NCBI GenBank assembly: GCA_965242605.1
Contig: CBDESS010000004.1
Coordinates: 321,157-385,156 of the forward strand
Direction of reading: 5' to 3'
From: an uncultured Candidatus Binatia bacterium
Lineage (GTDB): Bacteria; Desulfobacterota; Binatia; Bin18
Length of the DNA: 64,000 nucleotides
Part shown: positions 1 to 64,000 of the stretch, piece after piece
Position numbering within the stretch: the stretch's first letter is position 1
Layout: every line of letters begins with the position of its first letter
The notes under the pieces: generated by a model
The model's input: only the letters and a program-made list of their open reading frames with translations
Database searches by the model: none
Told to the model about the DNA's origin: nothing
Program-made: the position numbers and the translations under genes

Positions 1-756
1 ATGGTCAAGCTCAGCGTCAACGTCAATAAAATCGCCACCCTGCGGAACGCCCGGGGAGGCGACCGGCCGAATGTCGTCCGTGCCGCCCGGACGTGTATCG
101 AGGCCGGCTGTCACGGCATCACCGTTCATCCACGTCCAGACGGTCGCCATATTCGGTACCAGGATGTGTACGACTTGCGGGATATGCTGGCCGGACAGGC
201 GGTAGAGTTCAACATTGAAGGCTACCCGTCGCCCGAGCTGCTGCACTTGGTGGAAGAGGTGCGGCCGACCCAGTGTACCCTGGTGCCGGACGGTCCTGAT
301 GTCTTGACCTCGGATCAGGGCTGGAATCTACACGGCGATACGCAATGGCTGGGCGATATCCTGAAACGGCTGGGCGAGGCCGGCATTCGGACCAGCCTGT
401 TTCTTGATCCCGACCCCGTCCAAGTCCACCGAGCAAAAGACCTCGGTGCGGAGCGGATTGAGTTGTACACCGAACGCTACGCCCGTCTGTTCAACGGCCC
501 AGAACGAGAGAGCGTCTTCGTCCCATATCATCAGGCCGCCCTGACGGCCCGGGCGGTTGAGCTGGGGCTGAACGCCGGACACGACCTGAATCTGGATAAC
601 CTGCCCTATTTTACGCAGCATATGCCAGACCTGCTCGAAGTGTCGATTGGGCATGCTCTGATCTGTGACGCCTTGGACATAGGGCTACCTGCTGCGGTCT
701 GGGTCTATTTGCAGGTATTAGGATACCCACCCGGAGACACGGATGACAGATCATAA
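1..756 (+). CDS. pdxJ: Pyridoxine 5'-phosphate synthase
   Basis: N-terminal LSVNVNKIATLRNARG, ITVHPRPDGRHIR, NAGHDLNL and EVSIGHALI motifs typical of PdxJ. Confidence 0.95.
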   Translation: MVKLSVNVNKIATLRNARGGDRPNVVRAARTCIEAGCHGITVHPRPDGRHIRYQDVYDLRDMLAGQAVEFNIEGYPSPELLHLVEEVRPTQCTLVPDGPDVLTSDQGWNLHGDTQWLGDILKRLGEAGIRTSLFLDPDPVQVHRAKDLGAERIELYTERYARLFNGPERESVFVPYHQAALTARAVELGLNAGHDLNLDNLPYFTQHMPDLLEVSIGHALICDALDIGLPAAVWVYLQVLGYPPGDTDDRS

Positions 757-759
757 GTC

Positions 760-923
760 TCTTTTCGCTCGGGCACTTTCCCCAACGCAGCGACCACGCC
801 GATGGCCACTCCCATACATTGGGCCGAGACACCCAGCCGCAATTCCGGCTCTTTCAGGTCGCGGGTCAGGCAGGCTTCTCGCTCCTTCAGGTTGTGGTTC
901 ATAGTCAGTTTTTCGTCAGTCAA
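760..923 (-). pseudogene. Possible degenerate DUF1640/CCDC90-like coiled-coil remnant
   Basis: LTRDLKEPELRL...GVAIGVVAALGKV resembles the DLKELELRL...GVVAALVKL C-terminus of DUF1640 proteins; the ORF overlaps the pdxJ end; recognised by eye only. Confidence 0.3.
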
Positions 924-964
924 GGTCGCCCGTGACCGAAGCCGGGTGGCTGGATTTTCAGAGG

Positions 965-1414
965 CTATCCCCCGACCCCCGCTTTGGCGGCCAAGGAGGC
1001 GTAGCTGACCCCGTCGCCGTTGTCGGTGCTGACCGGCAGCCCGGCATCACGCCAGCCCACCACCACTTCCCCGGCCGGCGTCTGGCCGCCGCCGAACCCG
1101 CCCTGCATATTGGTTACATCGCTGTAGCCGGCCTGCTGCATGAGTTCCGCGGCGCGCTGTGAACGCACCCCGGCCTGACAGCCGACAATCACCACTGTCC
1201 CTTTGGCGACAGTGGTCTCAACAACCGCCTGAAAGCTCGGATTCGGCCTCGGCTGGCGGGTCGCCGGGTCAAAAAAGATGACCGGGATATTGAGTGCGCC
1301 ATGTGGATGTCCGGCGGTAAATTCGGCCTCGGTTCGCACGTCGAGATAGACGACCGACGGGTCCGCGCTCAGGGTCTGGTGGGCTTGGGGCGGGGTGGTC
1401 TGTTTCACCGGCAT
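965..1414 (-). CDS. Rhodanese-like domain protein
   Basis: YLDVRTEAEFTAGHPHGALNIP and active-site loop VGCQAGVRS. Confidence 0.9.
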   Translation of the reverse strand: MPVKQTTPPQAHQTLSADPSVVYLDVRTEAEFTAGHPHGALNIPVIFFDPATRQPRPNPSFQAVVETTVAKGTVVIVGCQAGVRSQRAAELMQQAGYSDVTNMQGGFGGGQTPAGEVVVGWRDAGLPVSTDNGDGVSYASLAAKAGVGG

Positions 1415-1542
1415 AGACGCCTCCTCTCTTTCGCTCAGGCCAGGAATTCTATATGGAGCAGAGCCAGACCATGTTCGGTGATCCTGTCCGCCCCGTCAAG
1501 CCGACACACGGCAGGAACACTGGTGCGCAAAAGGAGAACACA

Positions 1543-2334
1543 ATGGGAGACGCCGTACTGTTAGACCGCCAGGGCCGGGTGGCCACCATTACCCTCAACC
1601 GCCCCGAGCAGTTCAACGTGATGAATACCGAGCTGTCGGTTGGCCTGCGCCAGTCCCTCCAGGTCTGCGCCGATGATACGGAGGTCCGGGCGGTTATTCT
1701 GACCGGCCAGGGCCGGGCCTTTAGCGGTGGGGGAGATATCAAGTTTTTTGTCAGTGCACTGCAAACCCGGACGATCGGACCCAGCTTTGAAAAGATGATG
1801 CCGATCCTGCACGCGGCGATTGGTCTCGTACGTGAGATGCAAAAGCCGGTGATTGCCGCCCTGAACGGTGTGGCAGCCGGCGGGGGGCTGGGCTTGGCCC
1901 TGGCCTGCGATTTTCGGATTCTGTCGGCCAAGGCCAGTCTGGTGACCGCCTTTCTCGGCATTGGGGCCAGCCCGGACTCCAGCTCAACCTTCTTTCTGCC
2001 CCGCTTTGTCGGCATGGGCAAGGCCACAGAACTGTTTATGCGCAACACCCCGGTGTCGGCCCAGGAAGCGCTCGAGATGGGCTTGGCCAGTGCCGTCGTT
2101 CCGACCGAAAACGTCCTGGAAGAAGCCACCAGTCTGGCCGATGAACTCGTCCAAGGACCGACCGCGGCCTTTGGCCGGACTAAGCTGCTCTTAAACCAGA
2201 GTTTTGGCAGCTCTTTCCAAGAACAACTCCACAGCGAAGCGCGGGCCATCACCATCTCGGCCCAGTCACCCGATTTTGCCGAGGGGGTCACGGCTTTTGT
2301 GGAAAAACGCAAGCCACACTTCCAGGGAAAATAG
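1543..2334 (+). CDS. Enoyl-CoA hydratase/isomerase family protein (PaaG-like)
   Basis: ATITLNRPE, AFSGGGDI, NGVAAGGGLGLALACDFRI; AAGGAG RBS at 1531-1536 supports the ATG at 1543 rather than 1453. Confidence 0.9.
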   Translation: MGDAVLLDRQGRVATITLNRPEQFNVMNTELSVGLRQSLQVCADDTEVRAVILTGQGRAFSGGGDIKFFVSALQTRTIGPSFEKMMPILHAAIGLVREMQKPVIAALNGVAAGGGLGLALACDFRILSAKASLVTAFLGIGASPDSSSTFFLPRFVGMGKATELFMRNTPVSAQEALEMGLASAVVPTENVLEEATSLADELVQGPTAAFGRTKLLLNQSFGSSFQEQLHSEARAITISAQSPDFAEGVTAFVEKRKPHFQGK

Positions 2335-2342
2335 GTGCTGTC

Positions 2343-3320
2343 ATGAGAGCCATTCGCTGCGCAAAACCCGGTGGCCCGGAGGTTGTAGAGTTGACCGAGG
2401 TGGCCGATCCGATCCCAGGTCCAGTTCAACTCCTCGTTCGGGTCCGCGCCTCTGCCCTCAACCGCGCCGACACCATGCAACGCCGTGGTGCCTATCCACC
2501 GCCACCCGGTGAATCGGACATCCTGGGTCTGGAACTGGCCGGCGAGGTGGAGGCGGTCGGTTCCGCGGTCCATAACTTTGGGCCGGGTGACCGTGTCTTT
2601 GGCCTGGTGGGCAGCGGCGGCTATGCAGAGAAGGCCGTTATTGATGCGCGGATGGCTATACCCATCCCGGACGGCTGGAGCTTCCGTCAGGCCGCGGCAG
2701 TGCCCGAGGTCTATTTCACGGCCCAGGAAACGATCTTCACCCTTGGCGGTCTCAAAGCCGGTGAGACCATTCTGATCCATGCCGGGGCGAGCGGGGTCGG
2801 GACGGCCGGCATACAGATGGCGCGTGAAACCGGTGCCCGGATTCTGATTACCGCCGGGTCTGCGGATAAAATTCGGCGCTGTCTCGAACTCGGGGCTGAG
2901 GCCGGTTGCAACTACCACGAGCAAGACTTTGCCGGGTGGGTGCGCGAACAGACGCAAGGGCGAGGCGTAGACCTCATTGAAGACTTCATCGGCGCGGCCT
3001 ACTGGGACAGGAATCTGCGCAGCCTGAAGACCGGCGGGCGTCTGGTGTTGGTCGGGCTAATGGGCGGGGTGAAAGTCGAAACCAACCTCGGTCTGATTCT
3101 GAGCAAACGCCTCCAGGTCTTCGGCTCGGTGCTGCGCAGCCGCCCGCTTGAGGAGAAAATCGAGATTACCCGACGCTTCAGGCAGACTTGGTTGCCGCTG
3201 CTGACGGCGGGAAAAATCCGCCCGGTCATTGACACGGTTTTTCCGCTCGCCCAGGCCGCCGCGGCTCACCACTACATGGAAGACAACCGCAATTTCGGCA
3301 AAATTGTGCTGACGGTCTAA
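2343..3320 (+). CDS. NAD(P)H-quinone oxidoreductase (zeta-crystallin/PIG3 type)
   Basis: ALNRADTMQRRGAYPPPPG, GLELAGEV, IHAGASGVGTA, GKIVLTV end. Confidence 0.92.
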   Translation: MRAIRCAKPGGPEVVELTEVADPIPGPVQLLVRVRASALNRADTMQRRGAYPPPPGESDILGLELAGEVEAVGSAVHNFGPGDRVFGLVGSGGYAEKAVIDARMAIPIPDGWSFRQAAAVPEVYFTAQETIFTLGGLKAGETILIHAGASGVGTAGIQMARETGARILITAGSADKIRRCLELGAEAGCNYHEQDFAGWVREQTQGRGVDLIEDFIGAAYWDRNLRSLKTGGRLVLVGLMGGVKVETNLGLILSKRLQVFGSVLRSRPLEEKIEITRRFRQTWLPLLTAGKIRPVIDTVFPLAQAAAAHHYMEDNRNFGKIVLTV

Positions 3321-4000
3321 GGCTTCTGATCGTAGCGCCAGCCGCTTTTCAGCATCCACAGCCGGTGCCGCGCACCGGGTGCGTCAAGGTCCCCGGTCTC
3401 ATAGCCGGCGTCGCCCTGGTACAGGCAGCACGCCCCACCCGCTACTTTCTGGATGCGGGGGAAAAAGAACTCTGGCTCGCGCTCGGCTAAGCTGCTCAGG
3501 GCTTGATCGACCGTGTGGAAAACAGATAGTCTGGTGATTGAGACAAAGGTCGGGGGCGGCAGCTCGATCTCTCCGGCCTGCTGGGCGGCCAGGGCTTTTT
3601 GCGGCCGCATCCAGCTATGGGCGTGGATCTCGTCCCCGTCAACCGCGACTGTCCCCTGCCCTGCCGGAGCGACAAAGAACCAGGTGGAGAAGCGTTTGGG
3701 CCGGATGACCGGGGTCGTCCAGTGGGCAAAGAAGACCAGCTTCTCGGCCTCGATCGCCAAGTTGGCCTCTTCCCGGGCCTCACGCACGGCCGCGTTGCGG
3801 GCCGTGGCCACCATGTCGTCTTCAGCCCCGTCCACATGATCCACCGGGTCAATGTGCCCTCCGGGAAAGACCCAGGCTCCGCCGTGGAAGGCTAGCCGGG
3901 AGTTGCGGCGCAACAGCAGGGTTTCCAGACCGGCGGGTGTGTCGCGCAGCACAATGACGGTCGCCGACGGAGCGGGAGGAGCAAGAGCGGAGTCTGACAT
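3317..4000 (-). CDS. NUDIX hydrolase
   Basis: WVFPGG and Nudix box AAVREAREEANL; WTTP...RFSTWFF; start set at MSDSAL (4000). Confidence 0.88.
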   Translation of the reverse strand: MSDSALAPPAPSATVIVLRDTPAGLETLLLRRNSRLAFHGGAWVFPGGHIDPVDHVDGAEDDMVATARNAAVREAREEANLAIEAEKLVFFAHWTTPVIRPKRFSTWFFVAPAGQGTVAVDGDEIHAHSWMRPQKALAAQQAGEIELPPPTFVSITRLSVFHTVDQALSSLAEREPEFFFPRIQKVAGGACCLYQGDAGYETGDLDAPGARHRLWMLKSGWRYDQKP

Positions 4001-4089
4001 GGTTTCAATCCTCACCGGTCCGTTCAGGCCGGTGCCAGTCCTGAGCATAGCCCAGGACTCTGAAAACGGAACAGCCACGCCCTGCACGC

Positions 4090-5679
4090 TCAGGCGCGTT
4101 TGACGGCTAGAACACTGCCGTCGCCGTCCGCAGCAATATGGACGGTTCCGTCGCTGCCGGCGGCCAGATCGGAGAACGGCGTGAGCGGCCCCGGAACCAG
4201 TCCGGCAATACCCGCCAGCAGCTTGGGTGTGACACCCGGCGGAGCGCCGACCGGCAGATTGCTGGCCACGGTCTGGCGCTGCCTGCTTGACAGCGAGAAG
4301 GCAATGAGTTCTTTGCTGCCCGCATCAAGGACAAACAGCAGGTCTCCCGCCAGCGTCACCCCGTGCGGCTTTTGGAGCCCGTCAAGAACGGTTGAGGTTC
4401 CGCCGTTGATATGCACGACCTGACCCCGGGCACCGTCACTCACATAGCAGCTCCCGTCACGGGCCACCGCAACGCCCATCGGACGGCCCAGGCCACTCGC
4501 CGCGGTCGAGACCTCTCCGCCCGGCGTCACAGTCAGCACCCGACCAGACCCGCCCTCGGCCACAACTAGCGACCCGTCAGGGCTGACCGCCAAGCCGTAG
4601 AGTTCGTTCAGACCCTCGGCGATAACGCTGGTCTCGTGGGCGTCAAGGTCATACGACACCACATTGCCGGCCGAGATACTGGCATATACATTGTGGGACG
4701 GACCGACCGCTATGCCACGCAGAAACCCCGGAAAGCCCTCTTGAGGGAACTGGGCCGGGCGGCTCTGCTGGCCGTCGGCAGTCAGCGTAATCAGGCTCAT
4801 GCCATCGGCGGCGAACAGGGTTCCGTTGCCGACCGACAAACCAAACGGGCCGAGCATACCGGCGACGCTCAACACCCGCTCTGCGCCGTCGCTCGTGATT
4901 TCGGCCACCCCGCCGTCCACAAAATGAGAGATGAACAGTCGGTTGTCGTCATCAATGACAAAGTTATCGATCCCCGGCCGGACCTTGGCGACCTGTGTTT
5001 TGGTGCCACTCTGGATGTCGATCTTGGTAATCTCGCCGCTGCCGGCCTGGGTGGTGGTCAGCAGGCCGTTCTTGTCAAACTTGACCGCGGTCGGCACGGC
5101 CAAGCCAGCGACAAACTTCTCGGGCGTGCCGCCTTCAAGCGGGCAGCGCCAGATTTCGCCGGCGGCGATCTGGGGAAAATAGATTTTACCGTCCGGCCCG
5201 ACCATGAGCGCGTTGGGCAAGGGCAGATTGTCGGCCATCAGCCGGGGGGAGCGGCCGTCCGGGTACAACTCCCACAGGCGTCCGCCCGGACGACACTCGT
5301 CCATGAACAAACGGTCCTGGTAGGCGACGATGCCGTTGGCCGCCGGCACGTTATCGGCAATGACCTTGACCTCGCCGTTGGGCGTCCGCGCACTGACCCG
5401 GGCGTTCATCACCTCGGTCACATACATTGTGCCATGCGAGTCAAAGGCGATATCGTCCGGGGCGACAAGCTCTCCACCGACCGGCGAGATGGTTTCCCTG
5501 GCCCCGGTGGTCGGATCGAGCGCGCTGATCTGACTGCCAAAGGCTTGGACAACATAAATCCTGCCGTCCGGGCCAAACCGCATGCCGTTGGCACCAAACA
5601 GCTCACTTGATGGGGTCAAACGCGATACCTGCCAACCCTCAGCGGCTTGGGGACCGGCGGCTCCTGTATATCGACTCAT
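4090..5679 (-). CDS. Beta-propeller protein, SMP-30/gluconolactonase/NHL-repeat-like
   Basis: Repeated propeller blades (ANGMRFGPDGRIYV, PDDIAFDSHGTMYV, PNALMVGPDGKIYF, PMGVAVARDGSCYV); GGAGG RBS before ATG 5679. Confidence 0.75.
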   Translation of the reverse strand: MSRYTGAAGPQAAEGWQVSRLTPSSELFGANGMRFGPDGRIYVVQAFGSQISALDPTTGARETISPVGGELVAPDDIAFDSHGTMYVTEVMNARVSARTPNGEVKVIADNVPAANGIVAYQDRLFMDECRPGGRLWELYPDGRSPRLMADNLPLPNALMVGPDGKIYFPQIAAGEIWRCPLEGGTPEKFVAGLAVPTAVKFDKNGLLTTTQAGSGEITKIDIQSGTKTQVAKVRPGIDNFVIDDDNRLFISHFVDGGVAEITSDGAERVLSVAGMLGPFGLSVGNGTLFAADGMSLITLTADGQQSRPAQFPQEGFPGFLRGIAVGPSHNVYASISAGNVVSYDLDAHETSVIAEGLNELYGLAVSPDGSLVVAEGGSGRVLTVTPGGEVSTAASGLGRPMGVAVARDGSCYVSDGARGQVVHINGGTSTVLDGLQKPHGVTLAGDLLFVLDAGSKELIAFSLSSRQRQTVASNLPVGAPPGVTPKLLAGIAGLVPGPLTPFSDLAAGSDGTVHIAADGDGSVLAVKRA

Positions 5680-5741
5680 GGCTCTTCCTCCTTTGGTTGT
5701 GGTTATTAACGGCCTTTGATACCGGTCTTTCTGCGAGCCCG

Positions 5742-5951
5742 CTAGGCGGTGCAGGTCTCGTGGCTGTCTACCGCGGCAGGGCAGCCAACCATTGGGCATA
5801 ATCGCAGGCCGGCAGCATCAACTCCGGCAGTGGCACAATTCGGCTGAGCAAACCGACCCGATAGCCTTCCGGCGCTGCGTTTGTGGGGCCGGTTAATGAT
5901 GACCGTCGCAACACTGCTCCGCTTTTTGTAGCTCAAAGAGTCGTAGGCCAT
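5742..5951 (-). pseudogene. Truncated enoyl-CoA hydratase N-terminus
   Basis: GAGG RBS plus MAYDSLSYKKRSSVATVIINRPHKR matches a crotonase start; similarity is lost after about 26 aa. Confidence 0.5.
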
Positions 5952-6006
5952 TGTCCCGTTCCTCTTTCTGTACTGCTCAACTTGCCGCTCTCCACTGTCT
6001 GCAATG

Positions 6007-6849
6007 TTAAATCGCTAGATCAAACGGCAGATCACTGATATCACGCAGGCGTTTGCCAGATACCAACGTAGTGAGCAAATCGGAATCCGAGTCGTTACCT
6101 GTGGCAGCTTCAATCAATTCGTGCAACGCGAAATGGTAAACACCATCTATGTCTCCGGTGCCATACGCGAGTGAGGCAATTCGCCCCGGCAAAGGCTCCC
6201 CGATAACGACGACGATGTGTGGTGTTCTGCCCTTGCGGTTACGCACGAGGTTCAATCCTTCGGTGCGCGCGTTTTGCGAACGATCGCTCCGAATCGTCCA
6301 TTTGCAAGAAACACTAGCGTGCAAAATATCCCATCGTGAATTGACACGGCGCAACGGCGTGTGGGCGGCAATTTCCCTTTCCTCCAACAGGCTGTCGTTT
6401 ATATTGATCGTCTCGTCTTTGATCGGTTTACGACAAACAACTATATCGGGCGTAACCATATAGTCGCCAAAAACAACTCGTAATTCCGGATTCTGTTGAA
6501 CCGCTCGCAACACATCGGATAAATGCCGGTATTGTTCATAATTACGGATGCTTCCGCCGAGTGAAAATTCCCATTCGCCCGGACGTAAGTGCTGCAGCAG
6601 CTTGAACGCATCTTGCACAAAATCCCTAGTCGCTGCCTCGAACCGACGGCCCGCTGTTTGTCCGGCCAATCTTTCAGTTTTCACCGGAAATCCGAGGCGC
6701 TCTCTAATGCCTCTGCCAATTCTGACGCTGGCCGCGCTCCCGCTATCGGCGTTGTTCGGCACGCCGGATTGATTCTCGCGCAACACCTCGGCACAAATCC
6801 GGCGATGATATGCGGAGCGCAGTTTCTCAACCTCGCCCTGTTTTATCAT
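6007..6849 (-). CDS. NgoMIV-family type II restriction endonuclease
   Basis: TPDIVV...LHASVSCKWTIRSDRSQNARTEGLNL.RNRKGRTPHIVVV.GEPLPGRIASLAYGTGDID matches the NgoMIV-family catalytic and RSDR recognition segments. Confidence 0.88.
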   Translation of the reverse strand: MIKQGEVEKLRSAYHRRICAEVLRENQSGVPNNADSGSAASVRIGRGIRERLGFPVKTERLAGQTAGRRFEAATRDFVQDAFKLLQHLRPGEWEFSLGGSIRNYEQYRHLSDVLRAVQQNPELRVVFGDYMVTPDIVVCRKPIKDETININDSLLEEREIAAHTPLRRVNSRWDILHASVSCKWTIRSDRSQNARTEGLNLVRNRKGRTPHIVVVIGEPLPGRIASLAYGTGDIDGVYHFALHELIEAATGNDSDSDLLTTLVSGKRLRDISDLPFDLAI

Positions 6850-8141
6850 TTTATCAATCCGATCACATATTCTTCGTGCATCCGTTCCTCAATCTGCGAA
6901 TGTCGATCCCTGCCCCAGCGGGCCGGCATCATGCGTTTATCGCGGTCCAGCCGGCGAACGCCGATCCCGGCTAGCTCAAAGCCAACACTTTGACCGATGG
7001 CGGCAAGCCCTTTTTGCGTCTCAACATCTATACCACGCAGATTCGAGGTCCCAATAACAATCACCGCTGGCTTGCCTTTTTTCAAAACCCGCCACATTTC
7101 GCTGATCACAGCGGACATCTCACCAAAATAGCGGCGTAAGACCGCGGCTTTTCTGGCGTCACGCTTGGCCAGGGCAGCGAGTGTTCCTTCGCACTGCCAG
7201 GGCAGGGGATCAAATCGCACGCCGGCAACAGCCTCATGGCCCAGATATTGGGCCCGAATCCTGGCCAGGGTGTCAATGGTCCAGCCAAACCAGACCAGCG
7301 AGAATTTGTGCGCCCGCATGTAATCGATCGCGTTATTCGCATACGGCGGCGAGGTGACAATCAGATCAACGCGAGCCGGCGGCAAGCCGGTTTTATCGGC
7401 GCGAGCCGCTCGAATATCGGCGCTTCGCTCAAGGGCTGAATCGCCGGCAACAGAGGCAAGACTCGCTTTTAATCGCTTGGCAAATTCGACGAATGCCGAG
7501 TTCGGCTTTTTCCCGGCAATCCTGTGCGGACGTGTATGCGCCAAGTCGCGCGCCAGCGAAACGCCCCCAGACTTGGCAATGATGGTCGATGAAAAGACCA
7601 CCTTGAAGAACTGCTGCATCCCTTCCTGCCGCAACAGCACGATCTCCTTCAAAAGGGCGAGGAGTTCCAACTGGTGTTGGGGCAAAAACCAGTAATTGAC
7701 AAACGCGCGGGTTCTCTCGTCAAAGCGTTGGGATAATTCCTGCTCCAATTGGTCACGGCTGTGCCCCAAGGTACGCCGGGCGGCGTGGATGACGGCATAT
7801 CCGACCTCTAGGGTTTTGGCTGCATCAAGGGGTGCCAGCTTTGCCGCTGTCATCATCCGCGCCAAAGGATCAATGTCACAACCGACCGCCCGCCGTCCCA
7901 AGCGTGCCGCCTCCACCAGTGTCGTACCTGAGCCGCACATAGGATCAAAAACAGTATCGTTGCGATCCGAAAGGCGTTCAATAAAAAACTGTGGCAACTG
8001 AGGCGGGAACTTGGCGGGAAAAGGATGCCAGCTGTGCGTGGCATGGCTGCCTTTTGCGCCGTGAAAATCAAGGTCGGTACGCAAGGCTGCCCGCAAGAGA
8101 CCGAGACAACTTCCGTCACAAGGAGAGCCAGAGGTACGCAT
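6846..8141 (-). CDS. Amino (probably N4-cytosine) DNA methyltransferase
   Basis: PFPAKFPPQL, SAM motif FDPMCGSGTTLVEA precedes catalytic TSPPY; 4-bp overlap with the endonuclease gene. Confidence 0.88.
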   Translation of the reverse strand: MRTSGSPCDGSCLGLLRAALRTDLDFHGAKGSHATHSWHPFPAKFPPQLPQFFIERLSDRNDTVFDPMCGSGTTLVEAARLGRRAVGCDIDPLARMMTAAKLAPLDAAKTLEVGYAVIHAARRTLGHSRDQLEQELSQRFDERTRAFVNYWFLPQHQLELLALLKEIVLLRQEGMQQFFKVVFSSTIIAKSGGVSLARDLAHTRPHRIAGKKPNSAFVEFAKRLKASLASVAGDSALERSADIRAARADKTGLPPARVDLIVTSPPYANNAIDYMRAHKFSLVWFGWTIDTLARIRAQYLGHEAVAGVRFDPLPWQCEGTLAALAKRDARKAAVLRRYFGEMSAVISEMWRVLKKGKPAVIVIGTSNLRGIDVETQKGLAAIGQSVGFELAGIGVRRLDRDKRMMPARWGRDRHSQIEERMHEEYVIGLIK

Positions 8142-8202
8142 ATCTTCCTGGGAAATTGTGACAGTCTAAAGGAGTGCTCAGACTGGATTCCTCGCCTGTG
8201 CT

Positions 8203-9648
8203 CTATTGCAGGCGCGCCATACGGCGGGCGAAATCGCTGACTTTGGACCAGTCGTAGTCGCGGTACAATTGCATCTTCTCGGCCTCCATCGAGCCTTCGG
8301 CGTGCAGCGCAAGGACGGCTTGATAGCCACCAAAGTCGGACGCGGTGATGTCTTGAATCAGGTTAATGACCTGTAAGCGCTCTCGGCCTGAGGTACCCTT
8401 TTTCCCCTTGAGGTATTTCTCGAGCAGCGGTCCGGTCTCTTCGCTGTGCAGGTCTTCGACGGCCGGGGCCGTAACCAGGATACCGCCGGCAATGTCCTGG
8501 ACATGCGACAGGGCTTGGTGGAAGTTGGCCGCAAAATGGTGCTTGGCGATATTCACCGTTGCCGGGTCAGGAATAACCATATCGGCCTCGGTTGGCACGG
8601 CTTTCATGCACGCCATATGGGTCAGCGAGCGGGTCGTTTCGGCATAGCTGGCCAGCCAGAACAGCTTGTCTTTGATATGGGCCGCCTTTTCGACCCCATT
8701 GTACTCGGCCATCAGCCGGCCGGCACCGGCCAACAGGTCCAGAAACGGCAGCTTGTAGGAAATCGCGGTCAGCCGGTGGTACTCCACAAACGACAGGGCC
8801 AGCGGACCGGCAAATTGCCATTCACCCTTCAGAAAGATCCGCTCGTTGGGTACGAACACGTTATCAAACACTGTAAGGGTTTCGGTCATCTTGAGGCTCG
8901 AGCTGACCGGGTGGTCAAACGCGTTGCGCTCGGTGTAGGAGCCATAGCCGCTCATCAGCAGCTTGAGGCCCGGCGTGTTGAGCGGAATGGCAAAGGACAC
9001 CGCGTAGTCCTTATCTGCCTCGCCCATCGCTCGGGTCGGCAGGACGATCATTTCATTGGCGTGGGTTGTGTTGGAGGTATGGGTTTTTGCCCCGCGCACC
9101 ACAATGCCGTCGGGCCGCTCCTCAACAATGTGCAGGTACAGGTCGGGGTCTTCCTGCTCCGAGGGACGCAGCGAGCGGTCGCCCTTCACATCGGTCTGGG
9201 CCAGGGCAAAGCTCAGGTCATTGCGCCAGCACGCCTCATAAAAGGCTTTGACGTTCTCCGCGTAGCTCGTGCCCAGGGCCGCATCAACCTTGTGACAGGT
9301 CCGTGTCAGGCCAAACAGGGCATCGCTGCCAACCACCTTGGCCAGTACCACCAGCGTGCCGCCCTCGCGGCAGGCCGTTTCAATCAGCTCGCTGCGCTTG
9401 AGCAGTTCTTTGGCGTTAGTGGGCGGTAGAAAATACCGACTCATCTCCTCACCGCCGCTCGGGTGGTGCACAACGGCCAAGTCGCGGAACTCCGGGGCGT
9501 GCATCAAGCGATAGTCGGTGGCCTCGTGATCAATCGCCTTGCAAATCAGCGGATGTTCGGTCGCACTGGTCAGCCGCTGGCCACGCAGGTATACGACGCG
9601 GTCGTCTTTGAGGCTATCTTTATACTGCTCAACCGTCCGAATAGGCAT
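8203..9648 (-). CDS. 4-hydroxyphenylacetate 3-hydroxylase (HpaB/AbfD) family flavoprotein
   Basis: AQTDVKGDRSLRP, GIVVRGAKTHTS, DYAVSFAIP...GLKL, LTVFDNVFVPNERIF. Confidence 0.85.
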   Translation of the reverse strand: MPIRTVEQYKDSLKDDRVVYLRGQRLTSATEHPLICKAIDHEATDYRLMHAPEFRDLAVVHHPSGGEEMSRYFLPPTNAKELLKRSELIETACREGGTLVVLAKVVGSDALFGLTRTCHKVDAALGTSYAENVKAFYEACWRNDLSFALAQTDVKGDRSLRPSEQEDPDLYLHIVEERPDGIVVRGAKTHTSNTTHANEMIVLPTRAMGEADKDYAVSFAIPLNTPGLKLLMSGYGSYTERNAFDHPVSSSLKMTETLTVFDNVFVPNERIFLKGEWQFAGPLALSFVEYHRLTAISYKLPFLDLLAGAGRLMAEYNGVEKAAHIKDKLFWLASYAETTRSLTHMACMKAVPTEADMVIPDPATVNIAKHHFAANFHQALSHVQDIAGGILVTAPAVEDLHSEETGPLLEKYLKGKKGTSGRERLQVINLIQDITASDFGGYQAVLALHAEGSMEAEKMQLYRDYDWSKVSDFARRMARLQ

Positions 9649-9710
9649 GAGCTTCCTCCTTTCTCGTCAGCCGTCTTTACGTTTCAGGGCTCCCGTTTTA
9701 GGCTTCTGCC

Positions 9711-10079
9711 ATGCACCCGAAACTGCAAGAGGCCGTGCGCCTGTTCAACCGGCGCGACTATTTCAGTTGTCATCAGGTCTTGGAAGAGGTGTGGCCTGAG
9801 GTCGCGCCAGAAGACCACGCCTTTTACGAAGCCCTGGTCCGTTTTGCCACCGGCCTCCACCTGCGCTTCCACCGTGGAGCCTCACAGGGCACGGTTAATC
9901 TCTTGACCCAGGGGCTCATGCGTCTTGAGCACTATCGTCCCAGCCACCACGGTATAGACGTAGCCCGGCTCTACGCCGATATGGACCAACACGCTGCCCA
10001 CCTCAAAACCACGGCCAAGGACACGCCCGGTTTGCTGGAGCGTTGGCGCGTGCCCCGCATCTACTGCACAGACGAATGA
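9711..10079 (+). CDS. DUF309 family protein
   Basis: LFNRRDYFSCHQVLEEVW...YEALVRFATGLH...GTVNLL pattern. Confidence 0.8.
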   Translation: MHPKLQEAVRLFNRRDYFSCHQVLEEVWPEVAPEDHAFYEALVRFATGLHLRFHRGASQGTVNLLTQGLMRLEHYRPSHHGIDVARLYADMDQHAAHLKTTAKDTPGLLERWRVPRIYCTDE

Positions 10080-10240
10080 GCGTATCGCAGCCTAGCCGGC
10101 GGCAGGCCCGACCCTAGCCCGGCAGCGGTCACCAAGTCAACGCGCCCTGACCTGCGTAGTGGCTCGGCGCGTCAGGACCTGCGCCCCCTGTACGGGCAAG
10201 ATACAAGGCAGCGAAGATAAACGGTTTTTGAGGGGGTACC

Positions 10241-11079
10241 ATGTTTCTTCTGCTGCCGCCTGCGTCTTGGGCTGGCTGTCCTGGCCCCGTCACTGGCCTA
10301 TGCCCAGAGTAATCTGGAGATCCCCCAGCAAGGGCCAGAGTGTCGGGCATTGGCGTCATTTCCGGTTGGAAGTGTGAAGCTGAAGGCGACATTACCGTCA
10401 GATTTGACGGCGGGATCCCTGTTCGTCTCGTGTACGGAAGTGAGCGGGGAGATACCCCCGCGGGGGGTGCGGGGATGCGAACAACGGCTTTGTGTCTATC
10501 TGGAACTGGGCACTCCCCGGTGATGGGGAGCACACCGCGGTGGCCTACGATAACGGCGTGGAGTTTGCCCGCAACACATTCACTGTGGCGACTACCGGGG
10601 AGGAGTTTCTGACAGGAGCGAGCGTTCGGCTCAAAGTCCCGAATTTTCCGTCGCCCGGTGAGGAAGCCCAGTTTGAGGGGAATGAGGCTAGCCAACACCT
10701 GGAACTCAGCTCCCGCGCTCCAATGAGTATCAGTGACATAGGCTGCAATCTGGGGGAGTCGTCTTCTCCAGATTCAATACCTCCATCGCCAGTGCTGTTG
10801 CTGCCGCCACCACTGCCGTGTGAGAGAGGTGACGGTTTTGATGGAGAGTATTTCATCTACTTTAGTGCCTCCTCTTCCAGTCAAAGCCAGTGTAACGCAC
10901 CGAGAGGGACCATGAGAGTGGACATAGAGGGAGGGAGGATTTCGGGCACTACCCGCGCCCCTCCCCACGGGCGTGTCAGGGTTTCTGGCGGTGTCTGCAC
11001 GGAGGGCGGTCTCCTCATCGGACAATGGACATTGGACAACGCCTATCTAGGGATATTTCACCGGTGGCCTAGGATATGA
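10241..11079 (+). pseudogene. Frameshifted secreted protein (signal peptide + LEIP...SGIGVISGWKC...NWALPGDGEHTAVAYDNG domain + unrelated C-terminus)
   Basis: A coherent protein can be read across about three frameshifts: LRLGLAVLAPSLAYA-QSNLEIP / SGIGVISGWKCEAEGDITVRF..YGSERGDT / CGDANNGFVSIWNWALPGDGEHTAVAYDNGVEFARNTFTV. Confidence 0.55.
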
Positions 11080-11241
11080 TGACGACTCCTCTTGCCCCAT
11101 GAGTATGGCACGCCCAGAACTGCACGGGTGAATTTGATATATTTCGGCCCCAATAGCCCGATGAACAAGCCGAGGGCTTGCGCACCGCGGACGGGCCGGA
11201 TACAAGGCCCAAGACAGCACAACACAGAGGGAGAACGAGTT

Positions 11242-11742
11242 ATGGATGCAGACGCCAAAAAGACCGCCTTACGCATGATTCCGTATGGCCTGTATGTCCT
11301 GACCGCCGAAAAAGACGGCGAGATTGCCGCGGCAACCGTCAACTGGGTGACGCAGACCGCGTTTGATCCGCCGCTGGTAGTGGTCGGGGTGAAGGGCGAC
11401 TCCGGTGCGCACGAGATTGTGAAAAAAGCCGGCTGTTTTGCCCTGAACATCCTGGGCAAGGGACAGCAAGGCCCGGCCTTTGCCTTCTTCAAGCCGGTTG
11501 AGAAGGACGGCAACACCATTAACGGCCAAGTCTACAGAGCCGGCAGCACCGGCTCGCCCGTACTGGAGAGCGTACCGGCCTATGTCGAGTGCTCGTTGGA
11601 GCAGACGGTTGAGAACGGCGACCACTCGGTCTTTATCGGCAAGGTGGTTGACGCGGTTGTCCAGAAACAGCCCGAGGGCCGGGCCGACGCCGCCACGCTG
11701 ACTATGGCCGACCTGGGCGAAAAGGTCTTCTACGGCGGCTAA
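11242..11742 (+). CDS. Flavin reductase-like domain protein (HpaC/NtaB-like)
   Basis: LRMIPYGLYVLT, TVNWVTQTAFDPPLVVV, GDHSVFIGKVV; start at MDADAKK. Confidence 0.9.
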   Translation: MDADAKKTALRMIPYGLYVLTAEKDGEIAAATVNWVTQTAFDPPLVVVGVKGDSGAHEIVKKAGCFALNILGKGQQGPAFAFFKPVEKDGNTINGQVYRAGSTGSPVLESVPAYVECSLEQTVENGDHSVFIGKVVDAVVQKQPEGRADAATLTMADLGEKVFYGG

Positions 11743-11768
11743 AGCCGTCTGCCCCCTGAGATTCCCCG

Positions 11769-11808
11769 GCCTCTCTGTCTCTGCCCGCGCTGACAGAGGG
11801 GCTTTTTT
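11769..11808 (+). terminator. Probable intrinsic terminator
   Basis: CCTCTCTGTC...GACAGAGGGG stem followed by TTTTTT. Confidence 0.55.
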
Positions 11809-11827
11809 GCATAGGAGGAGGACAAGC

Positions 11828-12133
11828 ATGGGAGATTTCATCAAAGTCGCCCAGAGGAGTGATATCCCGGACGGCGGGGGGAAGTGCGTTGAGGTCGAAG
11901 ACAAGCAGATCGCCATCTTCCAGGTCGAGGGCGAGTATTACGCTATTGACAATATCTGCCCCCACCAGGGCGGCCCGCTGGACGAGGGCGAACTTGACGG
12001 CACGACCGTGATCTGCCCCTGGCACGGCTGGGAATACAATGTGACGACCGGCGAGAACCTGGACGACCCGGACGTGAAACAAGACACCTACACGGTCAAA
12101 CTTGACGGCGACGACATTCTGCTTGAAGTCTGA
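11828..12133 (+). CDS. Rieske [2Fe-2S] ferredoxin (NirD-like)
   Basis: CPHQGG and CPWHG Rieske ligands; GGAGG RBS. Confidence 0.92.
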   Translation: MGDFIKVAQRSDIPDGGGKCVEVEDKQIAIFQVEGEYYAIDNICPHQGGPLDEGELDGTTVICPWHGWEYNVTTGENLDDPDVKQDTYTVKLDGDDILLEV

Positions 12134-12160
12134 ACAAACCGAACGGGGGCGAAGACGGCC

Positions 12161-13249
12161 ATGACTGCGCTGTTTGACATCATGCACGCCGAAGACTACG
12201 AACAGGTGGTCTTTTGCGCCGACCGCTCGGCCGGACTCAAGGCGATCATCGCCATCCACGACACGACCCTGGGGCCGGCCCTGGGCGGGATGCGCCGGCG
12301 GGCCTATACGACTGAGGCCGAAGCCGTCACCGACGCCCTGCGGCTGGCCAAGGCCATGACTTACAAGGCCGCGCTGGCCGGGCTGGACTACGGCGGCGGC
12401 AAGGCGGTGCTGATTGCCGAGCGTCCCGTCACCGAGGCGCAACGAGAGGTACTGTTCCGCGCCCTGGGCCGCTCAATTGAATCGCTGGCCGGCCACTACA
12501 TCCCAACCGAAGACATGGGCACCTCGACCGTGGATATTGAACGAGTGCGCAAAGAGAGCCGCTTTGGCGTTGGCCGGGAAGAAGTCTTTGGCGGCGGCGG
12601 CGACCCCTCAGAGATGACAGCCTGGGGCATCTTCTGCGGCCAGCGGGCGTGTCTCGAAGAGCTGGACGGCACGGCCGACTTCGGGGGCAAGACCGTGGCC
12701 CTGCCCGGTCTGGGCAAGGTCGGCTATCCGCTGGCCCGCCACGTGCACCAGGCCGGAGCGCGGCTGATTGTGGCCGATGTGGACGCCAGCCGCACCCGGC
12801 AGGCCGAGGCCGACCTCCAGGCCCGGGTGGTCGGCCCCCAGGACATTTACAGCCAGGAGTGCGACATCCTGGCCCCGTGCGCCGCGGGCGGCCTGTTTCA
12901 CAGCCAGACCATTCCCCACCTGCGCTGCCGGATCATTGCCGGCGGGGCCAACAACCAACTGGTGAGCGACGAGGACGGCGACGCCCTGTCCGACCGGGGC
13001 ATTCTGTACGCGCCCGATTTCGCCATCAACGCCGGCGGCCTCATCAATGTTGCTGACGAACTCGGCCCCGGCGGCTACCGGCGTGAGCGGGCCCAGGCCA
13101 AAACCGAAACCATCTATACCACGCTCAAAACGTTGTTTGCCGAGGCTAGGCAACGCAACATCCCCGCCCATCGTCTGGCCGTCACCCTGGCCCAGGAACG
13201 CATCCGGGCGGTGCGGGAGTTGCGCCGCATGAACGCCGCCCCGGCATAA
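12161..13249 (+). CDS. ldh: Leu/Phe/Val dehydrogenase
   Basis: IAIHDTTLGPALGGMR, LAKAMTYKAALAGLDYGGGKAV, GLGKVG, IIAGGANNQL, YAPDFAINAGG. Confidence 0.9.
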   Translation: MTALFDIMHAEDYEQVVFCADRSAGLKAIIAIHDTTLGPALGGMRRRAYTTEAEAVTDALRLAKAMTYKAALAGLDYGGGKAVLIAERPVTEAQREVLFRALGRSIESLAGHYIPTEDMGTSTVDIERVRKESRFGVGREEVFGGGGDPSEMTAWGIFCGQRACLEELDGTADFGGKTVALPGLGKVGYPLARHVHQAGARLIVADVDASRTRQAEADLQARVVGPQDIYSQECDILAPCAAGGLFHSQTIPHLRCRIIAGGANNQLVSDEDGDALSDRGILYAPDFAINAGGLINVADELGPGGYRRERAQAKTETIYTTLKTLFAEARQRNIPAHRLAVTLAQERIRAVRELRRMNAAPA

Positions 13250-13260
13250 AGAGGTGTGAC

Positions 13261-14364
13261 ATGCATTCACCGCTGGCGGCCTGGCACACTGCCCACGGAG
13301 CAGCCCTGGTTGATGACCGGGGCATTCGCCTGCCCGAGCGCTTTACCGATGTTGAGCAAGAATACCGGGCCGTCCACGACACCGCCGGGATTATCGACCT
13401 GTCTTTCCGGGCCCAGCTCGGCCTGAGCGGAGAAGACCGCGTCTCGTTTCTGCAAGGCATGGTGTCGAACGACGTTGGCTCCTTCCAGGCCGGCCAGGGC
13501 TGCCCGGCAGCCCTGTTGACGGAGCAGGGCCGGATTGTGGCCGACCTGCGGGTGTATGCGCTCGAAGACCGCTTTCTGCTCGACCTCGACGCCCGGATCA
13601 CAGCCAAGACGGTCGCCGCGCTAGAGCGCTTCATCATCGCCGATGACGTGGAGTTGGAGGCTCTGGACCAAGCCACGCTTGCCGTCCTCGGACCGCTGGC
13701 CCCACATCTGCTCGCCGCGGCCGGCGTCTCACCCAGCCCGACCGGCACCTGCCAGCACACACAAGCCCGGCTGGCCGAAACGCCCGTCCGCATCGTCCGT
13801 GTGCCTGAGACCGGCCTGAACGGCTACGAACTCCTGCTTCCCCAGCCACGGGCCGAGGCGGTATGGCAGGCCCTCGTCAGGGCCGGCCAGCCGCTCGGGG
13901 CGCGCCCGGTCGGTTTACACGCGCTCAATATACTGCGGATTGAGGCCGGGATTCCGTGGTACGGCCTTGATATGGACGAAGACCGCATCGTGCTGGAAGT
14001 CGGCCTTGACCACGCGCTCAGCTTCAACAAGGGCTGCTATCTCGGCCAGGAGGTGGTTGAACGCGCCTCGGCCCGTGGGCGGGTGAACCGCAAACTCAGC
14101 GGCCTGCTCGTGCAGGAGGGGCCGGTCCCGCCCCAGCGTGGGGACAAGCTGTTCCACGCTACCAGGGAGGTCGGCTGGATCACCAGCGCCGCTATCTCCC
14201 CCCGTTTGGGCCGTCCCATCGCCCTGGGCTATGTCCGCCGCGAGCATCTCGAGCCGGGCACCCAACTGCGGATTGACACAAACGGGACGCCCGTGATAGC
14301 GGAAGTAGCTGTCCTCCCATTCCCCACGGGAGTGAGGGGACGAACACATACACGAGGAGGGTAG
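13261..14364 (+). CDS. GcvT-like/YgfZ folate-binding aminomethyltransferase family protein
   Basis: FLQGMVSND, LRIEAGIP, KGCYLGQE signature. Confidence 0.9.
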   Translation: MHSPLAAWHTAHGAALVDDRGIRLPERFTDVEQEYRAVHDTAGIIDLSFRAQLGLSGEDRVSFLQGMVSNDVGSFQAGQGCPAALLTEQGRIVADLRVYALEDRFLLDLDARITAKTVAALERFIIADDVELEALDQATLAVLGPLAPHLLAAAGVSPSPTGTCQHTQARLAETPVRIVRVPETGLNGYELLLPQPRAEAVWQALVRAGQPLGARPVGLHALNILRIEAGIPWYGLDMDEDRIVLEVGLDHALSFNKGCYLGQEVVERASARGRVNRKLSGLLVQEGPVPPQRGDKLFHATREVGWITSAAISPRLGRPIALGYVRREHLEPGTQLRIDTNGTPVIAEVAVLPFPTGVRGRTHTRGG

Positions 14365-14365
14365 C

Positions 14366-14506
14366 ATGGCTCAGTTGGGAAAACGCTATATGTGTGAAAC
14401 CTGTGGGACTGAGGTTCTGTGCAACAAACCTGGCGACGGCACGCTGAACTGCTGCGATGCAGATATGCCGCTCAAAGAGGCAAAACCCCTGCCGTCGTCC
14501 GACTAA
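14366..14506 (+). CDS. Desulforedoxin-like metal-binding miniprotein (46 aa), copy 1
   Basis: MAQLGKRYMCETCGTEVLCNKPGDGTLNCCDADMPLKEAKPLPSSD; GAGGAGG RBS; C-x2-C-x15-C-C spacing; below the ORF-track cutoff. Confidence 0.85.
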   Translation: MAQLGKRYMCETCGTEVLCNKPGDGTLNCCDADMPLKEAKPLPSSD

Positions 14507-14534
14507 GCGCGCACAGCGCGCTTCATTTCGGCTC

Positions 14535-14563
14535 AAAGGGCGATGCGTGGCATCGCCCTTTTT
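14535..14563 (+). terminator. Intrinsic terminator/hairpin
   Basis: Perfect 12-bp inverted repeat AAAGGGCGATGC-GTG-GCATCGCCCTTT followed by TT. Confidence 0.75.
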
Positions 14564-14576
14564 GGTGTCAGACGCC

Positions 14577-16121
14577 ATGCCTGCCTGCCCGGCCGACCTT
14601 ATAGTATATGGAGGCAGGGTTCTCACCCAGGACCCCAACCGCCCGACCGCCGAAGCCGTGGCCATAGCCGGCGAGCGGATCATGGCAGTTGGCAGAGCGG
14701 CCGACCTCCGACCGTATATTACGCGCCACACCCACCTGCTGGACTGCCACGGTCATACCGTCCTGCCCGGCTTCATTGATCCGCATCTCCACCTCTTTTC
14801 TTGGGCCAGCCGGCTGTGCGGCGCGGATCTCAGCGGCACCGGGTCAATGGCCGAGTTGCGCCACACCCTAGCGCGCGGTTTGCCCCGGCTCCAGCCCGGA
14901 GAATGGCTGCGCGGCTATGGCTACGATGAGTTCCTGCTGACCGAAAAACGCCATCCGACCCGAGATGACCTTGACGCGGTGTGTCGTGACAGGCCGGTTG
15001 TAGTCCGCCACCGCTCCGGTCATGCCGCGGTGCTCAACACCGCCGGCCTGAAACGCGCCGGCATCGGCCCATCCTTTGCCGAACGTGACGGAGGCCACGC
15101 CGAACGTGACTCCAGCGGCCGACCCACAGGCTTGGTGTACGAACTTGAACCCTTTTTGCGAACCATTATTCCTCGCCTGCCCGCGGCCGACTTTCGGGCC
15201 GGCCTAGAGCGGACCGGACAAGACTTGCTGCGCCTGGGCGTGACCTCATTCCACGACGCCAGCGCCGGCAATACCCTCGACGACCTGACGGTCTTTCAAC
15301 AGTTGAAGGCAGACGGGCTGCTGACTTCACGGGCCACCGTCATGCTCGGTATTGCAGCCCTGGACCAGCTCCTCGAAGCCCGGCTCGGACCTTTTAGCGG
15401 GGACGATCAAGTCCGTCTTGGCAGTATCAAAATCATGCTGCACGAGAGCCGGGAGGCACTCCATCCACCGCCGCAGGAACTCAGGCGCATGGTCTGGCAC
15501 GCCCATCAGCATGGCTTCCAGGTGGCCTTCCACGCTGTCGAAGAAGCTGCAATCGGCTTGGCTCTTGATGCGCTGGAACACGCCCAGCAACGGCTGCCGC
15601 GGCCAGATCACCGCCACCGGATCGAACACTGCGCGCTGTGTCCACCGCCGTTTCTGGAGCAACTGAAAACAAGCGGCTGCGCGGTTGTCACCCAGCCCGG
15701 ATTTGTGCGCTGGTACGGAGACAAATACACGGCCGAGCTTGCGCCCGAACTTCATCCTTGGCTGTACAGGACGAGAAGCCTGCTCAACTGCCGTATCCCG
15801 GTGGCAGGCAGCTCGGACTGTCCGGTCGGGCCGCTGGCCCCGCTGGCCAGCATCGCCGCGGCACGCACCAGACAGTCTCAGACCGGCCGGGCAGTGAACG
15901 CGGCAGAGCGGCTGAGCTTGGCCGAGGCACTGGGGCTTTTCACCAGCACAGCCGCCTGGGTAGGCTTTGAAGAAGACAAGAAGGGCAAGATCGTTCCGGG
16001 GATGCTGGCGGACCTGGTGATCCTTGACGATGACATAAGCGTGGTTCCCGAGCACGAGATCGGTTCGCTGTCGGCAAGCACCACGATCGTCGGCGGCAAA
16101 GTCGTATGGCACAGAACATAA
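14577..16121 (+). CDS. Amidohydrolase 3 family protein (YtcJ-like)
   Basis: LPGFIDPHLH, HRSGHAAVLNTAGL, QVAFHAVEE, RHRIEHC, GSSDCPV, GKIVPGMLADLVIL. Confidence 0.9.
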   Translation: MPACPADLIVYGGRVLTQDPNRPTAEAVAIAGERIMAVGRAADLRPYITRHTHLLDCHGHTVLPGFIDPHLHLFSWASRLCGADLSGTGSMAELRHTLARGLPRLQPGEWLRGYGYDEFLLTEKRHPTRDDLDAVCRDRPVVVRHRSGHAAVLNTAGLKRAGIGPSFAERDGGHAERDSSGRPTGLVYELEPFLRTIIPRLPAADFRAGLERTGQDLLRLGVTSFHDASAGNTLDDLTVFQQLKADGLLTSRATVMLGIAALDQLLEARLGPFSGDDQVRLGSIKIMLHESREALHPPPQELRRMVWHAHQHGFQVAFHAVEEAAIGLALDALEHAQQRLPRPDHRHRIEHCALCPPPFLEQLKTSGCAVVTQPGFVRWYGDKYTAELAPELHPWLYRTRSLLNCRIPVAGSSDCPVGPLAPLASIAAARTRQSQTGRAVNAAERLSLAEALGLFTSTAAWVGFEEDKKGKIVPGMLADLVILDDDISVVPEHEIGSLSASTTIVGGKVVWHRT

Positions 16122-16172
16122 GACGGCCGGCCGCCTCTTTACCCACCACCCCTGACCCGCTAGTGACAAAGC

Positions 16173-16874
16173 ATGGCGGCGGTCATCTACCGAAAAGAAA
16201 ACAGTCTGGCCATTGTGTCACTCAACCGTCCCAAGGTGTTCAACGCCTACAACGTGGAGATGCGCGACGGTCTATACGAAGCCCTCCACGCGGTCGGTGA
16301 CGACCCCGAGGTGCGGGTTATGATTTTGCGCGGTGAGGGCCCGGCCTTTTCCACCGGCGGGGATGTGTCGGAGTTTGGCTCGGCCCCCTCGCCGGTCGGG
16401 GCGCGGAAGATACGCTGGCGGCGCGATGTGTGGGGCACGCTGCTCAGCCTGCCTCAGCCAACGATTGCCGCGGTCCACGGCTTTACCGTCGGCGGCGGCA
16501 TGGAAATGGCCTTGTTGTGCGACCTGTGTATTGCCGCCGACGATACGGTGTTCTTTTTGCCCGAAACCGGGCTGGGGATGATTCCTGGCGTTGCCGGAAC
16601 GCAGACCGCGCCGCGGGCGGTTGGTCTTGGCCGCGCCCTTGATATGGTCCTGACGGGCAAGCGGGTGAACGCTGAGCAGGCGCTTCAGATCGGCCTGACC
16701 AACCAGGTCGTGCCACGCCAAGACCTGCTCGCAACAGCAAAAACGCTGGCCACCAGCCTGGCCCGACACGACCCGCGGCTGGTGGCCCTGGCCAAGCGTG
16801 CGGTTCGGCGGGGTCTTGACCTGCCCCTGGCCGAGGGTCTGGAACTGGAACGGCGTCTGTTCTCCCGCCTGTAG
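16173..16874 (+). CDS. Enoyl-CoA hydratase/isomerase family protein
   Basis: SLNRPKVFNA, AFSTGGDV, VHGFTVGGGMEMALLCDL, PETGLGMIPG. Confidence 0.9.
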   Translation: MAAVIYRKENSLAIVSLNRPKVFNAYNVEMRDGLYEALHAVGDDPEVRVMILRGEGPAFSTGGDVSEFGSAPSPVGARKIRWRRDVWGTLLSLPQPTIAAVHGFTVGGGMEMALLCDLCIAADDTVFFLPETGLGMIPGVAGTQTAPRAVGLGRALDMVLTGKRVNAEQALQIGLTNQVVPRQDLLATAKTLATSLARHDPRLVALAKRAVRRGLDLPLAEGLELERRLFSRL

Positions 16875-16950
16875 CCGTCGTATCTTGTCATCCCGGCCCA
16901 AGGCTGATAGCTGAAACGGCTGGACCCGTACTACGCAAAGAGGAGTGCCT

Positions 16951-18507
16951 ATGAACACTGCGAATTTTCTCAGTCTTCCCGGTATGATGCTGGCCGACCA
17001 GGAAATCCTCGTTTTTGAGGGCAAACGACAGACCTATGGCGAAACGCTCGACCGTGTCCGCCGACTGGCCAGCAGTCTGAAAGCGCTTGGCGTTGGCCCC
17101 GGCACCCGCGTCGCCGCCCTCCAGACCAACTCACATCAGTATATCGAGGCGTATTACGCGACCGCGACCCTGGGCGCGACCTTTGTGCCCCTCAACTACC
17201 GGGCCAAACCGCCCGAAGTGGAATATATGGTTACGGCCGCGGATGTCAAAGTCCTGTTTATCGGCGACCGTTATCTGCCGCTGCTTGAGCGGCTGAAGCC
17301 CAAGTTCTCGATGATTCAGCACTATGTGGCGATGGAGAGTGCTCAGTCTGACATGCACAACCATGAAGAGCTGATCGCCAACGGCTCGCCCGATATTGAA
17401 GACGCCGAGGTGGACGAAGAAGACCTGTCGATCCTGATGTACACCAGCGGCACAACTTCGCTGCCCAAGGGGGTGATGCTGACCTACGGCGGTTTTACCA
17501 ACTATGTTGTCGGCACGGTTGAAATGGCCGACGGTACTCCGCACGGCACTTCGCTGTTGTGCGCTCCGCTGTACCATATCGCCGGCGCGATGAACATCAT
17601 GACCGCGATCTGGTCTGGCCGCAAAATCGTCATTCTGCGCCAGTTTGACGCCAAGGAGTGGCTGACCGCGGTCCAGGACGAACACGTCACCCACGCCTTT
17701 GTCGTGCCGACCATGCTGAAACAGCTGATCGATCTTCCTGAGTTTTCCAACTACGATCAGTCGAGCCTGGAAAACCTGTCCTACGGGGGCGCGCCCATGC
17801 CGTTTCCGGTCATTCGCAAGGCGATTGAGCTGTTCCCGGATAGCACCGGCTTTGTGAATGCCTTTGGCCAGACCGAGACCAACTCCACCCTGTCGGTGCT
17901 CGGCCCAGATGACCATAAACTCAACGGCAGCCAGGAAGAGATTGAGCGCAACCTCAAGCGGCTCACCTCGGTTGGGAAGCCGTTGCCCGATGTTGAGGTC
18001 GCCATCCTTGACGACGAGAACACACCGCTGCCGGCCGACGAGATCGGCGAGGTGGTAATCCGCACGCCGCGCGCCATGAAGGGCTACGCCGGCCAGGAGA
18101 GCGCGACCGCGGCCCTGTTTGACGATGAGGGCTGGCTGCATACCCGAGACATGGGCTATCTCGACCAGGACGGCTATATCTACCTGGTCGGTCGCAAGGA
18201 CGACATCATCATCCGGGGCGGCGAGAACATCGCTCCGGCCGAAATCGAAGCCGTCTTACACGCCCATCCCGCGGTTGACGAAGCGGCCATCATCGGCCTG
18301 CCCGACGAGCAGTGGGGGCAAAAAATTGCCGCCTTTGTCGCACTGCGTCCGGGCCAGACCGTGACCGAAGACGAGCTGGGAGCGTTCTGCCGTGAGCGGC
18401 TGTCGAGCTTCAAGAAACCCGAAGACATTCACTTCATGGACGAACTGCCCAAAAACCATATGGGCAAGATTCTGAAAAAGGAACTCCGCGCCGAGTATGG
18501 GAACTAA
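16951..18507 (+). CDS. Long-chain-fatty-acid--CoA ligase (AMP-binding family)
   Basis: YTSGTTSLPKG, FGQTET, GWLHTRDMG, GRKDDIIIRGGENI, GKILKKEL; AGGAG RBS before 16951. Confidence 0.93.
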   Translation: MNTANFLSLPGMMLADQEILVFEGKRQTYGETLDRVRRLASSLKALGVGPGTRVAALQTNSHQYIEAYYATATLGATFVPLNYRAKPPEVEYMVTAADVKVLFIGDRYLPLLERLKPKFSMIQHYVAMESAQSDMHNHEELIANGSPDIEDAEVDEEDLSILMYTSGTTSLPKGVMLTYGGFTNYVVGTVEMADGTPHGTSLLCAPLYHIAGAMNIMTAIWSGRKIVILRQFDAKEWLTAVQDEHVTHAFVVPTMLKQLIDLPEFSNYDQSSLENLSYGGAPMPFPVIRKAIELFPDSTGFVNAFGQTETNSTLSVLGPDDHKLNGSQEEIERNLKRLTSVGKPLPDVEVAILDDENTPLPADEIGEVVIRTPRAMKGYAGQESATAALFDDEGWLHTRDMGYLDQDGYIYLVGRKDDIIIRGGENIAPAEIEAVLHAHPAVDEAAIIGLPDEQWGQKIAAFVALRPGQTVTEDELGAFCRERLSSFKKPEDIHFMDELPKNHMGKILKKELRAEYGN

Positions 18508-18521
18508 GGCTGGCCCCGGCC

Positions 18522-19295
18522 ATGTCAGACCTCACCTACACCACCCACGGGCGCTTCGCCCGGCTGGGGCTGAATCGACCTGACAGCGGCAACCGACTCA
18601 CCCCGGCTATGACCCAGGAGTTGGCTGCGGTATGCGAAGCGGTCGAGAACGACGACACGGTCGAGATTCTGCTGCTGACCGGTCAGGGCGAGGCGTTCTG
18701 CGCCGGGCTGGAGTATCCGCCGGGTCCCCGCGGAACGACCGCTCACCGCATTCGTCAACAGTTCGGTCGGCTGGATTGCGTTGAGCGGCTGGCCGCCCTG
18801 ACCAAACCGACCATCGCCGTACTGAACGGCGACGCCCTGGGGGTCGGGCTGGAACTGGCCCTGGCCTGTGATCTGCGGCTGGCAAAAGCCGGCGCGCAGT
18901 TTGGCCTCCCGCAGTTGACCGAGGGGCTGATTCCGTTCTGCGGCGGCAGCCAACGCCTGCCCCGCGTCATCGGCCAGGCCAGGGCGCTGGAGTTGATTCT
19001 GACCGCCAAGCGTCTTGATGCGAGCCAGGCGCAACAGATTGGCCTGGTGACAGAGGCCATTAAGCCGGACCGTTTTGCGACCCGGGTTGACGAGGTCCTG
19101 ACCGGCCTGCTCGAGAAAGGCCCCATTGCCCTGCGTCTCGGCAAAGAGGCGGTGCTGAAGGCCCTGGACCTGAGCCTGGAGCAGGGCACACGCCTTGAGG
19201 AAGACCTGTACGTCCTGCTCCAGACGACCAGAGACAGAGCCGAGGGCGTCCACGCCTTCCTGGCAAAACGCAAGCCGGTCTTTACTGGAAGCTGA
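18522..19295 (+). CDS. Enoyl-CoA hydratase/isomerase family protein
   Basis: GLNRPDSGN, AFCAGLE, NGDALGVGLELALACDLR, GGSQRLPRVIG, RAEGVHAFLAKRKP. Confidence 0.9.
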   Translation: MSDLTYTTHGRFARLGLNRPDSGNRLTPAMTQELAAVCEAVENDDTVEILLLTGQGEAFCAGLEYPPGPRGTTAHRIRQQFGRLDCVERLAALTKPTIAVLNGDALGVGLELALACDLRLAKAGAQFGLPQLTEGLIPFCGGSQRLPRVIGQARALELILTAKRLDASQAQQIGLVTEAIKPDRFATRVDEVLTGLLEKGPIALRLGKEAVLKALDLSLEQGTRLEEDLYVLLQTTRDRAEGVHAFLAKRKPVFTGS

Positions 19296-19347
19296 AAACC
19301 CCGCACAATGCGGTATCCATGTATATGCTTGACAGGAGGGTAGTGTC

Positions 19348-19464
19348 ATGGCCAACCAGCTCGGAAAAATGTATCTGTGTGGACAATGCGGCTCCCAGAT
19401 CATTGTCACCAAAGGCGGAGACGGCAGCGTGAAGTGCTGCGGAGCAGAGATGCAGAAGAAATAA
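19348..19464 (+). CDS. Desulforedoxin-like metal-binding miniprotein (38 aa), copy 2
   Basis: MANQLGKMYLCGQCGSQIIVTKGGDGSVKCCGAEMQKK; AGGAGG RBS; same C-x2-C-x15-C-C spacing; below the ORF-track cutoff. Confidence 0.85.
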   Translation: MANQLGKMYLCGQCGSQIIVTKGGDGSVKCCGAEMQKK

Positions 19465-19599
19465 TCCCGCGCTTTGCCCGCGGCGTTTACCGTCAGAGCA
19501 AACACCCACGGCCCAGCCTTCGGTCCGAGCGCTGAGCCTTTCCTTGCCCGGTCCTCAAACAAGCCGGCTTGCAGGGTTCCACAGCGAGGGGAGCGTTTC

Positions 19600-19893
19600 A
19601 TGGCTGAACCAATGACGGCTGAGGAAATCAGCCAACTGATTGTCCAGGGAATTGCCGGTGCCGAGGTCAAAATCCGCGACCTGACCGGCGGCGGAGACCA
19701 CTACGAAGCGCTGGTTATCTCGGCCTCGTTTCACGGCAAAGGGAAAGTCGCCCGTCACCGCATGGTGTACGCGGCCCTCCGGGGCGCAATGGCGGAGCGC
19801 ATCCACGCCCTGAAGCTCAGCACCCTCACCCCGGAAGAGGGGCAGGCCGAGGCGGCCAGCCTCCTGACCATACCGCCGGCGAAAACCCCCTAA
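19600..19893 (+). CDS. bolA: BolA/IbaG family protein
   Basis: [30 protein letters not shown]...IHALKL; adjacent to a monothiol glutaredoxin. Confidence 0.88.
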
Positions 19894-19949
19894 GGCGAGC
19901 CTCGCTTGAGGCTCTTTTCATTCACCCACCACCCAAAGGAGCAATGCGT

Positions 19950-20279
19950 ATGGCAGACGATATCCTCAGCCAAATCGACCAGCACGTCAAAGACGCCCCG
20001 ATCCTCATCTTTATGAAGGGCAACCCGCAGTTGCCGATGTGCGGCTTCTCTGCGGCCACGATTCAGATCTTTGATTCGCTCGGCGTGCCCTACCAAACGG
20101 TTGATGTGCTCCAGAATCCCGCGGTTCGGGAGGGCATCAAGCGCTACTCCAACTGGCCGACCATCCCACAGGTGTACGTCAAAGGCGAGTTCATCGGCGG
20201 CTGCGATATTATCCAGGAGATGCACCAGAGCGGCGAGCTTGAGCCGGTCGTGCGGGCGGCCATTGAAGACGCCGGCTAA
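19950..20279 (+). CDS. grxD: Monothiol glutaredoxin (Grx4 family)
   Basis: [35 protein letters not shown]. Confidence 0.95.
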
Positions 20280-20378
20280 ACGCCGCGGCAGCGTCACGCC
20301 ACGACCCGCCTGGAAGGCAGCCCGTTATATCCGTCTCAAGCCTACGGTGACACGGACTGCCTCCCTGAGATACCGGTC

Positions 20379-20645
20379 ATGAAAAAATCGCAACAGTCTC
20401 ATTTTGAAGATGAACACAGGAAGAGGCCGGAAGCTTTCGAGGAGAAAACATGCAAAGCAATAAGGGCAGGTGAACTTACGCTCAACCAAAGCAGAAGACT
20501 ATTGAAGGATTGCACCACAGCCATTCACACACACCCTATGTATTGGGACAAGCATCTGATGAACAGGCCTGCGGATGCATCCGATCGTCCGATGTCGATG
20601 GCACAACGCTTTGTTCACACGGGAGGAAGTGGACATGACGTTTGA
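20379..20645 (+). CDS. Hypothetical short ORF, possibly a decayed HTH/transposase fragment
   Basis: More AT-rich stretch; RKRPEAFEEKTCKAIRAGELTLNQSRRLL weakly resembles an HTH N-terminus; no strong motif. Confidence 0.2.
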   Translation: MKKSQQSHFEDEHRKRPEAFEEKTCKAIRAGELTLNQSRRLLKDCTTAIHTHPMYWDKHLMNRPADASDRPMSMAQRFVHTGGSGHDV

Positions 20646-20789
20646 TGGCGAACAGCACTCACGGTGAAATGAAGTGACGAAATGAGTCAAACTTTGCTCC
20701 CCAACTTCAGCGCCTCAGTCCAGAATGCACAGAGCAGCGACAAAACCGGAATCCTGCCTGGCCTGACCACGTTCTTCAGAGGAAACCGA

Positions 20790-21590
20790 ATGCCCAACCG
20801 CCCCCGTCTCCCCGTATGCGCCGCGCTCCTGACCCTCTTGCTGGCCGCCTCACCGGCTCCTGCCGCCCTTGTGGACTGGAGTACGACCGAGTTGCACTTT
20901 CAGTACGGGCATCTCGAAAACCCGTTCTCGGACCTCAACGATGACACCTTCATCCTCACCCTCCAGAACGCCCTGGGCTGGAAGTATGGCGAGAGCTTCT
21001 TCTTTGCCGACTTCATTGAAGACGTCGAGGGAGACAACTTCAACGATACCGACCTGTACTTTGAGTGGTACCCGAGCTTCAGCCTCGGCAAGCTGACCGG
21101 CAGGCAGCTCGGCCTCGGGCCGGTCAAGGACTTCTCGCTGCTTTTCGGCCTCAACGTCAGCATAGATGCCAAGGTCATCAAATATCTGCCCGGCCTGCGC
21201 GTCGCCTGGAATCTGCCGGGTTTTGCGTTTCTGAATACCGAGCTGGCCGCCTATATCGACGACAGCCGGGGCGTCTCACGCGGCGGTGCGCCCAAAGAGA
21301 GCGACAGCTTCATGCTTGACATCAACTGGGCCTACCCTTTCAGTATTGGTGGCCTGTCTTTTTCAATCGAGGGGCACGCCGAGTACATAGACGGCCGGAC
21401 TAACGAGTTCGGCAACCGGGTCAAAAGCTGGATTCTGGCCCAGCCGCAGCTCCGGCTGGACCTGGGCGAGGCGCTGCTGGGGGTGGCCAACCGGGTCTTT
21501 ATCGGCCTGGAGTATCAGTACTGGATGAACAAGCTGGGCACGGAGAACGACGAGAGCGTTCCACAGTTCCTGCTGGTGTGGCGGTTCTGA
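20790..21590 (+). CDS. Tsx-like (nucleoside-binding) outer-membrane beta-barrel protein
   Basis: Signal peptide, WSTTELHFQYG, LTLQNALGWKYGESFFFAD, alternating beta-strands, C-terminal aromatic VWRF. Confidence 0.75.
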   Translation: MPNRPRLPVCAALLTLLLAASPAPAALVDWSTTELHFQYGHLENPFSDLNDDTFILTLQNALGWKYGESFFFADFIEDVEGDNFNDTDLYFEWYPSFSLGKLTGRQLGLGPVKDFSLLFGLNVSIDAKVIKYLPGLRVAWNLPGFAFLNTELAAYIDDSRGVSRGGAPKESDSFMLDINWAYPFSIGGLSFSIEGHAEYIDGRTNEFGNRVKSWILAQPQLRLDLGEALLGVANRVFIGLEYQYWMNKLGTENDESVPQFLLVWRF

Positions 21591-21591
21591 C

Positions 21592-22554
21592 TCAGGGCGT
21601 GACCGCCACCCCCCAGGGGACATTGCCGACCGCAATTGTCTTCACCAACGTATCGGTCGTGGTATCGATCACGGCCAGGCCGTCAGACCGGCCCATTGTG
21701 GCGTAGAGCTTCTTGCCATCCGGAGTCAGGGCCGACCACCAGCACCGCTGGCCGCCCAGCGGGATGATCTTAGTCACCCGTTTGGTCTGTGGGTCAATCA
21801 CTCGCACGTCATTGGCCCGGCCATGCACCACATAGACTTTTGAGCCGTCCGGCAGCACCGAGAGGCCGACTGGCCGCTCGCCCATAGCAATGGTGTCGGT
21901 CACGGCCAGCTTGGCGACATCAATCACCGCCACCGTATTGCTGCGCTCGCTGCTCACATAGGCGGTGCTGCCGTCGGGTAGAAACGCCACCCCGCGCGGG
22001 TTCTCGCCGACCTCGATCGAAGTCAGGACCTTGTGGGTCCGGGCGTCAATGACGGTGACATCGTGGGAGGTTTCATTCGGCACAAAGGCCAGCCGGCCGT
22101 CCGGCGAGAGCACTACTGTTTCCGGCTCGATGCCGGCCCGGACGGTGGCGAGCACGTTCTTGGTGGCCAGCTCAACGACACGCATCACGCCCTCGTTCTC
22201 ATTGACCACAAAGAGCAGGCTTCCGTCGTGACTCAGGTCAATGCCTTCGGGGTCAATGCCGACCGGAAAGGTCTCCACGACGGTGTTGGTTTCGGAGTCA
22301 ATGACCGAGATATCGTTCGAGTTGCCGTTGGCGGCGTACACCCGTTTGCCGTCCGCCGACACCACAAGCCCGCGGGGCCGGTCGCCGACTGCAACTTTGG
22401 CCACCACCTCGTCGGTCTGGGTGTTGATGACCCATACGTCGTTTGACTTTTCGTGGCTGACATAGGCAAAGGGCTGGGCCGCGGCCGAGGAAGACAGGGC
22501 CCATGTCACAAGGCACAGGGCAACAGTGAGAAGTGGTGCAGTCAGGCCGGTCAT
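21592..22554 (-). CDS. YVTN-repeat beta-propeller protein (PQQ-catabolism associated type)
   Basis: Signal peptide plus repeated blades (AYVSHEKSNDVWVID, VGDRPRGLVVSADG, VGENPRGVAFLPDG, VGNVPWGVAV). Confidence 0.88.
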   Translation of the reverse strand: MTGLTAPLLTVALCLVTWALSSSAAAQPFAYVSHEKSNDVWVINTQTDEVVAKVAVGDRPRGLVVSADGKRVYAANGNSNDISVIDSETNTVVETFPVGIDPEGIDLSHDGSLLFVVNENEGVMRVVELATKNVLATVRAGIEPETVVLSPDGRLAFVPNETSHDVTVIDARTHKVLTSIEVGENPRGVAFLPDGSTAYVSSERSNTVAVIDVAKLAVTDTIAMGERPVGLSVLPDGSKVYVVHGRANDVRVIDPQTKRVTKIIPLGGQRCWWSALTPDGKKLYATMGRSDGLAVIDTTTDTLVKTIAVGNVPWGVAVTP

Positions 22555-22566
22555 TGCGCTCCCCTC

Positions 22567-22983
22567 CTATTCGTGGGCAGATACGGTGACGGTTTTTTGA
22601 TCCACGGCCGCGCTGCCCTCTTCGCAGCGCGAAGCGGATTTCACATAGGCTACAATCTGCCACAACAGGTCGTCGGGCAACTGGCCCCTGAAGGGTACCA
22701 TCTCGGTGTTGGGCACGCCGTCGAGCAGGACTTGGAACATCTCGGCGTCGCTGCTGCCGTTCTTCCACTCGCAGTCAAACAGGTCCGGGCATTTGGCGTC
22801 ACGCTGGCTGTCCGGGACGACATGGCAGTAGCCGGTACACACGGCCTGAAACAGGGCTTCGCCCTCAGCAATGGCGTCCGCATCACCGGCAAACGGATTG
22901 GTCTCCTGGCCGAGGGCCGGCCCTGTTGCAACATTGAAAAGACTCCACACCAGGAAAGAGAAACCAGTCACCAGACGACTCAT
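22567..22983 (-). CDS. Periplasmic c-type cytochrome, likely electron acceptor of the PQQ dehydrogenase
   Basis: Signal peptide, NPFAGDADAIAEGEALF, atypical CTGYCH heme motif, GVPNTEMVPF distal Met. Confidence 0.85.
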   Translation of the reverse strand: MSRLVTGFSFLVWSLFNVATGPALGQETNPFAGDADAIAEGEALFQAVCTGYCHVVPDSQRDAKCPDLFDCEWKNGSSDAEMFQVLLDGVPNTEMVPFRGQLPDDLLWQIVAYVKSASRCEEGSAAVDQKTVTVSAHE

Positions 22984-22998
22984 ATGCGCTCCCTCGGG

Positions 22999-23907
22999 TC
23001 AGCGATTGCTCAGTGAGTGAAACATGAGCTGCTGCATCTCGGCAAAACTGTATGTGGTGGCAAAAGGACGGTGGGCGGGAATCCCATATTTTTCGAGCAA
23101 ACGGGTGAGGGCACCGGCTTCTGCCAGGCGGCTGAGCGCGGCGTCAATGGCTTGGCGCAGCTCAGCATCGTCTTTGCGGGTGGCAACCGATTCGTTCCAG
23201 CGCACTACGCTGGGCGGCTCAAGCGTAGTGACAAGCTGGAGGGGCAGCCCGGGATGGGCGCGCAAGTGCCAGCCCGCTTTTGGCCCCCAGACCAGGGCGG
23301 CGGCTGCTTTGCCGCTGCTGACCGCGGCGAGCGCCTCTTGGAGAGAAAAGGTGGTAAAGGTCTGGATGCGCCGGGCGCTCAGCATGAAATGCGCAATCGT
23401 TTGGGCCCGAACCGCAACTGGCCGCTCTCCGATATCGTCCAGGCTGCGGGGGCTGTTTGCAGCCGGCCCAGCCAACTCAAAGCCGGCCCCGTAGTACGGC
23501 TCTCCGACTACCAGCGCCGGCGCTTCGTTCAGCGCGTCTTGGCCCGGCACGCTGAAAATCGCGTCACACTGGCCGCGCGACAGCCGGAAGACGGGCAGGT
23601 CGGTCTCGTCAATCTCGGTGACCCGGGTGTCGTGGGCAACCCAGACCGGCTGAAACCGGCGTCCCAGTGACTCGGCAACCGCCCGGGCGGTCTCAAGGTC
23701 AAAACCGCTCTCGTCGGCCTGCCAGGAGTAGGGCGGATTATTGGCCAGCAAACACACCCGGAGAACCGGCCTGTCTTGGCCAGACACCGCACCCACACTC
23801 AGGGCAAGGAGCCAGACGGTGCCGAACAATCTCGTCATGCTCGTCATGGCCGGGCGGGGGCTTTGTCCAAACGCGGCCCGCGGCCACCCTCTACTGGCCC
23901 TGGTCAT
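22999..23907 (-). CDS. Quinoprotein-dehydrogenase-associated substrate-binding protein (MoxJ/XoxJ-like)
   Basis: LRVCLLANNPPYS, GFDLETARAVA, PYYGAGF, LVWGPKAGW, LLEKYGIP; located between the ADH and cytochrome genes; alternative start at 23847. Confidence 0.82.
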   Translation of the reverse strand: MTRASRGWPRAAFGQSPRPAMTSMTRLFGTVWLLALSVGAVSGQDRPVLRVCLLANNPPYSWQADESGFDLETARAVAESLGRRFQPVWVAHDTRVTEIDETDLPVFRLSRGQCDAIFSVPGQDALNEAPALVVGEPYYGAGFELAGPAANSPRSLDDIGERPVAVRAQTIAHFMLSARRIQTFTTFSLQEALAAVSSGKAAAALVWGPKAGWHLRAHPGLPLQLVTTLEPPSVVRWNESVATRKDDAELRQAIDAALSRLAEAGALTRLLEKYGIPAHRPFATTYSFAEMQQLMFHSLSNR

Positions 23908-25706
23908 TCTTCACCTTCGGGGAGGGCGAACACAAACAGGGCGCTGCCTTTGGACGCCAGCGGGTTCTCGCCAACCAGAGATACGGCCAAGCCACCGCCG
24001 CCGCTCGGAATCGCTACATATTGACGCCCGTTGACCTTGTAGGTCGCCGGCTGGCCACGCACGGTTGAGCCGGTCTGGAACTTCCACAGCAGCTCGCCCG
24101 TGGTGTCGTCAAACGCCAGCGCATAGCCCTTTTGGTCGCCGGTAAACACCAAGCCGCCGGCGGTGGCCATCGTGCCGCCGACCAGGGGATAGTCGTCTTT
24201 GTAGCGCCACTTGACCGCTCCGCTCGACACGTCAATCGCGGACAGGTGGCCGTAGGACGACCCGTCGTCGGCCTGCGTCTTGCCAGGCCCGCCGCCCCAG
24301 AAGGGGATGCCCTGAATAAAGGTGGCCGCGCCTTTGGTCATCTGCCAGCAACTCTCGACTACCGGCAGGTACATGTACTTGGTGATGGGGCTGTAAGCCG
24401 CGGTCCACGAGCCGTTTTTGCCGCCGACCGAGCCGGGGCAGATAAAGTTGCCGGCCTCCTTGGTCGGGACGTAGTCGGGGTTCACAATTGGACGGCCTTG
24501 CTCGTCAAGGCCCTTGGCCCAGTTGAGCTGTTCCACATACTGCGAGCCATGCAGAAACTCGCCCGAGCTGCGGTCAAGCACATACAGGTAGCCGTTGCGG
24601 TTGGGCTGGGCCAGGGCTTTGACGGTCTTCCCGCTCCGCTCAACGTCAATCAGAAACAGGTCGGTATTCCCGTCGTAGTCCCAGATGTCGTGTGGCGTGA
24701 ACTGGAAATACCACTTGATCGCGCCGGTTTCCGGCTCCAGGGCCAGCACCGAGTCGGTGTACAGATTATCCCCCTCGCGGACATCGCCGTTCCAGTCGGG
24801 GGACGGGTTGCCGGTCGCCCAGAAAATCAGGTCCTGCTCAGGGTCATAGGAGCCGGTTATCCAGGTCGGCCCGCCGCCGATTTTCCACGAGTCGCCGGAC
24901 CAGGTTTCGGACCCGGGCTCATCCGCGCCCGGGGTGGTATAGCGACGCCACTTGCGCTCTCCGGTCTGCGCGGCGTAGGCGTCCACATAGCCCCGAATGC
25001 CGTACTCGCCACCGGCAATTCCGACGATGACCTTGTCCTTGACGATGAGGGGCGCGGCGGTTGCGCTATAGCCCTTGCGGTAATCGTCGATCTCGGTCTG
25101 CCAGACCAGGGTACCGGTCTGGGCCTGGAGGGCGACGAGGCGGGCGTCGAGGGTGGCCATAAAGACTGTGTCGCCGCTGATCGCCACGCCCCGGTTGCCG
25201 GGGCCGCAGCACACCCGCATATCGCCCGGCAGGGGGTGGTCATAGCGCCACAGCATCTCGCCCGTTTCGGCATTCAGCGCATACACATGGTTGAAGGCGG
25301 CCGTCATGTACATGATGCCGTCAGCCACAACCGGCGAGGCCTGGAACTGGGCCGGAACCCCGGTTTGAAACATCCACGCCGCCTGGAGTTTTTGCACATT
25401 GGCGCGGTTGATATCGGTCAGCGGGCTGAAGCGGGTGCTGTCATAGCTGCCGCCGTACATCAGCCAGGCCGAGGGGTCTTGGGTGCCCTTGAGCAGGCGG
25501 GCGTGGGTAACTGGCTTAAAATCACCGAACTGGGTCGCACCGTTTTGGGCCGGCGCTGCTGGGGCCGAGGCTGGGGCGGCAGCCGGGGTCGGCTCAGGTG
25601 TGTCGGCTCTTCCGCCTGCGGCAGACGCCTCACCTGCGACAACAGGCAAGAGCGTGCTGGCGGCGACCGTGCTGCGCAGCAGCTTTTGCAGACCTGTGTA
25701 TGGCAT
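23904..25706 (-). CDS. PQQ-dependent alcohol dehydrogenase 1, lanthanide-type motif
   Basis: RFSPLTDIN, vicinal CCG, GGEYGIRG, TGNPSP, HDIWDYDG, PQQ W-motifs; AGGAGG RBS. Confidence 0.93.
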   Translation of the reverse strand: MPYTGLQKLLRSTVAASTLLPVVAGEASAAGGRADTPEPTPAAAPASAPAAPAQNGATQFGDFKPVTHARLLKGTQDPSAWLMYGGSYDSTRFSPLTDINRANVQKLQAAWMFQTGVPAQFQASPVVADGIMYMTAAFNHVYALNAETGEMLWRYDHPLPGDMRVCCGPGNRGVAISGDTVFMATLDARLVALQAQTGTLVWQTEIDDYRKGYSATAAPLIVKDKVIVGIAGGEYGIRGYVDAYAAQTGERKWRRYTTPGADEPGSETWSGDSWKIGGGPTWITGSYDPEQDLIFWATGNPSPDWNGDVREGDNLYTDSVLALEPETGAIKWYFQFTPHDIWDYDGNTDLFLIDVERSGKTVKALAQPNRNGYLYVLDRSSGEFLHGSQYVEQLNWAKGLDEQGRPIVNPDYVPTKEAGNFICPGSVGGKNGSWTAAYSPITKYMYLPVVESCWQMTKGAATFIQGIPFWGGGPGKTQADDGSSYGHLSAIDVSSGAVKWRYKDDYPLVGGTMATAGGLVFTGDQKGYALAFDDTTGELLWKFQTGSTVRGQPATYKVNGRQYVAIPSGGGGLAVSLVGENPLASKGSALFVFALPEGEE

Positions 25707-25724
25707 AGGTTTTTCCTCCTGTGG

Positions 25725-25764
25725 GCGACAAAGCCCCGACTGAATGCGCTCAGGGCTTTGTCGC
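25725..25764. promoter_or_regulatory. 12-bp perfect inverted repeat just upstream of the ADH1 RBS, at the array boundary
   Basis: GCGACAAAGCCC (25725-25736) and GGGCTTTGTCGC (25753-25764). Confidence 0.6.
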
Positions 25765-25839
25765 GGTCAGGCACAAAAGGCAGTCCTCGGACGGGAAGAG
25801 CGCAAGGGGCAACGGCCCCCCCGCCCCAGGAGACCCCCG

Positions 25840-27843
25840 TCAGTCCTCTGGATCTGGATCGAAGTGGGTGCTTTCCTCCTGGTTCTTGCCCGCACTGGGG
25901 ATGCTGCTCCGCCTCCCGCTGGCCAGGTTGTTATACCCCCCGCTCACGCTCGCATGAAAGCCACGCGCTTCGTTGTCGAGACCCCCAACCACACTCGCAT
26001 GCCAGCCGCTCGCCAAGTTGTTTTTCCCCCCAAGCACGCTCGCAAACGTTTCACTCGCTTCGTTGTTGTCGCCCCCAACCACGCTCGTTAAGTTCACCGT
26101 GCTCGCGTTGTTCCGGCCCCCAAGCACGCTCGCATAATTCCCCTCGATAGTGTTCCCTAAGCCCACCACCAAGCCACCGTGACCGCTGTACACATGCTCG
26201 GGGCCAATCACCACGTTGTGCGAGCCGGTACGATCATTGCGGCCCTCGGTCCGGGTCAGGGGGGTCGCCTCACCAAGAAGGTCAAAGGTGCCATCTTCGT
26301 TGTAGCCCACGATCAGGTTGCCGAGCCCGTTGGTGATAGAGGTTGACTCGAAGCTGTTCCCGTTGCGGATGTGGATGTTGCAGCCCTCGAAGACCACATC
26401 CGCCGTGGTCTGGCCGGTCACGGCTTCGGTGGTCAGACAGGCAGGCCAGAGGTGGCGGAAGTCAGCCACGCCGGTCACGGTCACGCCGCTGCCCCCGCTC
26501 ACAACGCTGCCCTTAGTGCTGGTAGCCATGTTCAGCAGACCCCCGAGCACGCTGGCAGCTTTGCTGCTGGCTATGTTCCGATCACCCCCGTTCACGCTGG
26601 CCGCCCGACCGCTGGCAGCGTTGTTCGAGCCCCCGCTCACGCTGGCGTGAGAGCCACGGGCCCTGTTGTTGATACCCCCGCTCACGCTGGCGTTATAATT
26701 CTCGGCCCTGTTCAACCGGCCCCCGCTCACGCTGGCGTTATTGAAGCTGGCCGTGTTGACATGGCCCCCGCTCACGCTGGCCTCCCTACCGCTGGCCCTG
26801 TTGCCCCCGCCGCCGCTCACGCTGGCGTTAGAACCACTGGCCTCGTTGCTCGAGCCCCCGCTCACGCTGGACGTCCCGCCGCTGGCCTCGTTGCGATGGC
26901 CCCCGCTCACGCTGGCTTTCCAACCACTGGCCTCGTTGCTCGAGCCCCCGCTCACGCTGGCTCTAGAACCGCTGGCCTCGTTGCGATAGCCCCCGCTCAC
27001 GCTGGCCTGAGGGCCACTGGCCGTGTTCTCCTGGCCCCCGCTCACGCTCGACCTGCTGCTAGTCGCCGTGTTGACATCGCCCCCGCTCACGCTGGACGCC
27101 CAGCCACTGGCCGTGTTCCGACGGCCGCCGCTCACGCTGGCATACCCACCGCTGGCCTCGTTTTCTACGCCCCCGCTCACGCTGGCCTGATGGTTGCTGG
27201 CCGTGTTGCGATAGCCCCCGCTCACACTGGCCGCCCAGCCAGCGGCCGTGTTGGCCTGGCCGCCGCTCACGCTGGACATCCCGCCAGTGGCCGTGTTGCG
27301 ATAGCCCCCGCTCACACTGGCCGCCCAGCCAGCGGCCGCGTTCTGCCGACCCCCGCTCACGCTGGCCATATTGGTATGGCGGGAGATAACGTTATCCCAC
27401 CCCGCCACCAACCCCCCAGAACTGGGGTACTGATGATAATTCCCGACCACCAGGTTGTGCGAACCGCCCCGCCGGGCCGTGTCCGCCGTCGGGTGGGTGT
27501 TCGCCTCGTTGTAGCCGATAATCAGGTTGCCCAGCCCCAGCGGCTCGGAGCGCCACTCGTTGTCGACGGTCCGCCCTTTATAGGTCACGCCCGACCCGCT
27601 GCGGATATGGACATTGGCCCCGGTGAACACCACATGCGGGCCTTTGAGGCCGTGGTAGGTGCTCGTGGCCGCAGTCTCAATGACCTGAATGTAACGGGTC
27701 AGGGGAGTCAGCCTGTTGACTTCGGCCTGTAAGGCCGCCACCTGGGTCGCTAGCTCCGCCAGGGTGGGCGTCTGGCCCCAGCCCGGACTGGCAGCCAGAA
27801 GGACGGTACACAGAGACGAACAACAGAGGATAAGACGCTGCAT
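25840..27843 (-). CDS. Secreted 15-aa-repeat (SVSGGxxNxAxG) beta-solenoid-like protein, copy A (667 aa)
   Basis: GAAAGGAG RBS; MQRLILCC signal peptide, short coiled coil, GLGNLIIGYNE module, 15-aa repeats, second GNLIVGYNED module, ends STHFDPDPED. Confidence 0.88.
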   Translation of the reverse strand: MQRLILCCSSLCTVLLAASPGWGQTPTLAELATQVAALQAEVNRLTPLTRYIQVIETAATSTYHGLKGPHVVFTGANVHIRSGSGVTYKGRTVDNEWRSEPLGLGNLIIGYNEANTHPTADTARRGGSHNLVVGNYHQYPSSGGLVAGWDNVISRHTNMASVSGGRQNAAAGWAASVSGGYRNTATGGMSSVSGGQANTAAGWAASVSGGYRNTASNHQASVSGGVENEASGGYASVSGGRRNTASGWASSVSGGDVNTATSSRSSVSGGQENTASGPQASVSGGYRNEASGSRASVSGGSSNEASGWKASVSGGHRNEASGGTSSVSGGSSNEASGSNASVSGGGGNRASGREASVSGGHVNTASFNNASVSGGRLNRAENYNASVSGGINNRARGSHASVSGGSNNAASGRAASVNGGDRNIASSKAASVLGGLLNMATSTKGSVVSGGSGVTVTGVADFRHLWPACLTTEAVTGQTTADVVFEGCNIHIRNGNSFESTSITNGLGNLIVGYNEDGTFDLLGEATPLTRTEGRNDRTGSHNVVIGPEHVYSGHGGLVVGLGNTIEGNYASVLGGRNNASTVNLTSVVGGDNNEASETFASVLGGKNNLASGWHASVVGGLDNEARGFHASVSGGYNNLASGRRSSIPSAGKNQEESTHFDPDPED

Positions 27844-27893
27844 CACGCGCTCCTTTCGACTCCCACAGGGGCAAGCGAGAATAGAATGGTGCA

Positions 27894-27965
27894 CCTGTAC
27901 TGTCATCCTGCCGGACTGTCAAGGCAGGGCCGGGGGTGGCTGGCCAGCCGGGTTGCTCCGGCAGG
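27894..27965 (-). promoter_or_regulatory. Sigma70-like promoter with operator-like palindrome, repeated before every array unit (copy A shown)
   Basis: Minus-strand TTGACA at 27922-27917, N17, TACAGG; CCTGCC-N10-GGCAGG brackets the -35. Equivalent -35 boxes at 28560, 30700, 32888, 35155, 37163, 37807 and 39946. Confidence 0.65.
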
Positions 27966-28049
27966 TGAAGCGGTCAGGCACGCAGGGCAGCCCCCGGACG
28001 GGGAGAGCGCGAGGGGCACGGCTCTTCGCCCCAGGAGACCCCAGCAGGG

Positions 28050-28489
28050 CTAGAGGTCGCTGCTGGCCGTCTGGTTCTTGCCCCCACTGATGCTGCTCTG
28101 CTTCCCGATCGCCGTGTTGTTGTGGCCCCCGCTCACGCTCGCATGGTCCCCCCGCGCTTCGTTCTCAGGTTGCCCAGCCCCAGAGGCTCGGAGCGCCACT
28201 TGTTGTCGACGGTCCGCCCTTTATTAGGTCACGCCCGACCCGCTGCGGATATGGACATTGGCCCCGGTGAACACCACAGGCGGGCCGTTGAGGCCGTGGT
28301 AGGTGCTCGTGGCCGCAGTCTCGATGACCTGAATGTAGCGGGTCGGGGGAGTCAGCTGTTGACTGCGGCCTGTAAGGCCGCCACCTGGGTCGCTAGCTCC
28401 GCCAGGGTAGGCGTTTGGCCCCAGCCCGGACTGGCAGTCAGCAGGACAGTACACAACGACGAACAACAGAGGATGAGCCGACGCGTCAC
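28050..28489 (-). pseudogene. Internally deleted array remnant R1
   Basis: ATG changed to ACG, 1-nt deletion in the AVNRLT codons, extra T creating a stop, and N-module (GLGNL) fused to the last repeats (ENEARGDH...TASSDL) at about 28165. Confidence 0.85.
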
Positions 28490-28714
28490 GCGCTCCTTTC
28501 GGCCCCCACAGGGGCAAGCGAGAACAGAACGGCGCGCCTGTACCGTCGTCCTGCCGGCCTGTCAAGGCAGGGCCGGGGGTGCCTGGCCAGCCGGGTTGCT
28601 CCGGCAGGCGAAGCGGTCAGGCACGCAGGGCTTTTTCACGGTCAGGCACAAAAGGCAGTCCTCGGACGGGAAGAGCGCAAGGGGCAACGGCTCCCCCGCC
28701 CCGGGAGACCCCCG

Positions 28715-30628
28715 TCAGTCCTCTGGATCTGGATCGAAGTGGGTGCTTTCCTCCTGGTTCTTGCCCGCACTGGGGATGCTGCTCCGCCTCCCGCTGGCCA
28801 GGTTGTTATACCCCCCGCTCACGCTCGCATGAAAGCCACGCGCTTCGTTGTCGAGACCCCCAACCACACTCGCATGCCAGCCGCTCGCCAGGTTGTTTTT
28901 CCCCCCAAGCACGCTCGCAAACGTTTCACTCGCTTCGTTGTTGTCGCCCCCAACCACGCTCGTTAAGTTCACCGTGCTCGCGTTGTTCCGGCCCCCAAGC
29001 ACGCTCGCATAATTCCCCTCGATAGTGTTCCCTAAGCCCACCACCAAGCCACCGTGACCGCTGTACACATGCTCGGGGCCAATCACCACGTTGTGCGAGC
29101 CGGTACGATCATTGCGGCCCTCGGTCCGGGTCAGGGGGGTCGCCTCACCAAGAAGGTCAAAGGTGCCATCTTCGTTGTAGCCCACGATCAGGTTGCCGAG
29201 CCCGTTGGTGATAGAGGTTGACTCGAAGCTGTTCCCGTTGCGGATGTGGATGTTGCAGCCCTCGAAGACCACATCCGCCGTGGTCTGGCCGGTCACGGCT
29301 TCGGTGGTCAGACAGGCAGGCCAGAGGTGGCGGAAGTCAGCCACGCCGGTCACGGTCACGCCGCTGCCCCCGCTCACAACGCTGCCCTTAGTGCTGGTAG
29401 CCATGTTCAGCAGACCCCCGAGCACGCTGGCAGCTTTGCTGCTGGCTATGTTCCGATCACCCCCGTTCACGCTGGCCGCCCGACCGCTGGCAGCGTTGTT
29501 CGAGCCCCCGCTCACGCTGGCGTGAGAGCCACGGGCCCTGTTGTTGATACCCCCGCTCACGCTGGCGTTATAATTCTCGGCCCTGTTCAACCGGCCCCCG
29601 CTCACGCTGGCGTTATTGAAGCTGGCTGTGTTGACATGGCCCCCGCTCACGCTGGCCCACCTACCGGTGGCCCTGTTCCCACTGCCCCCGCTCACGCTGG
29701 ACGCCTCGCCGCTGGCCCTGTTGGACCGGCCCCCGCTCACGCTGGCGTTAGACCTACTGGCGCCGTTGTTCGAGCCCCCGCTCACGCTGGCCGCCCAGCC
29801 GCTGGCCGTGTTGTCGGACCCCCCGCTCACGCTGGCCGCCCGGCCGCTGGCTATGTTGCGCGATCCCCCGCTCACGCTGGCGTCACTGGTGCTGGCCGTG
29901 TTGTACCGGCCCCCGCTCACGCTGGCCGCCCAGGCACTGGCCACATTCCCCCCACCCCCGCTCACGCTGGCGTTATAACCACTGGCCGTGTTCCGAAAGC
30001 CTCCGCTCACGCTGGCGTGATTGTTGCTGGCCGTGTTGTACCGGCCCCCGCTCACGCTGGCCGCCCAGCCGCTGGCCGTGTTCCAATGGCCCCCGCTCAC
30101 GCTGGCCGCCCAGTTAGCGGCCGTGTTGGCCTGGCCGCCGCTCACGCTGGCCGCATTGGTATGGCGGGAGATGACGTTATCATACCCCGCCACCAGCCCC
30201 CCAGAACTGGGGTACTGATGCGTACTCCCAATCACCAGGTTGTGCGAACCGCCCCGCCGGGCCGTGTCCGCCGTCGGGTGGGTGTTCGCCTCGTTGTAGC
30301 CGATAATCAGGTTGCCCAGCCCCAGCGGCTCGGAGCGCCACTCGTTGTTGACGGTCCGTCCTTTATAGGTCACGCCCGACCCGCTGCGGATATGGACATT
30401 AGCCCCGGTGAACACCACATGCGGGCCTTTGAGGCCGTGGTAGGTACTGGTGGCCGCAGTCTCAATGACCTGAATGTAACGGGTCAGGGGAGTCAACCTG
30501 TTGACTTCGGCCTGTAAGGCCGCCACCTGGGTCGCTAGCTCCGCCAGGGTGGGTGTCTGGCCCCAGCCCGGACTGGCAGCCAGCAGGACAGTACACAGAG
30601 ACGAACAACAGAGAATAAGACGCCGCAT
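28715..30628 (-). CDS. Secreted 15-aa-repeat protein, copy B (637 aa)
   Basis: Same architecture; 3' ~1 kb nearly identical to copy A; 30 aa (2 repeats) shorter than A. Confidence 0.88.
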   Translation of the reverse strand: MRRLILCCSSLCTVLLAASPGWGQTPTLAELATQVAALQAEVNRLTPLTRYIQVIETAATSTYHGLKGPHVVFTGANVHIRSGSGVTYKGRTVNNEWRSEPLGLGNLIIGYNEANTHPTADTARRGGSHNLVIGSTHQYPSSGGLVAGYDNVISRHTNAASVSGGQANTAANWAASVSGGHWNTASGWAASVSGGRYNTASNNHASVSGGFRNTASGYNASVSGGGGNVASAWAASVSGGRYNTASTSDASVSGGSRNIASGRAASVSGGSDNTASGWAASVSGGSNNGASRSNASVSGGRSNRASGEASSVSGGSGNRATGRWASVSGGHVNTASFNNASVSGGRLNRAENYNASVSGGINNRARGSHASVSGGSNNAASGRAASVNGGDRNIASSKAASVLGGLLNMATSTKGSVVSGGSGVTVTGVADFRHLWPACLTTEAVTGQTTADVVFEGCNIHIRNGNSFESTSITNGLGNLIVGYNEDGTFDLLGEATPLTRTEGRNDRTGSHNVVIGPEHVYSGHGGLVVGLGNTIEGNYASVLGGRNNASTVNLTSVVGGDNNEASETFASVLGGKNNLASGWHASVVGGLDNEARGFHASVSGGYNNLASGRRSSIPSAGKNQEESTHFDPDPED

Positions 30629-30833
30629 TACGCGCTCCTTTCGGCCCCCACAGGGGCAAGCGAGAATAGAAGCGCACCTGTACTGCCTTCCTGCCGGACT
30701 GTCAAAGCAGGGCCGGGGGTGGCTGGCCAGCCGGGTTGCTCCGGCAGGTGAAGCGGTCAGGCACCCAGGGCAGACACCGGACGGGAAGAGCGCAAGGGGC
30801 ATGGCCCCCTCGCCCCGGGAGACCCCAGCAGGG

Positions 30834-32813
30834 CTAGAGGGCGTCGCCGTCAACGGTGGCCGTCTGGTTCCTGCCCCCGCTGATGCTGCTCCGCTTCCCG
30901 ATCGCCGTGTTGCCCTGCCCCCCGCTCACACTCGAATAGTCCCCCCGCGCTTCGTTGCCCTGCCCCCCGCTCACGCTCGAATGATCCCCGCTCGCCTCGT
31001 TGTCTTTGCCTCCAACCACGCTCGCATAATCCCCGCTGATGGTGTTCCCTGAACCCACCACCAAGCCACTGTGACCCGAGTAGTCGTGCTCGGGACCAAT
31101 CACCACATTGTGCGAGCCGGTGCGATCAAGGATGTCATCTGCATCTTCGTTGTAGCCCACGATCAGGTTGCCGCGCCCGTTGGTGGTAGCGGTCCGCTTG
31201 GTAGTATGCTCGTTGCGGATGTGGACATTGCAGCCCTCAAAGACTACATCATCTTTGGGCTGGTTGGCCACGGCTTCAGTCGTCAGGCAGGCCAGAGAGG
31301 GCGGAAGTTCGGACACGCTGACCACGGTCACGTCTTGGCCGCCGCTGATGCTGGTCGCGCTGCTGGTCGCCGTGTTGCCCCGACCGCCGAGCACGCTGGC
31401 CGCCCAGCCACCGGCCCTGTTGTTGCTCCCCCCGCTCACATTGGAGAAATCACCTCTGGCCACGTTCGTCACGCCCCCGCTCACATTGGAGCTACCACCG
31501 ATGGCCTCGTTGTTCGAGCCCCCGCTCACACTGGAGTGACGACCCCGGGCCGTGTTGCGGCCACCCCCGCTCACACTGGAGTAATGACCCACGGCCCTGT
31601 TCGTCCAGCCCCCGCTCACATTGGAGTAATCACCTCTGGCCACGTTCGTCACGCCCCCGCTCACACTGGAGCTACCACCGATGGCCTCGTTGTTCGAGCC
31701 CCCGCTCACACTGGAGTGACGACCCCGGGCCGTGTTGCGGCCACCCCCGCTCACACTGGAGTAATGACCCACGGCCCTGTTCGTCCAGCCCCCGCTCACA
31801 TTGGAGTAATCACCTCTGGCCACGTTCGTCACGCCCCCGCTCACACTGGAGCTACCACCGATGGCCTCGTTGTTCGAGCCCCCGCTCACACTGGAGTGAC
31901 GACCCCGGGCCGTGTTGCGGCCACCCCCGCTCACACTGGAGTAATGACCCACGGCCCTGTTCGTCCAGCCCCCGCTCACATTGGAGTAATCACCTCTGGC
32001 CACGTTCGTCACGCCCCCGCTCACACTGGAGCCACCGCCGATGGCCTCGTTGCTGACACCCCCGCTCACGCTCGACGCGCTGCTAGTCGCCAAGTTGTTG
32101 CTACCCCCGCTCACACTGGACGCCCAACCACCGGTCCTGTTGCTGACACCCCCGCTCACACTGGACGCAGAGCCCCGGGCCTCGTTATTACGGCCCCCGC
32201 TGATGCTGGCCACCCCACCGATGGCTTGGTTACGACTGCCGCCGAGCACGCTGGTCGCCCAGCCTGTGGCCGCGTTCAGATGGCCCCCGCTCACGCTGGC
32301 CGCAAAGCCAGCGGCCGCGTTCAGATGGCCCCCGCTCACGCTGGCCGCAGTGGTATGGCGGAAGATGACGTTATCATGCCCCGCCACCAGCCCCCCAGAA
32401 CTGGGGTACTGATGCGCACTCCCAATCACCAGGTTGTGCGAGCCACCCCGCCTAGCCGTATCCGCCGTCGGGTGGGTGTTCGCCTCGTTGTAGCCGATAA
32501 TCAGGTTGCCCAGCCCCAGCGGCTCGGAGCGCCACTCGTTGTTGACGGTCCGTCCTTTATAGGTCACGCCCGACCCGCTGCGGATATGGACATTGGCCCC
32601 GGTGAACACCACATGCGGGCCTTTGAGGCCGTGGTAGGTACTGGTGGCCGCAGTCTCAATGACTTGAATGTAGCGGGTCAGCGTGTCGACCTTGGTCTGC
32701 AAGGCCGCCATCTGGGTCGCTAGCTCCGCCAGGGTAGGCGTCTGGCCCCAGCCCGGACTGGCAGCCAGCAGGATAGCACCCAGAGACGAACAACAGAGGA
32801 TAAGACGCTGCAT
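30834..32813 (-). CDS. Secreted 15-aa-repeat protein, copy C (659 aa)
   Basis: Same architecture; type-2 middle module (SELPPSLACLTTEAVANQPKDD); ends TATVDGDAL. Confidence 0.88.
   Translation of the reverse strand: MQRLILCCSSLGAILLAASPGWGQTPTLAELATQMAALQTKVDTLTRYIQVIETAATSTYHGLKGPHVVFTGANVHIRSGSGVTYKGRTVNNEWRSEPLGLGNLIIGYNEANTHPTADTARRGGSHNLVIGSAHQYPSSGGLVAGHDNVIFRHTTAASVSGGHLNAAAGFAASVSGGHLNAATGWATSVLGGSRNQAIGGVASISGGRNNEARGSASSVSGGVSNRTGGWASSVSGGSNNLATSSASSVSGGVSNEAIGGGSSVSGGVTNVARGDYSNVSGGWTNRAVGHYSSVSGGGRNTARGRHSSVSGGSNNEAIGGSSSVSGGVTNVARGDYSNVSGGWTNRAVGHYSSVSGGGRNTARGRHSSVSGGSNNEAIGGSSSVSGGVTNVARGDYSNVSGGWTNRAVGHYSSVSGGGRNTARGRHSSVSGGSNNEAIGGSSNVSGGVTNVARGDFSNVSGGSNNRAGGWAASVLGGRGNTATSSATSISGGQDVTVVSVSELPPSLACLTTEAVANQPKDDVVFEGCNVHIRNEHTTKRTATTNGRGNLIVGYNEDADDILDRTGSHNVVIGPEHDYSGHSGLVVGSGNTISGDYASVVGGKDNEASGDHSSVSGGQGNEARGDYSSVSGGQGNTAIGKRSSISGGRNQTATVDGDAL
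31441..32040. repeat. Near-perfect 180-bp (4 x 45 nt) tandem repeat, about 3.3 copies, inside copy C
   Basis: Sequence lines starting at 31501, 31681 and 31861 are identical, as are 31561, 31741 and 31921. Confidence 0.95.
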
Positions 32814-33010
32814 TACGCGCTCCTTTCGGCCCCTACAGGGGCAAGCGAGAATAGAATGGTGTGTTCATAACTGTCGTCCTGCCGGGCCGTCAAGGCAGGG
32901 CCGGGGGTGGCTGGCCAGCCGGGTTGCTCCGGCAGGCGAAGCGGTCAGGCACGCAGGGCAGCCCCCGGACGGGGAGACCGGAAGGGGCACGGCTGGAGAC
33001 CCCAGCAGGG

Positions 33011-35080
33011 CTAGAGGTCGCTGCTGGCCGTCTCGTTCTTGCCCCCGCTGATGCTGCTCCGCTTCCCGATCGCCGTGTTGTTGTGGCCCCCGCTCACACT
33101 CGCATGGTCCCCCCGCGCTTCGTTCTCCTGCCCTCCGCTCACACTCGCATGGTCCCCCCGCGCTTCGTTCTCCTGCCCCCCGCTCACACTCGCATGGTCC
33201 CCCCGCGCTTCGTTCTCCTGCCCCCCGCTCACACTCGAATAATCCCCCCGCGCTTCGTTCTCCTGCCCTCCGCTCACACTCGAATAATCCCCGCTCGCCT
33301 CGTTGTCTTTGCCCCCAACCACGCTCGAGTACTCCCCGCTGATGATGTTCCTCAGACCCACCACCAAGCCACTGTGACTCGAATATTCGTGCTCAGGGCC
33401 AATCACCACGTTGTGCGAACCCGTGCGGTCAAAGACGTTATCTTCATTGTAGCCCACGATCAGGTTGCCGAGCCCGTTGGTGGTAGTGGTCCGCTTGGTG
33501 CTATGCCCGTTGCGGACGTGGACGTTGCAGCCCTCAAAGACCACATCATCTGTGGTCTGGCCGGTCACGGCTTCGGTGGTCAGACAGGCAGGCCAGAGGT
33601 GGCGGAAGTCAGCCACGCCGGTCACAGTCACGCCGCTGCCCCCGCTCACAACGCTGCCCTTAGTGCTGGTAGCCATGTTCAGCAGACCCCCGAGCACGCT
33701 GGCAGCTTTGCTGCTGGCTATGTTCCGATCACCCCCGTTCACACTGGCCGCCCGACCGCTGGCGCCGTTGTTCGAGCCCCCGCTCACGCTGGCGTGAGAG
33801 CCACGGGCCCTGTTGTTGATACCCCCGCTCACGCTGGCGTTATAATTCTCGGCCCTGTTCAACCGGCCCCCGCTCACGCTGGCACTATTGAAGCTAGCCG
33901 TGTTGGCATTGCCCCCGCTCACGCTGGCCTCCCTACCGCTGGCCGTGTTGCCATGGCCCCCGCTCACGCTGGCCCTCCAACCGCTGGCCCTGTTGCGATA
34001 GCCCCCGCTCATGCTCGAGTGAGTGCCACTGGCCCTGTTCTCCTGGCCCCCGCTCACACTGGACGCCCAGCCGCTAGACGTGTTGCCACGGCCCCCGCTC
34101 ACGCTGGCATCCCCACCGCTGGCCACATTGTGCGAACCGCCGCTCACGCTGGACGACCCGCCGCTGGCTATGTTGCCCGCTCCCCCGCTCACGCTGGACG
34201 ACCCGCCGCTGGCCTCGTTGCGAGAGCCCCCGCTCACACTGGAGCTATGACCGCTGGCCTCGTTTTCTACGCCCCCGCTCACGCTGGTGTGATGGTTGCT
34301 GGCCGTGTTGCGGAGCCCCCCGCTCACGCTCGACACGCTGCTAGTCGCCGTGTTCTCCCGGCCCCCGCTCACGCTGGCCGCCCAGGCACTGGCCACATTG
34401 TGCGCACCCCCGCTCACGCTGGCCGCCCTACCGCTGGCCGTGTTGTACTCGCCTCCGCTCACGCTGGACAACGGGCCGCTGGCCGTGTTCCAATGGCCCC
34501 CGCTCGCGCTGGACGCCCAGCCACTGGCCACATTGTGCGCACCCCCGCTCACGCTGGCCGCCCAGTTAGCGGCCGTGTTGGCCTGGCCGCCGCTCACGCT
34601 GGCCGCATTGGTATGGCGGGAGATGACGTTATCATACCCCGCCACCAGCCCCCCAGAACTGGGGTACTGATGCGTACTCCCAATCACCAAGTTGTGCGAA
34701 CCGCCCCGCCGGGCCGTGTCCGCCGTCGGGTGGGTGTTCGCCTCGTTGTAGCCGATAATCAGGTTGCCCAGCCCCAGCGGCTCGGAGCGCCACTCGTTGT
34801 TGACGGTCCGTCCTTTATAGGTCACGCCCGACCCGCTGCGGATATGGACATTGGCCCCGGTGAACACCACATGCGGGCCGTTGAGGCCGTGGTAGGTGCT
34901 CGTGGCCGCAGTCTCGATGACTTGAATGTAGCGGGTCAGGGGAGTCAACCTGTTGACTGCGGCCTGTAAGGCCGCCACCTGGGTCGCTAGCTCCGCCAGG
35001 GTAGGCGTCTGGCCCCAGCCCGGACTGGCAGCCAGCAGGACAGCACACAGAGACGAACAACAGAGGATAAGACGCCGCAT
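33011..35080 (-). CDS. Secreted 15-aa-repeat protein, copy D (689 aa)
   Basis: Type-1 middle module (FRHLWPACLTTEAVTGQTT) with expanded C-terminal GQENEARGD repeats; ends TASSDL. Confidence 0.88.
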   Translation of the reverse strand: MRRLILCCSSLCAVLLAASPGWGQTPTLAELATQVAALQAAVNRLTPLTRYIQVIETAATSTYHGLNGPHVVFTGANVHIRSGSGVTYKGRTVNNEWRSEPLGLGNLIIGYNEANTHPTADTARRGGSHNLVIGSTHQYPSSGGLVAGYDNVISRHTNAASVSGGQANTAANWAASVSGGAHNVASGWASSASGGHWNTASGPLSSVSGGEYNTASGRAASVSGGAHNVASAWAASVSGGRENTATSSVSSVSGGLRNTASNHHTSVSGGVENEASGHSSSVSGGSRNEASGGSSSVSGGAGNIASGGSSSVSGGSHNVASGGDASVSGGRGNTSSGWASSVSGGQENRASGTHSSMSGGYRNRASGWRASVSGGHGNTASGREASVSGGNANTASFNSASVSGGRLNRAENYNASVSGGINNRARGSHASVSGGSNNGASGRAASVNGGDRNIASSKAASVLGGLLNMATSTKGSVVSGGSGVTVTGVADFRHLWPACLTTEAVTGQTTDDVVFEGCNVHVRNGHSTKRTTTTNGLGNLIVGYNEDNVFDRTGSHNVVIGPEHEYSSHSGLVVGLRNIISGEYSSVVGGKDNEASGDYSSVSGGQENEARGDYSSVSGGQENEARGDHASVSGGQENEARGDHASVSGGQENEARGDHASVSGGHNNTAIGKRSSISGGKNETASSDL
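33087..33292. repeat. Near-perfect 45-bp tandem repeat (about 4 copies) in the 3' end of copy D
   Basis: CCCCGCGCTTCGTTCTCCTGCCC[CT]CCGCTCACACTCG... repeated head-to-tail, encoding SVSGGQENEARGD[HY][AS]. Confidence 0.9.
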
Positions 35081-35288
35081 TACGCGCTCCTTTCGGCCCC
35101 CACAGGGGCAAGCGAGAATAGAATGGTACGTTCATAACTGTCGTCCTGCCGGACTGTCAAGGCAGGGCCGGGGGTGGCTGGCCAGCCGGGTTGCTCCGGC
35201 AGGCGAAGCGGTCAGGCACGCAGGGCAAACACCGGACGGGAAGAACGCGAGGGGCACGGCCCCCTCGCCCCGGGACACTCCGGCAGGG

Positions 35289-37088
35289 CTAGAGGGCGTC
35301 GCCGTCAACGGTGGCCGTCTGGTTCTTGCCCCCGCTGATGCTGCTCCGCTTCCCGATCGCCGTGTTGCCCTGCCCCCCGCTCACACTCGAATAGTCCCCC
35401 CGCGCTTCGTTGTCCTGCCCCCCGCTCACGCTCGAATGATCTCCGCTCGCCTCGTTGTCTTTGCCTCCAACCACGCTCGCATGATCCCCGCTGATGGTGT
35501 TCCCTGAGCCCACCACCAAGCCACCGTGACCCGAGTAGTCGTGCTCGGGACCAATCACCACGTTGTGCGAGCCGGTGCGATCAAGGATGTCATCTGCATC
35601 TTCGTTGTAGCCCACGATCAGGTTGCCGCGCCCGTTGGTGGTAGCGGTCCGCTCGGTGGTATGCTCGTTGCGGATGTGGACATTGCAGCCCTCAAAGACT
35701 ACATCATCTTTGGGCTGGTTGGCCACGGCTTCAGTCGTCAGGCAGGCCAGAGAGGGCGGAAGTTCGGACACGCTGACCACGGTCACGTCTTGGCCGCCGC
35801 TGATGCTGGTCGCGCTGCTGGTCGCCGTGTTGCCCCGGCCGCCGAGCACGCTGGCCGCAAAGCCACCGGCCCTGTTCCCATGGCCGCCGACCACACTGGA
35901 GCTATTACCCAGGGCCCTGTTGATATGGCCGCCGCTCACGCTGGACCAAGGACCCTGGGCCGTATTGGTGGTACCCCCGCTCACGCTGGACGCCCAGCCA
36001 CCAGCCCTGTTGTTGTACCCCCCGCTCACACTGGACGTCCCACCGCGGGCCGTGTTGTTATACCCCCCGCTCACACTGGAGTCAATACCCAGGGCCTTGT
36101 TGGTCTTGCCGCCGCTCACGCTGGACCAAGGACCCTGGGCCGTATTGGTGGTACCCCCGCTCACGCTGGACGCCCAGCCGCGGGCCGTGTTGTTGTACCC
36201 CCCGCTCACACTGGACGCCCCACCGCGGGCCGTGTTGTTGTACCCCCCGCTCACACTGGACGCGCTGCTAGTCGCCAAGTTGGTGTGGCCCCCGCTCACA
36301 CTGGAGTCAGAACCCAGGGCCTTGTTGGTGTGGCCCCCGCTCACACTGGAGTGATAACCAATGGCCCTGTTGTTGCCACCCCCGCTCACACTGGCCTCCC
36401 GGCCAACGGCCCTGTTATTGCCACCCCCGCTCACACTGGACGCCGGGCCCCTGGCCTCGTTATTACGGCCCCCGCTGATGCTGGCCACCCCACCGATGGC
36501 TTGGTTACGACTGCCGCCGAGCACGCTGGTCGCCCAGCCTGTGGCCGCGTTCAGATGGCCCCCGCTCACGCTGGCCGCAAAGCCAGCGGCCGCGTTCAGA
36601 TGGCCCCCGCTCACGCTGGCCGCAGTGGTATGGCGGAAGATGACGTTATCATGCCCCGCCACCAGCCCCCCAGAACTGGGGTACTGATGCGCACTCCCAA
36701 TCACCAAGTTGTGCGAGCCACCCCGCCGGGCCGTATCCGCTGTCGGGTGGGTGTTCGCCTCGTTGTAGCCGATAATCAGGTTGCCCAGCCCCAGCGGCTC
36801 GGAGCGCCACTCGTTGTTGACGGTCCGCCCTTTATAGGTCACGCCCGACCCGCTGCGGATGTGGACATTGGCCCCGGTGAACACCACATGCGGGCCTTTG
36901 AGGCCGTGGTAGGTACTGGTGGCCGCAGTCTCAATGACCTGAATGTAACGGGTCAGCGTGTCGACCTTGGTCTGCAAGGCCGCCATCTGGGTCGCTAGCT
37001 CCGCCAGGGTAGGCGTCTGGCCCCAGCCCGGACTGGCAGTCAGCAGGACAGCACACAGAGACGAACAACAGAGGATAAGACGCTGCAT
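35289..37088 (-). CDS. Secreted 15-aa-repeat protein, copy E (599 aa)
   Basis: Type-2 middle module; ends TATVDGDAL; exactly 60 aa (4 repeats) shorter than C. Confidence 0.88.
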   Translation of the reverse strand: MQRLILCCSSLCAVLLTASPGWGQTPTLAELATQMAALQTKVDTLTRYIQVIETAATSTYHGLKGPHVVFTGANVHIRSGSGVTYKGRTVNNEWRSEPLGLGNLIIGYNEANTHPTADTARRGGSHNLVIGSAHQYPSSGGLVAGHDNVIFRHTTAASVSGGHLNAAAGFAASVSGGHLNAATGWATSVLGGSRNQAIGGVASISGGRNNEARGPASSVSGGGNNRAVGREASVSGGGNNRAIGYHSSVSGGHTNKALGSDSSVSGGHTNLATSSASSVSGGYNNTARGGASSVSGGYNNTARGWASSVSGGTTNTAQGPWSSVSGGKTNKALGIDSSVSGGYNNTARGGTSSVSGGYNNRAGGWASSVSGGTTNTAQGPWSSVSGGHINRALGNSSSVVGGHGNRAGGFAASVLGGRGNTATSSATSISGGQDVTVVSVSELPPSLACLTTEAVANQPKDDVVFEGCNVHIRNEHTTERTATTNGRGNLIVGYNEDADDILDRTGSHNVVIGPEHDYSGHGGLVVGSGNTISGDHASVVGGKDNEASGDHSSVSGGQDNEARGDYSSVSGGQGNTAIGKRSSISGGKNQTATVDGDAL

Positions 37089-37295
37089 TACGCGCTCCTT
37101 TCGGCCCCTACAGGGGCAAGCGAGAATAGAATGGTGTGTTCATAACTGTCGTCCTGCCGGGCCGTCAAGGCAGGGCCGGGGGTGGCTGGCCAGCCGGGTT
37201 GCTCCGGCAGGCGAAGCGGTCAGGCACGTAGGGCAGCCCCCGGACGGGGAGACCGGAAGGGGCACGGCTCTTCGCCCCAGGAGACCCCAGCAGGG

Positions 37296-37734
37296 CTAGA
37301 GGTCGCTGCTGGCCGTCTCGTTCTTGCCCCCGCTGATGCTGCTCTGCTTCCCGATCGCCGTGTTGTTGTGGCCCCCGCTCACACTCGCATGGTCCCCCCG
37401 CGCTTCGTTCTCAGGTTACCCAGCCCCAGAGGCTCGGAGCGCCACTCGTTGTTGACGGTCCGCCCTTTATGCGTCACGCCCGACCCGCTGCGGATATGGA
37501 CATTGGCCCCGGTGAACACCACAGGCGGGCCGTTGAGGCCGTGGGAGGTACTGGTGGCCGCAGTCTCGATGACCTGAATGTAGCGGGCCAGGGGAGTCAG
37601 CTGTTGACTGCGGCCTGTAAGGCCGCCACCTGGGTCGCTAGCTCCGCCAGGGTAGGCGTCTGGCCCCAGCCCGGACTGGCAGCCAGCAGGACAGTACACA
37701 ACGACGAACAACAGAGGATGAGCCGACGCGTCAC
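37296..37734 (-). pseudogene. Internally deleted array remnant R2
   Basis: Same ACG start, same 1-nt deletion and same GLGNL/ENEARGDH junction (about 37411) as R1. Confidence 0.85.
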
Positions 37735-37940
37735 GCGCTCCTTTCGGCCCCCACAGGGGCAAGCGAGAACAGAACGGCGCACCTGTACTGTCTCGTCCTG
37801 CCGGACTGTCAAGGCAGGGCCGGGGGTGGCTGGCCAGCCGGGTTGCTCCGGCAGGCGAAGCGGTCAGACACGCAGGGCAGACACCGGACGGGAAGAGCGC
37901 AAGGGGCATGGCCCCCTCGCCCCAGGAGACCCCAGCAGGG

Positions 37941-39866
37941 CTAGAGGTCGCTGCTGGCCGTCTGGTTCTTGCCCCCGCTGATGCTGCTCCGCTTCCCGAT
38001 CGCCGTGTTGCCCTGCCCCCCGCTCACACTCGAATAGTCCCCCCGCGCTTCGTTGTCCTGCCCCCCGCTCACGCTCGAATGATCCCCGCTCGCCTCGTTG
38101 TCTTTGCCTCCAACCACGCTCGCATAATCCCCGCTGATGGTGTTCCCTGAACCCACCACCAAGCCACTGTGACCCGAGTAGTCGTGCTCGGGACCAATCA
38201 CCACGTTGTGCGAGCCGGTGCGATCAAGGATGTCATCTGCATCTTCGTTGTAGCCCACGATCAGGTTGCCGCGCCCATTGGTGGTAGCGGTCCGCTTGGT
38301 GGTATGCTCGTTGCGGATGTGGACATTGCAGCCCTTGAAGACTACATCATCTTTGGGCTGGTTGGCCACGGCTTCGGTCGTCAGGCAGGCCAGAGATGGC
38401 GGAAGTTCGGACACGCTGACCACGGTCACGTCTTGGCCGCCGCTGACGCTGGTCGCGCTGCTGGTCGCCGTGTTGCCCCGACCGCCGAGCACGCTGGACG
38501 CCCAGCCACCGGCCCTGTTCCCATTGCCGCCGACCACACTGGAGCTATTACCCAGGGCCCTGTTGACAGCGCCGCCGCTCACGCTGGACCAAGGACCCTG
38601 GGCCGTATTGGTGGTACCCCCGCTCACGCTGGACGCCCCGCCAATGGCCCTGTTGTTGCCACCCCCGCTCACACTGGACGCCTCACCGCGGGCCGTGTTG
38701 TTGTGCCCCCCGCTCACACTGGACGCCCCACCGCGGGCCGTGTTGTTGTACCCCCCGCTCACACTGGACGCGCTGCTAGTCGCCAAGTTGTTGTCACCCC
38801 CACTCACACTGGACGCCCCGCCACCGGCCCTGTTGTTCGAGCCCCCGCTCACGCTGGACGACGTACCGCGGGCCTCGTTGCCGCCACCCCCGCTCACACT
38901 GGAGTGACGACCCAGGGCCCGGTTGCTGGCACCCCCGCTCACACTGGAGTAACGACCCAGGGCCCGGTTCGTCCAGCCCCCGCTCACATTGGAGAGAACA
39001 CCTCTGGCCCTGTTCATCCAGCCCCCGCTCACACTGGAGCCACCGCCGCTGGCCACGTTGTTGACACCCCCGCTCGCACTGGAGTTACCGCCGCGGGCCT
39101 CGTTGTTGGCACCCCCGCTCACGCTCGACGCGCTGCTAGTCGCCAAGTTGTTGTTACCCCCGCTCACACTGGACGCCCAGCCACCGGTCCTGTTGCTGGC
39201 ACCCCCGCTCACACTGGACGCAGAGCCCCGGGCCGCGTTGTTCTGGCCCCCGCTGATGCTGGCCACCGGACCGATGGCCTGGTTGCGATGGCCGCCGAGC
39301 ACGCTGGCCGCATAGCCAGTGGCCGCGTTCAGATGGCCCCCGCTCACACTGGCCGCCCAGCCAGCGGCCGCGTTCTGCCGACCCCCGCTCACGCTGGCCG
39401 CATTGGTATGGCGGAAGATGACGTTATCACTCCCCGCCACCAGCCCCCCAGAACTAGGGTACTGATGATAATTCCCGACCACCAAGTTGTGCGAACCGCC
39501 CCGCCTAGCCGTATCCGCCGTCGGGTGGGTGTTCGCCTCGTTGTAGCCGATAATCAGGTTGCCCAGCCCCAGCGGCTCGGAGCGCCACTTGTTGTCAACG
39601 GTCCGCCCTTTATGCGTCACGCCCGACCCGCTGCGGATATGGACATTGGCCCCGGTGAACACTACATGCGGGCCTTTGAGGCCGTGGTAGGTGCTCGTGG
39701 CCGCAGTCTCGATGACTTGAATGTAGCGGGTCAGCGTGTCGACCTTGGTCTGCAAGGCCGCCATCTGGGTCGCTAGCTCCGCCAGGGTAGGCGTTTGGCC
39801 CCAGCCCGGACTGGCAGCCAGCAGGAAAGCACACAGAGACGAACAACAGAGGATAAGACGCCGCAT
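37941..39866 (-). CDS. Secreted 15-aa-repeat protein, copy F (641 aa)
   Basis: Type-2 middle module combined with a TASSDL end; first unit in transcription order. Confidence 0.88.
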   Translation of the reverse strand: MRRLILCCSSLCAFLLAASPGWGQTPTLAELATQMAALQTKVDTLTRYIQVIETAATSTYHGLKGPHVVFTGANVHIRSGSGVTHKGRTVDNKWRSEPLGLGNLIIGYNEANTHPTADTARRGGSHNLVVGNYHQYPSSGGLVAGSDNVIFRHTNAASVSGGRQNAAAGWAASVSGGHLNAATGYAASVLGGHRNQAIGPVASISGGQNNAARGSASSVSGGASNRTGGWASSVSGGNNNLATSSASSVSGGANNEARGGNSSASGGVNNVASGGGSSVSGGWMNRARGVLSNVSGGWTNRALGRYSSVSGGASNRALGRHSSVSGGGGNEARGTSSSVSGGSNNRAGGGASSVSGGDNNLATSSASSVSGGYNNTARGGASSVSGGHNNTARGEASSVSGGGNNRAIGGASSVSGGTTNTAQGPWSSVSGGAVNRALGNSSSVVGGNGNRAGGWASSVLGGRGNTATSSATSVSGGQDVTVVSVSELPPSLACLTTEAVANQPKDDVVFKGCNVHIRNEHTTKRTATTNGRGNLIVGYNEDADDILDRTGSHNVVIGPEHDYSGHSGLVVGSGNTISGDYASVVGGKDNEASGDHSSVSGGQDNEARGDYSSVSGGQGNTAIGKRSSISGGKNQTASSDL

Positions 39867-40130
39867 TACGCGCTCCTTTCGGCCCCCACAGGGACAAGCG
39901 AGAATAGAATAGAATGGTGCGTTCATAACTGTCTTCCTGCCGGGTTGTCAAGGCGGGGCAGAGGATGGCTTGGCGGCCGGCGGGTTCCCTCTCCTCCTCA
40001 AGACAGAACCCACGCTATTGAATCCACCCGTATCTCCGGCCCTCCCCCTCCGGGGAAGAGACAAGTCCAACCCAGCCTTGCGCCTTGGGGCTGGCCTCTG
40101 TATATGAGGACAGCCGGCGGAGCTCCAGCC

Positions 40131-40712
40131 ATGCAGGCAACACCGACATCACGCCCATCCTTCCGCTTCCTGGTTCTCCTCGTCGCTGTGCTCGGCGTGC
40201 TGACCGCGGTGCATACCCGGGACGATCAAGGCGTGTGGAATGGGGGAAAGGCCGCCTGGTGGGATTTTTACCTTCTTGATCCGGGTCTGACCGGTTGGGG
40301 TAACGCGCCCCGCCAGCCGGTCGCTTTCAGCCATGCCCTGCACGCCGGGTACGGACTTGACTGCCTGTACTGCCACAGTGCCGCCCGCATCTCACCCCAG
40401 GCCGGTATTCCGCCCCTCGCAACGTGTATCGGCTGCCACAAAAGAGCTACAGACAAGCCCGAGCTGCTCAAGGTGCAGGACTACTGGCAACGCCAAGAGC
40501 CCATCCCCTGGTTGCGGGTGCATACGCTGCCCCTTTTTACCCGCTTCACCCACAAGCGGCATATCCGGGCCGGCGTTGAGTGTCATAGCTGTCACGGCCA
40601 AGTGGACCGGATGGAGCGGGTTGAGCAGGTCTCTTCGCTGAAAATGGGCTGGTGTGTGACGTGTCACGAGGCCCAGCGGGCGGACAAAGACTGTCTGGTA
40701 TGCCATTATTGA
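40131..40712 (+). CDS. actA: Alternative complex III pentaheme cytochrome c subunit
   Basis: N-terminal TM helix, QPVAFSHALH, five CxxCH (CLYCH, CIGCH, CHSCH, CVTCH, CLVCH), LKMGWC; start uncertain (40104 or 40131). Confidence 0.88.
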   Translation: MQATPTSRPSFRFLVLLVAVLGVLTAVHTRDDQGVWNGGKAAWWDFYLLDPGLTGWGNAPRQPVAFSHALHAGYGLDCLYCHSAARISPQAGIPPLATCIGCHKRATDKPELLKVQDYWQRQEPIPWLRVHTLPLFTRFTHKRHIRAGVECHSCHGQVDRMERVEQVSSLKMGWCVTCHEAQRADKDCLVCHY

Positions 40713-40733
40713 GCCACACCACGGGTTGTACGC

Positions 40734-43700
40734 ATGGGAATTGATCGCCGAAATTTTCTCAAACTGCTTGGCCTCGGCTCAACCGCGCCGCTGGTCAGCT
40801 GTGCCGCGGAGCCGGTCGAGACAATCATTCCCTATGTGATTCAGCCCGAGGACATCGTGCCTGGGCTTGCCAGCTACTACGCCACCACCTGCCGGGAATG
40901 TCCGGCCGGCTGCGGCATGGTGGTCCGTACCCGCGAGGGCCGGGCAGTCAAAGCCGAGGGCAACCCGTCCCACCCGGTCAACGCCGGTGCCTTGTGCGCC
41001 CGTGGCCAGGCGGCACTGCAAGGACTGTATAATCCAGACCGGATTCGCCAACCGCTGGCCCGGGACGCGGCCGGGACCCTGCGGGCGGTCTCGTGGCAAG
41101 ACGCCCGGCAGACCCTCGTGGACAAGCTCCAGGCCCTCCGCGCCCAAGACCGGCTGGCGCAGACGGCGTTTCTGGCCAGCCCGCTCGGCGACAGTCTGCA
41201 TGGCCTGGTGAGCCAGTGGCTGGGCCGGCTCGGCTCGCAGCGGCTGACCATCTATGAACCGTTTGCCTATGAGTCGCTGCGCCGGGCGAGTGAACTCTGT
41301 TTTAATCGCCCCACACCCAGCTATGCGATAGACAAGGCCCGGTTTCTGGTCGGCTTTGGCGCGGACTTTCTGGAGACGTGGCGCTCTCCGGTCGAGTACG
41401 CCAGGGCGTTTGGCACAATGCGCGGCAACCACGGCCGCTTTGTGCAGCTTGAGCCGCGCTTGTCGCAAACCGGTGCAAACGCCGATACCTGGGTCAGTAT
41501 TCAGGCCGGCAGAGAGGCGTTTGTGGCCCTCGGCATGGCCCGGATCATTGTCGAGGAAAAGCTCACCAGCGCCGTGTCAGCCGCCGAGGGGCAAAAACTC
41601 AGCGCCCTGCTGGCACCCTATTCGCCGCGGCGCGTTGCCGAGCTGAGCGGCGTGCCGGCTTGGCGGATTCAAAGCCTGGCCCGCGACTTTGCGGCTCAAC
41701 GGCCGAGCCTGGCACTCGGGAGCGGGGTGGCAACAAGCTCACGTCAGGCGACGGCCAGTCAGGTGGCCGTCCTGGTACTGAACCATGTGGCCGGCAATAT
41801 CGGTCAGACCGTCCTGTTTGAAGCCGATGACAGCCCCGGTCAGGCGCATCCCTATACCTCGCTCCAAGCCCTCATCAGCGCGATGGAGGACGGGCATGTC
41901 GCGCTCCTGCTGCTGGCCCATACCAACCCGGTCTTTAGCGCGCCCCGGGCCAGCGGATTTGCCAAAGCCCTTGAGCGGGTCCCGTTTATCGTCAGCTTCT
42001 CGTCTTTTCTTGATGAGACGACCGAGCGGGCCGACCTTGTGCTGCCCGACCACAGCCCGCTGGAGAGCTGGGGCGACAGCAGCCCACGGCCCGGCGTCCA
42101 CACCCTGACGCAGCCGGTTATGGCCCCGGTATTCGACACCCGGCCAATGGGCGATGTCTTGCTCTCAGTGACCGCCCAACTTCAGACGGCTCCAGCTCAG
42201 ACACCGGCAGCGTCAGAACCCAACGAGGAGGTCTCAGCTTCCCAGCCGTGGAACAGCTTCCATGCGTATCTCCAGGACTCGTGGACAACGATTCACCAGC
42301 AGGCCGTACATGGGGCAGAGACCGATTTTGATACCTTCTGGCGCGAGGCTGTGCGGCGCGGAGGCTACTGGGAAGCGGCCCAGCCGATAGCGGTTGAGCT
42401 GTCGCCGGCCGTCTACGCCCAGACATTTGAGATAGCGGAACTGTCCGGCCCGCCAGACTCCTCCCTGCCCCTCATGCTGTATCCGTCCTCACGCTATTTT
42501 GATGGACGGGGGGCCAACAAGCCCTGGCTGCAAGAACTGCCCGACCCAATGACCAAGGCGGTATGGGACTCCTGGATCGATATCCATCCCCAGACCGCGG
42601 CCCGGCTCGGCATCGAGGACGGCGACGTGCTGATCCTGCGCACGCCCCACGGCCGGCTTGAAGCCCCGGCCTCCCTCTACCCCCACATGCAGCCGGAGCT
42701 GCTGGCCATGCCGATCGGTCAGGGCCACACCGGCTACGGCCGCTACGCGACCGGCCGCGGGGCCAACCCGATTCACCTGTTGCCGGCCGGTGCCGAGACC
42801 GAGGCCGGGGGCTTGGCCTGGTTCTCGACCCGGGTGCAAATCGCCCCGGCCGGACGCCGGCAGCCCCTCGTCACCACGGCCGGCAGTCACACCCAACTCG
42901 GCCGCGGCATCGCCCAATCCATCACGGCCGCGGCCCTGGCCGAGCAGGCCAAGGCCGACCCTGGCCCACGGTCTGGCGAGAGTCACGGCCACGGCATGTA
43001 CCCCGAGCTGAACTACGAACACTACCGCTGGGGCATGACGGTTGACCTGTCGGCCTGCACCGGGTGCGGGGCGTGTGTGACGGCCTGCTACGCCGAGAAC
43101 AATATCCCGACGGTCGGCAAAGAGGCCGTAGCCCAGGGGCGGGAGATGGCCTGGCTGCGGATTGAGCGCTATTTTGCCGATACCTCGCCCCGGCACTGGG
43201 ACCCCGACGCCCCGCCGGTGTCCTTTGCGCCCATGCTGTGTCAGCAGTGCGGCAACGCTCCGTGCGAGCCGGTGTGCCCGGTGTACGCCACCTATCATAG
43301 TCCAGAGGGTCTCAACGCCCAGGTCTACAACCGGTGTGTCGGCACCCGCTATTGCTCAAACAACTGCCCCTACAAAGTGCGCCGCTTCAACTGGTCGCAG
43401 GCCGGGTGGCCCGAACCGCTCCACCTCCAACTGAACCCCGACGTGACCGTGCGAGAAGCCGGGGTGATGGAGAAGTGTACCTTCTGCGTCCAGCGGATTC
43501 AGGCGGGCAAAGATCGGGCCAAAGACGAAAACCGCCCGGTCCGGGACGGCGAGATCACCCCGGCCTGCGCCCAGACGTGTCCAACCCGGGCGATTCGCTT
43601 TGGCAACCTGCAAGACCCCCAGAGCGCCGTCTCACAGCACCGCCAGGACCCGCGCGCCTACGCCGTCTTGGACCACCTCAACACCAAACCCGCGGTGAGC

Positions 43701-43736
43701 TACCTCAAAAGAGTCATCAGGCGCGGAGGCGGCTGA
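40734..43736 (+). CDS. actB: Alternative complex III subunit B (molybdopterin-oxidoreductase-like plus Fe-S domain)
   Basis: Tat motif DRRNFLK, YYATTCRECPAGCG, KAEGNPSHP, C-terminal CTGCGACVTAC, CQQCGNAPCEPVCP, CVGTRYCSNNCPY, EKCTFCVQRI. Confidence 0.92.
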   Translation: MGIDRRNFLKLLGLGSTAPLVSCAAEPVETIIPYVIQPEDIVPGLASYYATTCRECPAGCGMVVRTREGRAVKAEGNPSHPVNAGALCARGQAALQGLYNPDRIRQPLARDAAGTLRAVSWQDARQTLVDKLQALRAQDRLAQTAFLASPLGDSLHGLVSQWLGRLGSQRLTIYEPFAYESLRRASELCFNRPTPSYAIDKARFLVGFGADFLETWRSPVEYARAFGTMRGNHGRFVQLEPRLSQTGANADTWVSIQAGREAFVALGMARIIVEEKLTSAVSAAEGQKLSALLAPYSPRRVAELSGVPAWRIQSLARDFAAQRPSLALGSGVATSSRQATASQVAVLVLNHVAGNIGQTVLFEADDSPGQAHPYTSLQALISAMEDGHVALLLLAHTNPVFSAPRASGFAKALERVPFIVSFSSFLDETTERADLVLPDHSPLESWGDSSPRPGVHTLTQPVMAPVFDTRPMGDVLLSVTAQLQTAPAQTPAASEPNEEVSASQPWNSFHAYLQDSWTTIHQQAVHGAETDFDTFWREAVRRGGYWEAAQPIAVELSPAVYAQTFEIAELSGPPDSSLPLMLYPSSRYFDGRGANKPWLQELPDPMTKAVWDSWIDIHPQTAARLGIEDGDVLILRTPHGRLEAPASLYPHMQPELLAMPIGQGHTGYGRYATGRGANPIHLLPAGAETEAGGLAWFSTRVQIAPAGRRQPLVTTAGSHTQLGRGIAQSITAAALAEQAKADPGPRSGESHGHGMYPELNYEHYRWGMTVDLSACTGCGACVTACYAENNIPTVGKEAVAQGREMAWLRIERYFADTSPRHWDPDAPPVSFAPMLCQQCGNAPCEPVCPVYATYHSPEGLNAQVYNRCVGTRYCSNNCPYKVRRFNWSQAGWPEPLHLQLNPDVTVREAGVMEKCTFCVQRIQAGKDRAKDENRPVRDGEITPACAQTCPTRAIRFGNLQDPQSAVSQHRQDPRAYAVLDHLNTKPAVSYLKRVIRRGGG

Positions 43737-43761
43737 ACGCCCAGCGGCCCACCCCTGCGGC

Positions 43762-45633
43762 ATGGAAACCACGCCCCTCAGCTATCGCCAAGTCAACCGC
43801 GACCTGCTCCATCAGGTCTTCTCAGCCCCGGCCATACCCTGGTCACTCCTGTTGGCCGGTGATCTGGCGGTCCTGGCCTTTGGCCTGTACTGCTGGCGAT
43901 ACCAGCTTGAGGCCGGGCTGGGGGTAACGGGCTTGAACCACCCGGTGAGCTGGGGCGTGTATATCACGAATTTTGTGTTCTGGGTCGGCATTGCTCACTC
44001 CGGGACCCTGATCTCCGCGGTCTTATTTCTGTTCCGGGCCCGCTGGCGCACGTCTATCGCCAGGAGTGCGGAAGCGATGACGATTTTTGCGGTAATGACC
44101 GCCGCCCTCTTCCCCATTATCCACCTGGGCCGGGCGTGGAACTTTTACTGGCTGCTGCCGTATCCGAATCAGCGTCAGTTGTGGGTCAATTTCCAGTCTC
44201 CGCTGGTCTGGGACGCCTTTGCGATTAGCACCTATTTCGCGGTCAGCGTTATGTTCTGGTACATCGGTCTGATCCCCGACCTGGCCGCTGTCCGTGACCG
44301 GGCCCGCGGCCTGCGCCGCACCCTCTACGGCCTGCTGTCCTTGGGCTGGCAGGGCACGAACCGCCAGTGGCTCCACTATCTCAGCGCCTACGGTTTTTTT
44401 GCCGCCCTGGCCACCCCGCTCGTCGTCTCGGTCCACAGCGTGGTGTCGTGGGACTTTGCTATGGCCCTGGTGCCGGGCTGGCACAGCACGATTTTCGCCC
44501 CCTACTTTGTGGCCGGGGCGATTTTCTCGGGTCTGGCCATGGTCCTGACGCTGCTGATTCCGCTGCGGCGGCTCTTTGGTCTGGAGGCGTATATTACCGC
44601 TGCCCACTTCGATAATCTGGGCAAACTGATCATCCTGACCTCGCTGATCCTCAGCTACGCCTATGTCAGCGAGGTCTTCATTGCCTGGTATAGCGGCAAT
44701 CCGTTTGAACGTGCCATCTTCTGGTATCGGGCGTTTGGCGATTACGGCCGCCTCTTCTGGCTCATGGTCTTTTGCAACTGCCTTGTGCCCATGCTGCTGT
44801 GGGTGCGCTCAATTCGGACCCATACGCTGTGGCTGTTCGGCATTGCGCTGCTGATCAACATCGGGATGTGGCTGGAGCGCTTTGTCATTATTGTCTCGTC
44901 GCTGGCCCACGAGTTTAACCCGTCGGCCTGGGGCGTGTACCAGCCGTCATGGGTCGAGGTCGGCATCACCGCTGGCAGCTTTGCCTGGTTCTTCCTGTGG
45001 TTTCTGCTGTTCATCAAGTTTCTGCCGCTGGTCTCACTGGCCGAGGTCAAAGAGCATTTGCCCCCGCCGGCCGACCTTCCGCCGACCGGACCGGACCGGG
45101 AGGCAGCGAGGCCGACGCTGACCGGACACGGGAGCAGAGCGGTGGGAGTTTTCTCTCAGCTCGACAGCCTGCTTGCGGCCGTCACCCATCTCCGCCGGCG
45201 CGGCTACAGCCACCTCAGCGTCGTCTCGCCCTTTCCCGTCCCCGAAATCCAACGCGCGTTTGGCGCGCCCACCAGCCCGGTCCGCTATTATACCCTGGCC
45301 GGCGGCCTGCTAGGAGCGTGCCTAGGCTTTGGTCTGCCAATCTATACGGCCCTGGACTGGCCGCTCCAGACCGGCGGCAAACCGATTATCGGGCTGCCGT
45401 CGTTTGCCATTATCGGCTTTGAAATGACCATCCTGTTTGGCGCGCTGGCGACCCTGCTCGGCCTCTTGCTGCACGCCCGACTGCCGGCTCGGCCGGTCGC
45501 AATCAGTCAAGACCCGCGGTTTTCAGAAGACCGCTTTGGGCTGTGTGTCGCCTGTACAGACGCACAGCTGAGCGCGGTCAAGGACAGCCTCACCTCGAGC
45601 GGTGCCCAGGACGTGTATGGCCAAGGTGGATAA
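43762..45633 (+). CDS. actC: Alternative complex III ActC (NrfD family) fused to ActD (DUF3341)
   Basis: WGVYITNFVFWVGIAHSGTLISA, SVHSVVSWDFA, WHSTIFAPYFVAGAIFSG, then in frame VGVFSQLD...SPFPVPEI...GGKPIIGLPSF...FEMTILFG. Confidence 0.88.
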   Translation: METTPLSYRQVNRDLLHQVFSAPAIPWSLLLAGDLAVLAFGLYCWRYQLEAGLGVTGLNHPVSWGVYITNFVFWVGIAHSGTLISAVLFLFRARWRTSIARSAEAMTIFAVMTAALFPIIHLGRAWNFYWLLPYPNQRQLWVNFQSPLVWDAFAISTYFAVSVMFWYIGLIPDLAAVRDRARGLRRTLYGLLSLGWQGTNRQWLHYLSAYGFFAALATPLVVSVHSVVSWDFAMALVPGWHSTIFAPYFVAGAIFSGLAMVLTLLIPLRRLFGLEAYITAAHFDNLGKLIILTSLILSYAYVSEVFIAWYSGNPFERAIFWYRAFGDYGRLFWLMVFCNCLVPMLLWVRSIRTHTLWLFGIALLINIGMWLERFVIIVSSLAHEFNPSAWGVYQPSWVEVGITAGSFAWFFLWFLLFIKFLPLVSLAEVKEHLPPPADLPPTGPDREAARPTLTGHGSRAVGVFSQLDSLLAAVTHLRRRGYSHLSVVSPFPVPEIQRAFGAPTSPVRYYTLAGGLLGACLGFGLPIYTALDWPLQTGGKPIIGLPSFAIIGFEMTILFGALATLLGLLLHARLPARPVAISQDPRFSEDRFGLCVACTDAQLSAVKDSLTSSGAQDVYGQGG

Positions 45634-46165
45634 ACCCCGCTCCTCGCACGCTACCGGGGCGAAGTGGGGTCTGGCGTGCCTGCTCGGAGCCGCGGCGCTA
45701 GTCCTGAGCATTCAGCCCGGCCACAGTCTGCCGTGGAACACCGACATGTACGGCCAGCCCGGGCTCGCAGCCGGCACGGCCCCGCAGGCCCCACCGGCCC
45801 ACACCGTCCCGACGACCGGTGCTGAGCCGCCCGGGTCGGCGCGGATATCGGCGCGGCTCAGGACCGGTCTGCGCCTGACAAACCCGAGGCCGGCCTCAGC
45901 CGAATCCCTGGCCAGCGGCAAAGCCCTGTTTCAGGTCTACTGCACGGCCTGCCACGGCCCCTCCGGCAGAGGTGACGGCCCGGTCGTGGGCAGGGGCATT
46001 CCGTCGTCAGACCTTCATGCCGCGCGCATCACAGGACAGAAAGACGGCTATCTGTACGCCACGGTTCGCAGCGGCGGCATCATCATGCCCGGCTATGGCC
46101 ACGCGCTGTCCATCACAGAGCGCTGGGACATTGTGAACTACCTCCGTCACCTCCAGGGACAATGA
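45617..46165 (+). CDS. actE: Alternative complex III monoheme cytochrome c subunit
   Basis: TDMYGQP, PPAHTVP, YCTACHGPSGRGDG, MPGYG...ERWDIVNYLRHLQ. Confidence 0.85.
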   Translation: MAKVDKPRSSHATGAKWGLACLLGAAALVLSIQPGHSLPWNTDMYGQPGLAAGTAPQAPPAHTVPTTGAEPPGSARISARLRTGLRLTNPRPASAESLASGKALFQVYCTACHGPSGRGDGPVVGRGIPSSDLHAARITGQKDGYLYATVRSGGIIMPGYGHALSITERWDIVNYLRHLQGQ

Positions 46166-47421
46166 GCACGCCAGCCACACCTCGCTCCGGGCCGGCCATC
46201 CCCGCCCAGTCCGCCCGGCTGGCCAGGCTGCTATGGGCCTGTGTCGGCCTCGGCGTGGTGGCCTTTGGGCTGGGCGTCTGGATAAGCCCCCAGCGCACCT
46301 GGCAGGCCTATCTGGTCAACTGGCTCTTCTGGTCGGGCGTGGCGCTGAGCGGCATGACGTTTGCCGCCATCTTACACTTGGTCAACGCGCAGTGGGCCGG
46401 CCCACTGCGCCGCCTGGCCGAGGCCATGGCCGCCTGGCTCCCGATCTCTTTGGGGCTGTTTATCCTGCTGGCGTTTGGCACGGCCTATCTGTTCCCGTGG
46501 CTCCACGAACCGGTCAAAGCCAGACAGCCCTGGCTGGATACGGGTTTTGTCTTGTTCCGCAATTTTTGCGCCCTGGCCGTCCTGTACACCCTGAGCCTGG
46601 TCTTTGTGTATTACTCACTGCGGCCTCAGGCCGACCGTCTTCCTGCCCAGACGCATCGCTGGCTGGCGGCCGGCCTCGAGATGCTGCGCCGCGACTGGCA
46701 TGACACGGAGACCGAGCAGGCCCGCAGCCGGCGGGTCCTGGGGCTGCTCTCGCCGGTCTTTCTGGTGCTGTATGCGGTGCTGTTCAGCCTGATTGGCTTT
46801 GACTTAGTGATGTCGCTTGACCCGCACTGGGTCAGCACCCTGTTTGGTGCTTTCTGGTGCGTCGGCAATCTTTATGCCGGACTCGCGGTCCTCATGGTCG
46901 GGGCGCTTGGGGCACACAAACTCGGCCTCCAGGCGTTGCCCACGGCCGCCGAGTCGCACGACCTGGGCAAGCTGATTTTTGGCTTTTGCCTTCTGTGGAC
47001 GTATCTGTTCTGGTGCCACTATTTGCCGATCTGGTACGCCAACCTTCCAGAAGAAACCGGCTTTGTGCTGCTGCGGCTGGCCTCCCAACCGTGGGCGGCG
47101 GTGAGCTTGGGCGTGCTGACGCTGAACTTTCTGATTCCGTTGCCGGCCCTCCTCAGCCGGCACGTCAAGCAACGGCCAACAGCCCTCGCCGGCTTGGGAC
47201 TTGGGGTTGGGCTGGGCATGTGGCTGGAGCGCTATGTGCTTGTCGTTCCGTCCCTGTGGCAGCCCGCCAGCCTGCCCTTGGGCGTCTTGGAGTTGTGTCT
47301 GCTGGCCGGATTTTCCGGCAGCTATGCCCTGGCCTTTCTGGGCTTTGTCCGGGTCTTTGTCCCGGCTGACCGACAGCCCTACGACGCCGGCAGGGCAAAC
47401 ACCACCAGCGCGCTGCCCTGA
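46162..47421 (+). CDS. actF: Alternative complex III membrane subunit F
   Basis: Polytopic; MSLDPHWVSTLFG, HDLGKLIFGF, YLPIWYANLPEET. Confidence 0.87.
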   Translation: MSTPATPRSGPAIPAQSARLARLLWACVGLGVVAFGLGVWISPQRTWQAYLVNWLFWSGVALSGMTFAAILHLVNAQWAGPLRRLAEAMAAWLPISLGLFILLAFGTAYLFPWLHEPVKARQPWLDTGFVLFRNFCALAVLYTLSLVFVYYSLRPQADRLPAQTHRWLAAGLEMLRRDWHDTETEQARSRRVLGLLSPVFLVLYAVLFSLIGFDLVMSLDPHWVSTLFGAFWCVGNLYAGLAVLMVGALGAHKLGLQALPTAAESHDLGKLIFGFCLLWTYLFWCHYLPIWYANLPEETGFVLLRLASQPWAAVSLGVLTLNFLIPLPALLSRHVKQRPTALAGLGLGVGLGMWLERYVLVVPSLWQPASLPLGVLELCLLAGFSGSYALAFLGFVRVFVPADRQPYDAGRANTTSALP

Positions 47422-49091
47422 TTGACCTTCGCCGGCTTTCCGAGCAGCGTGGTGGCTAATCCGCCGCCGCCGCTCGGCACGGCCACATACTGCCGCCCGT
47501 CAAGCTTGTAGGTCACTGGCTGTCCGCGCACGCCCGAGCCGGTCTGGAAGCGCCACAGCAGCTCGCCAGTCTCGGCGTCAAAGGCCAGGGCATAGCCGGC
47601 CTGATTGCCGCTGAAGACCAGACCGCCGGCCGTGGCCAGCGTTCCGCCGACCAGGGGATAGTCGTCCTTGTACTGCCATTTGATCGCGCCGGTCGAGGGA
47701 TCGATGGCCGACAGGTGGCCGTAGGATGAGCCGTCGTCACCCTGGGTTGCACCCGGACCGCCGCCCCAGTAGGGAATCCCCTGGACAAAGACAGCGGCCG
47801 CTTTGCGCATCTCCATACAGCTCTCAATCACCGGCACATACAGCAGAGCCGTCCGCGGGCTGTAGGCCGCGGACACCGAGCCGTTCTGGCCCCCGGCCGC
47901 GCCCGGACAGATAAACTCTTGGGGCTCTGGGGTGGGGACATAGCGGGGGTCAACAATTGGGCGGCCGGTCTCGTCTAAACCCTTGGCCCAGTTCAGCTGA
48001 TCGACATATTGGGTGGCGTGCAGATATTCCCCGGTGGCCCGGTTGAGCACATACAGATAGCCATTGCGGTTGGGCTGAACGATCGCCTTGATCGTCTTGC
48101 CGCTGCGGACGACATCGACTAGCAGCAGGCCGGTATTGCCGTCGTAGTCCCAGATATCGTGGGGGGTGAACTGAAAATGCCATTTGATCTGACCGGTCTG
48201 GGGGTTCAGGGCCAGCACTGCGCTGGAATACAGGTTATCGCCCTCCCGTACATCCCCGTTCCAGTCGGGGCCGGGGTTGCCTGCCGCCCAGTACAAGATG
48301 TCTCGGTCCGCATCGTAGGAGCCGGTGACCCAGGTCGCACCGCCGCCGCTCTTCCACGAGTCGCCGGCCCAGGTCTCGTTGCCCGGCTCTCCCTCGCCGG
48401 GAATCGTGTAGCGCCGCCAGCGCCGTTGGCCGGTCTTGGCGTCATAGGCGTCCAAAAACCCCCGCACGCCATAGTCGCCGCCGGCAATACCGACGATCAC
48501 CAGGTCTTTGACCACCAGCGGTGCGCCAGTGCTGCTATAGCCCCGGTGATATTGTTCAATCTCCACATTCCACACCACCTCGCCCGTCTTGCGGTCCAGG
48601 GCAAGCAGGCGGGCGTCCAAGGTACCCATATACAGAGTGTCATCCGCAATCGCCACGCCCCGGTTGCCCGGACCGCAGCACAGGCGGGCATCGCTCGGCA
48701 TGGTGTGGTCGTATCTCCACAGGACCTCGCCCGTCCTGGCGTCAAGCGCATAGACGTGGTTGTAGGCGGCCGAGACGTACATCACCCCGTCGGCGACAAT
48801 GGGAGCGGCCTGAAACTGATATGGAATCCCGGTCTGGAAGACCCAGGCGGGGCTGAGTTTTTTGACGTTCTCCCGGTCAATGTCGGTCAGCGGGCTAAAG
48901 CGGGTGTTGTCATAGTTGCCGCCATACATCAGCCAGTCACGAGACTCGGCTGTGCCGGTCAGCAATCGCTCTTGGGTGACCGGTTTCAGCGCAGAGGCAG
49001 CAGTACCAGGTGTGGTGTCAGCGGCATGAACCGCCAGCGGTAGCAGCAGATGGCTGATAAGCAGGACTTGAGATAGGCACCAGGATCGCAT
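47379..49091 (-). CDS. PQQ-dependent alcohol dehydrogenase 2, lanthanide-type motif
   Basis: Signal peptide, RFSPLTDID, CCGPGNRG, GGDYGVRG, AGNPGP, HDIWDYDG. Confidence 0.93.
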   Translation of the reverse strand: MRSWCLSQVLLISHLLLPLAVHAADTTPGTAASALKPVTQERLLTGTAESRDWLMYGGNYDNTRFSPLTDIDRENVKKLSPAWVFQTGIPYQFQAAPIVADGVMYVSAAYNHVYALDARTGEVLWRYDHTMPSDARLCCGPGNRGVAIADDTLYMGTLDARLLALDRKTGEVVWNVEIEQYHRGYSSTGAPLVVKDLVIVGIAGGDYGVRGFLDAYDAKTGQRRWRRYTIPGEGEPGNETWAGDSWKSGGGATWVTGSYDADRDILYWAAGNPGPDWNGDVREGDNLYSSAVLALNPQTGQIKWHFQFTPHDIWDYDGNTGLLLVDVVRSGKTIKAIVQPNRNGYLYVLNRATGEYLHATQYVDQLNWAKGLDETGRPIVDPRYVPTPEPQEFICPGAAGGQNGSVSAAYSPRTALLYVPVIESCMEMRKAAAVFVQGIPYWGGGPGATQGDDGSSYGHLSAIDPSTGAIKWQYKDDYPLVGGTLATAGGLVFSGNQAGYALAFDAETGELLWRFQTGSGVRGQPVTYKLDGRQYVAVPSGGGGLATTLLGKPAKVNQGSALVVFALPAS

Positions 49092-49231
49092 GGTTCTCCC
49101 CTATGGTTGGGCAGGCCCGTGTTGATTTCGCCGATAGGGCTACAGAGCCGGCCGGCAACCTACTGGCTTTTCCGAACAGGGTCAAGGCAAAAGCGCCCGA
49201 CAGGCGGTTTGCAGCCCCCCGGAGCCTGTGT

Positions 49232-49573
49232 TTACTCCCAGCTTTTCCACATCTGCGGACAGTATCCCACTGTCGCCTGTTTGCCATTGCGCACGACCGG
49301 GGTGTTGAACAGCAGGGGCTCTTTGAGCAGCACGGTCTCAATCCGCCCGGAATCCAGCGAGGCGTGGGCCAGACCCCGGTCAACGAAGCGCTGGCTGGAG
49401 CGGTTGAGGAGTTGGGTGAGCGGGACGCTGGCCGCAACCGAGCGCAGTTCGCCTTTTGACAGGCCCTTGTCGGCCAGATCGACGAATTGAAAACGAATCC
49501 GGCGCTCTTTGAAAAAACGCTGGGCTTTGCGTGTCTCGGCGCATTTTTTGAGACCAAAAATTTGGATATTCAT
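49232..49573 (-). CDS. ArsC/Spx/MgsR family protein
   Basis: IQIFGLKKCAETRKAQRFFKER, PLLFNTPVVRNG...TVGY. Confidence 0.88.
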   Translation of the reverse strand: MNIQIFGLKKCAETRKAQRFFKERRIRFQFVDLADKGLSKGELRSVAASVPLTQLLNRSSQRFVDRGLAHASLDSGRIETVLLKEPLLFNTPVVRNGKQATVGYCPQMWKSWE

Positions 49574-49770
49574 CGGCTCCTCGTCCTCATGTGATGCGAG
49601 AGCGACTCGTGTATCAGAAATACCGGGCCAGCATACGCCCCTGCACTTATGGCTTGACTTTTTGGTCGAAATAGCTCATGCTCTGGTCAGCTTGATTCTC
49701 GCCTGTGGACAAATCTGTCTGCATAGGCTAAGTGTGATGCACAGTTCAGCCCAAAAAGGAGGTCTCAACC

Positions 49771-49848
49771 GTGGAATGGACGATGCCTGATTTCGAAGAA
49801 GTCCGGATGGACGCCGAAGTGAGCATGTACATTTTTATCTCGGAGTAG
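49771..49848 (+). CDS. pqqA: PQQ precursor peptide
   Basis: AAGGAGGT RBS, GTG start, MEWTMPDFEEVRMDAEVSMYIFISE with an E-x3-Y core, immediately upstream of pqqB; absent from the ORF track. Confidence 0.9.
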   Translation: MEWTMPDFEEVRMDAEVSMYIFISE

Positions 49849-49871
49849 CTCCGAGCAGTCCGCCTTGCTGC

Positions 49872-49905
49872 AAACGGGCTTCCCCGGCTACGGAGAAGCC
49901 CGTTT
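49872..49905 (+). terminator. Hairpin between pqqA and pqqB (attenuator/terminator-like)
   Basis: AAACGGGCTT...AAGCCCGTTT inverted repeat. Confidence 0.7.
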
Positions 49906-49935
49906 CTGTATCCATTATATCATAAGGAAGAGCGT

Positions 49936-50856
49936 GTGCGGGTCCATGTCCTAGGCTCCGGGGCCGGAGGCGGCTTTCCCCAATGGAATTGCAACTGCCC
50001 AAACTGCCGCAATTTCCGGGCCGGCACAGTCAAGGCCCGAGCCAGAACGCAAGCCTCAATTGCCGTTAGCGCCGACGGCCAGGGCTGGTATCTCATCAAT
50101 GCCGGCCCCGATATCCGTCAGCAGATTCAGGCCTTCCCCGCCCTTGAGCCGGCCCACAGCCCGCGTCACACGCCCATCTCTGCCATCCTGTTGACCAACG
50201 CCGAAATTGACCATGTCGCCGGTCTCTTATCGCTCAGGGAGTCACAGCCCCTCAGCCTGTACGCCAGTCACCAGGTCCGGGGCTGGCTGCTGGAGACGAA
50301 TGCCATGTTCCGGACGGTGTGCGCCCCCCCGCGCTGCACATGGCACAGCCTCAAGTATGGCGCTGCCCACGACCTTATCGGGGTCAAGGGCACACCGAGC
50401 GGGATGAGCTATGAGGCCTTTGTCGTTCCCGGCCGAGCGCCGGCCTATCTGTTGGGCCGCGTGTCGGACTGGAGCGAGGCGTCGGTCGGCTACAAAATTA
50501 TCGATCGCCACGGCGGCCGCTCGCTGGTCTATGTGCCGGGCCTCAAGGCCCTGGACGATAGCGTGTTGGCCTACCTCCAGCACTGTGATACCTTCTTTTT
50601 AGACGGCACCTGCTGGACCGACGACGAAATGATCGGCGTCGGCCTAGCCCAAAAAACGTCGGTATCAATGGGCCACATCCCGATGACGGGACCGAACGGT
50701 AGCCTTGAGCAGCTGGCCAGCTTAGGCAATGTGCGTAAAATCTACACCCATCTGAACAATACCAACCCTGTCCTCATTGAGGACTCAACTCAACGGCGGA
50801 CGGTTGAAGCGGCCGGCTGGGAAGTAGCCTTCGATGGCATGGACTTTGAGGTGTAA
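49936..50856 (+). CDS. pqqB: PQQ biosynthesis protein B
   Basis: VLGSGAGGGFPQWNCNCPNC, RTQASIAVS, LTNAEIDHVAGL, HLNNTNP, DGMDFEV. Confidence 0.96.
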   Translation: MRVHVLGSGAGGGFPQWNCNCPNCRNFRAGTVKARARTQASIAVSADGQGWYLINAGPDIRQQIQAFPALEPAHSPRHTPISAILLTNAEIDHVAGLLSLRESQPLSLYASHQVRGWLLETNAMFRTVCAPPRCTWHSLKYGAAHDLIGVKGTPSGMSYEAFVVPGRAPAYLLGRVSDWSEASVGYKIIDRHGGRSLVYVPGLKALDDSVLAYLQHCDTFFLDGTCWTDDEMIGVGLAQKTSVSMGHIPMTGPNGSLEQLASLGNVRKIYTHLNNTNPVLIEDSTQRRTVEAAGWEVAFDGMDFEV

Positions 50857-50859
50857 GCC

Positions 50860-51600
50860 GTGAGCACAACGCAAGCACAACAGCTGTGGAGCCGGGAAGC
50901 ATTCATTGAACGCCTGCGCGCGGTGGGCGAGGCCGGCTACCACGATGCCCATCCGTTTCATGTCCTGATGCACGAGGGTAAGCTGACCGAGCGGCAGCTC
51001 CAGGCCTGGATTGAGAACCGTTTTTACTATCAGACGATCATTCCCAGAAAAGACGCGGCCATTATGGCCCGTATTGAGGACCCGGCGGTGCGGCGGGCCT
51101 GGATTCAGCGCATCCTTGACCACGACGGCACGCCCGACAATCCCGATGGCGGGATTCATAAATGGCTCGTCCTAGGCGAGGCGGCCGGGCTCAAGCCGCA
51201 CGACCTGATCGCCCTGCGCTATGTGCTGCCCGGCGTGCGCTTTGCGGTCGATGCCTATCTGAGCTATGTCAAAGACCACTCCCTGATGGAGGCCGTCGCC
51301 TCGTCGCTGACCGAACTGTTCGCCCCGACGCTGATGGCCAGACGCCTGCCGGCCTTTGAACGGCACTACCCGTGGGTCAAGCAGCAGGGCTTGGAGTATT
51401 TTCGAGCTCGCCTGAGCCAGGCACCGCGCGACGTTGAGTTTGGCCTTGCGTATGTGATTCAAGCGTGCAAAACGCGCGAGCAGCAAGAGCAGGCCATTCT
51501 CGCCCTCAAAACCAAGTGTCATATTCTGTGGTGCCTACTTGACGCCGTCCATTTTGCGTATGTCTCCCCCGGCTTGCTGCCGCCGCTGTGGGGGGAATAG
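50860..51600 (+). CDS. pqqC: PQQ synthase
   Basis: [44 protein letters not shown]. Confidence 0.96.
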
Positions 51601-51608
51601 GTGCGCGT

Positions 51609-51890
51609 ATGGCTGACCCGCACGACACTTGGCGTCCCCGGCTGGCCGCAAAAGCCCGTCTGCGGTGGGATAGGATCGAGCAGCAACACATGCTGATGTT
51701 TCCCGAAGCGGCCCTCAAGCTGAACGCCACCGCCGCCGAGGTGCTCAAGCTGTGTGACGGTGAGCGGACCGTAGGCCAGATCGTTGATGCCCTGCTGGAA
51801 CAGTTCTCTACCGCCGACCGCCAAGTGGTTGAAGACAACGTCAGGCAGCTCTTGACCCGCATTCGCAGCCGCGGGCTCCTGGAGGTCTAG
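51609..51890 (+). CDS. pqqD: PqqA-binding chaperone (RRE domain)
   Basis: RLRWDRIEQQHMLMFPE..LKLNATAAEVLKLCDG. Confidence 0.94.
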   Translation: MADPHDTWRPRLAAKARLRWDRIEQQHMLMFPEAALKLNATAAEVLKLCDGERTVGQIVDALLEQFSTADRQVVEDNVRQLLTRIRSRGLLEV

Positions 51891-52993
51891 TGCCCGCCCC
51901 ACGTCCCTACACCCTGGTCGCCGAGCTGACCTACCGCTGTCCGCTCAGGTGTCTGTACTGCTCCAACCCGCTTGCGTTCCACGCCATGCAAGACGAACTC
52001 AGCACCGAGCAGTGGTGCCAGACGTTTACGGACGCGGCCGCACTCGGCGTTGTCCAAGTCCATCTGTCGGGCGGCGAACCGCTAGTCCGCCACGATATGC
52101 CGGCCTTGATTCGGCACGCGCGGCAGTGTGATCTGTACACCAACCTGATCACCGGCGGGACGCTGCTGAACGAGGCCAAGCTGAAAGAACTGCGCGACTG
52201 CGGCCTGGAGCATATTCAGCTCAGCCTCCAGGACACCCGGCGTGGGCCGGCTGAGCGGGTGGCCGGCCTCAGGTCATATGACAAGAAACTCGAGGTAGCC
52301 CGGCTGATTACCCGGCTCGGCTACCCGCTAACGATTAACGTGGTCCTGCACAGTCTGAATATCGAGCGCGTGCCCGCGCTGATTCGCCAGGCGGCCGAGC
52401 TGGGTGCCCAGCGGCTTGAGTTGGCCAATACCCAGTACTACGCCTGGGCGTTGGAGAACCGCCGGGCCCTGCTGCCGCCCCGTGACCAATACGAACGCGC
52501 CGAGGCTATCGCACGGCACGCGCGGAAAAAGTACAAAGGCGTACTGGAGATTGCCTTTGTCAAAATCGACTACTATGAAGACGCGCCCAAGGCCTGCTCA
52601 GGCGGCTGGGCCCGCAGCTATATGTGCATCACACCGACCGGCGAAGTCCTGCCCTGCCACGCCGCGCACGCAATTGAGCAGCTGCGGTTTGAGAGCGTCA
52701 AAAACCGGCCGCTGACCGAAATCTGGTCCGACTCGCCAGGGCTGAACGCCTTTCGCGGCTCCGACTGGATGCAGGAGCCGTGTCGCAGCTGTCCGCGGCG
52801 AGAGCAGGATTTTGGCGGGTGTCGGTGCCAGGCCTTTCTGCTGACCGGCGACGCCGCGGCAACCGACCCGGTGTGCAAACTCTCCCCGCGGCATGAGGTC
52901 GTGGTGCAAGCCGCGGCCGAGCCGGTGGAGGACGGGCCGCATCTGGTCTACCGCGATAGGAAAAACAGCCAGCGTTTGTCGGCCCGCTCATGA
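51890..52993 (+). CDS. pqqE: PqqA cyclase, radical SAM/SPASM
   Basis: LVAELTYRCPLRCLYCSNP, ELANTQYYAWA, C.GGW, LPCH, DFGGCRCQAF. Confidence 0.96.
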   Translation: MPAPRPYTLVAELTYRCPLRCLYCSNPLAFHAMQDELSTEQWCQTFTDAAALGVVQVHLSGGEPLVRHDMPALIRHARQCDLYTNLITGGTLLNEAKLKELRDCGLEHIQLSLQDTRRGPAERVAGLRSYDKKLEVARLITRLGYPLTINVVLHSLNIERVPALIRQAAELGAQRLELANTQYYAWALENRRALLPPRDQYERAEAIARHARKKYKGVLEIAFVKIDYYEDAPKACSGGWARSYMCITPTGEVLPCHAAHAIEQLRFESVKNRPLTEIWSDSPGLNAFRGSDWMQEPCRSCPRREQDFGGCRCQAFLLTGDAAATDPVCKLSPRHEVVVQAAAEPVEDGPHLVYRDRKNSQRLSARS

Positions 52994-53077
52994 GTGACAA
53001 GCCACACCACACCTCGCAGTCATCCCATTCGCCAGCCAGGCCCGGCGGCAGACTTGGCGGTCCAAAGGAGGAACAGA

Positions 53078-53632
53078 GTGGGTGATGATGACCGCCCGGC
53101 CAAGAAGAGATCATCACCTACTTTGCACGGCGTGGACCCCGCTGTTCTTGTCATGGGCGGGCTGACCCTGGCCCTGGTCGGCTGGGCATTTGTCAAAGGG
53201 CCGGACTTGCCGCTCAAAGGCGTTCAGGCCAGCCTGGAGCTGTTCCGAGGCGTCTGGCTGCCGCTGCTGCTCGGATTTTGCCTGGCCGGATTTTTCAACG
53301 TCCTGGTTCCCCGCGAACTGCTCGTCAAGTGGATGGGCGATCAAGCCGGGTTTCGCGGCATCCTGATTGCCTGGCTGATCGGTCTGCTCATGCCGGGCGG
53401 CCCCTACATTGTCTTTCCCATCGCCGCCTCCCTCCTCAAGCAGGGCGTCGCCGTCGGCCCCCTGCTGGCCTTTATTACGGCCAAGGCCCTGCTCTCGCCA
53501 ACCCGGCTGTTGAGCTGGGAAGTGCCCTTCCTGGGCTGGCCGTTTGTGGCCGCACGGGCGATTCCGAGCCTGCTTCTTCCCCCGCTCATCGGCCTGATTG
53601 GCCAGCGCCTGTTTCAGCTGTTTTCCAAATAA
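53078..53632 (+). CDS. Predicted permease (DUF318-like membrane protein)
   Basis: Hydrophobic helices, PGGPYIVFPIAASLLKQG...LLAFITA; AAGGAGG RBS before GTG 53078. Confidence 0.7.
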   Translation: MGDDDRPAKKRSSPTLHGVDPAVLVMGGLTLALVGWAFVKGPDLPLKGVQASLELFRGVWLPLLLGFCLAGFFNVLVPRELLVKWMGDQAGFRGILIAWLIGLLMPGGPYIVFPIAASLLKQGVAVGPLLAFITAKALLSPTRLLSWEVPFLGWPFVAARAIPSLLLPPLIGLIGQRLFQLFSK

Positions 53633-53637
53633 CCGCC

Positions 53638-54972
53638 TCACCTGCCCATGTGGGCCTGGAGGGCCAAGAGGCCGCTCCCGGCCTGGACAGCGACCAGGTT
53701 TTTGAGCGGCACTATCACCATATTGCTCTCAGCCTCAATCCGGCCTATCCGCTCTTCGATCTGGGCCCGGATTTCATCCGCCCGCGCCCGCTCACCGGCG
53801 TCCCTGGCCAGCCGGTAGACCTGGCCCAGATACAGGGCGGGATGCAGAGTGCGGCATACCAGCGCGTCAAACGCCTGGGCTGTGGTGGCCTCTTCGGCAT
53901 AGGCCGGCTCTTGGAGCTGTTTGTGCTGGGCGGCCAGTCGTTTCGGCGTCCGTCGAACATAGTCGGCCACCGAGCGAAACAGCCGGTTGGCAGGGACCTT
54001 ATCCTGCAAGGCTGAGAAATGGGCCTCAATCAGCCCGACGGTCTCGTGCGTGCGCCGCAGGCCCTCAGCCAGCGCATCACGCCGTGACCGCCCACTCGGA
54101 GAGCGGTCAGCCAGGGCCGGGTCGGTGAAATACGGCAGCTCACACACCAGGGTCAGGGCGTCGGGCACCCGCTCTTGCAGATAGTCGGCCGAGCTGGTCC
54201 CGGTCAGGATAGACGCCGCCGGGTCTCCGCCGAGGTTTTTGAGCAGATAGTCGTAGCTGTCCCGGACGCTGAAAAACGGATACACCGCCCGGGCCCAGGG
54301 CCGGAGATAGGGCACTTCAGGCTCACCCTGGTGGAGCGCCAGGCCCTGGGCCGCCACCAACCGGTGCAACTGCCCAAACAGGGCCGGCAGACACCGCGAG
54401 GCGTAAAAATAGACGCCGCAGAAACTGGCGTTATGCAGCGAGTAACACAAGCCGGGCCGATAGTCCTCCATCAGCCGCATCAGGACCTGGGTCTCTGCCG
54501 ACGGGGCAGAAAAGTGCAAGGTCTTATAGTCAACAGGAAAGCCCCACTCGACCTGCTCGGCCTGGGCCGGCCGGTAATAGTGCAGCGCATAGCGGAGCGG
54601 AGAGAACGCGCCTTTGAGCCAGCCGACATTGAGCGCCAGCCCATCGGGGTCCGCCACTTTGACGATCAGAAAGGTCGTATCGAGCTGCCGGCGCATATCG
54701 TGGCGCTCACACAGCAGCCGGCTCAAAAAGTCGAGGCTCAGCGTTCCGACCGGCTCGTTGGGATGGGGCACGCCGAACAGCAGCGCCGTCCGCGAGCCGT
54801 GGCCGATGGTCAGCAGTTCAATCGGGCGTCCGTCCGTTGATATCCCAAGCTGGCGCAGGTGGGCCAAGTCTGGAAACTCTTTGACGAGCTGCACCGAACT
54901 GTGGTGGAGCTCGTCGGGCGACAAAAACTCCTGGTAGTCGGGAATGGTGCGCAACACACCGTTGATATCCAT
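53638..54972 (-). CDS. M14 zinc carboxypeptidase family protein
   Basis: GISTDGRPI, HPNEPVG (HxxE), ADPDG, YSLHN. Confidence 0.88.
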   Translation of the reverse strand: MDINGVLRTIPDYQEFLSPDELHHSSVQLVKEFPDLAHLRQLGISTDGRPIELLTIGHGSRTALLFGVPHPNEPVGTLSLDFLSRLLCERHDMRRQLDTTFLIVKVADPDGLALNVGWLKGAFSPLRYALHYYRPAQAEQVEWGFPVDYKTLHFSAPSAETQVLMRLMEDYRPGLCYSLHNASFCGVYFYASRCLPALFGQLHRLVAAQGLALHQGEPEVPYLRPWARAVYPFFSVRDSYDYLLKNLGGDPAASILTGTSSADYLQERVPDALTLVCELPYFTDPALADRSPSGRSRRDALAEGLRRTHETVGLIEAHFSALQDKVPANRLFRSVADYVRRTPKRLAAQHKQLQEPAYAEEATTAQAFDALVCRTLHPALYLGQVYRLARDAGERARADEIRAQIEERIGRIEAESNMVIVPLKNLVAVQAGSGLLALQAHMGR

Positions 54973-55099
54973 ATCTCTCTACCCATGCCCCAAGCCGGCC
55001 GGCAGGTCAATGCGTAGCCCGCGCCTGCTTGACACACCAGAGGGAATCGTGTTTGTCTTCGGCCTCCAGAATGCGCTTGCAGGAAAGCTCTCCGCCTCC

Positions 55100-56380
55100 A
55101 TGAGTATGTCCCACTCCCCCCCGGCCCAAGCCGAGACCAGCTTCGTGCGTTTTCTGAAAACCCTCGGTCCGGGACTGTTGTTCGCCAGTACTGCAATCGG
55201 CGTCTCCCACCTCGTGCAGTCCACACGCGCCGGGGCCAGCTACGGCTACGCCCTGCTGTGGGCAATCGTCGTGGCCAACCTACTCAAATATCCGGCCTTT
55301 GAGTCCGCCCCACGCTATACCAACGCCACCGGCGAGAGTCTGATAGACGGCTATCTGCGCCTCGGCAAATGGATGCTGTATGTGTATCTGCTGATTACCA
55401 TCGCCCCGATGTTTATCATCAGCGCGGCAATCGGCTTCACCACCGCCGGACTGCTGAATAATCTGTTGGGTCTGCACATCTCCGCGGCGACAACCGCCCT
55501 GTTTCTGCTCGCCGTGTGTGTCGCGGTCCTCTTGGTCGGAGAGTACAGCCTGCTTGACCATCTCATCAAGATAATCTGTGTCGTCCTTTTTGTGTCCACG
55601 CTTGTCGCCTTCATCCTGACCGTGACGCGCGGCCCGGTCGCGTCAGTTCCATTCTATTCGTCCGAAATCTGGACCGCCTCGGGTTTCGCGTTTTTGATCG
55701 CACTGATGGGCTGGATGCCGGCCCCGGTCGATCTGTCGGCCTGGAACAGCCTGTGGACCCTGGAGCGCATCAGGCAGACCAACTATCGGCCGGCTCTGAG
55801 CGAAACCCTGCTGGAGTTCAGGCTCGGCTATGTCATGACCGCTCTTCTGGCGGTGTGTTTCATGACCCTGGGCGCGTTCATCATGTACGGTTCGGAGCAG
55901 GCATTCTCCCATCAGAGCGGCACCCAATTCACCAACCAGGTCGTGCGGCTGTATACCGCCACGCTGGGCGACTGGAGTTATGTGATTATTGCCGCGTCCG
56001 CCTTTTCGGTCATGTTCAGCACCGCCCTCGTCGTACTTGACGGCTATGCACGGGCGATGGAACGGACGTGTGCGCTGCTGTTTTTGAGCGGCCAGGGGAG
56101 CCGGCGGATGTATAACCTGTGGGTGGTGGTCAGCGCGATTGGAGCCTATTGGATGATCGCCTGGTTTCTGACCAGCTTTACCCGCCTGGTTGACCTGGCC
56201 ACGATCATATCGTTTCTGGTTGCCCCGATTCTGGCCACAGCCAACTACAAGCTGGTGGCTGGCACTCACCTGCCCCACGACGCCCGCCCGCCGGACTGGC
56301 TGCGGCTGCTGGGCGTGATTGGGATCATCTTTCTAAGCATTTTCAGCCTGCTCTACGCCGCCATGCGGCTGCTGGCTTGA
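55100..56380 (+). CDS. NRAMP-like/APC-superfamily membrane transporter
   Basis: LGPGLLFASTAIGVSHLVQSTRAGASYG, GWMPAP, MFST...DGYAR; multiple TM helices. Confidence 0.8.
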   Translation: MSMSHSPPAQAETSFVRFLKTLGPGLLFASTAIGVSHLVQSTRAGASYGYALLWAIVVANLLKYPAFESAPRYTNATGESLIDGYLRLGKWMLYVYLLITIAPMFIISAAIGFTTAGLLNNLLGLHISAATTALFLLAVCVAVLLVGEYSLLDHLIKIICVVLFVSTLVAFILTVTRGPVASVPFYSSEIWTASGFAFLIALMGWMPAPVDLSAWNSLWTLERIRQTNYRPALSETLLEFRLGYVMTALLAVCFMTLGAFIMYGSEQAFSHQSGTQFTNQVVRLYTATLGDWSYVIIAASAFSVMFSTALVVLDGYARAMERTCALLFLSGQGSRRMYNLWVVVSAIGAYWMIAWFLTSFTRLVDLATIISFLVAPILATANYKLVAGTHLPHDARPPDWLRLLGVIGIIFLSIFSLLYAAMRLLA

Positions 56381-56473
56381 ACGAACCGTACCGGGCCAGC
56401 CTGTTGACTTTTGATTTTTGCCCCTTCTTATCATATATGTTACTCCACAAGGGCAAGAAGGGAAGCAGAGCCT

Positions 56474-57355
56474 ATGTCGGCAGGAGAACGAACCCACCAC
56501 ATCCTTGACGAGGCGGACGCCGCGAGCTGGGTCAAGGACGGCATGACGGTCGCGGTCGGTGAGCCGGCCCCAATGGCCCTGCTGCGGCATATCATCCGGC
56601 GTCAGGTGACACACCTGACGGTCGTGGCCAGCGGTTTGTCTCTGGACCTGCTGATTGCCGCCGGGTGCGTGACCAAAGCCGTCAGCTACTACGCCGGCGG
56701 CGGCTTTGGGGTAGCGGTCGCGCCCTCGTTTCGGCGCGCGGTTGAGCGCGGTCAGCTCGAAACCTGGGAGTGCGAAGAGGGCATCTTGACGGCCGGGCTG
56801 CGGGCCGCGGCCCAGGCGCTGCCGTTTCTGCCCTGGCGCGGCGGGGTCGGCACCTCGCTGCCCGAGGTCAACCCCGACCTCAAGGTCATCACCGACCCGA
56901 TCAAGGGCGAAACTTTACTCGCCGTACCGGCGATCAAACCCGATGTCACCCTACTCCACGCCGCTACCGCGGACCCCTACGGGAATGTCCAGCACTTCGG
57001 CGGGCCGGGCTGGCTTGACCTGTTTCTGTACCGGGCAGCCGAGCGGACGATCGTACAGGTCGAAAAAATCATCGCCAACGAGGATGTCCGCGGCAATCCG
57101 TGGGCAACGACTCTCGCCGCCGCGGACGGCGTTGTGCGTATGCCCTACGGTGCCCATCCGTTTTATAGTCGCGGCTATTACATTACCGACAGCGAGTTTT
57201 TAGCGACCTATGTGCGGGCCGCCACCGACGCCGCTCAGGATGACCCGGCGGCCCTCCAGCACTTTCTGAACCGCTACTGCCGAGAACCCGAGACGCATGG
57301 CGATTATTTGGAACGGGTCGGGATCAAACGCCTGCTCTCGCTGTATGAATACTGA
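56474..57355 (+). CDS. CoA-transferase subunit A (GctA/AtoD-like)
   Basis: VKDGMTVAVG, LRAAAQALPFLP, VPAIKPDVTLLHA..ADPYGN, GAHP. Confidence 0.88.
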   Translation: MSAGERTHHILDEADAASWVKDGMTVAVGEPAPMALLRHIIRRQVTHLTVVASGLSLDLLIAAGCVTKAVSYYAGGGFGVAVAPSFRRAVERGQLETWECEEGILTAGLRAAAQALPFLPWRGGVGTSLPEVNPDLKVITDPIKGETLLAVPAIKPDVTLLHAATADPYGNVQHFGGPGWLDLFLYRAAERTIVQVEKIIANEDVRGNPWATTLAAADGVVRMPYGAHPFYSRGYYITDSEFLATYVRAATDAAQDDPAALQHFLNRYCREPETHGDYLERVGIKRLLSLYEY

Positions 57356-57401
57356 GGGCGTGAAACCTCACCCCCGAAAAAAGAGGAGCTGTTGTCTGCC
57401 C

Positions 57402-58205
57402 ATGACCACCCAAAACGGCTGCACCGCCCAGGAAATCATGGTCGTGTTTCTGGCCCGCGAGCTACAAGACGGTGAGTTGCTCCAGGTCGGCGTGGCCATG
57501 CCGGTGGCCGAGGCCGCGGTCCGCCTCGCCCACAGTCTGCACGGCCCGAACATGGAGCTGATCTTTCTCGGCACGCGCATGAATGTCGCCCACCTCGACA
57601 GCCTGCCCATGCCGGCCTTTGGCTGGGACCGGCGGGTTGTGCGTTGGGCCGAGTCGTACAGCGACACCGGACACCGCTTTGACCGGCTGAAAGACTGGCA
57701 CAAGCGGGTCTTTTTTATCGGCGGGGTGCAGGTTGACCCCCACGGCAACACCAATTTAATCGGTGTGGGTCCTGAGTATCCACAGCTGCGGTTTCGCGGC
57801 CCAGGTTCGGTCGGCACGCCGACCCTGAGCAGCCACGTTGGCCGCTATTACATTGTGCTCAACTCCCATACGGCCCGCACCTTTGTCGAGCGTTGCGATT
57901 ACATCAGCACCGTTGGGTGGGGCTCGGGCGGAGCAGATGCCCGCAAAAAACTGGGCCTCCCCGGCGGAGGCCCCAAGTATTGCCTCACACCGCTATGCGT
58001 CATGGACTTTACCGAAGACGAAAAACGCATGCGGCTGCGCTCCCTCCATCCGGGCGTATCGGTTGAGCAGGTCCAGACCCACACCGGCTTTCCCCTTGTC
58101 ATCCCCGAGCGGGTTCCCACCACCTCCCTGCCCAACGCCGAAGAGCTCCACGTCCTGCGCAGCCGGGTTGACCGGGCCGGAGTCCTGCGCCGGGAAAGGG
58201 GCTGA
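57402..58205 (+). CDS. CoA-transferase subunit B (GctB-like)
   Basis: ARELQDGE..QVG, GGVQVDPHGNTN, GPGS, FVERCDYIST, LHPGVSVEQVQTHTGF. Confidence 0.88.
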   Translation: MTTQNGCTAQEIMVVFLARELQDGELLQVGVAMPVAEAAVRLAHSLHGPNMELIFLGTRMNVAHLDSLPMPAFGWDRRVVRWAESYSDTGHRFDRLKDWHKRVFFIGGVQVDPHGNTNLIGVGPEYPQLRFRGPGSVGTPTLSSHVGRYYIVLNSHTARTFVERCDYISTVGWGSGGADARKKLGLPGGGPKYCLTPLCVMDFTEDEKRMRLRSLHPGVSVEQVQTHTGFPLVIPERVPTTSLPNAEELHVLRSRVDRAGVLRRERG

Positions 58206-58207
58206 AC

Positions 58208-58480
58208 ATGGCCAATCGGGTGACGAATATGGACCGCAAGCGCAACCGGGCCGGGCGCGCCGTTGGCTATGAGTGCGCCTTGACTGACGGCCGGCGCATT
58301 CAGGTCTGGGTGTCTCAGAACGAGCTGGATGTCGAGTTTCACGGCTTAGACCTCAAGAAAGTGTGCCGCCTGGCCGCGGAGCGAGCCTCGGCCCACGACA
58401 TTGAGGCCGGCCAGCTGACCGTCTCACGCGCCCTGCTCACCGAGGTTGAAGCGCGCGAGTCAGGCCACGGGCGACGCTAG
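58208..58480 (+). CDS. Hypothetical protein (90 aa)
   Basis: Tightly packed between the CoA-transferase B and shc genes on the same strand. Confidence 0.55.
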   Translation: MANRVTNMDRKRNRAGRAVGYECALTDGRRIQVWVSQNELDVEFHGLDLKKVCRLAAERASAHDIEAGQLTVSRALLTEVEARESGHGRR

Positions 58481-58483
58481 CCG

Positions 58484-60523
58484 ATGCCAAACCCCGAGCG
58501 TTCTCCCGCCGGGCAGGCCCTTGACCTGTCCCGACTCGAAGCCTGCATCACCGCCGCCGCAGCCTGGTTGTACCAACACCAGGCCGAGGACGGCTACTGG
58601 GTCGGCATGGTGGAGTCCAACTGCTGCATGGAGGCCGAATGGCTGCTGGCCATGCACATGCTGGGCTACGAGCATCCGCGCCGCCATGCCATCGTTCAAA
58701 CCCTGCTCAACGCGCAGCGCCAAGACGGCGCGTGGGAGATTTACTACGCGGCACCGGACGGCGACATCAATACCACCGTCGAGTGCTACGCCGCGCTGCG
58801 GGCCAGCGGCTTTGCGCCCGACACCCCGGCCCTGGGCAAGGCCCGCGACTGGATTTTGGCCCACGGCGGATTCGACACCATCCGCGTGTTTACCCGCTAT
58901 TGGCTGGCGCTCATCGGCGAGTGGCCGTGGGACAAAACGCCCTGCCTGCCGCCCGAGGTGATCGCCTTCCCTCGGTGGTTTCCGTTCAGCATTTACAATT
59001 TTGCTTCCTGGGCGCGGGCGACCCTGGTTCCGCTGACCATTCTGTCGGCCCGCCGCTTCTGTCGTCCCCTGCCGCCCGAGCGGCGCTTGAACGAACTCTT
59101 TCCCCTGGGCCGGCAGCCGGCCTACACCGCCCTGCCGCGCAAGAGCGGCCTGTTCTCGTGGCAGACCTTTTTCCTGGCCGCCGACACCGCCCTACGCACC
59201 TATCAACAGATCGGTTTCACCCCTGGCCGCGAAGCCGCCATCCGCCAGTGTGTGGAATGGATCATCAAACACCAGGACGCCGACGGCGCGTGGGGCGGCA
59301 TTCAGCCGCCGTGGGTCTACAGTCTGATGGCGCTCTACGCCGAGGGCTATCCGCTCAGCCACCCGGCCCTGGCCGCGGGTCTAACTGCCCTTGACGCCCA
59401 CTGGTCATACGAGCGGGACGGCGGGCTGCACATTCAGGCCAGCGAATCGCCGGTCTGGGACACGCTGCTGTCGAGCCTGGCGCTGCTCGACTGCGGCTAC
59501 CAGCTCCGGCAGTCAGAGCCGATGCAGACCGCACTCGACTGGATTCTTGCCCACGAGGTCGTGAGCGGGGGCGACTGGCAGCTCAGCCTGCCCGAGGTCA
59601 CTCCCGGCGGTTGGGCGTTTGAGCGGGCCAACGCCGCCTACCCCGATATTGACGACACCGCGGTCGCCCTGATCGTTCTGGCCCAGCTGCGCAAACAGTG
59701 TCCTGACGACCGGCGTTTTGACGCCCCGATTGCCCGTGCCGTAGACTGGATACTGGCGATGCAGTCCGGCAACGGCGGTTGGGCCGCGTTTGACCGCGAT
59801 AACAACAAACAGCTGCTGACCACGATCCCGTTTTGTGATTTCGGCGAAGCCCTTGACCCGCCCAGCGTCGATGTTACTGCCCATGTGGTTGAAGCCTTCG
59901 GCCTGCTCGGCTACGACGCCTCCCAGCCGGCAATGGCCCGCGCGCTGGCCTACATCCGCGCCGAACAAGAACCCGAGGGCAGCTGGTTTGGACGCTGGGG
60001 GGTGAACCATATCTACGGCACGGCCGCGGTGCTGCCGGCCCTGCGGGCGATCGGCCAAGACATGGGTGCCGCCTATGTTCAGCGAGCCGGCCACTGGCTG
60101 GCGGCCCACCAGAATGCCGATGGCGGCTGGGGCGAAACCTGCGCATCGTACATGGATGACCGCCTGCGCGGCACAGGGCCGAGCACCGCCTCCCAGACCG
60201 CCTGGGCGCTCATGGCCCTGGTGGCCCTGGACGGACGGGATTTTGAGACCTCAATTCGTCGGGGGGCGGACTACCTGGTCCGCACCCGGCGCGGCGGCAG
60301 CTGGGACGAGCCGTACTATACCGGCACCGGCTTCCCCGGTTATGGCACCGGTGCGCGGACCGCTCTCCAGGTCCAGGACATGAAAGAACGCTTTGCCCAG
60401 GGCACCGAACTCCAGCGCGGCTTCATGATTAACTACAACCTCTACCGCCACTATTTCCCGCTCATGGCGCTGGGCCGTGTGCGGGCGTATTTCAGCCGTG
60501 CCGAATCCCGCCCGGACGGCTAG
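58484..60523 (+). CDS. shc: Squalene-hopene cyclase
   Basis: QAEDGYW, QRQDGAW, QW repeats, catalytic PDIDDTA, WFGRWGVNHIYGT, YTGTGFPG, YRHYFPLMALGR. Confidence 0.95.
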   Translation: MPNPERSPAGQALDLSRLEACITAAAAWLYQHQAEDGYWVGMVESNCCMEAEWLLAMHMLGYEHPRRHAIVQTLLNAQRQDGAWEIYYAAPDGDINTTVECYAALRASGFAPDTPALGKARDWILAHGGFDTIRVFTRYWLALIGEWPWDKTPCLPPEVIAFPRWFPFSIYNFASWARATLVPLTILSARRFCRPLPPERRLNELFPLGRQPAYTALPRKSGLFSWQTFFLAADTALRTYQQIGFTPGREAAIRQCVEWIIKHQDADGAWGGIQPPWVYSLMALYAEGYPLSHPALAAGLTALDAHWSYERDGGLHIQASESPVWDTLLSSLALLDCGYQLRQSEPMQTALDWILAHEVVSGGDWQLSLPEVTPGGWAFERANAAYPDIDDTAVALIVLAQLRKQCPDDRRFDAPIARAVDWILAMQSGNGGWAAFDRDNNKQLLTTIPFCDFGEALDPPSVDVTAHVVEAFGLLGYDASQPAMARALAYIRAEQEPEGSWFGRWGVNHIYGTAAVLPALRAIGQDMGAAYVQRAGHWLAAHQNADGGWGETCASYMDDRLRGTGPSTASQTAWALMALVALDGRDFETSIRRGADYLVRTRRGGSWDEPYYTGTGFPGYGTGARTALQVQDMKERFAQGTELQRGFMINYNLYRHYFPLMALGRVRAYFSRAESRPDG

Positions 60524-60575
60524 GCCGACGCTCACCCCTCCGGCTCCTCAGCGTCGCTTGGTCAGGGTCACTCTC

Positions 60576-61127
60576 TCACTGTGGAGGCTTCTGGCCGAGT
60601 CGATGGGCCGAGGTGATGTCTTTGACTTTGCGAGCGACAGCGGGGTCAAAAGGCATCCCAAGGTGGCCCATCTCCTTTCTGACTCGATCTGTCTGCTGCT
60701 CGGTGAGCAACTTGGCCGACCCTCGAACGACCCCCTCCCACATATTCACATAGTTGACAGAATTGTCCGAGGCGACACGCTGGAACAGCCCGTCTGTATC
60801 AAAGTGGAACGCTGTCACAGTATTGTCGTAATTGCCCCCCCCCGCGAGCAGGCCAACGAAAGGGACGAATGTGGCCCCATGCATCGTATACTTAGTGTAG
60901 TAGTAAATCCATGCGGACTCATCACCTGTGTACACGACATCATGTGGCTGCCCAAAGTGTGTGTGGACTCCGCGTTTGGTCGTGACACCTTGCTCAAGCT
61001 GCATGTACCGGCCAACGTCGGTCAGGTGGGGATTCCCCAACTGCGCGGAGCAACCGGAGAGCAACGCCACACTGACCGCAATGGCTGTGGCAGCCATCCG
61101 GACCGGAGTGGATTTGTATTTTTTCAT
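60576..61127 (-). CDS. Predicted lipoprotein, SmpA/OmlA (BamE)-like domain
   Basis: GAAAGGAG RBS, lipobox LSGC, LEQGVTTKRGVHTHFGQP...WIYYY. Confidence 0.75.
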   Translation of the reverse strand: MKKYKSTPVRMAATAIAVSVALLSGCSAQLGNPHLTDVGRYMQLEQGVTTKRGVHTHFGQPHDVVYTGDESAWIYYYTKYTMHGATFVPFVGLLAGGGNYDNTVTAFHFDTDGLFQRVASDNSVNYVNMWEGVVRGSAKLLTEQQTDRVRKEMGHLGMPFDPAVARKVKDITSAHRLGQKPPQ

Positions 61128-61155
61128 CTGGGTCTCCTTTCAGTGTCCCCACCTA

Positions 61156-61177
61156 GCCTAATTCAGGTCAACCGCGT
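61156..61177. repeat. 22-bp direct repeat, left copy
   Basis: GCCTAATTCAGGTCAACCGCGT, identical to 63405-63426. Confidence 0.92.
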
Positions 61178-61414
61178 TGGGCGTATGGCGCTCACCAATC
61201 ACATCTTGCAAAGCGTCTTTGGACTGGTGATCTTACACGGTTTCGGGCTTGGGCTGTGGAACGACCTCGCCCGCCATCAGCTGTACGCCATCGTGCTGGC
61301 CGAGTGGGGCGTCATGCTCTGGTTGGCCGGTGGCTGGGCCGCTACCGCTTCGGCCCGCTGGAGTGGCTGTGGCGGTCGCTGGCCTGCGGGCGTGTCCGGC
61401 CCATGAGCGCGTAG
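61176..61414 (+). pseudogene. C-terminal fragment of a DUF418 (YeiB-like) membrane protein
   Basis: VGRMALTNHILQS...GFGLGLW, then after a frameshift RYRFGPLEWLWRSL; the 5' part is missing and the fragment starts at the direct repeat. Confidence 0.75.
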
Positions 61415-61882
61415 GGTAAGATTTTCATGGCTTGGAAGGTGGACGATTTCGACATCACCCCAGTGCCGGTTGAGATATTCGGCAACGAGACGGCGGTGGC
61501 AGCGGTCGGGCTTGTCCTCACTACAGAGGAGGCAGGCGTTGGCGATGGTTCTTTTGATGGATTTTCTGGCGATGCGGCGCTGTGCCATAAGAGCAAGGAA
61601 CTGATGTTCGTAGGTCTGCCAGTCACGATGGTCTTTGCGATACGCGTCCAGCATCTCTTTGGTGGGGGCGAGGTCGGGGAGATGGATGTACTTCATTCGG
61701 CAGATTTTGTTGAGGAAATACTCCAAGTCGTCTTTCTTGGCAAAGCCAGCGAGTTGAGAGATGTTGCTGAGGCGGACATCCACCAGGCGTTTGGCACCGG
61801 AGGCGCGGAGAGTGTCAAAGAAATGGGAGGCGGATTTTTTGGTGAACCCGATGGTGTACACTTTCAAGATATATCCTCTCAA
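61277..61882 (-). CDS. DUF488 family protein (second copy)
   Basis: VYTIGFTKKSA..FF, LVDVRLSNISQLAGFAK, CLLCSE..PDRCHRRLVAEYL; C-terminus runs on antisense to the DUF418 fragment. Confidence 0.88.
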   Translation of the reverse strand: MRGYILKVYTIGFTKKSASHFFDTLRASGAKRLVDVRLSNISQLAGFAKKDDLEYFLNKICRMKYIHLPDLAPTKEMLDAYRKDHRDWQTYEHQFLALMAQRRIARKSIKRTIANACLLCSEDKPDRCHRRLVAEYLNRHWGDVEIVHLPSHENLTLRAHGPDTPAGQRPPQPLQRAEAVAAQPPANQSMTPHSASTMAYS

Positions 61883-62499
61883 CCGTCCCTGCCGGCGAGC
61901 GGTATGTTACCAACATAGGCCACTTTCTGGGCTTGGCGGGCAAGGGCGTTGGCAATAATCTCGGCTCTGGAGAGGAAAAAATCTCCATCGTGGGGAAGCT
62001 TGAACAGGTCCAAGAGGCGGTTCATAGCGGCGTCATGGCTTTCCAGACTGCCATCGGCCAGTATATGCTCAACAACCATACCACGCTCAACGAGGGAGCG
62101 GGCGATCAGCAGGGTGCGGTGGCATTCCAGCGGTTCTTTTTCGGTACACATCAGGGCGATGCGACGTTCGACAGCGACATGGAGCAGGCGCTGAATGCCG
62201 TTATTGAACTGGTCAGTGTCGGCTACGCGATCGTACTGGACGCGGCCGTTGGCATCGTAGCAGGAGTGGTCGGCAGGACGGCCGCCGAGTTCGCTGCCGA
62301 AGAAGGTGCAGGCGATGCCAACTTCGTCCAATGTCCGGGGCAGGGAGTGGTGGTTGAAGTGGGGCGTATAGCGGCTGTAGGGGTCGGAGCGAACATCGGC
62401 GACCTCCTCCACGCCGTGCTGCTGGAGCAGTTGCAGGAAGGTATCGGGGGCATGGTTGGAGTGGCCGATGGTGAAGATGGGGTATGGAGTTGCGGTCAC
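61879..62499 (-). CDS. DUF488 family protein (first copy)
   Basis: IFTIGHSNH, VADVRSDPYSRY, ELGGRP, ALMCTEKEPLECHRTLLI. Confidence 0.9.
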   Translation of the reverse strand: MTATPYPIFTIGHSNHAPDTFLQLLQQHGVEEVADVRSDPYSRYTPHFNHHSLPRTLDEVGIACTFFGSELGGRPADHSCYDANGRVQYDRVADTDQFNNGIQRLLHVAVERRIALMCTEKEPLECHRTLLIARSLVERGMVVEHILADGSLESHDAAMNRLLDLFKLPHDGDFFLSRAEIIANALARQAQKVAYVGNIPLAGRDG

Positions 62500-62515
62500 G
62501 GGAGAGATGTCTTCA

Positions 62516-63235
62516 TCAAGGCTGGATTACAGCAGCGATGAGTTTGTAGCTATATTCTTTCAATGGTTTGCCAAGTTTGTAGCTATATTCTTTCAATGGT
62601 TTGCCAAGGCTGACGGTGAGAAAAGCTTCGCCGACCTGGACCTGATAGTCACCACCGGGCTTTTGCAGATACGGGCGCTCGTAGATGTAGATAGGGTCGG
62701 TTATTTTGAGCCAGTAGTCCATTTCAGCATAGTGGAAACGTCCCTGCACCCACCAGGGTGGGGATACAAACAGTTCCAGCCGGTCAACCTTGATGAAACG
62801 CAGCGAGTCTTCAAGGGAGCGGGCGACCGAGAGGGGGACTCGATCGTTCTTTCCATCAGTTGTGCTATGTCCATCGGTCCAGAGTGGAGCTATTGGGTCG
62901 GTGAATCGGGCCAGTTCATTTCCAGCAACTCTCCGAATCCTTTCCCAGCGGGCTTCCGGGTCAAGCAACCAGTTTTCTTGCTGATAATCCTGTGGCTGGG
63001 GCTTGAGGAGTGGCACGTCAATAACGTCAAGAGGGCGGGGGTCGCTGCCATCTTCGTACCGCCGCTCCCGCTTAGATACTCCCTGGGATTTCCTGGCGCT
63101 TACGGGGCGAATCCAATCGCCAATCTGTCCATCGGCCAGCAGTTCTTTTCCGGCGATACAGCGCCAGCGATCTTGCTCTTTCCCCTTTCGCGAATTGGCC
63201 AAACATACAATGCGTTTGACAGTGGTGACACTCAT
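62516..63235 (-). CDS. Dual-OB-fold domain protein
   Basis: KRIVCLANSRK...CIAGKEL, WIRPVS, QPQDYQQENWL, LKITDP, LTVSLG.P...YKLIAAVI; AGGAGG RBS before MSVTTV. Confidence 0.8.
   Translation of the reverse strand: MSVTTVKRIVCLANSRKGKEQDRWRCIAGKELLADGQIGDWIRPVSARKSQGVSKRERRYEDGSDPRPLDVIDVPLLKPQPQDYQQENWLLDPEARWERIRRVAGNELARFTDPIAPLWTDGHSTTDGKNDRVPLSVARSLEDSLRFIKVDRLELFVSPPWWVQGRFHYAEMDYWLKITDPIYIYERPYLQKPGGDYQVQVGEAFLTVSLGKPLKEYSYKLGKPLKEYSYKLIAAVIQP
62541..62606. repeat. Perfect 33-bp tandem duplication inside the dual-OB gene
   Basis: AGTTTGTAGCTATATTCTTTCAATGGTTTGCCA x2, giving LGKPLKEYSYK twice. Confidence 0.95.
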
Positions 63236-63264
63236 AACCTGCCTCCTGCGAGAGGGTGAGGACC

Positions 63265-63293
63265 AACATACCACACTGGTGAAAGAGCGTCAA
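63265..63293 (-). promoter_or_regulatory. Sigma70-like promoter for the dual-OB/DUF488 operon
   Basis: Minus-strand TTGACG-N17-TATGTT, about 30 nt upstream of ATG 63235. Confidence 0.6.
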
Positions 63294-63404
63294 GTCAGCA
63301 CTGTGTGGCGAAGGCATCATGCTTATGAGTGTCGCCGCCCTCCCCTCTGCGGCCAGTCAATTTGACGGGTCAGCACCCATCTCCTTATCCCCACAATTTT
63401 GCCC

Positions 63405-63426
63405 GCCTAATTCAGGTCAACCGCGT
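63405..63426. repeat. 22-bp direct repeat, right copy (3' end and stop codon of the DUF2237 gene)
   Basis: Identical to 61156-61177; encodes (Y)AVDLN-stop on the minus strand. Confidence 0.92.
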
Positions 63427-63796
63427 ACTCGCGCAGGAGTTCCAGCGGGACAATATCCAGGGCGCGCTGGTGGGTGCGGGTCAGGTAGACCCGGGGGGCC
63501 ATGTCGTGCTGGTAGGCTTCGAGCCAGCGGGCGGCACACAGACACCAGCGGTCGCCCGGCTGGACGCCCGGGAAGCCGAACTCGGGCCGGGGCGTTGACA
63601 GGTCATTGCCGCGCTGGCGGGAGAAGTCCAGAAACTCCCGGCTGGCCTCAACGCACACGGTGTGCGAGCCGTGGTCCTGCTGGCTGGTGTTGCAACAGCC
63701 GTCGCGGAAGAAGCCGGTCAGCGGCCGCTCGCTACAGGCCTCAAGCGGCTCACCAAACACATTGACCGAGTCGTCCATCTTGTGGGTTTCCATCAT
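63407..63796 (-). CDS. DUF2237 family protein
   Basis: NVFGEPLEACS..PLTGFFRDGCC, GSHTVC, GNDLSTPRPEFGFPG..PGDRWCLCAARW; AGGAGG RBS. Confidence 0.93.
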   Translation of the reverse strand: MMETHKMDDSVNVFGEPLEACSERPLTGFFRDGCCNTSQQDHGSHTVCVEASREFLDFSRQRGNDLSTPRPEFGFPGVQPGDRWCLCAARWLEAYQHDMAPRVYLTRTHQRALDIVPLELLREYAVDLN

Positions 63797-64000
63797 GCGC
63801 ATATCCTCCTGTGGTGGGGCGGGCTTATTCGGACTCCTGTTCAGGGGCGTCTCCCGGCTGGGCTTCGTGTTCAGGCTCCTCGTCACAGGCTCCAAGATGC
63901 CGACCAACCGCGCGTATGGTCTGTGAGAAGTCCTGACGCTCAAATCGCATGCGGCTGGTCATGGTCGTCCCGGTCACGCTGTACTCCAGGGTTCCGCTCA

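Follow-up and report, generated by a model that had tools for sequence, protein, structure and literature searches.

Repeated promoter-leader cassettes in a Binatia beta-roll gene array, with predicted housekeeping-type promoters and an inherited palindrome over the -35 box

The intergenic modules of a tandem array of secreted beta-roll protein genes in an uncultured Candidatus Binatia bacterium are, in the reading that we consider likely, copies of an ancestral promoter-leader cassette, and the palindrome (dyad) spanning their -35 boxes goes back to the founder sequence and most likely does not bind a regulator. According to this reading, the modules of about 200 bp would have been copied from one ancestral intergenic cassette during duplication of the array. 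Since the duplication unit starts approximately 45-75 bp upstream of the -35 box, the cassettes would have been carried along with each copy. Each cassette would comprise, in order, a GC-rich hairpin after the preceding stop codon, the promoter, an ATTCT repeat, a short hairpin by the ribosome-binding site and the start codon. The promoter would be of the primary-sigma type (GCCTTGAC, 17-18 nt, TAnnnn), and the pyrimidine-rich ATTCT repeat would coincide with the first bases of the predicted transcript. The left arm of the dyad would correspond to the conserved flank of the -35 box and the right arm to part of the moderately conserved spacer, the whole dyad having been multiplied by duplication from the founder. 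With a cassette of its own, each intact gene could probably be transcribed independently. The arrangement is an ordinary one, because it is set by where the duplication boundaries lie.

The analysed window (the whole stretch of 64,000 nucleotides; contig C4:321157-385156) belongs to a genome of 3.64 Mb with 62% GC in 4 contigs. The array and its modules occupy positions 25840-39957 of the window on the minus strand, in the order F-R2-E-D-C-B-R1-A. The intact genes encode secreted proteins of 600-700 aa in which many 15-aa SVSGGxxNxASGxxA repeats are combined with a signal peptide, a conserved N-terminal module and a short coiled coil, with Pfam matches to UspA1-type head repeats and the left-handed beta-roll. 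R1 and R2 are pseudogenes; both begin with ACG, not ATG, and GTTCT units replace ATTCT. A PQQ-dehydrogenase cluster lies on one side of the array and the operon of alternative complex III (ACIII) on the other, and the flanking genes (PQQ dehydrogenases, a solute-binding protein, a beta-propeller protein and ACIII) are metabolic. Between the stop codon of gene A and the start of the PQQ dehydrogenase gene at 25706, a strong 11-bp stem (CGACAAAGCCC...GGGCTTTGTCG) was observed at 25715-25775 on the minus strand, directly preceding the ribosome-binding site of the downstream dehydrogenase gene. This stem might terminate transcription of gene A or form a leader structure for the PQQ dehydrogenase gene.

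The closest related genome, that of a sister species (G004, a chromosome of 3.62 Mb), was the only match from the homologue scan of genome contigs. It contains an orthologous array adjoining ACIII together with dispersed copies. In the genome of the window itself, four dispersed paralogs were identified (C2:668039, C1:1231084, C1:1233283 and C4:289849). The array locus was also found in sponge metagenomes, and Binatota are known as methylotrophs associated with sponges (PMC9999580, PMC8262859). A wider metagenome homologue search recovered 36 loci with a protein identity of only 36-55%, whose upstream DNA could not be aligned, and a search of an annotated plasmid collection gave no match. At one locus of the sister species (L021, G004:C1:1488000-1507000), the third array unit duplicates the whole upstream region of the first unit (around 11977-12250, minus strand), a copy that extends into the divergent actA gene and includes its start codon and first codons. 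The two species thus differ in their duplication boundaries, which argues that the arrays expanded at least partly independently.

Eight modules, all on the minus strand, were located by pattern search and alignment. Module A (27844-28049) extends from the stop codon of the R1 remnant to the ATG of gene A and illustrates the common organization. A GC-rich, terminator-like hairpin without a U tract follows the stop codon (28013-28032). It is followed by an upstream arm CCTGCCGGA (27957-27965), a 12-bp palindrome GGCTGGCCAGCC (27938-27949) and the 22-bp dyad CCTGCC-TTGACAGTCC-GGCAGG (27907-27928), which encloses the -35 hexamer TTGACA (27917-27922). The -10 hexamer (27894-27899), two ATTCT units at the predicted transcript start (27878-27887), a leader hairpin (27859-27872) and the Shine-Dalgarno sequence GAAAGGAG (27850-27857) come next, followed by the ATG at 27841-27843. 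The post-stop hairpin is stronger in the modules of B, D and R2. In module C, an 11-nt deletion within 32937-33010 takes out the 5' half of the hairpin seen in the other modules, so that transcripts of D seem more likely to run on into C. A terminator scan made no call in the modules; the hairpins after the stop codons have no U tract and thus lack the signature of an intrinsic terminator.

All eight modules contain TTGAC[AG] inside CCTGCC-N10-GGCAGG, and in six of them the 6-N10-6 repeat is perfect, at 27907-27928 (A), 28550-28571 (R1), 32878-32899 (C), 35145-35166 (D), 37153-37174 (E) and 37797-37818 (R2). One mismatch was found in B (30690-30711, CCTGCT) and one in F (39936-39957, CCCGCC), as a first-pass annotation of this DNA had reported. 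The same annotation had noted a further inverted arm and a palindrome in every copy but F, and the module alignment agrees. The upstream arm CCTGCCGGA, complementary to TCCGGCAGG at 27907-27915 in module A, lies about 46 nt upstream in every module except F; the palindrome GGCTGGCCAGCC is likewise present in all modules but F, where the homologous place holds the non-palindromic GGCCGCCAAGCC, and is altered to GGCTGGCCAGGC in R1. Homology of F with the other copies had been described as ending just beyond the -35 box. This was not upheld, as a weak similarity (about 70%) to the other modules runs approximately 40 nt further upstream. The upstream arm falls immediately outside the stretch with homology to F, in junction-specific sequence, and therefore probably came with the duplication junction and not with the ancestral promoter.

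The -35 box is TTGACA or TTGACG in all eight modules, close to the sigma-70 consensus TTGACA, and the spacer to the -10 box measures 17 nt (A, R1, B), 18 nt (C, D, E, F) or 19 nt (R2), all within the sigma-70 range of 16-19 nt around an optimum of 17 nt. Upstream of the 16S rRNA gene and approximately 20 tRNA genes of the same genome, a recurrent TTGAC(a/t)-N17/18-TAnnnn pattern (GCCTTGAC-N17/18-TAnnnn) was observed. The -10 boxes of these housekeeping genes often have no final T, such as TACAGA in an rRNA promoter and TATGAG, TATGAC, TAAGAC and TAGAAC in tRNA promoters. The housekeeping promoters of this lineage are thus characterized by a near-consensus -35 box, spacers of 17-18 nt and a -10 box in which TA is all that is strongly kept. 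The array -10 boxes, TACAGG and TATGAA, likewise keep TA and lack the final T. A generic sigma-70 scan makes no call at these positions because it demands a T at position 6 of the -10 box. Sigma-54, sigma-32 and ECF-type promoters were also compared by eye with consensus motifs, and none appeared to fit.

A position weight matrix (PWM) was built from 22 rRNA and tRNA promoters of the same genome, picked by eye, which themselves range from 9.5 to 17.7 bits. With this matrix, D and F score 17.7 bits, C and E 15.6 bits, and A, R1 and B 11.6 bits; a score of at least 15 bits is reached at 1.5e-5 of genome positions. R2 fails the matrix at the scored spacings of 17-18 nt, its own spacer being 19 nt long because of a 2-nt GA insertion (R2 promoter, 37782-37812). 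The promoter match is beyond chance, unlike the palindrome. The proposal that the duplicated unit is a self-contained transcription cassette gains good computational support from this match to the rRNA and tRNA promoter style and from the fact that dispersed paralogs and the sister species retain the elements. The proposal that the pseudogenes retain their promoters holds in so far as the elements are still there, with the qualification that R2, with its 19-nt spacer, shows the only clearly degraded spacer. Retention by the pseudogenes shows only that they are young.

Two -10 alleles had been proposed, and the alignment confirms them. TACAGG is found in A (27894-27899), R1 (28537-28542), B (30677-30682) and R2 (37782-37787), and TATGAA (also read as TTATGA) in C (32864-32869), D (35131-35136), E (37139-37144) and F (39922-39927). 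The 17-nt spacing assigned to the TACAGG group is correct for A, R1 and B and has to be amended for R2. The -10 patch forms a sharp island of divergence, with 64% identity compared with about 93% in the surrounding context, and this divergence reflects two or three haplotypes mixed mosaically among the copies. In module B, for instance, TACAGG is combined with GTAATG, the start context of C-F. TATGAA is common to F and its positional ortholog in the sister species, which makes it probably the ancestral -10 box. A box similar to TACAGG, TACAGA, is found at a dispersed paralog and at an rRNA promoter, and both alleles also occur in contigs of other strains. TATGAA (C, D, E, F) is probably ancestral and predicted to be the stronger allele, and TACAGG (A, B, R1, R2) is probably derived and predicted to be the weaker one. 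Given the predicted gap of 4-6 bits between the two alleles, differential expression of the copies is plausible.

Ten distinct promoters, drawn from the array, the four dispersed paralogs and the sister species, were aligned. Columns without any variation are CCTTG.C in the -35 region, the T of the -10 TA (with the adjacent A in at least 90%) and the Shine-Dalgarno block; the CC preceding the -35 hexamer and its TTGAC are invariant or nearly so, and the promoters become unalignable further upstream. The four dispersed paralogs and the sister species all preserve CCTTGAC, the TA of the -10 box, the leader hairpin and the ribosome-binding site. The leader hairpin lies directly 5' of the Shine-Dalgarno sequence (27859-27872 in A; for example 35096-35109 and 39882-39895 elsewhere, minus strand) and reads GCCCC-UGUR-GGGGC in most copies. 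Every paralog, and the sister species too, can form a stem of 4-6 bp, which is weakened in the copy of gene A. Its stems change by compensatory substitution (GCCCC/GGGGC, GCCUC/GAGGC, GUCCC/GGGAC and GAUCCC/GGGAUC); across the ten promoters, 86% of its cells are paired and two pairs have changed on both sides. The hairpin was also observed at loci L021, L045 and L052. At position 39894, the leader hairpin of F contains a G.U wobble, where all other strains have a G-C pair.

Comparison with known systems places the modules among primary-sigma (sigma-70/SigA-type) promoters carried in tandem duplications, or "gene accordions". The array shares with these the consensus-like -35 TTGACA, the 17-18 nt spacer and a -10 box starting with TA, as well as a promoter-leader cassette that lies wholly inside the duplicated unit and is present once per copy. 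It departs from typical primary-sigma promoters in a -10 box without the canonical final T, a trait that many rRNA and tRNA promoters of its own genome share, and from gene accordions in the two sharply different -10 patches of its copies. The leader hairpin resembles the 5'-UTR stem-loops beside Shine-Dalgarno sequences that stabilise mRNA or tune translation, being a GC-rich hairpin of 4-6 bp placed 2-5 nt before the Shine-Dalgarno sequence with compensatory changes in the paralogs. Unlike those, it matches no curated family in Rfam.

Of the alternatives, a shared operator retains the most ground, and we regard it as improbable. The dyad, centred near -31, would be bound by a dimeric repressor that occludes the -35 box and co-regulates all copies, with the upstream arm and the 12-bp palindrome as auxiliary sites. 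Such an arrangement would recall -35-overlapping repressor operators (LexA, TetR or LacI-type dimeric HTH proteins; HrcA CIRCE, 9-N9-9), since in six copies a perfect 6+6 inverted repeat stands around the -35 box, where a bound protein would block RNA polymerase. Variation in natural populations is also compatible with an operator: the arms are invariant among strains, and the changes observed fall in the loop (F dyad in X7) or restore pairing (in X5, where G>A at 39955 makes the F dyad perfect). No arm-breaking variants were seen in the contigs aligned to module D. Furthermore, array promoters of the sister species carry inverted repeats over the -35 box that reuse CCTGCC/GGCAGG in another geometry, namely 8-N14-8 (CCTGCCTT/AAGGCAGG) and 5-N11-5 (CCGCC/GGCGG). 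About 1.2% of background sites match the 8-bp CCTGCCTT-N14-AAGGCAGG repeat, and this recurrence hints that some dyad may have been kept.

These points are outweighed by several others. All eight copies descend from a single founder and count as one evolutionary event, so nothing can be concluded from their agreement. Outside the array, 11% of 5445 TTGAC[AG] sites carry a perfect inverted repeat of at least 6 bp with a 3-16 nt spacer; together with the modest fold z-scores of whole-module RNAs (-2.35 and -1.5), this background makes the palindrome statistically unremarkable. A genome-wide search of the 3.64 Mb for CCTGCC-N10-GGCAGG, which the first-pass annotation had suggested as a check, recovered a single exact site beyond the array, where hexamer frequencies predict about 1, and the same motif with 1-2 mismatches did not exceed expectation in this genome. 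In the sister species, 15 non-array sites were counted against 11 for a control pattern, without excess. Neither genome thus offers a regulon, and no regulator gene was found among the genes flanking the array. A spacer scan from N0 to N24 gave peaks at N11 and N19 that proved unrelated, as they stem from a tandem coding repeat on contig C2. This repeat (C2:37214-55028, outside the window) comprises at least 20 copies of a unit of 393-405 bp, is apparently coding and presumably specifies a giant repeat protein.

The evolutionary behaviour of the dyad also differs from that expected of an operator. Across the ten homologous promoters, 62.7% of the dyad cells are paired and none of the six pairs has changed on both sides; four of the six depart by unpaired cells only. 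The dispersed paralogs have no inverted repeat over the -35 box, and the right arm is not kept in them. The arm spacing varies between the species (N10, N11, N14), which a dimer of fixed geometry would not tolerate, and the third arm belongs to the junction. The half-site centres lie 16 bp apart, equivalent to about 1.5 helical turns, which would place the half-sites on opposite faces of the helix and counts against an operator. The impression that the upstream block is unusually conserved was rejected, since among the seven internal modules its identity (93%) is matched by that of the adjacent N-terminal coding DNA (92.5%), with 93.5% in the dyad. A literature search for a CCTGCC/GGCAGG operator returned nothing relevant. 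Compared with known repressor operators, the array dyad lacks a cognate regulator gene nearby, further sites beyond expectation and conservation of the right arm. The shared dimeric regulator that had been proposed for the array is consequently not supported, in view of the single founder, the background frequency, the missing regulon and adjacent regulator gene, the lack of compensatory change and the junction-specific third arm. The palindrome, judged from its sequence, is one inherited founder element without sign of being a regulator site.

Somewhat less probable still is a contingency-like expression system, in which the dyad over the -35 box, kept in another geometry in the sister species, would act as a shared cis-element and switch all copies, and the two allele strengths together with a slippage-prone ATTCT tract would choose the surface beta-roll variant. 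The first-pass annotation had counted three AGAAT (ATTCT) units in the leader of F against two in most copies, and the alignment bears this out (F, 39901-39915, minus strand). Contigs tied to the F locus by its unique flank contain three units in the window genome, X1 and X2, two in X3, X4 and X5, and four in X7. The sequencing runs that contain the locus yield flat-depth contigs of up to 56-70 kb, and X1, X2 and X5 behave as DNA assemblies; run searches restricted to RNA yielded none that contains it. In common with contingency loci (Neisseria opa CTCTT, nadA TAAA and Haemophilus hif TA), the array places a pentanucleotide tandem repeat in the promoter-proximal leader of surface-protein paralogs, and its copy number (2, 3 or 4) is polymorphic among natural populations at one locus. 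Unlike those loci, its 2-4 units are far shorter than the tracts known for high-frequency slippage. No ON/OFF mechanism is evident, since the repeat lies downstream of the -10 box in non-coding sequence.

We give little credence to a promoter placed about 22 bp further downstream, with TATTCT within the ATTCT repeat as its -10 box and ATGACA or ACGACA as its -35 box, for which the repeat copy number would provide alternative -10 positions. The generic sigma-70 scan does call ATGACA-N17-TATTCT in module A, where the PWM gives 11.3 bits. The score falls to 5.1 bits in C-type modules, however, and this -35 box is not conserved among the copies. TATTCT is also missing from the dispersed paralogs and the sister species, in which CCTTGAC is invariant or nearly so.

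A role of the repeats in RNA appears slightly more doubtful again. Stems of the form CCUGCC(GGA)...(UCC)GGCAGG in read-through RNA would end, process or stabilise the upstream message as a 3' structure. A 9-bp long-range stem is indeed used in the minimum-free-energy fold, and the upstream arm and the 12-bp palindrome are missing from F, the sole unit without an array gene upstream. The varying geometry of the inverted repeats in the sister species, with loops of different length, would suit a stem better than a dimer of fixed geometry. Against this stand the modest z-scores given above, the missing U tract and the empty terminator scan, and the dyad shows no covariation and no Rfam match. Least probable, and very unlikely in our estimation, are internal promoters that persist as silent relics in an array transcribed mainly as one long message from F: the genes have no canonical terminators between them and the post-stop hairpin of module C is half deleted, but high-scoring promoter elements are kept in all intact genes, in strains as well, the dispersed paralogs, which are single-copy, have promoters of this type too, and the one clearly degraded spacer is confined to the pseudogene R2.

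The cassette reading guides the interpretation of the array. Each variable secreted beta-roll paralog probably has its own housekeeping-type promoter, in two predicted strength classes, which bears on whether the symbiont makes several variants simultaneously. Nothing in the palindrome itself indicates a new regulator. Should RNA data reveal expression that switches or differs between copies, attention would turn to the two -10 alleles and to the ATTCT polymorphism. The analysis also provides a first empirical view of promoter style in this uncultured Binatia lineage, with a strong -35 box and a -10 box reduced to TAnnnn.

What the first reader, a model, noticed from the sequence alone, without database searches (positions are those of the whole stretch)
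61156..63426. 2.25 kb islet flanked by a perfect 22-bp direct repeat equal to the 3' end of the DUF2237 gene
Seen: GCCTAATTCAGGTCAACCGCGT occurs at 61156-61177 and 63405-63426, and the right copy contains the last codons and stop of DUF2237. Between them lie the dual-OB and two DUF488 genes and a DUF418 fragment cut at the left repeat. Removing one repeat plus the interior would leave an intact DUF2237 gene 30 nt upstream of the lipoprotein start codon. Established: duplication of a target gene's 3' end is the hallmark of site-specific integration. Inference: a protein-coding attachment site used by an integrase acting in trans, or the remnant of a larger element, delivering a defence-like cargo.
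Basis: partly seen in the sequence, partly recalled or inferred. Interest (0 to 1): 0.7.

Follow-up and report, generated by a model that had tools for sequence, protein, structure and literature searches.

The report
Defence-hotspot insert with duplicated gene end
The 22-bp repeat is real and sister genomes do carry the exact empty site, but the 2.2-kb piece is best read as a candidate phage-defence cassette plus a relic of the old neighbouring gene, joined to another version of a hypervariable defence hotspot by illegitimate recombination rather than by an integrase.

Summary
GCCTAATTCAGGTCAACCGCGT occurs exactly twice (61156-61177 and 63405-63426), and the right copy is the end of DUF2237. 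The predicted empty site exists: in sister Binatia genomes about 90% identical, DUF2237 abuts the lipoprotein gene, and the two window flanks overlap by exactly the repeat.

The "islet" is composite.
- The DUF418 fragment is not cargo. In more distant relatives a full DUF418 gene sits convergent to DUF2237, followed by a PQQ dehydrogenase, ATE and then SHC.
- DuOB plus two DUF488 genes match the PADLOC candidate defence system PDC-M45. They fill the old DUF2237/DUF418 spacer from stop codon to stop codon.
- The left repeat copy is 20 nt of DUF2237 3' end that arrived with the lipoprotein segment. It is joined inside DUF418 at a 2-nt (AC) microhomology.

The DUF2237-SHC interval is a defence hotspot. 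It holds at least three alternative cargoes between 99.5%-identical flanks, and none of 23 related loci shows a second att-like copy.

No integrase, inverted ends, excision joint or circle joint was seen in eight sponge metagenomes.

One run shows a second allele (an SNase gene) abutting the left repeat, so the repeat has recombined more than once.

Verdict: an ordinary hotspot mosaic made by illegitimate recombination, of moderate interest.

The parts
63407..63796 (-). DUF2237 gene, the conserved left anchor of the hotspot. Its last 17 coding nt plus stop plus 2 nt form the right repeat copy.
   Evidence: PF09996, E 7e-54. 91% aa identity to P0125 and 88% to P0126. Homology among relatives ends 0-2 nt after the stop codon.
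63405..63426 (.). Right copy of the 22-bp direct repeat (native DUF2237 3' end).
   Evidence: Contigs of X1, X3 and X5 run across it.
62516..63235 (-). DuOB (dual-OB) protein, PADLOC PDC-M45A. First gene of the cassette. Its own promoter-like region lies at 63236-63404.
   Evidence: PF22557, E 1.8e-57. PDLC04653, E 4e-74. The same three-gene order occurs in the unrelated contexts L087 and L088.
62541..62606 (.). Exact 33-bp tandem duplication inside the DuOB 3' end (adds GKPLKEYSYKL). Polymorphic between strains.
   Evidence: Family D2. X7 has a contig that skips 33 nt, and X5 replaces 113 nt by 68 nt here.
61879..62499 (-). DUF488 protein, PDC-M45B.
   Evidence: PF04343, E 2e-20. PDLC04657, E 3.5e-77.
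61277..61882 (-). DUF488-N3a protein, PDC-M45C. The conserved part ends near 61437 (..VEIVHL). The tail that follows reads antisense through the DUF418 relic because there is no stop near that end.
   Evidence: PF04343 and PF22751. PDLC04658, E 1e-71. Alignment with the 165-aa homologues and the L002 remnant.
61176..61414 (+). Relic of the DUF418 gene: about the last 80 codons plus the stop at 61412-61414. It has no 5' part. The window strain has a 4-nt deletion after 61324.
   Evidence: blastn 82-84% to full-length DUF418 of L001, L103 and L106 at the syntenic place. tblastn to residues 348-427 of the 427-aa protein. A CGGC insertion in X3-X6 restores the frame.
61156..61177 (.). Left copy of the repeat. 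It consists of 20 nt of DUF2237 3' end attached to the lipoprotein segment, plus 2 nt (61176-61177, AC on the minus strand) shared with DUF418. This is the illegitimate junction.
   Evidence: In X4 a second allele diverges exactly at 61156/61157.
60576..61127 (-). Lipoprotein gene with a signal peptide and lipobox (LSGC) and no Pfam or PADLOC match. It is the cargo of the alternative hotspot allele.
   Evidence: 90% aa identity to P0001/P0002, which lie directly after DUF2237 in L082/L083.
60524..60556 (.). Spacer next to the SHC stop that is still homologous to the 3' end of the ATE (arginyl/leucyl-transferase) gene of the ancestral arrangement.
   Evidence: blastn to L001 reaches 60556. tblastn of ATE residues 235-270 matches 60561-60454. 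Also shared with the SNase allele L089.
58484..60523 (+). Squalene-hopene cyclase gene, the conserved right anchor of the hotspot.
   Evidence: ORF. SQHop_cyclase Pfam hits on the orthologues. 91-92% nt identity to L089-L091.

Best explanation
The interval between the convergent core genes DUF2237 and squalene-hopene cyclase (SHC) is a hypervariable hotspot rich in defence genes in this clade of sponge-associated Candidatus Binatia.

Shown: the ancestral layout, kept in more distant relatives, is DUF2237 -> <- DUF418, PQQ dehydrogenase ->, ATE -> <- SHC. Cargo is inserted between DUF2237 and DUF418.

Shown: the window lineage once had that layout. The three-gene PDC-M45 cassette (DuOB, DUF488, DUF488-N3a) fills the DUF2237/DUF418 spacer exactly from stop codon to stop codon.

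Shown: a second kind of allele exists in the nearest relatives, namely DUF2237 followed directly by the lipoprotein gene and then SHC.

Inferred: DNA of the two allele types recombined. One end used ordinary homology (SHC, or DUF2237). The other end was joined illegitimately at a 2-nt AC microhomology between the interior of DUF418 and a point 20 nt before the end of the DUF2237 3' region that precedes the lipoprotein gene. This is the pattern of homology-facilitated illegitimate recombination.

That single event explains four things at once:
- it deleted the DUF418 5' part, the PQQ dehydrogenase and most of ATE;
- it left the DUF418 3' relic and a 33-nt ATE relic;
- it placed the lipoprotein gene next to SHC;
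- it created the 22-bp direct repeat as a by-product.

Inferred: once present, the repeat offers enough identity for occasional precise loss or transfer of the module. This would explain why the same junction is found in front of two different downstream cargoes.

No dedicated integrase is needed.
For: 1. DUF418 is a native neighbour of DUF2237.
- A full-length DUF418 gene lies convergent to DUF2237 in L001, L100, L102, L103, L105 and L106. Where the locus reaches far enough it is followed by PQQ dehydrogenase, ATE and SHC.
- Window 61405-61176 aligns to the DUF418 3' end at 82-84% identity. The flanks align at 83-85%.
- A 33-nt ATE relic lies beside SHC.

2. The junction looks illegitimate.
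- Window: ..GCCATACGCCCAAC|GCGGTTGACC..
- Relatives: ..GCCATGCGCCCGAC|CGCCGCCAGG..
- DUF2237: ..GCGCGAGTAC|GCGGTTGACC..
- Only AC is shared.

3. The DUF2237-lipoprotein adjacency exists independently in L082/L083. The overlap of the two flank alignments equals the repeat.

4. The interval behaves as a hotspot.
- The identical DUF2237 protein P0125 is followed by SNase, by a UvrD-type helicase, or by lipoprotein plus ApeA.
- The flanks of these three alleles are 99.3-99.7% identical. The breakpoints lie 1-2 nt after the DUF2237 stop and within about 5 nt of the SHC stop.
- P0126-type genomes carry AAA_16, ApeA plus T5orf172, AAA_15/21, an MmeI-type restriction-modification gene, or nothing.
- L002/L081 carries HicB, a Gp49/HTH pair, HEPN, a Type ISP restriction-modification gene and a DUF488 remnant.

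5. Breakpoints are ragged in the way random events filtered by selection would be.
- The SHC C-terminus differs in one allele (681 against 679 aa).
- UvrD overlaps SHC.
- DUF488-N3a runs on past its conserved end with no stop.
- DUF418 is truncated in L099 and L101.

6. Mobile-element hallmarks are absent.
- No second copy of the DUF2237 end in 23 related loci.
- No integrase in the syntenic 20-kb loci.
- No terminal inverted repeats.

7. The filled arrangement is fixed across strains 97-100% identical in 8 runs and in L085 (94%). There is no skip-2249 or back-joint.

8. The mechanism is established elsewhere. [quoted passage not shown]
Against: - The two copies are 100% identical over 22 nt, whereas the sister species differs at one position. 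The two parental alleles must therefore have been very close, or the copies were homogenised. An in-situ duplication would give this identity for free.
- In run X4 a 126-nt unitig joins the same DUF418/repeat junction to a different downstream gene. It matches the start of the SNase allele at 26 of 30 nt, and the breakpoint is exactly at the outer end of the repeat.
- Both cargoes also occur without the module in the sister species. So at least one further recombination, or a recurrent precise deletion, happened within about 20 nt. That is more site-focused than a one-off accident predicts.
- Five different cargoes begin within 1-3 nt of the DUF2237 stop.
- The direction of change (insertion into an empty allele, or deletion from a filled one) is not resolved.
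- Contigs cannot show rare excision products.
Confidence: 0.6

Rival explanations
1. Site-specific integration. The 22 bp are the core of an att site in the DUF2237 3' end. The 2.2-kb unit, or a larger element of which it is the remnant (a CIME-like element), was inserted as a circle by a tyrosine or serine recombinase encoded elsewhere, and could still be excised in trans.
For: - A perfect direct repeat includes a gene's 3' end.
- An exact empty site exists in sister genomes.
- A second allele in X4 breaks exactly at the outer repeat edge, so the site was used more than once.
- Several cargoes start 1-3 nt after the stop codon.
- The cargo is defence-like.
Against: - One end of the 'element' is a truncated gene that is the syntenic native neighbour of the target, in the right orientation and at flank-like divergence.
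- The inner junction shows 2-nt microhomology with DUF418.
- No recombinase gene lies in or near the locus in the window or relatives.
- None of 23 other occupied loci has attL/attR-like copies.
- In P0126-type genomes insertions also lie at other points of the spacer.
- Right-hand breakpoints are ragged.
- No excision or circle joints in 8 runs.
Confidence: 0.1
2. The filled state is ancestral and the repeat is a repair by-product. The 20 nt were copied from the nearby DUF2237 end as templated filler when a deletion in an ancestral-type locus was repaired next to an incoming lipoprotein gene. The 'empty site' of the sister species then arose later, by repeat-mediated precise deletion (slippage or short-homology recombination), possibly more than once.
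For: - The repeats are identical.
- The lipoprotein gene and the flanks are equally diverged (89-91%) between the window and L082. This fits long vertical co-residence rather than recent transfer.
- Both lipoprotein and SNase cargo exist with the module (window, X4) and without it (L089-L098). Recurrent deletion across a 22-bp repeat would produce this.
Against: - It needs an unexplained way to bring the lipoprotein gene to that spot, plus an exact templated copy that ends 2 nt after a stop codon.
- The SNase and lipoprotein junctions with the DUF2237 end look homologous between species. That is simpler if the adjacency to the real gene came first.
- No intermediate is known.
Confidence: 0.2
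3. Assembly or binning artefact: the repeat marks a chimeric join of two contigs.
For: The genome is a metagenome-derived assembly, and short repeats can mislead assemblers.
Against: - 22 bp is shorter than the k-mer used by Logan.
- Independent contigs of X1 and X2 are identical across both copies.
- Diverged strains in X3, X5, X7 and X8 and in the ENA scaffold L085 show the same joins.
Confidence: 0.01

Closest known systems
Core-gene-flanked defence hotspots (for example the Pseudomonas aeruginosa core defence hotspots, PMC10250203, and E. coli hotspot #37 in PMC10121019, where 68% of occupied cases show no detectable mobile element)
   Same: Two conserved core genes bracket a short interval. 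In near-identical strains it holds alternative, mostly defence-type cargo: ApeA, restriction-modification genes, AAA ATPases, toxin-antitoxin pairs, HEPN and PDC-M45. No mobility genes are present.
   Different: Here the organism is an uncultured sponge-associated Binatia. The interval runs stop codon to stop codon between convergent genes. One allele keeps a duplicated 20-22 nt of the anchor gene's end, which records how two alleles were fused.
Homology-facilitated illegitimate recombination (de Vries & Wackernagel 2002; Prudhomme et al. 2002; Meier & Wackernagel 2003, as cited in PMC5361080; PMC3240628). The same process is proposed for sequential displacement in T6SS effector-immunity and Rhs arrays.
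   Same: A homologous anchor on one side. A short-microhomology joint on the other (AC). Loss of resident DNA (DUF418 5' part, PQQ dehydrogenase, ATE) and gain of non-homologous DNA. Orphaned remnants are left behind.
   Different: The process is inferred from sequence only. The uptake route (transformation or another) in Binatia is unknown. The joint fell inside the anchor gene's last 20 nt and so produced a direct repeat.
Integrase-less att-flanked elements (cis-mobilisable elements, CIMEs, derived from ICEs; recalled from the literature, not checked here)
   Same: A short unit without recombination genes, bounded by direct repeats that include the 3' end of a gene. Empty sites occur in relatives.
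   Different: One end of the unit is a relic of the host's own neighbouring gene. No cognate integrase or parent element is known. The repeat is absent from all other occupied alleles.
PADLOC candidate defence system PDC-M45 (DuOB + DUF488 + DUF488-N3a)
   Same: All three genes hit the A, B and C models at E 1e-72 to 1e-77, in the canonical order. The same triad occurs in L087 and L088.
   Different: The third gene runs on past its conserved end with no stop and carries a roughly 50-aa unconserved tail. The first gene carries a strain-specific 11-aa duplication. Function is untested.

Membership tests
Site-specific integrative element (genomic island / CIME) | A recombinase (integrase) gene in the element, or a demonstrable trans-acting one | tested here: not met
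   No recombinase among the genes between the repeats. None among called genes within about 10 kb in the syntenic relatives.
Site-specific integrative element (genomic island / CIME) | Both ends are element DNA bounded by attL/attR that share a core | tested here: not met
   The repeat is present. However, the inner left end is the relic of the native DUF418 neighbour, with a 2-nt microhomology joint.
Site-specific integrative element (genomic island / CIME) | The same att is used by other insertions at the site | tested here: not met
   23 related loci with at least 10 different cargoes have no second copy of the DUF2237 end (16-mers, up to 2 mismatches).
Site-specific integrative element (genomic island / CIME) | Empty site and excised circle detectable | tested here: inconclusive
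   The empty site is found only in a sister species about 90% identical. No skip or back-joint appears in contigs of 8 runs, but contigs drop rare variants.
Product of homology-facilitated illegitimate recombination | Illegitimate joint at a short microhomology, with loss of resident DNA and gain of foreign DNA next to a homologous anchor | tested here: met
   An AC joint. The DUF418 5' part, PQQ dehydrogenase and ATE 5' part are missing relative to L001/L106. The lipoprotein segment is gained. SHC and DUF2237 serve as anchors.
Product of homology-facilitated illegitimate recombination | The event is observed, or the parental alleles are both identified in the same population | tested here: inconclusive
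   Both parental allele types exist only in related species (L082/L083; L001/L106). Neither was seen within the window species.
Core-gene-flanked defence hotspot | Conserved flanks with alternative cargo in closely related genomes | tested here: met
   Three cargoes lie between flanks 99.3-99.7% identical. Further cargoes occur in the P0126 clade and in L002.
Core-gene-flanked defence hotspot | Cargo enriched in defence genes | tested here: met
   ApeA_NTD1, MmeI/Type ISP restriction-modification, AAA_15/21, AAA_16, HEPN, HicB, Gp49/HTH and T5orf172 by precomputed Pfam. PDC-M45 by PADLOC. No function was tested.
PADLOC PDC-M45 candidate system | Three adjacent genes matching models A, B and C | tested here: met
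   E 4e-74, 3.5e-77 and 1.2e-71, in order and on one strand.
Transposon / MITE | Terminal inverted repeats and a short target-site duplication | tested here: not met
   No inverted repeat at the ends 61178 and 63404. The duplication is 20-22 nt.

The most novel reading that the evidence does not exclude
The last roughly 20 nt of DUF2237, including its stop codon, might be a dedicated recombination site. An unidentified trans-acting recombinase of these Binatia would use it to load, stack and swap defence cargo precisely behind the stop codon, like an integron platform that has no local integrase or attC sites. The window allele would then be a two-cassette stack, and the X4 allele a swap at the second site.
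Probability: 0.1. Interest if true: 0.7.

Novelty: new member of a known kind. Interest (0 to 1): 0.33.

Why it matters
This gives a rare base-pair-level record of how a defence hotspot without mobility genes is remodelled in an uncultured sponge symbiont. Two alternative alleles were fused, leaving a duplicated gene end, a relic of the old neighbour and a candidate defence cassette.

The DUF2237-SHC interval is also a compact place to look for new single-gene defence candidates (SNase, a UvrD-like helicase, lipoprotein plus ApeA).

The find does not reveal a new kind of mobile element.

Tried and rejected
The rest of the genome could not be searched for integrases, further copies of the 22-mer, or a full DUF418.

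Searches that found nothing:
- Exact look-ups of the window's lipoprotein and DuOB proteins found no record.
- An exact-pattern scan of JGI metagenome contigs for CCTAATTCAGGTCAASCGCGT found nothing.
- The X4 and X6 variant flanks (30 and 27 nt) had no blastn match among the loci held at the time of those searches. The X4 flank was recognised only after the SNase-allele loci (L089 and others) were fetched.
- Literature searches for DuOB, DUF488 and PDC-M45 gave nothing on the cassette's function.

Other:
- One regex script timed out.

Readings rejected:
- Transposon or MITE: no inverted ends.
- Integron cassette: no attC-like repeat and no second site at the distal cargo end.
- Assembly artefact: independent contigs agree.
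Full report
**Observation.**
- The 22-mer GCCTAATTCAGGTCAACCGCGT occurs exactly at 61156-61177 and 63405-63426. It occurs nowhere else in the window even with two mismatches, and none of 100 shuffles gave any match (family D9).
- Read on the minus strand, the right copy is the end of a DUF2237 gene (PF09996, E 7e-54)..Y A V D L N stop, plus 2 nt.
- Between the copies, all on the minus strand, lie a DuOB gene (PF22557), a DUF488 gene and a DUF488/DUF488-N3a gene.
- On the plus strand there is a DUF418 C-terminal fragment that ends at its own stop codon, 61412-61414.
- A lipoprotein gene (60576-61127) starts 30 nt beyond the left copy, and a squalene-hopene cyclase gene (SHC, 58484-60523) converges on it.
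- GC content is 52-57% over most of the insert and over the lipoprotein gene, against 63-70% in the flanks.

**Is it real DNA?**
- Logan contigs of two runs (X1, X2) are identical to the window across both copies. They break only at a 33-bp tandem duplication.
- Six further runs from four studies, mostly sponge metagenomes, hold strain variants 97-99% identical with the same joins: X3, X4, X5, X7 and X8 at the left copy, X3 and X5 at the right copy.
- An ENA scaffold (L085, 94% identical) also has DUF3617-DUF2237-DuOB.
- No contig skips the 2,249 bp and none joins its ends into a circle. Contigs would not show rare forms.

**The empty site exists.**
- Homologues of the lipoprotein (P0001 and P0002, 90% aa) lie in two assemblies, L082 (3.6 Mb contig) and L083. 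There the order is DUF3617, DUF2237, lipoprotein, ApeA_NTD1, then SHC convergent.
- These are the closest relatives found, at 89-92% nt over 6.5 kb.
- Window 64000-63404 aligns to L082 9386-9966, and window 61177-60571 aligns to L082 9944-10554. The two alignments overlap by 23 nt, which is the repeat.

**The insert is not a simple element.**
- The genome-collection scan with DUF2237 and the look-ups of its nearest protein clusters show a deeper layout. In the next clade out (L001, L100, L103, L106 and others; 81-86% nt), DUF2237 faces a full-length DUF418 gene, followed by a PQQ dehydrogenase, an ATE-type aminoacyl-transferase and SHC.
- In L106 only 90 nt separate DUF2237 and DUF418.
- Window 61405-61176 aligns to the 3' end of that DUF418 gene at 82-84%. 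The flanking core genes are at 83-85%.
- A further 33 nt beside the SHC stop (60524-60556) still match the ATE gene's end.
- So the DUF418 fragment and the ATE scrap are relics of the lineage's own former neighbours. They are not cargo.
- The three-gene cassette occupies the old DUF2237/DUF418 spacer exactly from stop codon to stop codon.

**The junction.** At the left copy the sequences, in gene orientation, are:
- window: ..GCCATACGCCCAAC|GCGGTTGACCTGAATTAGGC
- full-length DUF418 genes: ..GCCATGCGCCCGAC|CGCCGCCAGG..
- DUF2237..GCGCGAGTAC|GCGGTTGACC..

Only AC is common to both parents. The repeat is therefore 20 nt of DUF2237 end that came with the lipoprotein segment, plus a 2-nt microhomology. 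This is the signature of an illegitimate joint, not of strand exchange within an att core.

**The locus is a hotspot.**
- One and the same DUF2237 protein (P0125) is followed by an SNase-domain gene, a 702-aa UvrD-type helicase, or lipoprotein plus ApeA.
- The flanks of these three alleles are 99.3-99.7% identical. Breakpoints lie 1-2 nt after the DUF2237 stop and within about 5 nt of the SHC stop.
- The P0126 clade carries, between DUF2237 and DUF418, nothing, an AAA_16 ATPase, small ORFs, ApeA plus T5orf172, an AAA_15/21 pair, or an MmeI-type enzyme.
- L002/L081 carries HicB genes, a Gp49/HTH pair, HEPN, a Type ISP enzyme and a 5'-truncated DUF488 gene 76% identical to the window's.
- None of 23 such loci has a second copy of the DUF2237 end.
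- No recombinase gene is called within about 10 kb.
- The insert has no inverted ends.
- Breakpoints are ragged. The SHC C-terminus differs in one allele, UvrD overlaps SHC, DUF418 is truncated in L099 and L101, and the window's DUF488-N3a has no stop near its conserved end, so it reads about 50 codons antisense into the DUF418 relic.
- This is what repeated illegitimate replacement filtered by selection on the two core genes would leave.
- Hotspots of this kind, without identifiable mobility genes, are described in Pseudomonas and E. coli (PMC10250203, PMC10121019).

**Most likely history.**
- An ancestral-type allele (DUF2237, cassette, DUF418, PQQ dehydrogenase, ATE, SHC) and an alternative allele (DUF2237, lipoprotein, SHC) recombined.
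- One end used homology. The other was joined at the AC microhomology.
- The event deleted the DUF418 5' part, the PQQ dehydrogenase and most of ATE, and produced the duplicated 20-22 nt.
- This is the pattern of homology-facilitated illegitimate recombination, also proposed for sequential displacement in T6SS and Rhs arrays (PMC5361080, PMC3240628).
- I put this at about 0.6.

**What does not fit neatly.**
- In run X4 two unitigs share the 30-mer 61157-61186. One continues into the lipoprotein gene (depth 16). The other (depth 10) continues into ..ACGACAGCGGCGTATTCCATTGTTCATCGC. On the gene strand this matches the first 30 nt after the DUF2237 stop of the SNase allele at 26 of 30 positions.
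- So the same DUF418/repeat junction precedes two cargoes, and both cargoes also occur without the module in the sister species.
- By four-gamete logic, at least one more exchange, or a recurrent precise deletion, took place within the roughly 20 nt of the repeat.
- Short-homology recombination or slippage across a 22-bp repeat can do this. It is also the best remaining argument for a site-specific system (rated 0.1).
- The alternative in which the filled state is older and the empty site arose by repeat-mediated deletion is rated 0.2.
- The direction of change is unresolved. The lipoprotein gene and the flanks are equally diverged between the window and L082 (89-91%), which argues against recent transfer either way.

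**Cargo.**
- The three genes match PADLOC's candidate defence system PDC-M45 A, B and C (E 4e-74, 3.5e-77, 1.2e-71).
- The same triad occurs elsewhere next to DUF4238, a resolvase or DUF4062 (L087, L088).
- DuOB has 3,458 relatives at E <= 1e-10 in the protein collection.
- No paper on its function was found.

**Limits.**
- A JGI metagenome scan for the repeat found nothing.
- Read-level evidence for or against rare excision is missing.

**Verdict.**
- The integrase interpretation is not favoured, although an insertion/deletion polymorphism at the repeat is real.
- This is a new example of a known kind of thing, a defence hotspot mosaic with an illegitimate-recombination scar, and it is of moderate interest.

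Noticed in passing
window 62541-62606: An exact 33-bp tandem duplication at the DuOB 3' end adds 11 residues (GKPLKEYSYKL). It is absent in a strain in run X7, and in X5/L086 the same region is replaced (113 nt by 68 nt). The C-terminus of this candidate defence protein varies between strains.
   Followed up: partly
window 61324: Strains in X3, X4, X5 and X6 have CGGC inserted here, which puts the DUF418 relic back in one frame. The window strain has a 4-nt slippage deletion. The indel also changes the unconserved read-through tail of DUF488-N3a.
   Followed up: yes
window 61277-61436: DUF488-N3a (PDC-M45C) has no stop near its conserved end (..VEIVHL) and runs on for about 50 codons antisense through the DUF418 relic. 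Homologues are 165 aa.
   Followed up: partly
L089-L098 (DUF2237-SHC interval): Within one species (flanks 99.5% identical) the interval holds either a 172-aa membrane-anchored SNase-domain protein, a 702-aa UvrD-like helicase, or lipoprotein plus ApeA. The first two are single-gene defence candidates worth testing.
   Followed up: no
L099-L107: Between DUF2237 and DUF418 the P0126-type genomes carry an AAA_16 ATPase, a YgiT/MqsA-like zinc-finger ORF, ApeA plus T5orf172, an AAA_15/21 pair or an MmeI-type enzyme. DUF418 is C-terminally truncated in L099 and L101.
   Followed up: no
L001 10440-11252 / 11138-12385; window 60454-60561: The ATE gene overlaps the convergent SHC gene's 3' end by about 115 nt in the ancestral layout. 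The window keeps the overlapped part and 33 nt beyond it.
   Followed up: partly
window 60562 (run X6): A 363-nt contig follows the SHC 3' flank to 60562 and then diverges (GTCCCGCTGGCGTTTCCGCATGGGGCG). This is another, unidentified allele at the right edge of the hotspot.
   Followed up: partly
L084 10001-11481: In the L001 genome a 63%-identical homologue of the lipoprotein lies elsewhere, next to an IS (DDE_Tnp_1/DUF4096) and a HicB-like gene. The lipoprotein gene is therefore itself part of the accessory pool.
   Followed up: no
window 61175-61374 (runs X1, X4): A contig of a second organism (depth 63.5 against 31.4 in X1, 14.8 against about 15-16 in X4) carries a full-length DUF418 about 79% identical to the relic. 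It reads through the breakpoint (..CCTGGCGAAGGTTCGCGGCGCCCTCGCCGC before 61175).
   Followed up: no
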